Of a DNA stretch of 64,000 bases, positions 1 to 64,000 are shown piece after piece. Made by a program: the position numbers and the translations under genes. The DNA is from Octopus vulgaris (Eukaryota). Positions within the stretch are counted from its first letter, which is position 1, and every line of letters begins with the position of its first letter. The DNA is taken from contig OX597822.1 in the NCBI GenBank assembly GCA_951406725.2, positions 15,934,001 to 15,998,000 of the forward strand. Reading direction: 5' to 3'. The notes beneath the pieces are model-generated. The model worked only from the letters and a program-made list of their open reading frames with translations, was not told where the DNA came from and made no database searches.

Positions 1-319
1 ATGAATTTGAAGTCTGAATGTAGACAGTCGGAAGTAACTCTTCTTTGAGAGACAGATCGCAGATCTTGTGCCATTCTACAGAGCTTAATGTAAGTCAAGA
101 CACGTCATTAGCTTTTCACTTCTAACTCGTCTCTCATGTTTAATCTTTCATTTTTACCATACTGTCTAGCCAGAGAAATTCTTAACAATGAGGGATTACA
201 TAGTAAAATTGACAATCTGGAAATTACTAGAATAAGAATATTCTAGTAATTTTTTCACAATCTTAAAGGCATTAGTGGCGTAAAGCACGTGACATATTGA
301 CTTCAAATTTTGGAGAGAC

Positions 320-483
320 ATTAAGTCTATTACATCATCGCCGTTGTTCAACTGGCACTAATTCTATCGACTCCAGAAGGATAAAAGACAAATCTGACAC
401 CGGTGGAATTTGAACGCATAAACTCCGACGAACTTATACTTAGAATGTTACCCGGTGTGCTAACGATTCTGCTAACGATTCTG
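320..483 (-). mobile_element. Degenerate tRNA-derived SINE, family B (Nin-domain-like)
   Basis: Reverse complement reads CAGAATCGTTAGCACACCGGG...GTTCAAATTCCACCGG...TTTTATCCTTCTGGAGTCGATAGAATTAGTGCCAGTTG, matching the better copy at 30165-30548. Confidence 0.65.
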
Positions 484-2330
484 TCTTAAGTCAATTGAAA
501 TATTGACAACTTAAAACAGAACCTGAATCCCTGACTCACTGGCTCACTTGGACTGTAAAATAACATTTACTTAAGGGCTACTCAAAGGTCAGGCATATTT
601 GTAATGATTTCGACTATTGTGTCATCTGCATTTCATTCTGGAAATCAACTATAAAAGCATAATATTGATATAGTTTCATTGAAACAGAAATACCGCAACC
701 AAACATTTCACTTCAAAGGTAATAAAACGGCATTTGATTCTAAAGCCTTGAATACTAAGCAAACACCATAATTCAAACGGTAATTTTTGGGGCGTGGAGA
801 CTTTTAACGTCATTGGTTTGGAAAGTTTAATATCGTTTCAATAATAAATATTGAATTTAAATTCTACGAATATTATCAATTAGTAATAATGTATGCTTTC
901 CAAAATAATTCATGCTTATACGTGACTATCACATTTATTTTCATTCATGTCTGTGTAAGGCAAATATCAATTTGGTGGGAGAAGAAACAAAGCATCGAAT
1001 TCATTGAAACACGAGTTTGATTTGCAAATGACTGAAGTTATACAAAAATATCTGAAAATTTATTTAAATGTTGATTTAATTCCTTCGATAATAACAAGAA
1101 AACTGGTAAAGTCGAAGTGTATGGAACTAGAAAAATTATATTATATAATATACTTCATAATGTATAATATATGTTATGTAGTTTGTGGGCGTAGAGATGT
1201 TAGCTTGTGGAGTTGTTTGGTAATTCTATTTTTTTGATTCAAAGAAATATGTCAACATGGTACAAGTTATATAACGAGTGTCAGTGTAATAAATTCAACA
1301 TTTTCATACCAAAATATTAAGCAACACTTGCCAACACAAAAAATAACTCATTTATTTGGATTTATTTCCACTCTAACATCAGTAAATCTTCCAGCAAGAT
1401 TTTCACAAGAAAAAATGCATATTCGTCTTCTTCCCCATTTACGTAACATTCCGAAACATCAGAATGTATTCTCACAAAAGGAATATATCAAGAATGAACT
1501 CATCGAAAAATATCATTTTTATTAAACAAGTTCTACATTTCCAACCGTATATACTTTTTTATTTCTTTACCCATCGTAGTTTTCATGGTTTCCTACATTC
1601 TAATGTATTACTGTGTAGCAATATTAGTAACACGTTCCAGCATGTGATTCAAAGCAGCTTTTACTAGCAGATGACTAACAAGATATTGTGCGTATTGAGT
1701 ACTACGTAAAACATTACTTTTGTAGATCCATGCTGTTTTATTATCTACTTTTGTAGATCCATGCGTACGTGTGCATACACACACACATATTTATACGTGC
1801 ATACATGCGTACATACATACACGTATTTACATAAATTTTGTACTCACAAGCGCACATAAATATGAGCACACATGTATTTTTATATATATAAATGCACGTG
1901 TATGTGTGTGTGTGTGTGTGTGAGAGTGAATGAGTGGGTATGTGAGTGCGTTCCTGTGTACGGGTACACATAACACGAAATGCATATTAATGCATATATT
2001 TTGCAACCGAAATGAATTACTTGCAGGAATATTTCAATGAGGACACGTCACTTTTGATTGGCATCAGTTGCTCTGAGAGCCGAAATATTATGAATAAATC
2101 GAACAGGTGATAGCGGTAGACAGAAAGATCAGAGAACGGAGTGGAACAGACAGAGAAAGTGAAAGACAAACGTTGTGTGAATAGGATTCGCTAAATTCCT
2201 ATATTCCTCAAGGTAGGTACTTCTTGCTAACTGAGGAAGTAAAGGATATTATGTATACGAATTTATACATCACACACATTCATTAAACTATATGAACGGT
2301 TTATGAGTTCATCGAGTGAATAAATCATGT

Positions 2331-2711
2331 GATATATATATATATACATATGTATATGTATATATATATATACACATGTATATGTATATATATATACACA
2401 TGTATATGTATATATATATATATACACATGTATATGTATATATATATATATATACACATGTATATGTATATATATATATATATACACATGTATATGTATA
2501 TATATATACATATGTATATGTATATATATATACATATGTATATGTATATATATATACATATGTATATGTATATATATATACATATGTATATGTATATATA
2601 TATACATATGTATATGTATATATATATATATATATATACACATGTATATGTATATATATACATATGTATATGCATATATATATATACACATGTATATGTA
2701 TATATATATAC

Positions 2712-2763
<52 letters not shown>

Positions 2764-2765
2764 CA
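2331..2765. repeat. Compound AT-rich minisatellite with unit about CA(CA)TGTATATG(TA)n
   Basis: About 15 tandem units of CAT(A)TGTATATG followed by variable (TA)n. It is the source of several spurious YI/HM ORFs. Confidence 0.9.
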
Positions 2766-3007
2766 TGCGCACATGGAAAAAAGCCAAAATTCTGTTGACT
2801 AGATTCCCGATTCCAGTACAACGTATTTCTGTAGTGGGTATATAATAATATGTGGAAATTGACGATTTAAAAGTGTTATCAGCATATTGGCATACAAAAT
2901 AATTTTCTTTTGCTCTTGTTTATAAGTTGTTAAGAATTTTAACCTTTAAAGGTATTTTAATATGCTGCCAGTTTTTGATGAAATTTGTTCTGTAAAAAAA
3001 TTCATCC

Positions 3008-3059
<52 letters not shown>

Positions 3060-3100
3060 AGATTTATATAGATAGATAGATAGATACACATATATGTATA

Positions 3101-3300
3101 CTCTTTTACTTGTTTCAGTCATTTGATTGCGGCCATGCTGGATCACCGCCTTTAGTCGAACAAATCAACCCCAGGACTTATTCTTTGTAAGTCTAGCACT
3201 TATTCTATCGGTCTCTTTGCCGAACCGCTAAATTACGGTGAGGTAAACACACCCGCATCGGTTGTCAAGCGATGTTGGGGGGACAGACACAGACACACAA

Positions 3301-3343
<43 letters not shown>

Positions 3344-3532
3344 TATACATATATATATACATATATACGACGGGATTCTTTCAATTTCCGTCTACCAAAT
3401 CCACTCACAAGGCTTTGGTCAACCCGAGGCTATAGTAGAAGACACTTGCCCAAGGTGCTACGTAGTGGGACTGAACCCGGAACCATGTGGTTCTTAAGCA
3501 AGCTACTTACCACACACCCACTCCTACGCCTA
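3101..3532 (-). mobile_element. tRNA-derived SINE, family A, near full length with internal microsatellite
   Basis: Minus-strand head GGCGTAGGAGTGGGTGTGTGGTAAG (A box)...GGTTCAGTCCC (B box), then CORE-like CCTTGGGCAAG, internal (TA)/(TG)n and tail GAAACAAGTAAAAGAG. Low-complexity candidate TSD TATATGTAT at 3091 and 3531. At least 8 related copies occur in the window. Confidence 0.9.
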
Positions 3533-4479
3533 TATGTATGTATATGTTCTAAAAGATAGAGCTCTTTATGTCACAACGCATTAGTATAAAGATTGTAAAT
3601 ACATAGATGATGATAGGGAAAAATACATAGAAAGTTCACACCATACAATTCACACAATCACACGGGGCCTTAAACCTAAATGAAATAAATTACAATGGCT
3701 ATTGAACATGTCCTACTTTGTTTCCAGTTATAATATTCCGATATATCATCCTGGTTACTGACAAGATAAGACTAAAAGGCTGTTTCATCATAACGCATCT
3801 AATTTTCTCAATAAACAAAGCTAATTACTAATTTATCGCTAATTTGAGAAAATTTAAATGTCCAATTCTGTTTCGCATCTTTGCAGGGTGAACAGACAAA
3901 TTAATTGATGAATTCCGGCATTTTCGTTTCCTCAATCAAGCTCAGTTTTGATCAGAGGAGATAAGCATGATGAAAGGTTACCTACCGTTTCTTATCCTGC
4001 ATGAAAGATTAATAGAATATAGAATAGATCTTCTGCAACACACTACACAGAACACTACCACAGATTTTAACGCACAAATTCTGACTGTTCTCATTTAAGC
4101 ATTGCTTCTAGATACATGACGTCATCACAGATTTTATGCTATGATACTGCCTTTAATATTCTAATTATTTTTTTGTAACTAAGGATTTGCCATACATATT
4201 TCACACTTACAGCTTAGAATTCTTTGTTCACTATCCTTCAAGAGAAGAAAGGAAAGGGGGTAAACGAAGAATACGACAACCACCTCAATCAGCCTACCTT
4301 CCAATGTAGCCTCTGCAGTTATGTCTGTTTGTCCCAAATTTGACATCAGTAAGATTGCAACTGAAGTTGTCACTCGCAGACACACACACACACACACATA
4401 CATATCTATATATTTGTGTGTAAATATAAATATACATACATACACGCATGCATACACAAATGAATACATAGATACATAG

Positions 4480-4481
<2 letters not shown>

Positions 4482-4510
<29 letters not shown>

Positions 4511-4528
4511 CATACATACATACATACA

Positions 4529-4558
<30 letters not shown>
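4482..4558. repeat. (TACA)n microsatellite
   Basis: Direct reading. Confidence 0.95.
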
Positions 4559-4560
<2 letters not shown>

Positions 4561-7179
4561 AATAATGTTGTAAGATTTTCGATATGAAAGAATACAACCC
4601 AAACTAGAGCGACACTTTCGAAATAAGTCGTCGATGTGTGTATATTTATATAAAATGACTACAGCAAAAGAAAAGGAAAGCTGTTATTGTCTGGCTTGAT
4701 CCAATGTATAAAGCAGAAACTAACGACAGGAAACCATATATATATATTGCCTTGTTTATTAAATGTTGTTTAGACAGATGAATTATCGTATTAAAGAAGT
4801 TATAGCATTTTAACAATGATTTCTAATCCCATATAAATAATGCCAAATAAGATCTTTGTAAGAATAAAAATAAAGAATGAAACTTCATATAGACGTTAAA
4901 CCGGGCCCAAAACATTATCATCACCAGCAGTTAAGGAAATTATATTATTCGAAGTATCCGGTGGACTGCAAGCTATAAAATTACAGTCATATGTAAGTCC
5001 ATATATACCTCAGACGTATATATAAATATTCAGCATTAAGAAATGCCTCATCAAACAAGACCAATATGGATTTCAGTCAATGTTTCCTCGCAGAAATTAC
5101 GAAATTTCTTCCTGTGGATAATCCCATAAAATATTTTTTATGCGACGAATGTAATGATTCTACATATTACAGCAGAAATAAAATAAATGAAATACAGGAC
5201 GATTTTCAAAGTATTTAGATATAAGAAAAGCCAACTCGGTCATGCAGAAAAACGCCCACTTAAAGGGACCATATTTACATTTTCATAAGTGAAGGTAGCA
5301 TGCTTATTTGTACAAATTTCGCTATTTTCCAAGAATTATCATCAATACATTAGAATGTCTGGCAGAAAATGTATGTTATGTCGTGCATTAGATATTCGCT
5401 TCACCAAATTGTCAAATACAACCGCGTTTGAGTCCAAACATGATATGATGTTTATACACACACGCACACACACGCAGACACACACATGCATACACACTCA
5501 CACACTCAAACACTCACACGCAAATACATAAATACGCATAGAGTGAAAGAGAGAAGAAATAGTTTTATTTCATTGAGTACTTAGAACTTGGAAGATTTAT
5601 CAATTGGAGAACAGCACAGTTTTAGCGTAGCTTTTTCAGAATGTTATATATATATATATATACATAAATATACATGTATGTAGGTGTGTTCGTGAGTAGG
5701 AAGTTTAAATCTCACAAAGTATTTATTGATGGGACAAATGTAGGCTGAAATTGGAGTTAAACATTTACTGTGATTTCTAGTGTCACTGGCGCATTGAACC
5801 TAACACTCTTTTATTACTTATATAGAAAAAATAACGCAAAACGTCATTAAAGGGAGGGAGTGCTTAGGTACTAATGGTACAATTGTTTTTAATATTCCAA
5901 AATGTGTTTTTCATTTATTGGTTTCTGAAATGCGATAAATAGGTTCAACCTTGACGCAGACAAATTGAAATATAGCTGAAAGGTAGAACTGAGTGGAATT
6001 AAATATATTATGAAAAACGGAAGAAAACAATAAAATATATAAATCAACCAATGTTATTTATTCATGTTTTCTTTTCCGTATTAAATTCCGTCTGTTTACG
6101 TCTTCGCTCGCCTGCGTTTGATGCTGTTTATCTCTTGCCTGGATCTATCAAATTTGTGAAATCCTGCCAAGTCTACTTTGTATTTCATTATTTCGATATC
6201 GATAAGATGAAATCGCGGTCAAAGGTAGTGGGGCCAATATTGTCAATAATACTCTCCACTGAAAATGTTATTTGTTCAATTTTATAATTTCTGAATTCAA
6301 ATGCTTATTAGAATTAGATAATGGAGATTACTGAGAAAATAATATTTCAATATGACGGAATGATAACTGTTTGAAAGTATTTTGTTGATGGAGTAAAACT
6401 GGTTAAAATTAGAAACAATTGAGTGTAGAGTTACTAATATGATCTGATTAATTATATGGTGTCTGAAATAAGAACACTCTTGTTGAACGGTGAAGAAACG
6501 TACCGATCGAACAGACACGTAAAGAGTTATCTATTTTCGTATTTTCACAAAAATACGCAACACACAAATATATCATTACAAACAAAGACAATTGTGAATT
6601 TTAACCCTTTGGTAGTTCACAATAAATTTTTTGTCGCTATTGGCTTTCATAAATAAACATAAGGCCTCCACCAATGTTGATTTGTATAAATGAGAAGACT
6701 AGCTAATAGTATATTTCATCTCCATATAATTCGCAGAGTAGTGCAGTGTCATTTCACATTTTCTCTATGAAACAGATTTGAACGAAGAGATATGAAAGAG
6801 TAGAGTTTAAGAGACGAAAAATGTTTCATATTGAAGACAAAATTTATTTACTCCGTCGTTCCGCGAGAAAGAAGAACCAATATTAATTCTTAAAAAATAA
6901 GCACATAAGGATAAAATGATGCGAAAACAACGCTTGCTGCTATTGCTGCTTCGAGGCATCTGGTTTATATGTCGTCAGGAATGTGTCCTCAATCAAGACT
7001 ACGCACGATGGTGGCAAAAAAGTGATTCCTATTTAAACACTGAACTTATAGAAATTCTTCGGAATCAAGACGCGTACAGAAACGAAATAGATAGGGCAAA
7101 GAGTTCAGGCTATCACGATGATTCTCTACGGTTCCTTACTGGATTTTGGTGACTGTAATATAGTTATTGTGGATTCACG

Positions 7180-7400
7180 TAGGATCGTGGTGAGGGTACT
7201 TAGAACTTCATCGTAAGATTGTGGTTTCGATTCTTCGACTAGGAAATGCTTTGTGTTCTTCAGTCAAACAATTCACTTCATATTGCTCCAGTCCACTCAA
7301 ATGTAAAACATGAGTAACCGTACGATGTAGCAATGGGAGGAATATATGCGCCGCATAATTCGAGAAGCTGGCCTTAGCACCTATGGCTCGGTACCTTTAA
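7180..7400 (+). mobile_element. Degenerate tRNA-derived SINE (related to 42076 copy)
   Basis: B-box-like GGTTTCGATTC, then TTGCTCCAGTCCACTCAA...ATGAGTAACC, similar to 42076-42320 and 18135. Confidence 0.55.
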
Positions 7401-8399
7401 TCCTTTTGAATATAGTTATCAGAGGAATAGAGTCAGGGCATACTTGGAACATGTAAAACAGCAAATCACGAGGCTTCCCCTCGATATTCGGCTGAAAAAA
7501 GTAACTACCAAAAAACTGCTCGGGAAGAACCGACGTGGAGTTACGCAAAAACCGCCAACGCGTTACACAAGGAATATCCGATCTATTATTCAGAGTTTAG
7601 AGAGCCTGAACTGTTCATTTACTTCCGTACGTTGAAATTACCAGTCTAAAATCTCCAATAAAGACGTTATACATTTTAAACCACACTTGTTGTTCATTAT
7701 AATTAACATTGTTCGTTCAAAATAAAGAATAAATTCTAAAATATAAGCACTTAGTTTAAAAAAAGAAAACCCTTTCGTGAAATAAGATATTAACATCCTC
7801 GTAAAAACTATTATTATTGTAATTATTTTATTTATTATTGTTTTAGCTAAAATTGTTATTTTCTTAATATTTGTCAGTAATATTATTGAAAATATAATCG
7901 ATTTATAGGTTATTGAAAATAATTAAGAGAACATATGGCACGTTGGATAGGTCTCAGAATGAAAATAGTAATTGTATTTCATGCTGGCAATTTATATATA
8001 AGGGTTAATGAGGTGAGTGTAGTAATGAAAAATCGATTGTTGAATGTTTCACTCAGTTATCTTTATTGTTGTTCTTAAAGATATTACGTGATCTGGGTCA
8101 AATGACTCTTGCATCGAACAATTGAGTCAACAAACTAACGAAATATTTTTCTCGCTATTTCACTTCTATAAATGAACGTATAATGATACAAAACAATAAA
8201 GGGAAAGAATGACTTTCTTTCAATTCGTGGTACCATGGTAAATCGATGGCTAAAAGTTTCAGGAATTCGTTTCGCATCCTCAGTGCCTCCTGTATGATGA
8301 TCACGCTGTGCGAAATCTTGAGCTTCACCGGAGAATTGTGAATAGAAGTAATGGGGGGGGGGGGGCGGAAACAGCAAAGACAACAGCGAGGTTTCTCAT

Positions 8400-8520
8400 G
8401 AAAACTTTGCTTCCAACCATATGATTCAACTCCACTCAATGGTACATTAGGAAAGTGTCTTCTCTTATAGCCCCAGGCCGACCAAGGCCTTGTGTATGAA
8501 TTTCGTAGAGGTTAAATTGA
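8400..8520 (+). mobile_element. SINE family A fragment
   Basis: AAGTGTCTTCTCTTATAGCCCCAGGCCGACCAAGGCCTTGTG matches the family A body. Confidence 0.65.
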
Positions 8521-8592
8521 AATATATAAGTATGCTGTAAAACTAAGACGAAAAAAAAACAATGTTTAAATGAGTTAGAATTTGTTTGTTAC

Positions 8593-9012
8593 ATATTTCA
8601 ACTGCTAAATGGCAAATTCCCAGTAGTTACCGTAGAGAAAATCTGTTAAGGCAAAAAGGTGTAAAACACCGTATCTTATCAGTATCGCCATCTATAAGGA
8701 TTCTCAGATATCGTTATTTCAAGTTCCATAGCGAGGCAACTCTGAACAGATCTTATAGAGTTATAGCTTTATCTAAAGTGCATTCGGTAATTTGCACGAC
8801 ATGGCGGTCTACTGGAGCAAAAACAATCAACGTTGTTGACTGCATTTTAGATAAAGTTATAGCTTTGTAAGATCTGTTCAGAATCGTCTTTTTTAGATAT
8901 TTTCCATTGATAATAGCTAAGGAGCTAGAAATATCGATGGCCAAAGAGAACAGATATGGAAAATTTTGTCTACGGTAACAGCAGTCAGTTTACCTTTTAG
9001 CAGTTGAAATAT
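8593..9012. mobile_element. Fold-back MITE-like element
   Basis: About 50-bp imperfect TIRs (ATATTTCAACTGCTAAATGG...GTTACCGTAGAGAAAAT versus the reverse complement of 8963-9012), plus nested inverted pairs 8708-8732/8916-8940 and 8740-8790/8835-8883. Confidence 0.8.
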
Positions 9013-9058
9013 ATAGACATCATCCGAATTTCATTGTATTAAGTATCCATCACGGTTG

Positions 9059-9127
9059 GTCTTACCAATCGGTTTCGTGTAAAGAGTGTTAACAATCCAA
9101 TTATATAACACTACGCTGATCGGAGAC
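9059..9127 (-). ncRNA. Degenerate type I hammerhead ribozyme motif
   Basis: Minus strand: GTCT-CCGATCA-[long stem II AGTGTTA/TAACACT]-GAAA-CCGATTGG-TA-AGAC. Stems I-III are present but the core deviates from CUGANGA (U4C, G8C). Confidence 0.55.
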
Positions 9128-9163
9128 GACTCTAGTGTATACATACATACATACATACATACA

Positions 9164-9231
<68 letters not shown>

Positions 9232-9233
9232 CA

Positions 9234-10506
9234 AAGGTAGTGGGTAGCGAACTTCTTCACTACTTCAGGGAGTGATGGACCCTGCCTGACACGAGTTCCG
9301 GGCTCAGCTGGCTCCGGCTGACAGTACCCGGTATGGGCCCCTATCCAGGGTTACGGAAAGGAGACAACCTTCAAAGAAATCCGAAGGCGGCTTAGTGTTC
9401 GACTCGACACTCTTCCGGCAGCTCCTGCAACCAAGCTGGTGTCAAACGTAATGCTCTGACGAATGGGCTACCCAGGACTTTCTTATCTCCAGCCCAAAAC
9501 TGGAGAGGACACTTCAGTGCTGCTGTAAAAAGCTGCAGAAACAAAACGGGAGGTAACAGTCACGAGTGATAAGTCCATTCAGATTGGCGTAAAATATGGG
9601 CGCTACGGGTTACCTCTGACGGTGGGAGGGACCTCCGTGTCCTATTGGTTAGCTACTGCTCACCTCAAGCTGGGCAGCCCCCAGTTAATAAGGTGCTGAC
9701 CCGCCACAGGCCGCCTGATTCATTGGGTGCTTGGAGCTAAGAGTATGACTTGAAAAACGGCCTGCAACCTCTGCACCAGGCAAACAACTAAAAGTCAAGA
9801 AACCACCAGTCCCACGAAAATGAAGATCTACCAGGTATGTGTACTTAGAACTCTACTGTATCGAAGTGAGACTTGGACGCTATACACACACCAAGAGCGT
9901 CGCCTAAACATCTTTCACCTGCGCTGCCTCCGGAAAATCCTCCGCATCAAATGGCAGAATCATATCCCCAACAAAGATGTCCTCAAGCAAGCAGGAATAC
10001 CAATCATGTTTGCACTCCTCACACAAAGATGTATGAGATGGCTTGGGCATGTTAGCCGTATGAAAGATGGCAGAATCCCCAAGGACGTACTCTGCGGAGA
10101 GCTTGCTAGGGGTACTAGGTCTGTGGGTAGACCGTTCTTACGTTACAAGGATGTTTGCAAAAGGGACATGAAGGCCTGCAACATCAATATTAGCGGTTGG
10201 GAAGCAGTTGCCGGCAACCGTGGAGATTGGCGACGTACCGTAAGAGAGGGAATACAAAGGAGTGACAGTGAGAGAGAGAGGAGAAATAGAAAGACAAGAA
10301 AAGACATCAATAAGAAACTATGACACTACAACCAGCCAGGAACAGTCTTCGTTACATTTGCGGTACCTGCCAGAGGGAGTGTTTGTCCAGGATAGGACTA
10401 CACAGCCACAGCAGGAAATGTATCAGGACATGAAATGTAAAAGCCGGACTAGACTACTTTATGCGTAATTCCATTGTCTCCCGAGACAAAAAGGATGCCA
10501 ACAACA
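9234..10506 (+). mobile_element. Internally deleted (bipartite) RTE-clade LINE
   Basis: Exact 13-bp TSD ATATATATTATCA at 9221-9233 and 10507-10519, with a (CAA)n tail. About 550 bp of GC-rich 5' region joins near 9812 directly to the post-RT C-terminal coding region. EN and RT domains are absent. Confidence 0.92.
9820..10440 (+). pseudogene. C-terminal part of RTE ORF (post-RT region plus terminal Cys/His motif), frameshifted
   Basis: KIYQVCVLRTLLYRSETW...FHLRCLRKILRIKWQ...RWLGHVSRMKDGRIPKDVLCGEL...GRPFLRYKDVCKRDMK. Another frame gives YICGTCQRECLSRIGLHSHSRKC. All are typical RTE-clade motifs. Confidence 0.9.
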
Positions 10507-10605
10507 ATATATATTATCAGGTGCTAAGTGATCAGCGCGTAATGACTAAAGAAATAGTCGAATATTGAGGTATGCAAGCCCCTCGACGGAAAACAGAAAG
10601 GTTTC

Positions 10606-10672
10606 TGTTCGCTAGGAGTCGAACCCACAGCGTTGTGTTTTCACAAGTTTGGTACCATTACACCAACGTACC
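10606..10672 (-). pseudogene. tRNA-like sequence (pseudogene or SINE head)
   Basis: Minus strand GTACGTTGGTGTAATGGTACC...TTGTGAAAACACAA...GTGGGTTCGACTCCTAGCGAAC has an A box, a B box, acceptor-like and anticodon-like stems, and an abnormal anticodon loop. Confidence 0.65.
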
Positions 10673-10913
10673 CCTGGCTTACATCTGTCAGATTTTAGAG
10701 GTATACTGAGTTCATAGTGTTGTTTTTATAAACAAACATCATGTACATTTTTACTGCGAACTGCAAAAATCGACGTTTTTACAGAATTGAGTTTTTACAA
10801 AATTGTGCGTTTTTACTGAATTCTAAAAATCTAGTTCTTACGAAAAAACCATTGTAGTTCATATTTATTAAATACCAACAATCTGTGAGGGTAGTTTATA
10901 TATGACTTGATAC

Positions 10914-11077
10914 TAGGTGGAGGTGTGGCTGTGAGGTAAAAAGTTTGCTTTTCAACTTCCTGGATCCGGCTTCAGTCCCACTGTGTGCTACCTTAAGCTT
11001 GTGTTTTCTATTATTTCCTTTGGCCGACAAATGTATTGTGCGTGGATTTGTTAGACAGAAACTAAAAGAGGCCCATC

Positions 11078-11139
<62 letters not shown>

Positions 11140-11166
11140 ATACATACATACGAGTGTGTATGTGTC

Positions 11167-11206
<40 letters not shown>

Positions 11207-11405
11207 TTTGTGTGTGTATTCCATCACCACCATTTGACAAATGAAGTTGATGTTTAAGTCCCCATGAATTAGCGGTTCGGCAAAGGTGCCTGATAGAATA
11301 AGTACCAGGCTTAAAGCTGTACTGCGTTCGATTTATTCGACTAAAATTTATTTGAGGTGGTGTCTCATCATGGCCACAGTTCAATATCTCCAACAACAGA
11401 AAGGA
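10914..11405 (+). mobile_element. SINE family A (older copy) with internal (TA)n(GA)n
   Basis: GTGGCTGTGAGGTAA...TTCAGTCCCACTG...GCGGTTCGGCAAAG...GATAGAATAAGTACCAGGCTT...CATGGCCACAGT. Confidence 0.8.
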
Positions 11406-12090
11406 AAACATAAAAATATGCCTGAAACAATAAGAAACATCTGTACAAGTATTCCACTTGTAGGTAGATAACTACTTAATTAATCCCAATCTTGTATATC
11501 ACAGAAATTTACCACAATTAAACTTACAAATAAGGTGAGCATGCTTCAAGCCATAACACGTTATCGATACGCTTTGGGATCATGTGTTCAAATCCGCTAA
11601 AATGTTTATATTTCATCTTTCTACTGTAAGGTAGTTTTCCTGGATAATTGCTCCTTGGAAAATGTTGCCAATTAAAAGATAATTAATATAAAGAGCAACT
11701 ATGGGAAAAGAAATAAATATTAATAAAATCATTTTCTTGTCGTCTGCTTTTCAAAAACTCACCAGTAGTTTGTAATATCTGAATAATTATACGGCTAAAA
11801 TAGCAAAATATGGGCCACGCATAGATATAGCAATTAAAGATGGAAATAATAGCTATTTGCATAATTAAGAATTACAATTATTAGATAATTAATAAATAGT
11901 TTCCATAAATGATTAAAATAATTTATGCATAATTACAAATCATAAATAATGTTATAATATGTCAATAATGCATAGAAGTCTATTAAGTATTATTAGTATT
12001 TATATATAGCGCTTCCGCATAAGTCCGCTGCAAATGATTAAAAGATATTTTCCAGGGAAGAATTTGATAGGGACTTCGTTTATTTTTTAT

Positions 12091-12298
12091 CTTTGACTAG
12101 TTTCGGTCATTAGACAACTGCCATCCTGAAGTATTTTTGTCGAAAGGATGAAATCTCACTACTTAATTTTTTTAAAGCCTGGTACTGATTCTTTTGGTCA
12201 CTTTTTCCGAACCACTAGGTTACGAAGGTGTAAATACACCAACACCGGTTGTCAAGCGATGGTGGGGGACAACAGCACATACAAACAGACAGACGGAT

Positions 12299-12374
<76 letters not shown>

Positions 12375-12448
12375 TCAGACAGGCAGGCAGATTGATCGAT
12401 AGTTAGATAGATAGACAGACATACAGATATACATATATATATATACGT

Positions 12449-12524
<76 letters not shown>

Positions 12525-12661
12525 GACATATTTCAGTTACCGTCTACAAAAATCACGATTCGGGGTTATAGTAGATTTTGCAGAAGATGGCACACAGTGG
12601 GACTGACCCAGGAGCCATGTGGTGGGGAAGCCCACTTCTGAACACACAGCTGCGCCTGCGA
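12091..12661 (-). mobile_element. SINE family A with internal (TAGA)n
   Basis: CCGAACCACTAGGTTACG...CGGTTGTCAAGCGATG...CAGTGGGACTGACCCAGGAGCCATGTGG matches the 3101 copy. Confidence 0.8.
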
Positions 12662-13193
12662 CTTCACCGACTGTGGAAGAATTCTTTAGATGTGCAACTG
12701 TTGGGAGGGCTGCTAAGTTGTTCAAATAGAAAAATGTCTGTACGTAGGATAATTAAGAATAATTTATAGTGGAACCCAGATTAATCATAAATTAAATGTC
12801 CGGACAAAAGAAACTCTACAAAGCCCAAGGGCCGCAATTATTCTCAATAACCAGCATCCAACAGTCTCATTCCTTAATTACTCGAATTTCGTCTCGATTG
12901 CTGTTGCCTTTGATGTGAAACTGCCAATAGATAATAATCGTAAAATGAACGTCTCGGGATGTGGTCTGAGGTCTGTCGACCACACGTCTGTAATAAGGGC
13001 TGTAATTAGGGATGTTAAAATACAGAATCCAAGCAGCAAATATATGTGAAACGCTGTGCATATTCCGTGTTGTTATCACTGTCCCTAATAAAAGTCTGCT
13101 ATTATCACTGATTATATTTATTTACGTAAAATTCTTCAAAGTTTGAAATGTGCAGGAATTTAACGTTGTCTCAAGCTATGTATCTTCCTCATC

Positions 13194-13246
<53 letters not shown>

Positions 13247-14078
13247 CCAGTAGCACGCACACATACACACACACACGCACACACACATACACATTCCTGA
13301 ACATCTTCACTCTGGCGGACCTTCGTGGATAATTCAGAAAGTGGTTGTAGCGATACAAGTGCATTGTAGTCAGAAGACACAAGATCGAAGGCAGTTAGAT
13401 TGGTTAGATATGTGGCCGATTGACTAACAAATAACGAAATTATACTGGACCACTGCGTGTGAAGTAACCTTCCCAAGGTTCTTACACGGATGTTACTGTT
13501 TGCAGCATGCATCTCCTTATACATAAATTTAATTGTGGCAAATTTCCGTGATAAGATTGGGATTAATAATGTAGTTATGAGATAGTAATGATGGCGTAAT
13601 GACCCTTTCAATACACAACAAAAAGTATATCTATCTATCTATCTATTTATCCTTCTGCCTGTCTGTCTGTCTAGTGATCTATATTTATGTATATTCCGGT
13701 TCTACATTTGTGGTCTGAATTACACTGGTCTCTCTTTCCTTTTCTCTCTGCATATGTATATATAAATATACATATATATGTATGCCACAAGGGTCCTTTG
13801 AATCAACAGCAAATAGAATCTACGTCTCCACACTTTCCATTTGTAATGACAAAATATGAACTCCTATTGGAATTTGCATACCATGGACAAGAATCATTTC
13901 CACCACTTCTACACAGCACTTTCCTTGGATAATGAAACTGCAGCTACAACATCCTCCATATATTGTTACTTTTACTTTTATTCTCTTATTTCCCTTTATA
14001 CTTCCTATATCCACCCTTTTCCAACATAACTCTTTATATTGAACTCTACTATTTCCCTCTATTTAACCATCTCACATC

Positions 14079-14126
14079 GCCTCTGATGAAAGGATATCCC
14101 TAATATACCAGGAACAGCTGTAAGAC
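14079..14126 (+). ncRNA. Minimal hammerhead ribozyme motif (PLE pLTR type), probably decayed
   Basis: GCCT-CTGATGA-AAGGATAT...ATACC-A-GGAA-CAGCTG-TA-AGAC, with an intact CUGAUGA and a palindromic helix III (CAGCUG). GAAA is mutated to GGAA. Confidence 0.65.
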
Positions 14127-14192
14127 TAACTTTCGCTCAATAGATGTTCTGAAGATTCCACGCAGCCTTGGCTTTGTGGTCTCATGTTATTT

Positions 14193-14287
<95 letters not shown>

Positions 14288-14290
14288 TAT

Positions 14291-14511
14291 ATTTAAAAAC
14301 AGCAGAAATATAACAAAAGCTATTACTCAGAGTTTCACGTTCCCGTTCGTCGGACAGTTTTGTTACCAAAACTGTCCGACGAACGGGAACGTGAAACTCT
14401 GAGTAACAGTTTTCGTTATATTTTTGCTGCTTTTAAATAAATCATGTTACTCTACCTCTGGTATTTCAGTGCTCTTTTTTCCACCTTGTTTCACATTTAT
14501 GTGCTTACTCC

Positions 14512-14513
<2 letters not shown>
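14291..14513. mobile_element. Penelope-type pseudo-LTR fragment with inverted duplication carrying two hammerheads
   Basis: Perfect 40-bp arms 14323-14362 and 14367-14406 with a 4-nt spacer, extending imperfectly to about 14291/14438. Each arm contains ACTGT-CCGACGA-ACG(GGAA)CGT-GAAA-CTCTGAG-TA. Confidence 0.75.
14371..14410 (+). ncRNA. Minimal type I hammerhead ribozyme (U4C core variant), mirrored on the minus strand at about 14319-14358
   Basis: Stem I ACTGT/ACAGT, core CCGACGA, stem II ACG/CGT with a GGAA loop, GAAA, stem III CTC/GAG, GUA cleavage triplet. Confidence 0.75.
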
Positions 14514-14573
<60 letters not shown>

Positions 14574-15399
14574 TCTTTGTATTTTTATACATTGTACGAA
14601 ATTGTAGTATTCATACATTGACAAGCCAGGAACCCAGAAATATATACATATATACACGTATCAATATTAATGGATTTCAAGATGTGTCTGCATGCTGCGT
14701 CGACAGATGATATTGAAGCCCCCACATGCCATTGCAATATCTGAGCCATTGGCCACGTGGTATTTCCTGTAGCCTCATACATTATATGGATGGAACTGCG
14801 TAAATGAAAGCAACAGAAACATGTCAGATTGATTGCGTCTTCGGTTTAAAATACAGACACGTTTGCACCATGAGTTACACTAAAAGTGCTACAAGGGTAC
14901 GACAATCGTAATGTTGATTCTATGAGTGGCCATGAAATTCAATTGAAGAAATAGTTGAGTAAACATCGCCATGACCGCTGCCGATCCATCCGTGCAACCC
15001 ACACACATGCACACAGAGATATGCAAACATACGCCTCCAAACACATATATATATATATATATATAAAATTAGGGTTAAGCAACAGGCTGCTTAACCACAT
15101 ACCGAAAATTTAGAAATAGCAGCCAAAGACCGTTTATTCCTATTTACTACAGATACAGCTCCACATATAACATTACTTGTAACTCACATAGGCAAAAAGA
15201 AGGCAAATAACGAAATCAAAGAGTCTTCGGTCACTTGTGGACGCCTTTCTGGTTTAGAATTGTAAAGAACATATATTCACATATATATATATATATATAT
15301 TGGTAAAAAAGGTAAGATAATAAAAGAAAGAAAGAGACCTCAATATCATGTAAATAGAGGAAATTTATCTGTAAATTAATATGTTACCATTATTCAATA

Positions 15400-15476
15400 G
15401 CCAAGATGAAACTCTGAGTTTCGGATGCCGGGGGTGGGGGGTGGAACCCACAACACCATCTCTTCGGTTATCTGGC
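15400..15476 (-). ncRNA. Type I hammerhead ribozyme motif (U4C core variant)
   Basis: Minus strand: GCCAGATAA-CCGAAGA-GATG...CATC-C-GAAA-CTCAGAG-TT-TCATCTTGGC. Stems I, II and III all pair. Confidence 0.65.
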
Positions 15477-16144
15477 CATCTGAAAAACGCTATGAAAAAA
15501 GACCGTTATACAAAGGGAAATTACTTTGTTATAATTCCGCTACTTATATAAATTAAGGTTAAAAGTTCATAGTAAACACGTAAGCATGGCTACTCATACG
15601 CTCATAAGTGCGCTCGCGCATCCACGTGCGTACGTATACGTCACTATGAACACGTACACATCTTCACTCGCATTTTTCACCAAATGTATACACACATATA
15701 TACAAACTCATACACACACACACGCATACCGCAAAGGTTCATACATACGTCTATATACGCACAAGCACAAGAAAAAACATGGTTAAATGTAACAATACAG
15801 AAAAAACATAAGGAAATATACAAAGCGTAAAACCACATTCATATACGGACATGCCCTTATGCACGCATACACACACACACGTCCATATATGTACATACCC
15901 GCACATGTTTATATACGCATACATACCCACGCATACACAAAAAAAGAATATACAAACGCCCCCCCCCCCCAAAAAAAAAAAAACCCGGAAAAATTGTAAA
16001 AATAATAAGTAAAAACGTCTATATATATGTGTGTATTCTTATGCCTGCACACATCTATATACATACGCATCCGCCCACTCATACATATTCACACACGTGT
16101 ACAAATGAATCTATATACACATCTATATAGGCACAGGAAAAAAT

Positions 16145-16495
16145 GCAGGATCCACGTATTTCTTCGTCGAAACGGTGTCTTTAGTGGTTATAGAGTCCAC
16201 GGTAGCTTCATAGATGATGGTCTCGGACATGCAAGCTCCATTTAGCGGGCACAATTTTTTATTGCTGCATGAACAGCTGTTTTCTTGTGGTTTTTGTGTG
16301 TTATGTGTGATTATATTTCTAAAATTGGTAGTTGAACTAAAACTAATTTCTAGATTGTGTTTATTGAAGAGTTTCCTATAAATATGATTAACTGGAAAAT
16401 GTCTATTTATCAATGTTAAGAAATATTTACCTATATTGAAGGTCACCTTGGATGAGTAAGGGGGTATAAACCAGATGATCTTCCTAGTTCTATTT
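16145..16495 (-). pseudogene. Penelope-like retroelement fragment (RT-to-GIY-YIG linker and endonuclease start)
   Basis: RTRKIIWFIPPYSSKVTFNIGKYFLTLINRHFPVNH...CSCSNKKLCPLNGACMSETIIYEATV...KKYV matches the PLE pattern IIWFNPP...CxCxxKxxCPLxGxC...(V/I)Y..YIG. Confidence 0.8.
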
Positions 16496-18044
16496 AGTTA
16501 AAAATATTAGTAAGAGAAATTCTAGCCCCAGTATATAAACAGGCCTTGAAAGATATATATATGTGTGTGTGTGTTTATACATATATACATATATATTTAC
16601 GCTGGTGTTTGAGCGTAAGGGTATTTTTCATAATTATACATATACAAATGCACGTGTATGTGTATTCATGTATATATAGAGGATCTATTTGAAGTTGCAT
16701 TAGCAAATTTATTGTTACAATCATCGTGAGAGAGAAAGCTAATTATTACGTGCAGAATGACCTACTGGGAGAAATGCTAAAATGAACGAATATTATCGGT
16801 GATCATCCCCTACCTCTATCATTTAAACATGATAATTTCACTGCTACCTATTAATTGCATTTGCTATTTATAATCAGTAAGCACATAACAACAGCAATAT
16901 ACATAAAATTTGATACACTGAATCGTTGCGTTCTATTACAAAGATCAATGTGATTAGATCTAAAAGGCCGTATCGATCGACATCACTATTGTTTGATGAG
17001 GAGGTGTACGGATCCATCGTTGAATTAATCAAGGCTAGTTGAGAAGAAGTATATACAGGATCTTTTCCTATAATCTATAAACGTAGCAGAGTGCAATTTC
17101 ATATACATTATATTACCTTTCGTTCAATATTTGCTTTTGCACGAAAAGCAAACACTTCCGTTCATGCTTGTTCTGTGGTTGTTGTTGGTTCTGATACGAA
17201 AGTTCGTGTTACGTAACATCTATAATGCAGTTAGGAGTAATACCCTTAATTGAACTTGTAAAATATTTCCTTTATATTTTCTTTTTCTACAATATAAATT
17301 CTCGGAATCGTAATAGAATTTTAAATATATTAATTATATTGTTTAAATTGTTACAAATTAAGGTGCTTATCAGCTTTTTGCGAACCATGCGTATATTACA
17401 ACATACACGCAACGGAGAGTTTAGGGATGTTTGTCGTTATCTTTGCAATGCGTTAATATCTTTGCATGTGTCATATATCGTAAACGGTTTATCAAATTAT
17501 CTCATGAAGCCTTTAAGTACACGATACTATTCTATTCACATCAACCCATTTTCTGTGTACATACGTGTAGGAACGTGCTATTATGGCTTTACGTGTGTTG
17601 ACATTACTAAATGCTAACATTTCATCAGTTCGTGTAAACATATATTTACACAAAATGTCGCGCAAGTAAACATATGCAGTCTATACACACGTGTACATGC
17701 ATATTATGACTTCAGATTCCATAGACACACGAGAAGGATACACAGGTATATAAAAAAAAATCAACATTCGAAAGAGATGCACAAAGAAATCTATGATCGA
17801 TCGATGTATATTATACAATAAATACACGATGTATATATGAACTTATGTACACAAGCGCACATATACATAAGCACACATTTATAATTGTACTCATGCACAT
17901 GTTGGCAAACACTCGCCTACATACGCTCGCACACATGTACACAGAGTTGCATATTTGTGTATGCGCGTGCGCGTGAATACAGCTAATATTTATATAGATG
18001 CGTACATATTATATATAAATATATGTATGCGTGTATATAGAGGC

Positions 18045-18096
<52 letters not shown>

Positions 18097-18134
18097 CATG
18101 CAATGCCTCTTTATTCCCATATTTCTATACTGAC

Positions 18135-18320
18135 AGTGCATAGGTTAGTAGATAGAGTATACAGTTCACGGTCGTGCGGTTGTGAGTTCGATTCCTTGCG
18201 GCGCATAGTGCCCTTGAGCAAGCCACTTTATTTTACGTTACTCCAGTTCACTCTTGTGGCAACAATGAGAAGTCCCCTCGATTGCAATGGATCAGCCTTG
18301 TCACGTGCTGTGTTTGCACG
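18135..18320 (+). mobile_element. Degenerate tRNA/CORE-type SINE (family C-related)
   Basis: GAGTTCGATTCC B box and CCCTTGAGCAAG. CAGCCTTGTCAC is shared with the 33346 and 58181 copies. Confidence 0.65.
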
Positions 18321-18437
18321 CATCTTGCCCGTACTTTTAAACATTTTACAGCTTCATAACATAGAACGAAGCATTGGTCTACTTAACATCTCTTAGAAAT
18401 GCTGAAGACTTAACAAAACAACCATATAAACACCTTT

Positions 18438-18510
18438 CATATAGCGTAATGGTTAAGAGCGCGGGTTACTAATCCCAAGATTGCGAGTTCAATTCCAGGC
18501 AGTGCCTTGG

Positions 18511-18559
<49 letters not shown>

Positions 18560-18762
18560 TAGTAATAATATCATCAAAGAATATGTTAGAAATGAGAACC
18601 CAAGGTTGGGAGCAAAATTCAACCAGGACACCTGATGATGCCTGAAGAGTAAATCAGCCGAAACGTTGTGTTAACAACAAACAAGATGAGGGCACATATC
18701 CGTCTAATGTGAAAAATATAAATAATGAACATAATTCCTCATCTCAAAACTGTAGAACAATA
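18438..18762 (+). mobile_element. tRNA-headed element: Pol III head + (AAT)n + hammerhead + tail
   Basis: TAGCGTAATGGTTAAGAGCGCGGG (A box)...GAGTTCAATTCC (B box), (AAT)n at 18511-18570, hammerhead at 18628-18671, and a downstream GATGAGG/CCTCATC inverted pair. Confidence 0.75.
18628..18671 (+). ncRNA. Minimal type I hammerhead ribozyme
   Basis: ACAC-CTGATGA-T-GCCTGA(AGAGTAAA)TCAGCC-GAAA-CG-TT-GTGT, with a canonical core, stem I ACAC/GTGT, stem II 5/6 paired and palindromic helix III AACGTT (dimer type). Confidence 0.8.
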
Positions 18763-19148
18763 CTTATATTTCACCCTAGCTCAGTCATATCTCCGCTCAC
18801 TTGACATGTCTTTCCGTTTCACACACTGAATTGGCACAGAATTTATGCAAAGCTCTTCCGTCTAATTACCTATGATCACCACAACGGGTATGCCAACACT
18901 ATGCATGAAAATGTATAAGTATATACATGTAAATATGTATGTGTGTGTATGCCTACACATTTCCGTGTGTGTCTATGTGTGGGAATGTGGGTGTATGTGT
19001 GTGTGTGCGCACGCGTGTGTATACCGAAAAAACTCCTTAAAATCTCAAACTCTAGTCATTCCTTTCCAGGGTCTCACTTAGCCCACCTCCATGTAATTGA
19101 CGCGTTGGGATTATAGTCCTGCACACCTGGACAGTCATATATTATTAT

Positions 19149-19179
<31 letters not shown>

Positions 19180-19180
<1 letters not shown>

Positions 19181-19590
19181 TTATTGAGTGAGATTGCAGT
19201 GCATGTCATCAAAGTGAAACTGGAGTATAACATACGAAAAGCAGTACACCCATCATGACTGCCCATCTGATAAGGGTACACATGCATTACAACCATATGT
19301 GTGCCACACAGTTATCTCATATCAAGATAAACACTGCATGACCTTGTACGTGGTGTCCAATTACTATCTTCTTCAGGTTGAGTGGCCCATCCCGCTCAAA
19401 AAGTCCTTGAATAAGGCTTGTTTAAGTATGTTGATTAAAAAAAAACCATGTTTCCAAAGGTAATTTATCTAAACCCGAAACATTTCCTCGCAACACATGG
19501 CTATGGTGCTCCCCCACTACTTCTGCTCGTGATCAGAGATTCACATTTCGTCAGCCACTAAGGGAATGCTCAACTGGTTAAGGTCAAGCA
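19180..19590 (-). mobile_element. Interspersed repeat of unknown class, possibly a LINE 3' UTR with a (TAA/TAC)n tail
   Basis: GC-richer block abutting a (TAG/TAT)n tract at 19141-19185. It has no ORF and its class cannot be determined. Confidence 0.35.
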
Positions 19591-20351
19591 ATTTCGTGTA
19601 TAAACAGCCGAAATTGCAAAGCTAATCTGGAACTCGACTGAGGAAAGAAAACTCCGAATGACCCATCCTTGTTTTTTCTTGTCTCTTTTTCGTATCATCT
19701 GTCTGGATGTTTTGCATCCTTGTCCCGTTTTTTTTTGTATTCCTTAAAGTTTTAAAATTCATTAAAGATTATCTTTTGTACGTCCGAACAGAGAAAACTT
19801 TAGTGTTTTTAGAATAAAACGGATGTCTACATTTTCGAATACTCAGGGAGTAAGGAAAGGATAGGTATTCACAGAAGTTGTAGATATTGTCTTTTTTTTG
19901 CGTCTGATCGTAGAAACTGCAACCAGACAGAGGAATAACATTTGTAGGAAAGAAAGAAGTACAATACACACTCCTCAGTGAGATATCAAACCACAGAGAA
20001 TGCACAACTTCTTGCCATGGAACAGAAATCAAACAGAAATTAATTAATTAAGCTAAATCACCACAAAAATAAATATATAAATCGTGAAGTTAAAAAGAAG
20101 AAAACGACTAATACCACATTTCTCTTCAGGTGGTTGCTTCTAGGACTGCCTTTTGCCCCATCCGGATATTTGTTGTATTTTTTAACACGGCATGTCCATA
20201 ATGAATATTATTTCTAGACAAATGTACAATAACTGACTTATCAGTAACGTATATACATTAAAAATACTTAGATACATATTGTAATTTAATACTGCGTGAA
20301 TTGTATATGCTGGATAATACATATATCATATATTGTATATGTATGTACATG

Positions 20352-20447
<96 letters not shown>

Positions 20448-21184
20448 TATATGGTTTCATTATGGCATGCACTGAATCTGTTTTATTATGTAACCAGTAA
20501 GAAATATGTGATCGAGTACGAAGTAAAATATACGTAAAACACACCAATGTAAATAATAGGCTCTCGTCTAAATATAAGATCATCGTTTTGATGTAATTTG
20601 CTGTAGATGAAAGAAATTATTTTGCTTTGTGCTTATGTGTTTCTTCGTGTATTCCTATTGTATTTCGATTCATATGTAACTAATGTGAACTATAATGTAG
20701 CTTATATCTCATTCAACATTAAAAAGCTAACAAAATCTTTAGTAGTGCTACATCACGTATTTAATATCCGAGTTATTTATGAACAAAGCGAATATTTGTA
20801 AAACAAAGAATACCATTTTTCTTTTTTACCTTACGTAGTAATCAATGATAATCATTTGAAACTGCCAGCCTTCAGTAGTTTCTAAGATACTTGAGTAAAC
20901 ACACAAGCAATGAATGAAACAAACACACGTGACTTAACAATGGCTTCTAAACTTTTTGTGTTGGCTATCTTTGATCATAAAATCATAGAGAGGTGTCAGA
21001 TATCGATGAGGCTCAAGTGTGTGGTCTAATGTGATTATATAACTAATATTCCGTTTAGAGGAAATTCTATCTAAAAGATATTGATCTTTATAAGAATATT
21101 GTTTGCTAATGAAGAGCTGTACAACCGGTCATTTGTTGGATAGACATAGCAAACACATTATTAAAGCATTCCATGTATTTTGGC

Positions 21185-21808
21185 CAGAGGTTCTGAAACT
21201 CTATGAGCCACCGGCCACCCCAATTTTTATGTATAAATAATTTTTTTTATATTCTACTAATCCATCTTTACTACGAATCACTTTATATTTAATATAATTT
21301 ATATGCAATACTATTCTTTTACTCTTTTACTTGTTTCAGTCATTTGACTGCGGCCATGCTGGAGCACCACCTTTAGTCGAGCAAATCGACCCCAGGACTT
21401 ATTCTTTGTAAGCCTAGTGCTTATTCTATCGGTCTCTTTTGCCGAACCGCTATGTTACGGGAACGCAAACACACCAGCATCGGTTGCCAAGCGATGTTTT
21501 TTTTTGGGGGGGGGGGACTCAGACACACATATACACTCACAAGGCTTTGGTTGGCCTGAGGCTATAGTAGAAGACACTTACCCAAGGTGCCACGCAGTGG
21601 GAATTAACCCGGAACCATGTTGTAGGTAAGCAAGTTACTTATTACAGCCACTTCTACGCCTATAATAATATTATAATAAATTCATAGCGACCCCCAATTC
21701 ACTGCATTACACCCAACGCCTCCTTTTACTCATCCCTTAGGCACCAGCGCCCACCTGGACCGTCTCAAAGCCAACTGGTGGGCGGTAGCTCCCACTTTGA
21801 AACCTACG
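21185..21808. mobile_element. Possible hAT (Charlie-like) MITE, interrupted by a SINE
   Basis: Ends CAGAGGTTCTGAAACT and ACTTTGAAACCTACG resemble the CAGTGGTTCTCAAA/TTTGAGAACCACTG hAT termini. No clear 8-bp TSD. Confidence 0.45.
21321..21662 (-). mobile_element. SINE family A, internally deleted
   Basis: High identity to the 3101 copy, but the segment from the microsatellite to CACTCACAAGG is missing. Confidence 0.9.
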
Positions 21809-22646
21809 ATTTAGATTAAGAATAATAATACTAGTATCAATCAATTTAGGTAATTTTTTAGATAATACATTACAATTAAGCTCTGACAAGCACTAAAGAT
21901 GCAAAATGTCATGTGATATATATTTAGGATATTCTGTAATCTTCAAACGACTTTTAAAGGAAGTGAAATTTCTACTAAATGAATTTTGAGCTGCAGACAA
22001 AATGCTTATGTGTGAGACATCAAATTATTTAGGCGATGTCAGTAATCAAAATATTTCACAAGTGTCTCTTCTATACGTCATATAACCTCTTACATAACCT
22101 CAGTTGATCTTTCGATATGGGGCTCTCTAATTTCTTTATAAATTTCATCACCATGGTCGTAGAAATGTTAAACAAGCGTATGTTAAATTCGACTTCCATT
22201 GATGTCATGTGACAGACGCTCTCTGTCTTTCATTGAAGAAGTAAATTCAACATCACAGAAAATCGCTTCAACTGTACATAATTATTTGAGCATGGGTGGT
22301 TACTGTAAACTTGGTGTTGAGTGTTTAAGTATCAAATGTGGTTTCAACAAGGGTTGAGTGCTTCTTTTCAGAATATCTAGAGAAAGAAATATGGCGAAAA
22401 GCGTAAATATGTCTGTTATGTGGCTGTGTATGTATGTACAGAGAGAGAGAGAAAAATAGAAGAGTCTGTGTGTGTGAGAGAGAGAGATAGAGAGAGACAG
22501 GGAGGAGAGATGCGCGCGTGTGTAGTGTGTTTGTGTATGCATGTGTTTTTATGTATGCATAAGTATTATGACCATGTGTGTGTGTGCGTTCACGTATGTA
22601 TATGTATATCTATCTATATGTATGTGTGTGTTTGTGTGCGTGTGTG

Positions 22647-22797
22647 TAGGGTGCAGGCATGAATCCATGGTAGGGTGCTTGCTTTCAAGCCTCGTGGCCT
22701 CGGGTTCAGGCCTACTCGGTGGCAAAATGAACAAGTATCTTTTACTATAGCCTCGTGAGTGGATTTCGCAGACGAAAACTAAATGAAGCCCCTTGTA
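22647..22797 (+). mobile_element. SINE family A 5' half (older copy)
   Basis: GGGTTCAGGCC B box...TACTATAGCCTCGTGAGTGGATTTCGCAGACGAAAACTAAATGAAGCCC. Confidence 0.7.
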
Positions 22798-22806
22798 TGC
22801 ATGCAT

Positions 22807-22868
<62 letters not shown>

Positions 22869-22885
22869 TTGTGTATACGTCATTA

Positions 22886-23120
22886 TTCTTTTACTTGTTT
22901 CATGACTGTGGCCATGCTGGAGCACCACCTATAGTCGAGCAAATGGACCCCAGGACTTATTCTTTGTAAGCCTAGTACTTATTCTAACGGTCTCTTTTGC
23001 CGGATCGCTAGGTTACGGGGACATAAACACACCACCATCGGTTGTCAAGCGATGTTAGGGGGACGAACAGATATACGAACGTATACTCACACATGCATTT
23101 ATACATACATACATACATAC

Positions 23121-23152
<32 letters not shown>

Positions 23153-23273
23153 ACGATGAGCTTCTTTCAGTTTCCGTCAACCAAATTCACTCACAAGGCT
23201 TTGGTCGGCCCGAGGCTATAGTAGAAAACACTTGCCCAAGGTGCCGGAACCATGTGGTTGGTAAGCAAGCTAC
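22886..23273 (-). mobile_element. SINE family A lacking its first ~25 nt and joined to a Tx1-like element
   Basis: Matches the 3101 copy up to GGTAAGCAAGCTAC (23260-23273), where the A-box part of the head is replaced by the 3' tail of the ORF1 element. Confidence 0.9.
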
Positions 23274-25374
23274 ATTATTTCATCGAATTGACCATGAAGG
23301 TCGAACACAGATAAACGTAGCTGCTGGCTGGACAGAGATATTAATGTGTATGAAAACGACAAAGATGGAAAAAAATGGGAAGGGCACCGGCGCCCGCCGA
23401 CCGATAACCCCTCCCAATAACTGTTCAATTTAAATCAATATAAATAAAAAATTACAATTACAAATTACTAAAATATATTTTTCATTATTCTTCGTCTTCC
23501 TCATCCGGGCACCCAAGTAAGTTTCCTGCCGCCCGCAGGGAAGCGTGCATCGTCAGGCCCGGACCGAGGAAAATAAAATCTTCTTTGTTGCAGGTCTTCG
23601 TGACATCAATCAGTTCTTTCTTATTTACGACCTCCGTAGTCACCGGCGGAGGCCAACTTGGACAGTCAATACAGGTCGAGTCATATCGCTTTCGCTCTAG
23701 AAGGCTGTCCAAGTATAACTCAACAGGCCTTCCCTTGTGATAGAAAATTACAACCTCTTCCTCACAGAGAGAGGTTTCATCCTGCTCTGTCAGTGGCACA
23801 ATTCCCACTGACAGAGCCACTCGTTCCGGTGGCACACTTCCCACCGGAGGAACATCGGGTTCGGTCGGCGGCATAGCGACATCCACTGACCGTCTCTCGT
23901 TTCTCTTCTTTCTCTTTTTCCTTCTTTCGGTTGCGGGAGTCGGGGCCTCCGTCGGTACGCCCGAAGAGTCCTCCTCCTCTCCCACAACCTGCACGTCTCC
24001 TAGTGAGCAACCACCGTTGCTCACCTTTCTCTTTCTTCTCGCTGACGTCAACGCCTCAATGACTTCCTCCGTTTCTCCCTGCAATGGGAGAGCGAAGGAC
24101 ACCTTCCCCTTTTCCTGCTCCGGAGCCTTACCATGGCCCTGGGGGCAGTCCTTCTTGACATGGTCTGACTCCCGGAACGAGTAACAGTTGGGGGCGGGGC
24201 GACCCTCAAGAATCACTGGATACCTGGAGCCAGCCATCCTCAAAAATTCGGGGATGGTCATTTTGCCTGCGGCCACTGGGATCCTCAGGGTCAAAGTTGA
24301 ATTTGCACCCTCCCAGTTGAGCGCAGCCGTCACTCTTACATTTAAGAGCCTGGGCCCGTTATCATCCAGGCCCCGTCGGATGGTATCTCCTATCCACCTC
24401 GCCTCTATTCCCAGGGGTAGCCCACATACCCAGACTCTTATCACCTTCCTTCTGCAGTACGACGGGAGAAAAAAAATTTCCTTTCCTTCCAAAGGCTGAC
24501 TTGCAAAATTGCAAGCCTCCTCCGTAGTGTCAAACAGCAACCACGCCGTTGCATGCCTGACACCCCGGGATATATGTTTTACAGGGGACAAATAGTATTT
24601 TAGTTATTTTTTCAATGGTTTGTTTTGGGAAGACGGTGATGGTATTAAGAACTTTAGAGTAAGTTCTAACCACCATATCTTTTAACCACTGCTTGGGTGG
24701 GACGATCTCCCACTCCAAACAGTAGTCGTATTTTTTATCATTTTATCTGCCATGTCGATAAAACACAGTTCAAACAAGGAAAAGAAAAGTCACTCAACCA
24801 AAAACAACAAAAAGTCTTTGAACACAATAAAAATTGTTTAAATGTTCAACTAAAATTGAAAGAAATAAAATACGGGTCCAACTAAAATTGTTCAGAAAAA
24901 GAAAAGAAAAGACAGCAGTTCAGAAAATAAATAAATATTCTACAATTCTCCACGGCAGAAAATGCAATTTTCGAGCTACACGGTACTCCCAGCTCACTTG
25001 CAGCCTTCAAATCTCTTGATAATCCTCATGGTACAGTACTTCCAGCCTTTCGGGTTCAAAACCACGCACAGCTTGCAAGCACCAATTTTTTCTAAGATAA
25101 CTCTAGTGAAAATATTAACCTTGAAGTTCTTCACTTGCTTGTTAACAAGCACAATCATAACACCGCCAAGAATAAGCGAAAATGACCCAGAGCTGGGCAG
25201 AATATTCTGTAATAGAAACACAACATACAATAAAAACGACAAGAAAAAAACAAAACGTCTTACCTTGATGGTGACGTTTTTCCTCAAAGACGGAGCTAGA
25301 CAGCTACACGTCTTCCCTTGTTCACTGAAGCAAGTAACTGGCAAATACGCATGTGTGAACGGTCAGCAACCTAC
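23274..25374 (-). mobile_element. ORF1-only (HAL1-like) L1/Tx1-type non-LTR element
   Basis: About 620 bp of 5' region, a gag-like ORF1, then about 210 bp of 3' region ending ...CATGGTCAATTCGATGAAATAAT. There is no EN/RT after ORF1. Confidence 0.7.
23485..24753 (-). pseudogene. Tx1/L1-like ORF1 (gag-like nucleic-acid-binding protein), two N-terminal frameshifts
   Basis: 368-aa open frame with VWVCGLP...YPVILEGRPAPNCYSFRESDHVKKDCP (zinc knuckle Cx2Cx4Hx4C with one C to F change) and basic RRKRK/RRKKRKKR tracts. The N-terminus continues in ORF 24530-24718 and at an ATG at 24753. Confidence 0.78.
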
Positions 25375-26300
25375 TTTATTTCATTAAATTTGCCATGACG
25401 CCATTACAAAGAGGGGACGAACAAAGACAAACAAACATAAAAAGGTGAAGTAGCTGTTAATCGATTAAAAAACAGATTCGGATGATAGGTGACTAATGAG
25501 ACAATATATATGAAACAATGAAACAATATATATAGTTTAAATTTTTTTTTTATTTTACGTTCATTTTGATTTGCAATGCAACCCTAAAGGCATCCCGCCA
25601 CCTGGGTAGAACCTTTACTTTTCATCTTGAATGCACTTACTTGGTGCCAATCACACCCAACTTACTTTCCACAGGTTTCCTTCTTTTAACAAATATACCC
25701 CGTGACAGACACCTCTTCTCCCACCTGATCTTACTATTGAGGTGGTAACTAAAGAAGCTGACCAACCCCTGACCAGAGACAAACGTACCTGTCACTATGC
25801 CTTTCACGCGCGTCTTCCATACTGTTTCTTTCAGTATGGCTACTACGCAGAAAAAACAGGCCTTCCTTTCCTTGCTCAGAGAAGGAGGTGGCACGATCTT
25901 GATGATAGACTCAGCCGATAGCTGTCCTCTTCCCATCACTGACATCAGTTGTTTGACGAAAGCTATCAGTCCTGATAATTCCGGACACTCCACGAATGCG
26001 GGCAAGACGGTTTCCCTATCCTGCCCACATCTCGGACATGTCGGCGAGACGGCACTTCCGGAAGCACTGCCAAGCCAGGGATTTCTGGTAATTATCGAGA
26101 TACGCCGGCCCGAATGTTCTCCTGAACAGGTTGATTAACTGATTTTCATCGTAGCCCAGGGTATCCACCAAGGCGTCTTCAGACATGGTCTCTACTACCC
26201 GCTATAAAATCCGCGGTGGAACTCCTGCTGTCGGCATTGACTGCCCGAGAGAATAACTGAAGTGCCTGACGGCACACCAATTGACATAGATTCGGAGACA
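25375..26300 (-). mobile_element. 5'-truncated Tx1-clade LINE: ORF2 C-terminus (zf-RVT) plus 3' UTR
   Basis: Minus-strand frames give LGYDENQLINLFRRTFGPAYLDNYQKSLAWQC and TCPRCGQDRETVLPAFVECP...KETVWKTR (Cx2Cx7-8HxxxxC zf-RVT, H to P). Stop at 25637; the 3' UTR ends CATGGCAAATTTAATGAAATAAA. Confidence 0.85.
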
Positions 26301-26699
26301 TTGTATTCACCTCAACAGACGACATTGATTGGTTGAAATTGCCGAAATGCAAAAAATTAAACAACAAATAGCTTAAAAACTACAGAATTTTCTCAAGAAA
26401 GTCAAGAGAAAAAGATGTTTTATAAAGACATTCTACCAGTATACGAAGTTTAAAAGTGTTTAGTTACAAAGAAATTATTTTAAAAATCTGCCGGCCAAAG
26501 CGAAAAGATCCGAATTCACTTAGTTTCTCTACGAGGATGTCAATCGTTTCTGTTGCCACCGCGGCAAACGCCAAAAGCTTTTTAACTGTTTCAATCCCTG
26601 TATTACTCTCTGCGAGAGCACACTTCTCATGAATTATTTCGACCGACATTATTTGGTCGAAATTATAACACAGCAAATTATGAAAAATAGTTTTTCAAA

Positions 26700-27025
26700 A
26701 AAAGGGAAACCTATAATTTTTTACTTTTTTTCCCTCTCAACGAAGACAACAGTTCAAATCCCACCTCTGCCTACAACGTTCGAAATTAATTTTTTTTTCA
26801 CACAATAATAAAAATACAGTATCCCAAGAAACGGGAAACCTATAATATTTTTTTCATAACAACGGGGACAACGGTTCAAATCTCACCCCCACTAGAGGCA
26901 GGTGACACAATAGAGCCTACAACGGCTAACATTTTTTTTTCACACAATAATAAATTGATTATCGCAAAAGACGGGAAACATATTTTTTTCCTCTTAATAA
27001 TATTATATTTTTTTCCTCTTAATGA
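26700..27025. repeat. Diverged tandem repeat, about 2.3 units of 130-140 bp
   Basis: GGGAAAC recurs at 26704, 26833 and 26973. GACAAC.GTTCAAATC, GCCTACAACG and TTTTCACACAATAATAAA each occur twice. Confidence 0.75.
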
Positions 27026-27183
27026 GGACTTAGTATTTCGGCAAACTTAAAGATAAAATTAGCACCACGATGTAAAAGAAATAAGCACTGCGATCGATTC
27101 ATTTGAATAAAAATTGTTTAAGACGGTGCCCCAGCTTGGCCGCAGTATAGTAACTTGAACATGGAAAAGATTATAGAAAAGAC

Positions 27184-27243
<60 letters not shown>

Positions 27244-27330
27244 TGTATGTATGTATGTATATGTACGTGCGTTTTAATATATATGTATGCGAGTTGCGTA
27301 TATATATCGACATGTGTATATATATATAAC

Positions 27331-27825
27331 AGTAGCCGATACGACAAAAACCTAAAGAAACATCTAACAAAAGCGAAATTCTCATCAGAAACTAAAACTG
27401 AATTCTTTGTAAAAGAGTGCTGAGATGGTAGATGTGGGATCTGCAGCAACCCCACCTATAAATACATAGAGGGAGACAAAGAAATGAAATTTAAAAGTGG
27501 TCACATATTTAAAGTAAATGCAGATATGAACTGCAAGACGCAGAACGTAATATACTGCGTAACCTGCCCCACGTGCAAGCAGGATTACTTACGTGAAACT
27601 GGAAATTCTTTGTGCCAATGAGCCAGGATTCAACAACATGTTCGAGTACACACCTAGGATTCAACAACATGTTCGAGTACACAACTGAGTACACACCTAG
27701 CTACATGTGGAGAAGGAAATTTTAAGATCTTTCCCTTCTACAAATGTCCAAAGAACGACACCTCCTTCAGGAGGAATATGGAAAAATATTTCATAACTAA
27801 GTTCTCCCCCAAATTAAATGGCTGA
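27331..27825 (+). pseudogene. Penelope-like element C-terminus (GIY-YIG endonuclease), disrupted
   Basis: NLKKHLTKAKF...C*DGRCGIC...MNCKTQNVIYCVTCPTCKQDYLRETG...HLATCG...FPFYKC...RRNMEKYFITKFSPKLNG*. Internal 28-bp duplication at 27625/27656. Confidence 0.85.
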
Positions 27826-27887
27826 AAATAGCTCTATAATAAGCTGTACCAGATGACAGACCAAATTTGCTAAGTAAACTGTATTAA

Positions 27888-28973
27888 CCCTTTCGTTACT
27901 ATATTTCTGACCAAAATACACCCCTTATGTGTTTCAATTAATTTCTAACATAATCATAAATTTAGTCTGGTTTCATTAAACAACTATAACTTTTTTATTT
28001 ATCAATATATTAACGTGATTTTTGGAAGATAATTTAAAAGAAATGTTCTCAACCAATTCTATACTATAATTTTTGTCACAAAGTGACTCTAATTGCAGGT
28101 AGATACAGGTAAATTCAACAAAATATAAAACTATTAAAATCTTATTCAAACATCGCTATAGAAAATGGGTTATTAGCTAATATTCAATTGGGTATACAAC
28201 AAAATTTTACGATAGAATTTGTTATTCTGATTAACTTTCTGATACCCATAATAATATTTATGGCAAAATAGTCTTAATTTCATTTAAGGTTATGGGAAAC
28301 CACTAACTATCCTTTCTTTCGTTTTGTTTACGTTTAGCATAACGGTTCGCTTCCGTCGTAATGATTTCAAATAGGCTCATTCGAAAAAGTAAAAAGAAAT
28401 AGTCTAAGGCTTTACTCTTCTGGGAAAGTCTGTGGCTTGGTCCAGTTTCTTTAGAAAAATCACCGAAAGAAAGAGTTTTTAAATTTTCACTCCATTCAGG
28501 TGCCAATTCATTTTCTTTATCGCTGTCGGAGCACTCGGATTCACTGTTTTCACTTTCGGAAAATGAAACATCAGATTCATTATCAAATACCACATGCTTT
28601 TTTTTTCAGTCATAGAGTTAGATTTATGAAGGTCTTCAGTAGAAAATCCTTCGAATTCTAACTCGCTACTTGATATAATGAAATTCGTATCCATTTTTTG
28701 TCAGAATTACAAATTTTGAAAACACAATAGGAACAAATTTCGGAAAAAAATCTCCCAAAATTCACAGAATTAAAATTACACTTCGAGTTTTTTACAAAAC
28801 TGTAGTTGAACTCTTTACGAAGTACAATACGTATTTTCACGAATGTACTAAAGAGATTTGCTCTGATATTCTCATTTAAATATGAATAGGTAAATTCGGG
28901 CGGCTTTGGGCGGTTTGGTCACCTTAACCAAAATTGTTTTCGGGCGGTTTCGGGCGGTTTGGTAACGAAAGGG
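27888..28973 (-). mobile_element. Non-autonomous piggyBac element
   Basis: TTAA TSDs at 27884-27887 and 28974-28977, 12-bp TIR CCCTTTCGTTAC, four subterminal GGGCGG(T/C)TT repeats, and a transposase N-terminal remnant. Confidence 0.92.
28303..28694 (-). pseudogene. piggyBac transposase N-terminal fragment (frameshifted, no DDD domain)
   Basis: Acidic S/E/D-rich N-terminus, then GPSHRLSQKSKALDYFFLLF...FEIITTEANRYA, which matches the start of the piggyBac core (DYFxLF...ETNRYA). Confidence 0.8.
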
Positions 28974-28975
28974 TT

Positions 28976-28977
<2 letters not shown>

Positions 28978-29029
<52 letters not shown>

Positions 29030-29055
29030 ACTCACACACACACTCACACACACAC
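28978..29055. repeat. (CA)n microsatellite
   Basis: Direct reading. Confidence 0.95.
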
Positions 29056-29704
29056 AGTTCTACACATATGTTTAGGTTTTTGAAAATACAACATTGAACA
29101 AAGGATATTCTAATATTTGAATGAAACCATTTCACTTTAATTTGTGGAACCAGTTGCTCCTGTATGATAAAACTTAATATTTATTTAGCTGTCAATCAGT
29201 GAGATATTAGACTAAATCAATTGAAGATCAGTAGTTGTCAGTTTGTATTCTGTCATTTGTAACTTCAAAACAAGAGAGTCTCTTTTTCAAGTATGGACTT
29301 TATGAAATTTTACTCATCATACAGTGAAGGACAAATTTACAATTTAATATAGTGGAGCATTTAGTATATATATATGTGTGTGTATGTGTGTATATATATA
29401 TAGTGGTATAAATATCAACACAATTATTTCTCCTTTTTTCCCTCTTCTCCTTTCTTCCCTTCTCCAAACTCACAAACACCCCCACACTCGCACACACACG
29501 CACACACACCTCCACAAAACAATCATAAACCCAAAAAACCATTTGACCATTCCTCATTAAACACACACACACACGCACTCTCTCACAATGATAAAAAGGA
29601 AATATAATTACCTCCCGCCATCACACACTCAATAACACTATGAAATTTTCTGAGTCCCTCATTTCTTCTAATATAAAATACCTGTACATCATCTCCAAAC
29701 CTTC

Positions 29705-29772
<68 letters not shown>

Positions 29773-30164
29773 GCATAGCTGTGTCTGTTTATTTGCAACT
29801 CTGTTCATGTATGCATGTGTATGCGTATTTATTTATGAGTGTGTGCGTGTGCGTGTGTGTGTATACCCATCTTATTGACCATACTGAGAAGAAGGTTTCG
29901 CTTTTCCGTTTGTAACCGAAATTAATCAAAGTGTCGCCACCTGCGTATGTCGCATCGACTCCTGCGTAGTTGTGAGTGTGAGTTCAGAAATGTTGACCAA
30001 CTTCTTTCGTTTAGAATGAGAAAAGGGAAACCTTTCTGTTCCCTTAATTTTTAATAAAATGGGTATACCTATCCACGTCATTGACTTTGCCAGCTGATAC
30101 CCTAATAACAGCAATACGGAGCCTTTAGCCTACTCATCATAAGCGATATTGCAATATGGTAAAT

Positions 30165-30548
30165 AAAGCGGCGAGCTGGCAGAAACGTTAGCGCGCCGGT
30201 CGAAACGCTTTGCGGTATTTCGTCTGCCGCTACGTTCTGAGCTCAAATTCCGTCGAGGTCGACTTTGCCTTTCATCCTTTCGGGTTCGACGTAATCGACT
30301 TAATCCCTTTGTCTGTCCTTGTTTGTCCCCTCTATGTTTAGCCTCTTGTGGGTAGTAAAGAAATAGGTATTTCGTCTGTCGTTACGTTCAGAGTTCATAT
30401 TCCGCCGAGGTCGACTTTGCCTTTCATCATTTCGGGGTCGATAAATAAAGTACCAGTTTCACACTGCTGTTGATGTAATCGACTTAATCCCTTTGTCTGT
30501 CCTTGTTTGTCTCCTCTATGTTTAGCCCCTTGTGGGCAGTAAAGAAAT
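30165..30548 (+). mobile_element. SINE family B (Nin-domain-like), 1.8-mer tandem insertion
   Basis: Head GGCGAGCTGGCAGAAACGTTAG and body GAGGTCGACTTTGCCTTTCATCCTTTCGGG. A second headless unit starts near 30366. 19-bp TSD ATATT(G/A)CAATATGGTAAAT at 30146-30164 and 30549-30567. Confidence 0.92.
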
Positions 30549-31814
30549 ATATTACAATATGGTAAATGCTTTCGTACAAGCGCCTCGTCCTTTTCAGAGA
30601 AATTTTTATGCATATTCACGATGGAATATAAATCCTTCGGAAACAATATGATTATTGGGTTATTGTCAATTTTCTCAAAGCTAATATTTGATTTGTTTTG
30701 CAAACTCTGATGATGTAATCTGATTGTAAGTTAGTTCCTTGCATGCAGTATTTATTCATTAATGGAACACATTTCATGGTGTCAAATGTAAACCTCTGCT
30801 GATATTTGCGCTCTTATACTTTTTTTGTATATAGCTCTGCATTGGATATTGACTGTAGTAATGTATTTCGTAACATGAACGCATAGAGTTTAAAATATCA
30901 CTTATAAATTGTGCATTATACAGGACAGTACACAACCATACACAAACCCATAAATATATTATGTATGTGTTTTTTTTTCTCTCTATTTTCAGCTCAGAGC
31001 AGCGGCCATGCAGATGCACCGCCGTTAAGAATTATCTCTCAGAAGTGTTTATATATATATGATATGAGTGTGTTCATGTGTGTGTGTGTGCGCATGTGCG
31101 TATGTATGTATGCATACATGTATGTATTAGACTTGTGTTTTGCGCTTTAATAATTGTCAGGTGTGGTGATATTCTCGCCTGAAGAAACAGCCACATAGTC
31201 AGAATGAAGCTAAATTTTCTCTTTCAATAAACCATATACTCTCTATGTATGGAACATTCTAGAATTTTACACATACACATGCACACACATGCACACACAT
31301 ACACGTTTAAATGGAACCATCATTTTGTGGGAGATCATCCGGTGAGAGATAAATACAAATTGAGAGACACTGTATTAGAATAAGAGATATTAATAGTTTC
31401 TCTAACCCTAACCCTAGCTTCCCTTCCGGAACATCGACAAAAGGAAAATCATTAAGCTGGTTAGCCACGTATGTGGTCTGAAGGCGCGTACTGTCAAAGG
31501 GACCGTAGCTCTTATATTCTCTCACCATTATTTTTATTCACCCTTCGTCTTTTCTTTCTACTTTTTGCATCGACCTTCTTGGTGTTTCTAGTGGTTTCTC
31601 ATGAAATAACGTCTTGGCTTTCAAATAGAAAAAAAGCCAGGTTCGAAGAGCTTTTTTCAAGTCACGTCATAAAAGCTGCCTAACCACCTGTTTTAATGGT
31701 GTGAAATTCTTAATACCTCATATTTTAATACACTGTACATTATATGATATATACATATATGCATAGAGAGAGAAAGAGGAGGGGATAATTAAATAGATAA
31801 ATACACACACACAC

Positions 31815-31866
<52 letters not shown>

Positions 31867-33345
31867 ATACATATATATATATGTGTGTGTGTGTATACAT
31901 ATATATATGTGTGTGTGTGTGTATACATATACATAGACATATAGATGGTAGATAATACTTGTGCACTTAATTGCTTGTAAGATATTCAATTGTAAACGTT
32001 TGCTCATAGGAATTCGTTTTTATATGCCTAAGCATTCGCACATCTGTTTTTATGTAACTGTCGTATATCTCAGTCAGATATACATTAAGTAGTCTTTGTT
32101 CTTTTGAAATGTGCGGCTGCAGTTTCAGTGATGCTATATTTTATTATTATAACGCGAATCCTACAGGTCTGCAAATCCTAGATCTCCTCATAGAAAATGG
32201 TGGAATATATTATATTTCAGCATCTAGAGAAATTGGAAAATAATATACTTTATTGCGAATGTACTGACCGTTAGGCCAATACTGTTTCTCTTGGTGCCAT
32301 AAGCAAAATATAGTTTAGTCTTGTTCACCTCAAAAGCCTGATGTTAAATCGATAAAATTGAGGCGTCTCTAATTCCATAACTTTGATTTCGCAGTATGTT
32401 TGTGATGTAATGTTTTCCATTCAACTGCAACAAAATTTAAATTATTTTTATTCAGTAACTCATTCAATTTATATTTAGCGGAGAAATGATTCATTTATCA
32501 ATGACAGAAAATTTACTGCTACGTTTAATTCCACACTTGGAATAGTTTTTCCATACTTCGATGCCGATGAAACCGCTCATAGAGACATCAAAACGTTCAT
32601 CGCATTCCTTTCATTTTTGACCCAATAGGAATCGGCGTAAAACAAGTGATTTCCTGACTTTAATTATTATGCCGCTATCAGTGTCACTAATATTGATGAA
32701 TGTTTTAACAAGTTCTGAGGCGTTTTACAAAGTGTACCCAGTAACTGATGTGTAAAATTCCTCTATCAGACTAATGGAATGTAAACATTGATTTCATTTT
32801 ATTCCACTGAATTTCCTAACTTCGCCACTGTTTCTATTTCATTGCGATAAATTTGTGGTATTTTTAATCTTGAAATTTATGAAACTCACTGCATTTTCTA
32901 ACAAAATCCGTGTGTTTCTTTTATACGTTTAAGAATACTTAAACCTTCATCTTTCTCGGCCTTTAAAGGAAATATAAGGTTATTTTTTTTTAAGACTACG
33001 CATTCCTAACATTTGTATCATGAGTCTAATAATGTTGATTTCTGTTGAAGGTCTTAGAATTGATAAGGTTTATTTGTGAATAAGTTATAACTACTGACAC
33101 AGGTTGTGGAGTCAGATCTTTATTAGGAGAGGTGGGTGTTTTCTGTTATATGTGTCGCTTTCAAATACTCTGGTTTCATGTGTTCATTTGAAAAGATGTG
33201 GACGCTATCAATATTGAAGTTTACGCTATTTTCCTTCCATTCTGCTACTGATAAGATCAGTTGAAATTTTACAGTGTACTTGCTCCGAGTGATGTATTTG
33301 TGGGTCTTTAAGCATGTAGATTACTTGCATAGGTATCTCGATATA

Positions 33346-33728
33346 GTGGAGGCGCAATGGCCCAGTGGTAAGGCAGGGGACTCGCGATCTCAGGATCACG
33401 GTTTCAATTCCTAGACCGGGCGTTGTGAGTGTTTATTGAGCGAAAACACCTGAAACTCCACGAGGCTCCGGCAGGGCGTGGTGGTGAGCCCTGCTGTACT
33501 CTTTCACCGCAACTTTCTCTCACTCTTTCTTCCTGTTTCTGTTGTACCTGTATTTCAGAGGGCCAGCCTTGTCACACTCTGTGTCACGCTGAATACCCCC
33601 GAGAACTATGTTAAGGGTACACATGCCTGTGGAGTGCTCAACCACTTGCACGTTAATTTCATGAGCAGGCTGTTCCATTGATCGAATCAACTGGAACACT
33701 CGTCGTCGTAACCGACGGAGTGCCATCA
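33346..33728 (+). mobile_element. tRNA-derived SINE, family C, full length
   Basis: GGAGGCGCAATGGCCCAGTGG (A box), GGTTTCAATTCC (B box), 3' end ...CCGACGGAGTGCCA. TSD TATCTCG(A/C)TATA at 33334-33345 and 33729-33740. Confidence 0.9.
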
Positions 33729-33972
33729 TATCTCGCTATATCTCCGTTTGTTGTTGTTTCATAAGTGAATATTGTGCAGGTTGAATACCTCACAACTAGG
33801 AATATTCTAATCTTGTTTTCATTTATATTTATGTTCATAGATTTCACTGGATTTGATGGTCTCTCATATTGTCAGCTAGAAACGGTCCATGCATTTCCGA
33901 GGCTTTACATATGTTTGTTCTGAGGTCAGCTTTAAATGTGATTGACGAAATGATATGGAGAAAGTGCAGGTG

Positions 33973-34116
33973 AGGTGCAGGCGTGGTGGTGGTAAGAAGT
34001 TTGCCTCCCAACTTCATGTTCCTGGGTTCAGTCCCACTGTGTCTCTTGTAGCATAGTCTCGGACTGACCAAACTTTCCTGAATGGATTTGGTAGACGGAA
34101 ACTGACAGAAGCCCGT

Positions 34117-34179
<63 letters not shown>

Positions 34180-34220
34180 GTATATATGTATATATTTATA
34201 TATATATATATGTATGTATG

Positions 34221-34254
<34 letters not shown>

Positions 34255-34517
34255 TGTATGTATGTATATATGTATTATGTATGTATGTATGTATGTATGT
34301 ATGTATGTATGCATGTGTGTGTCTTTGCGCCTGTATTTGTTCCACGCCACTGATTGACAAAAGGCGATGTGTTTACGTCCCCATTACTAAGCGGTTCTGC
34401 AAAAACCACCGATAGAATAAATACTCGTTCGTTTCGTTTGACTAAAATCTCTGAAAGTGGTGCCCCAGCAGCGTCGCAGTCTAGTGACTGAAACAAATAA
34501 AAGAATGAAAGAATAAA
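33973..34517 (+). mobile_element. SINE family A with expanded internal (TA)n(TATG)n
   Basis: GGGTTCAGTCCCACTG...GGATTTGGTAGACGGAAACTGACAGAAGCCCG...TGACTGAAACAAATAAAAGA. Confidence 0.85.
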
Positions 34518-35087
34518 CGAATGAGTCTACAGAAGTAAAAATAAGTGCATTGGAATATATGTCTATTGGAGCCTATCAGCATGATACCTTGACATGCAAA
34601 AGGATACGTCAAACGAGTAAAAGATTAAATTCCAGTGTACTCGATTCGAAAATTGCAAATTCTTGAAGTAAATATTTTCATAGGATTTTTCGTATTTTCC
34701 TTCATATTCGTCTCAGATCCAGGAAATAATTCTGAAATTTTTGTAACAATGGAATTTCATTACTGTTTCAATGTGAATGCAATATTTTAGGTTGATGATG
34801 TGATATAAAAAGTATTGTTGTTGTTGTTGGGGTAGATGTTGCTAATTAATTTAATTAATTTAAATACGATTGCACTGATTGCTTTGTGTTCACAAATCGG
34901 ACATGAACATTTGAATATCTGTGTGTGGCTTCTAAAGCACTTTTTTCATAAATACCTGGAAATATCTGGCTGAATATATTAACGCCGCCATATCTGTATT
35001 GGATGACGACGTCACATTAGTGAGTTCAACAACAATTGAATCCTTCTCAACAAATTTCATGCATATTAATATACGTTATTAATTTGA

Positions 35088-35088
<1 letters not shown>

Positions 35089-35173
<85 letters not shown>

Positions 35174-35175
35174 AT

Positions 35176-35230
<55 letters not shown>
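35089..35230. repeat. Long (TA)n microsatellite
   Basis: Direct reading. Confidence 0.95.
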
Positions 35231-35231
<1 letters not shown>

Positions 35232-38200
35232 CTTGCAATTAGTCACTGATAATCATACTTTTATAGATGTGTGTTTTTGTTTCTACATGTGTGTATGTGC
35301 GTGTGTGTGTATGCAAACACACACACCGACACATAAACACTCGCCCGCGCTCACCGACACTGTTATAAATACAATACATCTCAAAATCCTCATTTATAAT
35401 TCGCGTGGTCGTTTGATTACGAAAATCCGCCATGATCAAATAAATGAAAAATGAAAAAGGCATGTTGTTGCACATTGAAACACATACACTGTTACATACA
35501 CACATTAATAATGAAATATTCACAATTAATCGATTCAATTTTTTTTTATTGATTTCCATATCAAGATCATTTATTTATACCACATTGATCGTCTATAATG
35601 CTATCACTTCCGATTTTGTAATTGCATGACGAAAGCAAAAGAAGAAGCTCAGATACATGTTGCAAATTTGATTTTGCTTTTAGTGATTCAGACCGAAATA
35701 TATTGTGAATATTGCCAATGATGTCTGTATAGAAGTTTGGACTAAATTCATCGTGGCAGTTGCATACCTAACAAGATCAACTTTACCTTTCCTTCGCGGC
35801 TGGTTGACAAAATAAGAAACAGGCAGTGTGGACATACATTCACACACACACAGACAGAAGGCAGTGTGCAAACTTTACATGTTCTCTTCTGTTGGTTGAC
35901 AAAATAAACAGGCAGTTCCTATGAAGGATTTTATAGAATATTACCTGCTTCCATAATCTGAATGCATTTAAATTATCCTAAACGAAAATTAATTATGTGT
36001 TGTCTGAAAGTAGCACTGGACTTATTGGTAGACCTGTGGATTAATTAACTACGAACTATGACTCTACATACATTCTTAGTTCAGAACCAAGGAAGTCGAA
36101 TTCTTCCGTCATTTGCTGCGAGGCCTTCGTTTGCACAATCATCACAAAATCATCGAGGCTGGTTTATTCAATAAAACATTCTTCTAAACGATTAGTCTTG
36201 TCGCTCTCTTAGAATCTAATAATTTATACAGATCAATGACGTTTCCCGAATTGCAAACATGAATCTTTTGGTAAAGAAAAGATGTTTCTTTCCCTTACTT
36301 GAAACGCTTTCCCTTGAATAAGACGAGTGATGTCCAGTTATGCATGCAAGTAACATCACTTTACATTAACTTCTGAAATGCACGTCTTTTGTTCCATGGC
36401 CGCTCAGCCTACAAGAAGGAGTAAACCACTCGCAGAAATAGCGTTCCAATGGCTGCAACACTAAAAAGGAAAATGCATACCTTATTTTGTTGTCATACTC
36501 CTTATCCTACATGGACTAAACTTGTTACATAAAAAGCAATACCATTCATTGTCGAATGTTGCGCTAGAGTCGTTGGGTAAATACATTTATTCACCGATAT
36601 ATAAGTTGAAAACGTCTTGTATGAAAGTGGAATTGGACATCTTTAATTAAATCCTAAAAACTGGTTTGCATTGTTCCATGAGTTACTCGCTGTAAAGTAT
36701 TGGGCTAAACGTCAGCCAGCTTGTCTTAAATAATAGCAATTAAAATTGCAGAGCATAATTAGTAAATGACATCATATATTTCTTTAAAATTAGCAGCACT
36801 ATTCAATAGCTTAAATCAACAAGTATCGTTTATATAACTGCGTTGATTGGTCAGCTAGGAAAAGTAACCAAATATCTAACAAATGAAACCCAGCTGTCTT
36901 AAAGAAAAAGTGGAAGCGTGAAGAGAGGGACATCGTTCACCATAGGGCTACATTATGAGGCTCAGTTGCATAGATTGTGTACTGTAAGCCTTTGGTAAAG
37001 TTTCTTCTGTTAATAATAACTCTAAGGATGGGAAGATGAAAGTTGCCTTTAATCATAAGTTTACTCTATCAATTACAACTGTGAACAGCCAGCTAGAAAT
37101 TGAAGTCAAACATCTGTTTATTTTCACCATACTGTCTTAAGAGAAAGGGATGTCATATTAGCTAATGTACAATCAAAGTTTTCCTAATTGTGAGGGATAT
37201 TACTATATAAAATTGACATGAATGAAAACAATAATCAGCTTGTGTCCCTTTGTTTAACGAAATTAATTGTTTTGAATTAATCTCGAGTAACTTTTTATAT
37301 ATAATTTAAATGGAGCTACAATAGTTTGTCCGTAAAATTACTTAAGCTGTGATTTCACACTCAGGACCTCCTTTAGTCGCTCTTGGCTTATTTTTGTGTA
37401 TTTTGTGTTGGCCATAAAATTGCAGGTTTTGAATCTGAAGTAGTTTACATAATCAAATTAGTTGTCAAACAAGGGAGAGGGAGATGAGAGGAGAGAGAGT
37501 GTGTGAGAGAGAGAGAGAATATGAGAAGGAAAGAGGGAGAGAGAGAGAGACTAGAACTTACTGAAAAGCCAAATTTATGCAAGCGTTTTGCTGTTTGTGA
37601 ATCGTTCAGCTTCGAGTAATTTCTTGAGGGAATTTCACTTGCAATTTGTTATATTAATTTATTTTTAAAATGTGTATTTTAACGAATACTTCAATAATAC
37701 CTAAGCAACATTTCTGTTCAAACCTGAAACTTAATAATTTGTTTATTAGCATCATTCATTAACACATGAACACTTCGAATTAACAATTTTAAGGTGACAT
37801 AATGAACAGAGTATTCATAAAAATCATTATGTTCATATATTTTCTACAAAAGAGGGTTGAAGGGATGAAGGGGGTGGTGGAATATCATTAATGTTTCGAA
37901 AAGAAGGAGGCAAATATATGCATGTCAAAATTCAATAACGCTACATAATTCTAGGCGAAATATATTCATTAGAGATTCTGCATATAAATACACTGAAATC
38001 ATTGGGGAATAATAGGTATGGAAAATGATGCATAAATTAAGTGAAACCTTTGGAAAATTGCAAGAAATAATCCGATAATATAGATCTCCGGCTCACTGGA
38101 ATAAATAAATGATGAACATTGGAAATATACAGAGAATTTTAGTTGGTGGCCTAAAAAATAGGGAAAGAATGTTTAAATAATAATTAGAAAACATTAGAAG

Positions 38201-38834
38201 ATAATTGGAAAAAAATACAGGAAAATATCTAATTTTAAATTATATTTTTGCCACAAAAAGTCAGATTTCTAGCGAAGAAAGCATGGAAAGGTGGAGAAAA
38301 ATAGTACAACTCATCAAATTTCGAAAGTTTCCGTCATAAACAGAGAAGGTTAAGGATGATGCGCCGAAGATCATTTGGTGATTTGTTTGATTGGTGGACG
38401 TGTTGTTCTTTATGCAAGGCACAACCATTTTAAGTTTCTCCAGTGAAATATTAGCACGTATTGTAGCTTCGTTAAACTTGAGACGGCCAAGCATCCTTTT
38501 TTAGCGGGTTTCCTAAAAATAGGTACCTTAGAAACCGGGATAACGTCCTCCAAAATGAAACTGTAGATTCAAGGCTAGAAAAATATTCTTGAAATATTCT
38601 TGAAATATTCTGTATGGTTGGTGTAGGTGTTTGAGATCACATTGTTTTTTCACTACTAATGCCAGTGGAACGGTAATGTATGTGATATGATTTTTAAAAG
38701 GACGGTTGCAGGTAATTCTCTGCTATAACGAGTTGTTTTCAGTCCGGTCACACTGTTCGTCACATTGGACATCACTCTACTTCCCGGTGGAAGTCGGCTA
38801 CTGGAACTTGCGCATAAGTTCGCCTTATAGTGTT

Positions 38835-39210
38835 ACTCTTTTACTTGTTTCATTCATTTGACTGCGGCCATGCTGGGCACCGCCTTTAGCCGAGCAAATC
38901 GACCCCAGGACTTAATCTTTGTAAGCCTAGTACTTATTTTATCGGTATCTTTTGCCGAACCGCTAAGCTACGGGGACGTAAACACCCCACCATCGGTTGT
39001 CAAGTGATGTTGCGGGGACAAACACAGATACACAAACACACACACATATATATACATATATTATATACGACGGGCTTCTTTCAGTTTCCGTCTACCAAAT
39101 TCACTCACAAGGCTATAGTAGAAGACAATTGCCCAAGGTGCCACGAAGTGGGACTGAACCCGTAACCATGTGGTTGGTAAGCAAGCTACTTACCACACAG
39201 CCACTCCTGC
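38835..39210 (-). mobile_element. SINE family A
   Basis: Near-identical to the 3101 copy, with a short internal microsatellite. Confidence 0.92.
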
Positions 39211-39875
39211 TATGTGTATATATATGTATATAAACAATGCCACTGGTTAAAGCAAAATGATGTCCAAAAGGTTAATGCGTAACATAGTCATTAACAAATA
39301 ACTATTATTATGAAAATAAGTATTTGGCTGAAAGCAATACAGGAGGTAATAAAGTCAACAATCTCTTGAAAATGCCTTGGTGTGTCTAAGCTGAAGAAGT
39401 GCTCGCTGGCAGTGGGAACAACATTGGCATATAGACAGTACTTATCAAACCTTTGAAAAAACAGAAGTTATGTGACATAGATTTCTAACCAGGAAGTACC
39501 ATACCAACTCTTCATATCCACTTGTGGTCTTGGATATAGAATTCGTGAAATAGTTATAATCCAACGAAGCAAATCCAGAAGTTTACTCTTTGGTTGAATT
39601 GCAGTGGAATTACCTACGCTAATTAATCCTAGCCCTTACAACCAAATGCAGTTAATCTGAATTTGGATTATAACCGAGTGCTCGTACTCGACGAAATAAT
39701 AAGCATTATCGACCACACATATGTAACGTGTATGCCTCGTGTATTTGTGTACATCACTTTTAGGAGTTTTAAGATTCGGCGCTTTGAGAGTGAATTCTTC
39801 ACCTCGCTATTGCAGCCTAGCGAAAAATACGCAGTACGCGTACGTTAAGTATGTGTGCTTGATAAAACACACACG

Positions 39876-39922
<47 letters not shown>

Positions 39923-40804
39923 AAACACACAAACACACACGCACATACGTTATGTGCAGTGTGTGTTTTTATATAGCACACACTCGAACGCCACGCATAC
40001 ACATACCAATATATACAAAAAGAAAGATTGACAGACAGCTAGAGAGATAGATACATACATACATACATACATACATACATACATACATACATACATACAT
40101 TCCTACATACATATATACATATATATACATACATACACACATACGTACACACATACATACATAAACGTGAGAGTCTGTGTTATTTCGTTCGTTGTTTAAA
40201 GAAATACACACACAAACGGTATTATATCATTTTATGACACACTGTGAATACATATGATTTTGTTTTATCCCACAGTAAATCAACGTATTTTAGCCATTAT
40301 AATGGTTTTGTGTCTTGGCCTGTCTGCAATAAACACTCGGAATTTGCATTAGTACACGAAATCTGTAAATTTAGCTGACACGGCTTTTATTCAATTATAT
40401 ATTTGTGTTCTTCTCGTTTTCCTTTCGTAAGTCAAGTCAACAAAAGCAATCTTTTCTTCTCACTTTTGCAGACAAGGTACTGTATAAGTCAATTTCTCGT
40501 AGATTTCGACTGTTAACTCAGTTGTTTGAAAAGTAAATGTGTCCATATTTAAAGGTAGTTCTAGAAATATAGCAAACTGGAAGTGACATTGAATGAAGGA
40601 AGAGTAAAATTTTACTCAAAATCCTTTTCCTAACACATTCCTTTCTTATTAAATACAATTATAACCGTATGTTATCGTTAGATAGAAACAAATTTTAGTT
40701 TCTTTTAAAATCCATTAGAGACAAATATCCCGAGGAATTACATGCAAGAATATTTAAACGCACACAAACACATACACACACAGACACACGCACATACACG
40801 CACA

Positions 40805-40839
<35 letters not shown>

Positions 40840-42075
40840 TCACATATACACAAACATACATATATATGAACATATAACTACATGTATAGATATATTTAAA
40901 TATATGTATATGTGTGTGTGAGAGAGAGAGAGAGAGACAGACAGACAGTGTGTGTGTGCGTTTGCATGTGTGTGTGTAATTGAGTGATTTGATATTTCTC
41001 AAATAAAAAGAGAACACTTTCCATACGATGTTTACCAAAGAGCTTAATGTATAGTTATATGAACTTAAAGAATTTATAACCATAATATAAAATAATGCAA
41101 GATAAAGAGGCACGTATAAACTAAATCGGTTATGTATGTATGTGTGTGTGTTTGTGTGTATGAGTATGTAGAGAGAGAGAGAGAGAGAGAGAAAGGGATC
41201 TGTGTATCTGTATGTAGTAACTCAAGTAACATTAGAGTAAAAACCGATCTGAAAATTGTCTTTGGAATCAACCACAACGATTGTGCCGGTTCAAAAGTCT
41301 CTCTTCGTAAGGCTCAGATGAGAAGAGGAATTTTCAGCATGAGAGAAGATCAGATTAGAGGGAGAAACACAGAAAGAGGCGGGCGGGGTGGGGGATAAAT
41401 ATTTAAAACACATGACTCACTTGGATCATAAGTTTGTTGTATTAATTTTACACTGAGTTTCATGACTGTCTGCTGGGTCTTTCCTCATCGAAAAAATCGC
41501 GGCCAAATACTCCTCAAAGCGTTTTCAAATGAATCACTGAAGATAATGGGTCACGAAAGTGGACAAGATGAGGACTGGAATACATTTTGCAGTGGGCCTA
41601 CTTCAAACAGCTGATATATTGATAAAAACAACGGATTATTCTCAAAGTGTCTATTCATTTCAGAAAAACTAATTTCTCTTCATGGTTTCATATCATAGTT
41701 TTCTCATATTCGCTTATAAGATAAGACGTTTGATTATAACTAAATAAAATTCACATATTTTATGCTAGAAACCAGAAGTGTTTTAAAGTAGACGTAGGTT
41801 TTACTCCGAAAGAAAAACGTTTTGAAGTTGACTTTTTTTATTTGCACACTACACAACACATTCTCGAGGAAATCTGCCATCATGCATATTGCACATCTTT
41901 CCTGATGATTCACACATTTTACGAATATCTAGCAATATACTTTTAATCCTTCTTTTAAGAAAACATGCTGTAATCTGAAGGCCATTTGTCTCTTACTTCC
42001 ATCATGAGAATGAATATGTCTCTTAGATACATAAATTTGTGAATTACATGTTGATTACAATATACGTTCAATCTT

Positions 42076-42320
42076 GGAGAAATGCGTGGCTTAATGGCAA
42101 AAGTGCTACACTGACGATCGGAAGATTGTATTTTCGATGCCTGGACTGGGTGATGCGTGGTGTTCGTTTCATGTTGTCCCGGTCCACTGAACTGGCTAAA
42201 ATGAGTTATCCTGCGACGAACAGGTGTCTCATCCAATGGAGGGGGATATATATATATATATGCCACAGAATCCGGCAAATTGCCGTTTTGAACCTATAGT
42301 CCGGAAGGACATTTGATCCT
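42076..42320 (+). mobile_element. tRNA-derived SINE with Meta-domain-like body
   Basis: GTGGCTTAATGG A box, then CCTGCGACGAACAGGTGTCTCATCCAATGGAGGGG...TGCCACAGAATCCGG, resembling the MetaSINE core CCTGCGATGGACTAGCATCCCATCCAGGGG...TACAGAAACCGG (recalled). Confidence 0.6.
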
Positions 42321-42454
42321 TCTTTTATCTTTTAATATGCTGGAAAAGAATCTGTGAAGAACTCACTTCAATAAAAATAGTTATAGACGGTTGGTCAGTT
42401 CTTTCCATTTTAGTATTATCCAATTTAATGTATCAATGTCACTTGTGAATAAAT

Positions 42455-42652
42455 CTGGTAGAATAGTTAGCAAGCCAGGCTTAGCAGCATTTCGTCCGTC
42501 CTTATGTCTTGAACTCAAATTTTACTGAGGTTGACTTTGTGGTTCATCTTTCGAAGTCGATAAAATAAGTACCACTAAAGCACTGGCTTTGGTGTAATCG
42601 ACTTTGCCCCGTCCTTAAAATTGTTGGCCTTGTCTCAAAATTTGAAACCAAT
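42455..42652 (+). mobile_element. SINE family B, degenerate
   Basis: ATTTCGTCCGTC...GAGGTTGACTTTG...GTCGATAAAATAAGTACCA...TAATCGACT. Confidence 0.75.
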
Positions 42653-44189
42653 ATTCCTCTTACGATAACCGTAGCAAGAAAATAAACACAAGCCCCGAAA
42701 AACAAGGTCGGCTTTCGTTTCCATTTGTATCTATTTCCTCCATTCGTGCCTGAAGCGTAATTCTTACAAGCATATACCGACCCACACATATTTATTTGAT
42801 TTTGGTCATATACTTGATATTGAGACTTATATTTTTATCTAATTTTATGAAGGACTTCTTAGGATGATAAACTACTTTTTAAAGAAAATAGCAGGAAAAT
42901 AAGACATTTAGATATTGATACTGTCAGAATTTCATTGTGTCATGTTGTGTAAACATTCTATTTAATCGATTTCGCAGCAACTTGTTATTTTTATTGTTTA
43001 ATGTAGCATGTATAAACTCCCATATTATCTTTATCGCTTATTAATTATTCTATGCTTCGTCACATCTTTGTTTCCTCGCCATTAAATGATATTTTACTCT
43101 GCATTGGTTTTTACAACGCTTCCGCTAACATTTCTTGCTTGACTTGGTTTATTTACTTCTGAACTTGATATGTCACTTAGCAATTTTACAGCCACTTTAT
43201 GTTGGAACTCGTCTTAGTTTTATAAGTGTTGCACTTTGTAAGATATTTACACTAAAACCTTTAAGTATTTTAGAATTTTTCATACAAGTGGTGAGTGCTA
43301 TAAACTACAGAGTAACTCTCAGAGAACAGTGTGTACGTCAATTTGTCCCTTTTGATTCCTCGCAGCTATTTCACCAACATCGTTTAATTACCGGCCTTTA
43401 AAAGAAATGCACACCACTGTACGAAAATACGACTCAGTTCATATGTAACCTAAGACTTTTGGTTATTTGTATGTTTGACTATTAAATATTGACTCCGTCA
43501 AATAGCATTAGGTGCCGTTCTTAAGAATCACGATGTGTCGCATGATTTCTTTTTCCTTTTTCCTACGTTGCGCTAAAGTGAACCATTTCTTTTTAATGCT
43601 TACTGACCTGCTTTTAGTGACAAACAACAGGTCTGTATTCCAACATTATCATGTAGAATATAATAAAACATATCGAATTCGATTTTCTTAAAATTTTGAA
43701 ACGTTGCAGAAATTTAACTAATTGTAATTGATAAAGAATATTTTTAGTAAAACAACATATATGAATCGATTTCTGATTAACATAATATCAATTCTAAGGC
43801 ATGTACTTATGCGTACATAAATACATATACATACATACATACACACACATGTATACACTGTACATATATATCTATATAAACATATATATATATATATATA
43901 TATACATATTGTGTGAGAGCGCCAGTGTGTGTGTCAATGTGCCTCTGTGTGTGTCTATGTTGGTGTGTGTGGGTGTGTAAAACTCTTTCCATTTTTTAGT
44001 TCCTTCCTACACTCATAGAAGTTCTTTGAATTGCTCAACCAACTAGTTTTTATAAGTATTCTAACGAACATAATTTCTCGGACATAGCGAAATTTGGTTA
44101 TGAAAAATATTGAATTTAGTTATTCTACTTACAAAATATTCTAGCAGTCATTCTCTTCCTATCGTAAGTGCAAACACGTTGTTCGGGCA

Positions 44190-44241
<52 letters not shown>

Positions 44242-44300
44242 CCACTAAGTGAATATCCATTATGTCAGAAGCAGATCCGCTATGGACCTGCTTCTAGCAT

Positions 44301-44487
44301 AAGGCAGCGAGCTGGCAGAAACGTTAGCATGTCAGGCGAAATGCCTAGCGGTATTTCGTCTGTCGCTACATTCTGAGTTCAAATTCCGCCGCGGTCGGCT
44401 TTGCCTTTCATCCTTTTGGGTCGATATAATCGACTTAATCCGTTTGTCTGTCCTTGTTTGTCCCCTCTTGTGGGATGTAAAGAAATA
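44301..44487 (+). mobile_element. SINE family B
   Basis: AAGGCAGCGAGCTGGCAGAAACGTTAG...TAAAGAAATA. Flanking repeat AGAAG(C/A)AGATCCGCTAT at 44267-44283 and 44488-44504. Confidence 0.9.
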
Positions 44488-44599
44488 AGAAGAAGATCCG
44501 CTATTGTCATACCACGAAGAAAAGAATGCTCTCAATAAAATTTAGCAAACGCCAGAACGTAAGCGAGCAAGACAAATGAAACGAAACAAAATATAGATT

Positions 44600-44660
44600 A
44601 ATCACAAACCCATTTCGCTATTACCACTTCCGTAATTCTCCGTAGCTCATCAGTATGATC
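44600..44660 (-). ncRNA. Type I hammerhead ribozyme motif
   Basis: Minus strand: GATCATA-CTGATGA-GCTA...TAGC-GAAA-TGGG-TT-TGTGATT. Canonical core, 7-bp stem I (two G-U), 4-bp stem II and a weak helix III. Confidence 0.65.
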
Positions 44661-45879
44661 GCCTTTGCAAATATAATATGGAGAACTATACATACAGAAC
44701 TATACACGCAGAACTATATATACAGAGTAGTAAAATGTATTAAATTCAAAATTTATTAAGTAAAGGCAAGAATTGGAAGATATACATTTCTGTTATGAAG
44801 ATTAACGTATTTATAACTTCCATTGACATATAATCTGTTTTTAGGATATCTGGAAGAGAATTACTCGCATCGGCATGAACGCTTTTAGAATTCATATATA
44901 AATAATTGAATTTATGGAACCGAGCAATCTCTGATCAACCAATAAAAGTTGTTTAAACTATGAAGAAAAATAGTTCTATTGCGAGAATTAGTTACAATCA
45001 AAAGCCATTTGGATATTACGGCAAACTAGAACATTGAGCCGTGCTACAATACATCCATGGCGGCCCTTCTTGAAATTTGATAAAATGTTATTACATTTTG
45101 TATCTAATTGTTACATGGCTTCTTACGTAAGGATAACTGTTTATATGATACACTAACTGCGGATATCCTATGCAACGTATTTTAAACATATTTACGATTT
45201 CAGAAATTTAATTACAATCGTTTAGAAAATGCTTTAAAATGTGACTTTGTAGAGCTTGTCAGTGTATATAGTTTGTGATGTATGTAACGAACTTGATATA
45301 TTATGCAGTGAAATATCTGTAAAGTTCATTTGTTGATTGGTAAATCATTGATATATATTAATTGCCTGGTGTGTATTTCAAAAAGAAAGATGATTAAACT
45401 TAGCTCTATAATTCGTAATGCTGTATACAGAACCGGTAAATAAAAACAAAACATGGTTCTTAACCAAAGTAGCAGCTCCATCTTAGGAGATTTTGGCCTT
45501 TAAATGGAGCAGCTAATTAAAAGGGATGCTTTGGGGAGCGCTAGATATTTTGAGGGAAGCGTCGTTATTTTTGTTTCGAATAAAAATATTTAAACGAAGT
45601 ACAATGCTTATGTCTTTTCTAAAAGTCTTCGTTATGGATTAGAATGTGTCGGTCATTGTGTTGTCAATGTGCAGATATATAACTGATAATCCATCGAGGA
45701 CAAATATAACTTCAACACCCAAGCTCCCGCCTTCTTCACTACTAACTATGAACATTTATCAAAGGAGATATTACTGCATGCGAATATCGAAAATTGGGAA
45801 AATGCCAAATTGGAAGTATAAGGAAATCTCTCCAATAGGAGAAGTCAGCTACTGTTTACTTACAATTATCTGCTGTATT

Positions 45880-45894
45880 ATGATTATGATTATG

Positions 45895-45944
<50 letters not shown>

Positions 45945-45960
45945 CATTATTATTATTATT
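45880..45960. repeat. (ATT)n microsatellite
   Basis: Direct reading. Confidence 0.95.
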
Positions 45961-46447
45961 TCTTGCCAAACATTGGATGGAGATTTTGCAAGATCTTGTC
46001 GGGTGAAGGAGAACATTTATTTACAAAGCTCGAGAACAATTCTATTAAATAATGTTTTAAAAGTATGTCAAAGTCTGTTCAATTATATGCATGTCAAACT
46101 ATACCTGCAGTTAGTATGCGGTGAATATTTGTTGTATTAAAGAAACTAATATCAAAACTTATAAACTTATATTTCCACAAAAAAAAGGAATATATTAAAT
46201 TCAATAAATATGTTAAAAGAGAGAGTGTTATATTGAAATATATTGTAAAATAAATAAAGCTGTGCAACGTGTCTTCCGGAAATATCAAATGAAAATTAAT
46301 TGTTAAACATTCCACGGTAACACAGCAGGAGAGAAACAAATAAAATATTTTCTGTAGCTTCAATTACTTTTCCTTAGCATACAGAAAGCGACTTGGAGCA
46401 ATTAAAACTATAGCTTCATACAGTAATTATAATGATAATAATGGTAA

Positions 46448-46460
46448 CGACGACGACGAC

Positions 46461-46544
<84 letters not shown>
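46448..46544. repeat. (GAC)n(GAT)n microsatellite
   Basis: Direct reading. Confidence 0.95.
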
Positions 46545-47397
46545 ATAGGTAATTAATAAACACATAACACTTGGTTCGAAAGGAGTTGAAGTTTAATTAT
46601 TGCCATTAAATTCCGTAGAAATTTTCTCAAATTGAAAACGTCGACATAAAACTAGAATAGTAAAAGAAATTTTGTATAATAAATATTTTAGTTACTGGAG
46701 AAGATTTAGATTTCGGAAGTGATAACGGCTAAAATTTAAAATTATATACTTCGCTATTTCGCTGCCACTCGTTACGACGTCGCTGCCCTTGAATGAAACG
46801 ATTTAAAATACTGATAATGTCACTTGCTTATTGTTCATTGTTGTTGGTCTCGATACACTGAACAGCTTTGTTCTTCTTTGTCATTTATAATTAACTTCAT
46901 TAAAACTGCAAACTTTTCCTCTTTGTGGCGTTGCGTGTAAATTATACTCTTCGTTATTCATTATGCAGTATGATAAAAACGAGGCGATATTTAACAATAG
47001 TATCTTTTATTTGATCAATGCATGACACATCTATTGTAAAAGAATACAAAATAAAGCTCCAATATTATTGTTGTTTCAAGTATTAAACATCGTCCTTATA
47101 TAAAACAATAAGGAGGTTTTCAGACTTTTATTATGTGCAGTTAGAATATTCAGAATTTTCTCTTACAAATATCCGGCGTTAGATTTGCTAAAATTAGAAA
47201 CACGGCATAAAAGATAAATATTGTAAATGATGTTAATTTTAAATTTATGTAAATCTGTCATTTAGTCCATTCATTAAAGCCCATGATCTTTTACAACGCC
47301 GTGAGCTTTCGAATGGGATGCTAGTATTCAACATGCTATAATAAAATGTTAGTTTTGGAAAGAGTTTAGACTGTGTTTTCAGATAAAATTAGCAATA

Positions 47398-47591
47398 GTT
47401 TAAAATCTTGGTACAAGGCCAGCAATTTCGAAAATGGGGTAAGATTATTACCTCAACCACTGTGCTCAACTGGTACTATTTTAACGACCCTGATAGGGTG
47501 AGATACAAAGTCAACCTCGGCGGAATTGAACGTAAAGACGGATGAAATGCTGCTAAGATTTCTGCCCGGTGTGCTAGCGACTGTGCCAGCA
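47398..47591 (-). mobile_element. SINE family B, degenerate
   Basis: CAAAGTCAACCTCGGCGGAATT...GACGGATGAAATGC...GCTAGCGACTGTGCCAGC is the reverse of family B. Confidence 0.75.
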
Positions 47592-48494
47592 TTGAGCAAT
47601 ATATAGAGATGAAGAATTAATGTTGCGATAAACTTCTCTCTCTTTAGCATGGAATATATTGAAATGCTGGGACCAGGACCAATATTAATTGAGAGAGGTA
47701 AGTTTTTATAACATAGCGATAATGAGTTTTCATAGAAAAAACCCCAGAAAAGCATCTATTATCGAAAAGAATTTAGCAATATTACCGTTTTTATCATTTG
47801 ATACTGACATTTGAATACCGAAAGGTAAGTAGCCGAGACGTAGTAATAGGTGTGATATATTAGCACTTAGCATAAACATCAAATCAGGATTTGAATCTGG
47901 CAAGTGAGAAAGGCGAAAACATTCTCTCTTTATACACAGCTATAACAATGATAAAGATCAAAGCTAGTGCGCGAAACTGAACTGATAGCATTCTTAAACG
48001 TTACATGTAACTTCATTGGCCCACGAATTTCATATCTCTTCGCAACTAGAGTATTCTATTTTACCACTGAGCGGCTTGATCACATGACATCGCTACACAA
48101 GACTTTATCAGATCTCATACTAACCGTTCCGTGTATTACTTGCTATCTAGAAGTCTCTTCCCAATAATGCGCCTTACAGGCCAGTTTTCTTGCACTTCTA
48201 TTTATGAGGAACAGCATATGCGTACACATCTCTGGTGTCTGCGTCACGGGCACGGCGCCTTTCAACGGGCTTTATATTTTATTAAAAACACATTTACCTG
48301 TATTGGACTGGATCAATGGGTTTGAATATCTTGAAGATGAAGATAATTAGAAACCATAATTGAATATAAATTCTCCCATTTTCCTGAAGATGTTTCAATA
48401 TCTGTAGATCAAGTGATTGATTTTAGTTGCTAGATAATATATGATTTAAATCGATATACAAATAGGGATTTGAGATCTTGTTAAAGACTAGATA

Positions 48495-49745
48495 CGAGGG
48501 GCGTTCAATAAGTAATGCCTCTGACCCACTTGCAGTTGTTTGATCTAGCTGAAATTTTGCATGTGCACTTATTGATACCTCTATAGATTAAGTGGCGACT
48601 TACAGCTCTGATTTTTAGGTGTTTGAACTGAGTCAAGTGTGAAATGGAGCCTGTTGAGTGTCGAGCAGTGATCTGGTTTTTGTATTTGAAAGGACGCACA
48701 CCACGGGAGACTTTTGATGAAATGAAAGTAACTTATGGTGATGATGCCCCATCATATGACCTTGTAAAACGCTGGCATTGTGAATTCAAACATAGTCGGA
48801 ACTCTGTGGAAACAGCTCCCAGATCTGGTCGCCCCCTTCTGCCGTTGATGAGACGTCTGTCCGTCAAGTTGAGGCTGCCATTTTGGAAGGTCAACGCATA
48901 ACTATTCGCCAAATAGCCCATAAGGTCAAGATTAGTACCGGGTCTGTGGAAACTATCATTCATGACCATTTGCATATGCAAAAGGTGTCTGCCAGATGGA
49001 TTTCCAGGTTGCTCACACCTTTCCAGAAGCAAGAACGCGTTGAGTGCTCGAGGATGAATTTGGAGATGTGCCAAGAAGATGAGTCAAAATTTTTCAAAAG
49101 ACTGATCACACAGGATAAAACCTGGGTCCATCACTATGATCCAGAGACCAAAGCCCAGTCAATGCAGTGGAAGCACCGTGACTCGCCTCCTCCAAAGAAG
49201 GCAAGGGTGCAGCCCTCCGCTGACAAAGTTATGCTCACAGTCTTCTGGGACCAGGACGGAGTAGTGATGACATATTTCCTGGCAAAGGGTACCACAATTA
49301 CAGGAGCCTATTATGCTTCACTTTTGAGGAAATTACGAGAAGCTATCAAAATCTAGAGGGGGGCAAGATCAGCAAAGACATCCTCCTCCTGCAGGACAAC
49401 GCTCCGGTCCACAACTCGCGTGTCGCCAGATCAGAAGCACAGGCGTGCAGCTATGAACTCCCCCCTTGCACCCTCTGATTTTCATCTCTTCCCAGCCATG
49501 AAGTTGATTTTGAAAGGAAAGCGTTTCCCAGATGATGCAGCCTTGATTTCTGAAGTCACGTCGATGGTTGGAGGACCAAGCTGGTGTCTTCTACAAAAAC
49601 GGTCTCCAGAGCTGTATCAAACGATGGGAGAAATGCATAACTCTGGGTAGCTCCTATGTAGGAAAAGACTAATAACTGTGCCAAGTGTCGTTGCTCTACT
49701 GCTATGGGAAGTGGGTCAGGGGCATTACTTATTGAACGCCCCTCG
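48495..49745 (+). mobile_element. Full-length mariner (DD34D, irritans-like) transposon
   Basis: 1251 bp, TA TSDs at 48493-48494 and 49746-49747, and 37-bp TIRs CGAGGGGCGTTCAATAAGTAATGCC(T/C)CTGACCCACTT with a single mismatch. Confidence 0.97.
48644..49672 (+). pseudogene. Mariner transposase, frameshifted
   Basis: HTH region...RSGRP; ARWISRLL (WVPREL motif); LITQDKTWVHHYDPETKAQSMQW; LLQDNA; LAPSDFHLF; RWEKCI. Split over several frames with a stop and a small deletion before LAPSD. Confidence 0.95.
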
Positions 49746-51473
49746 TATATCGCAATATATTATTTTACCTTGTAGCAAAGGACACATTGCTAAATATTTA
49801 TCATCCTATATTCACCGAGTTAGCCTTCTCATATACTTCATTATAACAACACGCTTCAAATTATATCGTGAATATTTACTCCTTACATTTTGCAATATTA
49901 AATGTTTGTTTAATATTTCTATTATGATATATTGAAAGTTAGAGAATCTTAAACGAAGACTGTTTTATTAATTATGAAATATATATTTACAACAGGCTCT
50001 AGATTTCCTACAATTTTAAACAGTTCACAAAAATAATTTTTTCAAAGGTTTTCGGCATGATCTACATGTTTGTACATCAAGAATGCCACATTTCAAGAAT
50101 TGATAATATATTTCATACATCAAATAATTTTCAACAAATATATTCAAGTAGAACTAGCAAACATTTTATTAGCAAATTGTCACATATTGAACACGACCGA
50201 GAATGTTATTTGTTGTAATGTGGTGTGAAATGGCTCAAAGCTGATATTGAAATTTATGAGATATTCCATTTCCTTACCTTTCTTACATGACCAAATCTGA
50301 GGTCTTCTTATTTACTGGGTTGACCGAATAAAAGGGTACGCCAAACGTTTATAGTTTCGTATGAGGGTTTCGAAACAAAACAGTTTAAAAAGAACGACCA
50401 TATAAAATATATTTGCAACGCTTTACCTATTTGCAAATGAAATATTTATCTTACAATAAATGCAAACTAAAATAATTTGTGATTTTTTTCCATGTGATTC
50501 AGCTCAGTCAATTTTTTATTTTAGTTTTAATTTTGTGGGTATTCATTGCTGATTGATAAGATATTTGATCGCAATGTTCTATTTTTATACAATATACCAC
50601 GATGGAATTCTTCAATATGTTGGTCTTCCTTTTCTAGTCTGATAGGATGAACAAATAGATTTGCTAGTCAAGCGGCTTTTGTGTTTTTCCCTCCTTGACC
50701 ACTGAATAATATGTTAGCTCCCGGGAGATTATGTTATGCTCTGAAGGTGTATATTGCCTCCAGGATGGTTGTTTATGGTACTTGATTTCATTGGCTGAGA
50801 AAGATGTGCAATATTTTATTCGAGTCGGTGGAAAGGAAGAAGCTACCCCAAACCAAAGACCTGTGCGAATGCAACTAAGTGATTTCCGGTAAAGGCAAGT
50901 AAGGCTGAGGCTGTGGTGTTAAAGCGGATGGGGAATTAAGTCTAGCTCACAAGTACACAAAATGCAAACGGCTATGGCAAATGTCGCAAAACACTTAATC
51001 TACCGGACGGCTTAATAATCCCGCGAATCCATTGCCCTGAAAAAGTAATTTACTTCGTCAAACCCGTAATAATGGAGAAGTCATGGATTCATGAGAATTT
51101 GAACTCAGCAAAACTGAACTACAGAAAAGCAGAACAAATGCTGCAGGGTAGTACAGTTTCCCGACATTTCAAAAGTATGGAACGAGAGATGACTTAATCT
51201 ACAGTCGTTCGTTTAATTTGGTGTTCCTCTACAGAGCACAGAATGATTACACTAGTTACTCTTTGGGTTTTAATAATGCAGATCTTAGCTTTAGAGAATT
51301 GGATAACTGTATTAGTCAAAATCATAAAACTCTTAATCCAATGCCATTGTGAATAGTAAGAATTTTATTAGCATTCGTATTATACTTTATTTCTATGAAA
51401 AATATTCAGAAAAACTTGAAACTTAAAAACATATAAAATCAAAGAGACTTTGTTTTAAAATGTGCCTCTTAGT

Positions 51474-51524
<51 letters not shown>

Positions 51525-51894
51525 ATATTCAAATAATTCAATATTCTTATATTGGTATTCCATTCGAGTAATATTGTTTAAATAATTATTCGATATATTA
51601 TTATACTGATGACGTAGATGTAGACATTTCTTCCCAATAGACTTTTTTAATACTATATGAATGCCTGTAGTTTTACCAATATTAATACTTATTCATAATA
51701 GATATTAGAATATATGTACAGTTAAGCACCTAATTATTTAAGAAATGACATAATTTATATATACAGAAGCTAAGATAAATAAATAAAGAAAAAGAAAGAA
51801 ACAAACAAACAATATCTACGTGAAGCTCCAGGGTTTGGGCTCTCATATCTCATGCGTTACGCAACTCAGATGTTCCAATACAGAACGATGCATT

Positions 51895-52045
51895 AAGGCA
51901 GCGAGCTCTCGGGAGCTGATTCGTGACATTTCGTCCGTCTTCACGTTCTCAGAATTTCACCGAGATCGATTTTGCCTTTCATCCTTTCGATAAAATAAGT
52001 AACAACTGAAAACTGGAATCGATGTTATCGACTACCCCCCCCCCC
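51895..52045 (+). mobile_element. SINE family B, degenerate
   Basis: AAGGCAGCGAGCT...ATTTCGTCCGTC...TTTGCCTTTCATCCTTTCGATAAAATAAGTA. Confidence 0.75.
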
Positions 52046-53143
52046 AACCGCCATTAAATCTCATCTGGAGATATATTTCTTAAGTCTTTTATTGATATGC
52101 AAAGGGGAAGCACTTAGCCTATGTGTGGGCCTCCATGATCGGAAGTAGAATGATGGAAGTTATCCTCAAACCAGCCACCTGACCTGATTGCAACTGATCG
52201 GACTCTATTGCAATTACCCAAGTGAGCAGATGATTGTTTAAGCCCATTGTTCGATCAAGTTCACTACATAAAGAGGTCAAGCTGAAGTTCAAGTCAGAAT
52301 ATTGAAAACCAGAACAAATACTGCAACGTAATTGCAACGTCGTAGTGTGAGCGCCAACAATCTACTCATCTACATATCATGATCGATGCGCCTACGATCC
52401 CATGTTCAAAAGACTCTCCATCTTGGGATATAGAGAATTCGGTGAGACAGAGATAACTGCATAGGTGTCACAAACATTTACTGTAAACACATAATGTAAA
52501 ATAAAATGAAATAAGGAAATAATTAACTAGCCACTACACAGAAGGTAGATTGCTCTACCGCAAGAAAAGTTCCATATTGTGACGTCTGTCTCAGTCGGAG
52601 AAGTAAACAGATCTACAAGCGAATTTTAACGACTCTCAAGGAAAAAAGGGAACATAAATGGACGGAATTCATGCCTCCAAGTTGAATATTATACTGAATC
52701 AAAAATCTGATTACCTTTGAAGATAATGGAAGATCATGCACATACTTTGACGTATTAGCAATCATCAACATGGCTACATTTATAAAAACCTGTATTGTTG
52801 ACATCTATATTTTCGTACAAATTATTCTCTACATCCCGCATAATTTTGTATAACTAAAAAATAAATGGTCCCAGTGAAATAGCAAGAATGGGTGAAAGAC
52901 ACGAAATTAGATATATAACAAATTAAGGACTAATCTCTCCCAAAATATGATACACATGCTTTGATGGGCAAGTATGACCTTTTGTTTCAGGTAAGAAGCA
53001 TATATTTCTGTTTGTATCTATCAGATTTCCTAAGAGGAGTATAGCTCAAAATAATATTCAATAGTCTAGAAAACTTAAACTAAATGTTGGTGTTATATAT
53101 CTTCTATCTATCTATCTATCTATCTATTTATCTATCTATCTGT

Positions 53144-53194
<51 letters not shown>

Positions 53195-53236
53195 ATAAAT
53201 AATATATATATACGATATAAAAAATATAATATATAT

Positions 53237-53291
<55 letters not shown>

Positions 53292-53367
53292 AATATATAT
53301 ATGCATATATACATACGTATATGTACATACTTAGATCTTTATTAGTCCTGTGTGACTAATAAAGAAA

Positions 53368-53807
53368 CATATATGCATATGTGGACACAGGACGTCATGA
53401 AACGTGTACAATAAAAACGTACGAAACACGAGTGTTCTTGTTTGTCTCCTGTCCTAGCTTGATTTACGCGTTCACAACCACAACCTCTTATAGGCTTAGC
53501 AGCCTTTCCTGATTGTTTTCACTTTCCTGTTTCTGTTACCTATTTTTGACCCTCTGCAAAATCCCAAATTTTATTTAATTTGCTTTGCAGGAGCAGCTGT
53601 TTTATCGAAAGCTGTTTTATATTGTTGTTAAATGTTCGAAATAAGAGATAAGAAAAACAACCTATAACTGATGAGCCGTCGTTCTTTATGTTGTTTGTTT
53701 TGTTTTCCATTTGTGTCTTTCATTGCTCGAAAGAATCGTCCTTGTTTCATGGACTCTTGCTTCGTACTATTTGTTGTACATGTTTCATGTCGTCTTGTGC
53801 CCACATA

Positions 53808-53817
<10 letters not shown>
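53368..53817. repeat. About 65-bp imperfect inverted repeats enclosing about 320 bp
   Basis: ATATGCATATGTGGACACAGGACGTCATGAAACGTGTACAA...GTACGAA is mirrored by TTCGTAC...TTGTACATGTTTCATGTCGTCTTGTGCCCACATATGCATAT. It is embedded in (TA)n. Confidence 0.7.
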
Positions 53818-53855
<38 letters not shown>

Positions 53856-54332
53856 TATATATCCGAAGTGTCATAATGAGAGTCGGCTACTTTGGAGAAT
53901 TTCAAAAACTGGTATTAAAATCCGAAGACGTTTGAGTAACCAAATATATAATGTGAAGAATGTTATAAATACTTATTGTATTATATTGATTTCAAATGGT
54001 TTCAGATTTTGGCTCAAGGCCCCTATTGCATTTCATTACAAGAATATTATAAATATCTCCATTACACTTGGACACAAATACACAAACACACATCATGGTG
54101 TATATTTAACTTGCAAATGGCAGAAAACCGGAACTTATGACATGCTGAATGTCACAGACGACATTTTAGCATAACTTGAGGCCATAGTAGTACAATGCAT
54201 TTGCCTTTGACAACTGATAATACATTCATCTCCTTAAGATTGCGTTATTCCTCCATGCTATATTCGCTATATTTCCCAGAGAGGAAATGCTGGAATAGAT
54301 TCTTGTTCATATCACATAATTTAGTCTATCAA

Positions 54333-54407
<75 letters not shown>

Positions 54408-54410
54408 TAT

Positions 54411-54461
<51 letters not shown>

Positions 54462-54966
54462 TACATACAAACGAACAATCCTCATACTCTAAATTTACTT
54501 TCGACTAGCAAATATTCTTGTATAGTTTGTATAGTTTGTATAGCTTGTATAGCTTGTATACTTGCATGCTACACTTTGAATCAAAAAAAAAATTCATAGT
54601 TCACCTCTCTGGAAACGATAACACAAATATCACACTGATTTGAATTTTAAAACTGGGACTTTCGAATGACAATAAATTTCAATTACATATTGCAAAAGAA
54701 GAAATCTGTATGAAGAAGCTGTAGTTGTATCCCATCACAAGTGTAGAAGGTTCATTTCAAATACTAGGCTAATAAAATTTGCTTCACCGTCATTGATGCC
54801 TTTTGAATAGGTATGTACTCATAAACCTTATCTCACCGTTCTTCTAACATACTGAAGATTTACAACTTGACGAAGTGTACTAATATTGATATTTTTTTTA
54901 TTCCACAATCATTTCATTTCAAATCCGATTGGAATTAACTATAACGACATTATTTTTCATGTGTTT

Positions 54967-55160
54967 AAGGTCGCAGAGTCAGTAGCGCGTCGACAAAAAT
55001 ACTTAGCGATATATCTTCCGGCTCATTACAATCTGAGTCCAATTCCCACCGTGCTCAACTTTTCCTTTCATCCTTATGCAAAGAACGAGTGAAGAACTGG
55101 GACGATGTAACAGACTCGTCCGGTCCCCTAAAAATTGCAAGCTTGGCGCCAGTGGTAGAA
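54967..55160 (+). mobile_element. SINE family B, highly degenerate
   Basis: CTGAGTCCAATTCCCACCG...CAACTTTTCCTTTCATCC...ACTGGGACGATGTAACAGACT. Confidence 0.55.
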
Positions 55161-55912
55161 GCTATTATTTTTCAGGAGTCCTTAAACTGTTAATTATCAG
55201 TAAAAATAAACTAATTTGGATTTATTTGGTTATGCTTTCATCTGTTAAAATTGTTCTTGCGAATTGCTGTAAGAAATATTTATTTCTCAAAGCATGATGA
55301 GGACATACTTTTGTTGCTTTAAAAAAATCATTCAAAATTGTTCTTAGTTTTTCTCGCATATCTTCTCAAACAGCGATGTATATATAACTGAAGTGCTGTA
55401 ACACTTCATTGCTTCTTCCTCCACAACGGTTGCTAGGAAAATATAAGGATTCTATTTCGAAAACAATTCATAGATTCTTATAAATTTTGTCCTTTTTATA
55501 TCAAAACTGAACTATAAATTCTCTTTTATTCAAAAGACATAATGTTGTTTGCATGCACTAAAAAAAGCACTTAAACGAACGCTAACGATTGATTGGGATA
55601 ATTACGTAAATGCCTATATTACGTAATACAGAGTCTGTAATTAAACTATCTGTTTAAAAATATCATTAGAACACGCTATTTCTAGAAATATCTAGAAATG
55701 AAACTGAATTGTATGAGTTGATGTTTTTGATCTTTTATTTGATCATTTTACTGTGTTGCCTCAGTCATTCAACTGCTGAACGCTGGAGAATCTCCTTGAA
55801 AAATATTTATCGATCATAGCGATGTTAGTATTTCGTCCAATGTGATAATTATTTTAGCTAAATCATACATGTTGAACAAGATTTAGAAGAAGAAAATATA
55901 TTCACAACACCA

Positions 55913-55979
<67 letters not shown>

Positions 55980-56619
55980 GACGGAGAAATATATTCGTAT
56001 ACGCACGAATACATTCACGTATATGTATATACATATACATACGTAGAGATACATACATGCATATATACATACGTCACTGGAGCTGTAAAAGTCTGTAAAA
56101 CTTTCCTGAAGTTTATCACTTAAGCATACACGAGTACGTCTAGTACATGCATGACAAGACACATGAAACAAGACATACAAACCCTCACGCATATATACAT
56201 ACACACATACATATATACACGCATACATACACGCACACATACATACATCCACAAATGCATACATACATACATACATACATACATACATACATACATACAT
56301 ACATACATACATACATACATACATACATACATACATACATACATACATACATACGTACACACACACACATAGAAACCAGCACCCTCTCCAGAGAAAGAAT
56401 TTAAAAACGATTAAATGCAGAAGAGACAGCCATATGTAGCTGAGTCCGCAGAGAAAGCTGTGGAATATAGTCGACTTAGAAGCATCTTGAAACCAGAGTT
56501 GGTAGAAAACTTTTCTACTTCGAAACAAACTGAGCAACACACTATTCTCATCAAGACATGGAAGAAGTCCAGTAGCTCCAATGCTAAAAGTTATTGACGA
56601 TGATGATGATGATGGAAAG

Positions 56620-57471
56620 GAGATGCCGTTATGTGGTGTTAATTACAGGAATAATTATATCTTTATATACACAGCTGCTGCCACTCTTAAAGAAAACCTA
56701 GGAGACATCTGCTGCCTACATGTTTATACAGCTATTGGAAGCTAGACGGAAAACTAAACTTGAAGAAAACATCAACAACCTGCACTACCATATTAGATGG
56801 TTAACAATGATAATAAAATATAAATGGAATAATGATTTTACAAGTCGCTAATTGCTCCTTATGAAGAAATCGTCAAAACTTTATGGTGTCACTTCACACC
56901 AACCTATTAAGGGAAAGCTAATTACTCTAAAATATGAACTCAAGACCCTTAGCGAATAACTTCGCTTACGTCTGACAACATTTTTAATGTGCCTGTAAAT
57001 CACGTTTGCTTCTAACCTGAAGGTATTACACAGACTGATGGGGAAGGAAAATATAATTGTTAAAAAGACCCCATCCTCCACCCTCAATAAGAACTGGACT
57101 CTTTCAGTTTCTAAAATCTGGAATGTAAAGGAGAGATTTCAGCCTTAATGCATTATGGCTGAATATAGTTAAGCAAGAATATTGCACCAGCATTGGCAGT
57201 AAAAAATGCACAAGTGATCCGGAATGTTTCTCTATAGCTGTAGGCAAACTGTATCATGGGAACTCACACGGCAGAAACTCAATAGTTGGACATGAGCAAG
57301 AGGGGCTGAGAGTTTACAGCAAATCATTAATATGTGTAATCAAAATGACTGAGGAAGATCTGATTGACATACCAAATTGTATCACAGACGAATCTTGTAA
57401 CCAAGAATGAAGCCATCATCTTTGTTGAAAACTACAGGCCTGTTGCTAGCCTAAACTTTTATCTACAAACT

Positions 57472-57475
<4 letters not shown>
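56620..57475 (+). mobile_element. Decayed R4/Dong-like non-LTR retrotransposon fragment
   Basis: Ordered remnants across frames: IYTAAA, LEENINNL, FASNLKVLHRL, KIWN...NALWL, TNLVTK...ENYRPVASLN (start of RT). This is the order seen in R4/Dong ORFs. It is flanked by (GAT)n and (TA)n. Confidence 0.6.
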
Positions 57476-57521
<46 letters not shown>

Positions 57522-58180
57522 TTATATCTACGATCCTTTCTATCTCTATGTGTATTTATCTGTATGAAAGCAGATGCACATATTAATTAAGAATGTATTC
57601 ATAAATTCTGCATCAGTGTGCATCTTTATATTGAGTTTACAACTCAGTATTCGCTGGTTTCTTTTTCATTTCAATGACTTTTCTAAGGCAGTTTTTGAAA
57701 ACCTGGCATGTTAAAATCAAGAATTTTGTCGCAGTAGGTTTTCTACAAATTGTCCGTATAAAGTTAACATGTATTACAAACGAGTACATGAATTTACAAA
57801 TAAATGAATGTAACATGCACATCCGTAGTTTGGATCACCTGAGCTATTTCACCTTGTAAAATATAAGTAAAATAATATAAATTGTTAATTTTATATCACC
57901 TGAACAAGGTAGATGTATTCCAGAGAGAAATAATATTAGACTTAATTTACGCTATAAGTATGAGAATTTACACCTATAGTATATCGTCGCTGATTAAAAT
58001 TCGGCACCTATATAACCGACAGGAAAGCGCTTTCGTCTAACTGCATTGTTTTATGACACATTCGCATATTTTATGACAACGATAAAAACAACAGTGACAT
58101 CAAAATTTTAAGAATTTGTACAAAGCAATTTTCAACGAAATGTTAATGTGAAATGGATATATTCACTAAAAATTTCGAAC

Positions 58181-58548
58181 TGGCACTCTTTCATTGGCAA
58201 CGAGTGTTCCATTTGGTCTGATCTGCGAGACATCCTGCTCTTAAACTTCACGTGTAAGTGGCTGAGCACTCCACAGACACGCGAACCTGTGAAGTAATTC
58301 TCGGGGAGGTTCAGCGTAACTCACCATGTGACACGGCTGGCTCTTTGTAATACAGGTACGATTCATTTTTGCCAATCCAGTGAAATGAAACTAGCAGCTC
58401 TAGCTCCCAAATCCCAGTCCCTTTCCACTGGGTTAGAGTAACGTGAAATAATATATCTTGCTCAAGGACACGATGGACCGCCGCGTGGAATTGAAATCAC
58501 GACCTTCCGATCGCGATCCCAAATCACTCACCACTAAGCCACACACCT
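58181..58548 (-). mobile_element. tRNA/CORE-type SINE sharing its 3' half with family C
   Basis: Minus head GTGTGGCTTAGTGG...GATTTCAATTCC...CCTTGAGCAAG. The 3' part GTCTGTGGAGTGCTCAGCCACTTACACG...GAGTGCCA is as in 33346. Confidence 0.8.
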
Positions 58549-59406
58549 TTGTGTAATTATATGTGAATGTGAGGCCGTGCATGTGTGTATGAGTTTGTAT
58601 GTGTGTGTGTATGTATCTATCTATATCCTTATAATACACACTCATATTTACTTACAGTGAATGACAACTGGTAAAAGGGACATATTTTTGCAATAATCTG
58701 TATTCTAAAATATTTCGTGATATTCTAACGTATTTCAATCTAATTATACTCTTTTCAGATTAGAGATTAATACGCATTAGTAAACAGCGTGTGTTGATGC
58801 TAAAATACGATTATAAGCCCATTATTAGATTGTATATTAGAGCTGATTTTATTGATAATTTTTAAGTATCGATTCATACAAGCTATTTTTGAGAAACGAA
58901 TCATGCGAGTAATTTGTATACATAAGAACGATAAAAATAATCAGCTTTTCTGTGCTTGGAGAAACAAACACATATTAGTGAAGATAAAACAGTATTTGTG
59001 CAGAAATATGATTAGTACAAATATATATAATCCTGGGGCATATAATTGATAATTAAGAATATGTTAAGTAATGAAGGAAATAGACGAAAGTTGAAATTTT
59101 AATTAAGGATGACATTTTATTTTGTCTATGATTTACCAAAACACAAATTAATTTTGAACTGATAATGTGCGCTCACTATCTTACATAATATTGTTTATAA
59201 TATGTAGATTTTGAATAGATTGCAAAGATTGTTAATGAATATCAATAAGCATTTAATTAAATATCACTTAACTCGCTTGATAATCTATACCGCAATCTGG
59301 TCTCCCGCTGTCTGTCTGTCTGTCTGTCTCTCTTTCAGTCTCTTCTTCGCTATCTATATATTACATGTTATGTAATAATATAATGTAATATGATATAATA
59401 TATGTG

Positions 59407-59624
<218 letters not shown>

Positions 59625-60911
59625 CACACACACAAACATGCACACAGGCGCGGCGGGTGTATTCTCTCAGCGCTGTATTCCGTGTTATTTTATCTTGTTA
59701 TCTACTTTATCCACAAACAACTGCGAAGCTAGTTTGACTTTCAGGAATATATTGTACAAGTAAACAGGTCTGAGATAAACTTAACCCATTTATTTATTAG
59801 TAATCTAGGATTATGAGAATTTTTCTTCAGCATTTGCATACTTATCGTTGCGTTAGAAAATATACTTAAAGTAGAAACGGGGAAAATACGAAAATATTGT
59901 AATACGTGCAATAAGCTCATTGCTCCATGCATTCAGATCATGAAAGTTACCTTGTCTATATTGTAAATCCAAATCGCTTTCTATAAATGTTTGTCCTCTA
60001 ATGCTGAGATTTTTCGATTATATTTTAAATACTAATCTATCAGAAAACAAATATTATATATACAAAATTAGTGTTGATATTTCATTATTTTTAATATTTT
60101 CATATCTGGAACGCTTCCTTTGTTGATGACTGTGAGATAAATGCGTATATAAAACAATATAATCTCTAACTACATTCGGATAAAGCATGCCAGATCGTGA
60201 TTTAATGTACGATACATACAAAAGGATTAGCCTTTTTATACCATATGTAGTTATGCCTGTAGTTATCTCTAGATCTGATTGCTATTTCTTTTTTCTTGTG
60301 TGTTATGTTTAACAAATAGTTGAATGAACAAACATATTTATCCCATGGTTCGTGTGATCATATCCACCATCTACATTACCAACCGGAGGAGATTATACAC
60401 TCTTCATGTAAACAGGTTTTATACTAAAGCACAAACTAGCATTTCCATTATTATCAGCGTTGGGCTTTTAAGCAATCCACTCTTGAATCGTTTCTTTCAA
60501 TGAAATTCTTTGTATAAGTTAGATAATAGGAGTTCTGTGTATGACCTCCAGCTTCCTCTCATAAGACACCGCACATGAGTATGAAAGCGAGAAAGAGATG
60601 GATCCCATCGTTTGTCCATATGTCCCAGGAAAAGAAAAGCAAAGTTGATTCAAGTTGTATTTGAGCACTAAATGCAAAAGTTCCACCATGTGGTATATTC
60701 ACGATGCTTTAAAGATTCTAGCAGCGGATCCGATTATAGTAGACCTTCATCTATTGTTCCAATATGATAGTCTTGTTTCACTTACAATGTAAAACAAAAT
60801 TAAAAATATAAACTATTATAAACACAGCAGATATTCGCAAGGGACATTGACTAAGAAACCAATGTTTCCAATGAGATCATATGTGTGTGTGTGTGTGTAT
60901 ACAAACAAACA

Positions 60912-60969
<58 letters not shown>

Positions 60970-60973
<4 letters not shown>

Positions 60974-61156
60974 AGTGAGTGATGAAAAGTTCCTGGCTTT
61001 AAGAATACCGTGAAAGGCCTGGTTGGAAGTACAATATTCCTAGTTCTTTTAGAAGGCTTAGAAAAACTGAAGGGTCGTTGCAATACGTCTGTGAATCTCA
61101 GAGCGGAGTATCTTCAACAAGATCATAATTAACCTATCTTTCAGCACCCACTCCTA
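60970..61156 (+). mobile_element. Short mariner-derived non-autonomous remnant
   Basis: Ends GAGTGATGAAAAG and CTTTCAGCACCC are imperfect inverted partners. The interior translates EGLEKLKGRCNTSVNLRAEY, like a mariner C-terminus (GIxKLxxRWxKCVxxxGxY). Confidence 0.65.
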
Positions 61157-61168
61157 TATGTGTGTGTA

Positions 61169-61200
<32 letters not shown>

Positions 61201-61211
61201 AGAAAATTATA

Positions 61212-61377
61212 CAGGGTGGGAAAATTATAGAAATGTTTACTACCACTGCCTAGTATATATAAAATAGTCAGTAGACAACTTACTTTTCATTTGTTTTATG
61301 AAAACTATGCTGTGTACTGACTATTTTATACGTGCTAGGCCACTGGTAGAAAGAATTCCTATAATTTTCCTACCCTG
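61212..61377. mobile_element. Palindromic Tc1/mariner-type MITE
   Basis: TA-CAGGGTGGGAAAATTATAG...CTATAATTTTCCTACCCTG-TA, with about 66-bp imperfect TIRs and TA flanks. Confidence 0.85.
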
Positions 61378-61709
61378 TATATTTTTCTTAATATGATTTT
61401 AGTTATTTCTAAGTAAGTTGACATTTTTATTTGCTGCCGACTAAAACAACGCTTGCGCGGTGGATTTGAAAAATTATGATATATAAAGATAAGACATGTG
61501 CTATTTTGTCTCATAATTATATGTTAATTTTCAGCGCACCAGCTGATGAGTACTTCGCTCAACAAATTGTTTTATATGTTAAAGTTCGAAACCTAGGTCC
61601 AGGAACAATATATTTTAAATGTTTTTATTTTTCATTGCCTTCAAAATTGCTCTTAACCGCGGTACTGACTGTTCCTTCTAGCATGTAAGGTGTCCTGTTA
61701 GGGTCACCA

Positions 61710-61808
<99 letters not shown>

Positions 61809-62834
61809 TGTGTAAATATATATATATGTGTATGTGTGTCTTTGTATGTATGTATAGGCAAAATTTAATCGTCACTATAAGTGACTGGGGTGCAACTCTA
61901 CAACGACATTGATAGAAATAAGAGTCAAAGAACTCTTATCCACGAGCAGAACACAATTTTTATTCACTGACAAGGGAGACAACCTTCTATAGCTAAGTAT
62001 ATATTAATATGTGTGAGTGTGTGTGTGTATTTGTATGTGTGTGTGTGTGTGTCTTTTATATTTTCTTGTATCTTTTACTAGTTTGAATCTAAGAGATGTG
62101 GCCATGCTGGGACATCGCTATTAGTTTGTTACACTTTCACCACTTGAAACCTCCTCTGATATGCGGCATTTGGTGACGCACACATAGCCATGTGCCAATA
62201 TGCTTCCATACACGTACACTGAGATACCCCTACTCACGAACAATCACACGTGTATGCACAATTCAATCGGGTAGCCACAGTATGTTGTTCACTTAGACTG
62301 TGTGGCTTCACGTGCAACCATATATCATCAGTTATTCTCTGATATAATTGAAAGAATACTTACAACTGTAAATATACCGGAACAGAAAAAATAGTCTAAA
62401 TGGATTTTGTATTTGATTCCCTTCCATGATAAAGATTCAGTTAAGCGGGTAACTATATACGTTCCTCTTTAAACATAGTTTTCAACATTTGGCCGTTTAG
62501 GCGCAGCGGAAACAAAAACATAATGAATAAGGGTTTTAATTTTCATGGGTAATTGTGTTGAAATCTTGCTTGAGCACATTCGCTTTATGAAGTAAATGTG
62601 GTATAAATTCCAAGGAAGAAGTGGTGGCAGATGTATAATAAACAAAAAAAAAACTGCTTTCGAATGGTTCTTTACATTCATTACTACACATGTGATCATG
62701 GAATCATTTTGAAAATCAAAAATTTGAGCAAAAGATGTAGCTGAGAGAGAGAATTTGCAATTCTTTGCTCTCTACAAATTGATATCTACTTTATTGCTCT
62801 CAAAATAAGCGTGGGATTTCTACGAATATTGCGA

Positions 62835-62873
62835 ATAATAATAATAATAATAACAATAATAAAAATAATAATG

Positions 62874-62936
<63 letters not shown>
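62835..62936. repeat. (AAT)n microsatellite
   Basis: Direct reading. Confidence 0.95.
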
Positions 62937-62937
<1 letters not shown>

Positions 62938-63296
62938 CTTCGTGAAGCACTGCAAAAGAAATTTATTTACCATCGTCTGTGTTTATTTAGTCTAATTGAT
63001 GTTTTCATTTTCTCTTCACTGGCCAGCGTGGGTGTTTCTGGAATTATTAAACATTCTTTGTTTTCTATGTAGCGGAAGGTATCATTAAGAATTTCGGAAG
63101 AAAACAAGATTCCTGTGCATAATGGTTTAACAAGATAAGTAATATTCTTTATGCTTTTCTCTTCATTATATACTTTTTAGTGAAAATATAACAGCGGGAG
63201 AATCACGCATGGTTAATATATGTGTGCGTGTGCGTGCGTGTGTGTGCGTGTGCGTACGTGTGTGTGCGTGCATGCGTGTGTGTGTGTGTGTATGTA

Positions 63297-63535
63297 TACT
63301 CTTTTACTCTTCTAGTTGTCTCAGTCATGTGACTGCGGCCATGCTAGAGCAACACCTTTAGTCGAACAAATCGACCCAAGGACTCGTTTTTTGTAAGCCT
63401 AGTACTTATTCCATCGGTTTCTTTTGCCGAACCGCTAGGTTACGCAAACGTTAACACTCCAGCTTCGGTCGTCAAACGATGGTAAGGGAACAAACACTGA
63501 CACACAAACGTATACACACTATACTCTCACACACA

Positions 63536-63609
<74 letters not shown>

Positions 63610-63774
63610 CGACGGGCTTCTTTCAGTTTCCGTCTACCAAATCCATTCACAAAGCTTTGGTCGGCCCGAGGCTAAAGGAGAAGACAATTTCAGAAGGTTC
63701 CACGGAGTGGGACTGAACCCGGGACCATGTGATTGGTAATGAAGCTACTTACCACACAGCCACTCCTACGCCTA
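63297..63774 (-). mobile_element. SINE family A, full length
   Basis: Near-identical to the 3101 and 38835 copies. Confidence 0.92.
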
Positions 63775-63778
63775 TATA

Positions 63779-63827
<49 letters not shown>

Positions 63828-64000
63828 GTGCGTGTGTATGTGTGTGTGTAGACACAGAAACGGCACATATACACATACATATATAAATTTATTCTACGCC
63901 ACCAAATACAGTCCCTAGATTGTGTCACTCCAGAGCTTAGACTCGAACTAAAACCATTTTGTACAAAGGGAACTTTTAACGAGATAACTATTTTTATTTG

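Follow-up and report, generated by a model that had tools for sequence, protein, structure and literature searches.

A two-unit stack of a deleted Tx1-like LINE and an ORF1-only element at a SINE insertion site in Octopus vulgaris

Organization of the stack

Two retroelement units lie head to tail on the minus strand of the window (the whole 64,000-nt stretch of Octopus vulgaris DNA analysed here, positions 15934001-15998000 of contig C9), and their features are collected in Table 1. Read along that strand, the order is the 5′ part of unit A, a high-copy repeat, the 3′ part of unit A, GTAGGTT, unit B, and the body of a SINE, whose first ~25 nt are absent upstream of the stack within this window. 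The preliminary description had started from an ungapped match of 31 out of 38 bases between positions 23260-23297 and 25361-25398. This match is real, given that the next-best 38-mer pairing in the window, on either strand, has fewer than 24 matches, and it reflects an insertion site and a 3′ tail that the two units have in common: 24 of the bases are element tail, and the 14 that follow are target site or target-like element start. Both units do end, as had been proposed, in the tail …ATGAAATAA(A/T) and then GTAG(C/G)TTGCT(T/G)ACC. Among the secondary motifs thought to recur, CAGCTAC and TGTTCG.CC are found in both tails, although at different distances from the end, while GGCGGG..GCC is exact only in the upstream unit. 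It had not been recognized that an abundant SINE supplies, with its body, the flank common to both units.

The upstream unit (A) had been read as the end of an ORF2 unit and does finish in an ORF2 C-terminus, but it also retains a 5′ UTR and ~45 codons of ORF1. Since it keeps its 5′ UTR, the start of its own ORF1 and the ORF2 C-terminus, it is a complete element minus ~4 kb rather than an ORF2-only unit. It represents an older copy of an autonomous family (77–85% DNA identity to ORF2-bearing copies), in which zf-RVT reaches only E 0.08 (Pfam) in the ORF2 C-terminus; the ORF1 start was identified by tblastx to the ORF1 of L068, and the 5′ UTR is 77% identical to those of the older autonomous copies L230 and L062. 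The constant boundary at 26287 was considered as the 5′ end of the family and rejected, being the deletion break of this copy. The repeat sitting at the break, also seen in other loci (L082-L110), has a left end that is fixed and is often duplicated on itself in inverted orientation.

The downstream unit (B) is ORF1-only, as first described: it has no frame other than the ORF1-type one, which two frameshifts interrupt close to the beginning. The layout of this ORF1 comprises a conserved N-terminal region of ~200 aa, a degenerate CCHC knuckle, a basic linker, and a C-terminal domain. The start of its 5′ UTR is also found after a SINE head in another copy (L006), and its tail hairpin, GACC-TTCAT-GGTC, is a compensatory variant of TGCC-N5-GGCA. 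Neither Rfam nor ARAGORN found a tRNA or a relevant RNA family over the window region, returning only microsatellite noise.

Table 1. Features of the stack (window coordinates)
Feature	Position	Strand	Remarks
Target SINE, body and 3′ part (SINE with tRNA-like head)	22903..23273	-	Same sequence 3′ of nearly all A and B copies
SINE insertion site GTAGCTT GCTTACC, the downstream one of the duplicated target copies	23260..23273	-	
Unit B, full-length 2,094-nt ORF1-only element, older subfamily	23274..25367	-	82–88% identity to nearest copies
Shared ~40-nt 3′ tail of unit B	23274..23313	-	Hairpin at 23302-23290
B-type ORF1 of unit B	23485..24753	-	Both frameshifts within first ~150 nt
5′ UTR of unit B, begins with target-like GCTGACC	24754..25367	-	
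Target core GTAGGTT separating units A and B	25368..25374	-	Same junction type in other stacks
Unit A, 3′ part: frameshifted ORF2 C-terminus, 3′ UTR, tail	25375..26286	-	Stop at 25639-25637
Unrelated high-copy repeat (~230 nt) at the unit A deletion break	left edge 26281-26287, right edge 26514	-	93–96% identity to many loci
Unit A, 5′ part: first ~45 codons of A-type ORF1, preceded by a 5′ UTR that contains short tandem repeats	26515..26998	-	ATG at 26649

The SINE target and its occupancy

A and B elements alike enter the SINE head at a single base, bearing out the proposal that ORF1-only units and the ORF2 family have a recognition tail (~40 nt) and a target site in common. The 3′ flanks are, as anticipated, not random: throughout the genome (2.8 Gb) there are 1,018 exact filled junctions and none for a control pattern, together with 52,945 exact empty sites (34-mer), the filled-junction pattern missing a family with a different tail (family X, see below). 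The first 60 filled junctions in order on contig C1 comprised 30 B-type units, one of a second ORF1-only type, 14 ORF2-bearing copies, and 15 without a coding match, giving a ratio of ORF1-only to ORF2 copies of 31:14. Of the 15 lacking a coding match, nine were nearest to B-type sequence, one to an A tail, and five matched nothing (two of them look like chance matches in another repeat). At contig level an empty allele would look like any other empty SINE copy, as both give an identical joint.

Insertion is accompanied by target duplication. The same 7-mer is present at both ends of 50 out of 61 solo units, locus-specific variants of the SINE have been duplicated at two loci (L148 and L038), and 5′-truncated copies show duplications of 8–14 nt counted from GTAG (L048, L010, L073, L283, and L285). 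Full-length copies begin with 6–7 target-like bases. These often read GCT(A/T)AC(C), also at loci with a different downstream target, which indicates that they come with the element; as a consequence, every junction again reads as target.

The SINE head has no tRNA match in Rfam. Compared with 30 tRNA loci, it is weakly similar to tRNA-Lys-type genes (three out of 300 shuffles scored as high), and it shows A- and B-box-like motifs, judged by eye. tRNA-derived SINEs of octopus are cited in the available text of PMC4758252, and the target SINE was not matched to a named family.

An autonomous two-ORF LINE family

Young full-length copies of family A measure 5.45 kb and carry their own ORF1 and an APE-RT ORF2. 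Of 20 copies extended upstream, 17 form a young family, 96–99.6% identical over 5.2–5.5 kb plus the SINE body, with the layout SINE head, ORF1, ORF2, tail, SINE body. The 17 young copies begin immediately 3′ of the SINE head …TGTGTGGTAAGTAGCTT or, in a single instance, of the tail of another element, and insertion is sequence-specific. The ORF1 product (~467 aa) has a CCHC knuckle (zf-CCHC, E 2e-5) and is encoded directly before ORF2, whose 1,133-aa product contains Exo_endo_phos (5e-12), RVT_1 (1e-27), and zf-RVT (1e-8) in Pfam and has L1 ORF2p as its best relative of solved structure (E 9e-67). Older SINE-targeting families (L229 and L230) share this layout, and two further copies (L036 and L062) are internally deleted like unit A of the window.

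In two of the six loci scanned for a sister LINE family, whose ORF2 is 65% identical to that of family A, the element stops exactly where a U2 snRNA gene begins, at its first base. Abutting U2 genes in the way Keno does, this sister family lends indirect support to placing family A in the Tx1 clade, of which it is a putative member. The arrangement is seen at L219:6545-6738 and L220:6564-6757; L219 also has a copy further upstream, after which come the first U2 bases and then the next element. Another sister family (L222 and L225) has in both loci a similar unnamed repeat 3′ of the element, a possible third target. Elsewhere in the window, two head-to-tail copies of a different SINE at 30214-30549 (plus strand) have a 3′ end that aligns with the tails of the sister LINE families L222 and L225, and this pair was likely mobilized by a Tx1-like partner.

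An old clade of ORF1-only elements

The proposal that ORF1-only units constitute a separately inserted, multi-copy class is upheld. Among 98 distinct junction-bounded coding units, 71 were B-type and none of these contained ORF2, 24 had an A-type ORF1 together with ORF2 (one of them being a merged pair; units with an extra T were missed by the junction pattern and counted later), and the remaining three were ORF2-only units, all 5′-truncated. The same picture emerges from 71 long open ORF1 frames. Of the 47 B-type frames, 46 run into the tail and none into ORF2 (one is unresolved), as the preliminary description had suggested looking for, and 23 of the 24 others run into ORF2, the exception belonging to a 1.5-kb unit (L160, see below). 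ORF2 matches were absent from 40 widely fetched B loci, and seven sites at which B and ORF2 matches lay close together proved to be stacks that include a complete A element.

One could regard the ORF1-only units as one-off or recent deletions of the ordinary LINE, with an ORF1 that is merely decaying, and internally deleted copies certainly exist (unit A of the window, L036, and L062). However, the B-type ORF1s form a clade of their own (100/100 in a 17-row tree), with 54–86% identity among lineages and only 22–32% to all sampled ORF2-linked ORF1s (homology at E 3e-15), and the young B families have fixed ends, are 96–98% identical within, and maintain open frames of 416–430 aa. Among ~12 B lineages the median dN/dS was 0.21 (65 of 66 pairs below 0.5, median dS 1.24), compared with 0.13 and 0.16 for controls from autonomous elements, which suggests that purifying selection has kept the B ORF1 functional. 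For the copies sampled, a deletion origin is scarcely credible, the least probable of the readings considered here.

Another possibility, and the one that had been put forward at the outset, is a split element in which ORF1 and ORF2 move as separate, mutually dependent units. The abundance of ORF1-only units and the selection acting on their ORF1 would fit it, as would the state of the young A copies, where ORF1 is full length in 2/23 and ORF2 in 7/21, so that many ORF2-intact copies are without a whole ORF1 of their own. The idea of two travelling halves nevertheless fails at several points. In 24/24 units with both types of ORF, an own-type ORF1 stands directly before ORF2; full-length ORF2 copies, for which it had been asked whether they have an ORF1 of their own, carried one in every case examined, and it is under selection between families (dN/dS 0.13). 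Nor is the ORF1 of the ORF1-only units the detached ORF1 of the ORF2 family, but a distant paralogue (26% identity over 200 aa). As for the damaged young ORF1s (L065-L079 and L211-L217), they are broken in 21/23 copies by recurrent 1-base losses in four homopolymer runs, in two partly by other changes. With 17 of 19 copies placed on the tree, three of these runs required 5, 4, and 3 changes against 5.6, 3.7, and 4.5 when shuffled; one run follows the tree more closely (3 changes against 5.8, reached by 11/500 shuffles). As the breaks are mostly 1-nt homopolymer losses and mostly off-tree, recurrent slippage or assembly error is a simpler explanation than complementation. Inheritance from dead-ORF1 master copies was also considered and is unsupported. 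Altogether we hold the split element to be very improbable; the ORF1-only units are likely hitch-hikers and not one half of a divided element.

With the N-terminal 215 aa as query, the search for B-type ORF1s scored the top 150 out of 10,418 candidates (56–100% identity), 70 of them being fetched, so that an autonomous element with this type of ORF1 may exist as a rarity. No such autonomous parent was found in the loci fetched from this search or in 13 older or divergent endonuclease matches, two of which (L222 and L227) had no detectable ORF1 type. A protein search against 1.84 billion representatives gave a single protein below 1e-30, from Octopus sinensis, followed from 5e-22 by matches that include Octopus and Argonauta proteins, known from protein sequence alone. 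In O. sinensis an annotated protein is 64% identical to a B-type ORF1. The nearest named relatives come from Octopus species and are annotated as “uncharacterized” genes, which is how B-type ORF1s appear in octopus annotation. Contigs from two other organisms cover the Y family in 29 of 30 bins. One 2,083-nt contig spans most of a Y-family unit; it derives from a run only guessed to be RNA and is not counted as evidence.

Pfam found nothing in the ORF1 of window unit B, 8 of the 13 B proteins in the alignment had a zf-CCHC match below the cut-off, and a PDB profile search returned only weak zinc-knuckle matches. AlphaFold models had a pLDDT of 36 from the single sequence and of 42 overall with an alignment. 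The sole confident region, at residues ~321–400, is a conserved C-terminal domain predicted as alpha/beta (pLDDT 61–85). A structure search with the model gave no clear match among solved structures (best Z 4.9), which does not prove a new fold.

A second ORF1-only family of 1.5 kb uses the same site (L160, oriented 3301-4816, L216, and L243) and has a very short 5′ UTR. Its ORF1 is 36–41% identical to autonomous ORF1s, closer than to the B clade, and judging from these comparisons it is a separate origin of ORF1-only elements at one site. The starts of 5′ UTRs are also swapped among ORF1-only families (L155, L159, L126, and others), one start being found on three different bodies.

The shared tail contains a hairpin

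A and B elements resemble each other only in their final ~40 nt. In 61 of 90 distinct tails (shuffle mean 4.4, maximum 11), a stem of 4 bp with a loop of 5 nt ends 12–19 nt before the 3′ end. Across 16 representative tails, 95% of cells pair and three out of the four pairs change on both sides, the stem variants being TGCC/GGCA, TGTC/GACA, and GACC/GGTC (the last one in the subfamily of the window). The covariation score was reached by 0/500 shuffles, and since the six two-sided changes stem from only two lineages the covariation is good, not deep. Single tails fold little better than shuffles (z 0.3 to -1.9). The comparison of the window tail with the autonomous tail over a 260-nt UTR scored 22–26, no better than the shuffle maxima of 26–27, and the tail of window unit A has one mismatch in the hairpin.

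Stacks and the placement of family X

Head-to-tail stacking, which had been proposed from the window, is found in longer arrays that mix families, with nine units on contig C10, at least eight on C1, and seven on C5. It is unevenly distributed: in the C1 sample only three units had an upstream tail junction and two a downstream element. Instead of repeated insertion, the arrays might stem from duplication in tandem or from the copying of read-through transcripts in a single block. In this direction point the dominance of a single family in the 7–9-unit arrays on these three contigs and the recurrence of X-then-Y pairs on several contigs. Yet families are mixed within arrays, and units of an array differ by 0.4–2.4% while copies on other contigs differ from 0.2% upward, so that neighbours are no closer to each other than to copies elsewhere, which favours separate insertions. 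In addition, the 5′ ends that lie behind family X are of six or more kinds, with differing junction variants. A block origin is consequently unlikely, though less so than the two alternatives discussed above.

For family X, 41 loci gave a total of 59 exact tail junctions. The SINE-body junction pattern occurs 12 times for X against ~158/218 for family Y (Fisher p 6e-13; the prefixes differ slightly). Reading the X loci, 27 of the 41 lie ahead of the 5′ end of another element, 13 on the SINE body, and one on neither. The expectation for occupied sites, obtained by setting filled sites against empty ones, would be ~2%, a rough figure that relies on two different exact patterns and ignores chromatin.

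A passenger clade that probably borrows ORF2

The explanation that we consider highly probable is a two-unit stack made of a deleted complete Tx1-like LINE and, following it, an ORF1-only clade member that likely borrows the ORF2 of the LINE through the tail hairpin. Trans-mobilization of the ORF1-only units by the ORF2 protein is what we infer from the shared tail, site, and duplication, all of them sequence features. The ORF2 endonuclease would nick the SINE site and so prime the reverse transcription of whatever RNA carries the hairpin in its tail. ORF1-only RNAs would have to coat themselves in cis with their own product, and the retention of ORF1 under purifying selection could be explained in this way. 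Transcripts would start inside the upstream duplication, the short match helping 5′ joining. Each insertion would rebuild the site, with later insertions landing ahead of earlier ones and stacks growing by separate events.

A more ambitious combined reading is possible, although we regard it as doubtful. It takes the B clade as an ancient, independently evolving ORF1-only lineage, whose own ORF1, with a C-terminal domain of no recognized fold, would steer or help the borrowed ORF2; family X would home in on occupied sites (27/41 against ~2%), and the B ORF1 might complement autonomous copies with a frameshifted ORF1. If true, X would be a parasite targeting the 5′ junctions of other retroelements.

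Each component of the system has a precedent. Non-autonomous LINEs that retain ORF1 are described, in the text available of PMC5786205 and PMC5753468, for HAL1 (L1 clade), HeT-A (Jockey clade), and Ag-Sponge (CR1 clade), and the clades named there as having such elements are Jockey, L1, and CR1 (PMC5786205). As far as these accounts go, they resemble the B elements in having only ORF1, keeping a LINE 3′ end, and needing the reverse transcriptase of another element (as would be the case for B), and HeT-A forms head-to-tail arrays at a fixed target like the octopus stacks (PMC5537684, available part). In contrast to what is described for these three, the octopus elements have a Tx1-like partner and insert at a single base within a SINE; ~12 lineages coexist, with an ORF1 only 22–32% identical to that of the partner and just ~40 nt of tail shared; and the site is also used by the second, separately derived 1.5-kb family. 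Dictyostelium TRE5-A.2, from what is accessible of PMC5391098, comes close as well: it keeps ORF1 without ORF2, has the target preference of its partner TRE5-A.1, forms tandems at occupied targets, and is mobilized in trans. It is, however, a direct TRE5-A.1 derivative landing ~47 bp upstream of genes for tRNAs, while the octopus ORF1-only elements have diverged deeply from their partner and cleave at a fixed sequence within a repeat.

Regarding the partner, the target-specific Tx1-clade LINEs in the accessible part of PMC4494074 are Tx1 (in Tx1D), Tx1-Mar with SINEU (in Mariner-N4), and Keno (U2 snRNA). Like family A they are of APE-RT type and insert into another repeat, with non-autonomous passengers that share the target and insert in tandem, and the octopus sister family ending at the first base of U2 genes recalls Keno. 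They differ, as described there, in that the octopus target is a SINE head and its passengers are protein-coding ORF1-only elements and not SINEs. For Octopus vulgaris, 13 recently active L1-Tx1 families have been counted, and the portion available of that report gives no targets (PMC13282606). Our search of the published literature, with Repbase and Dfam outside its scope, turned up neither an account of ORF1-only elements of Tx1 type nor one of a Tx1 family targeting an octopus SINE. The class of element is already known; the combination of Tx1-type with SINE-targeting and the depth of the ORF1-only clade are without precedent found in print.

The clade offers a natural many-lineage test of the cis role of ORF1 for LINE RNA, apart from ORF2. 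It also bears on the minimum tail that an ORF2 protein needs for a passenger, here a 4-bp hairpin within ~40 nt. Finally, a SINE with more than 50,000 perfect sites is a safe landing pad for a site-specific APE-type enzyme, of interest for targeted-insertion tools.
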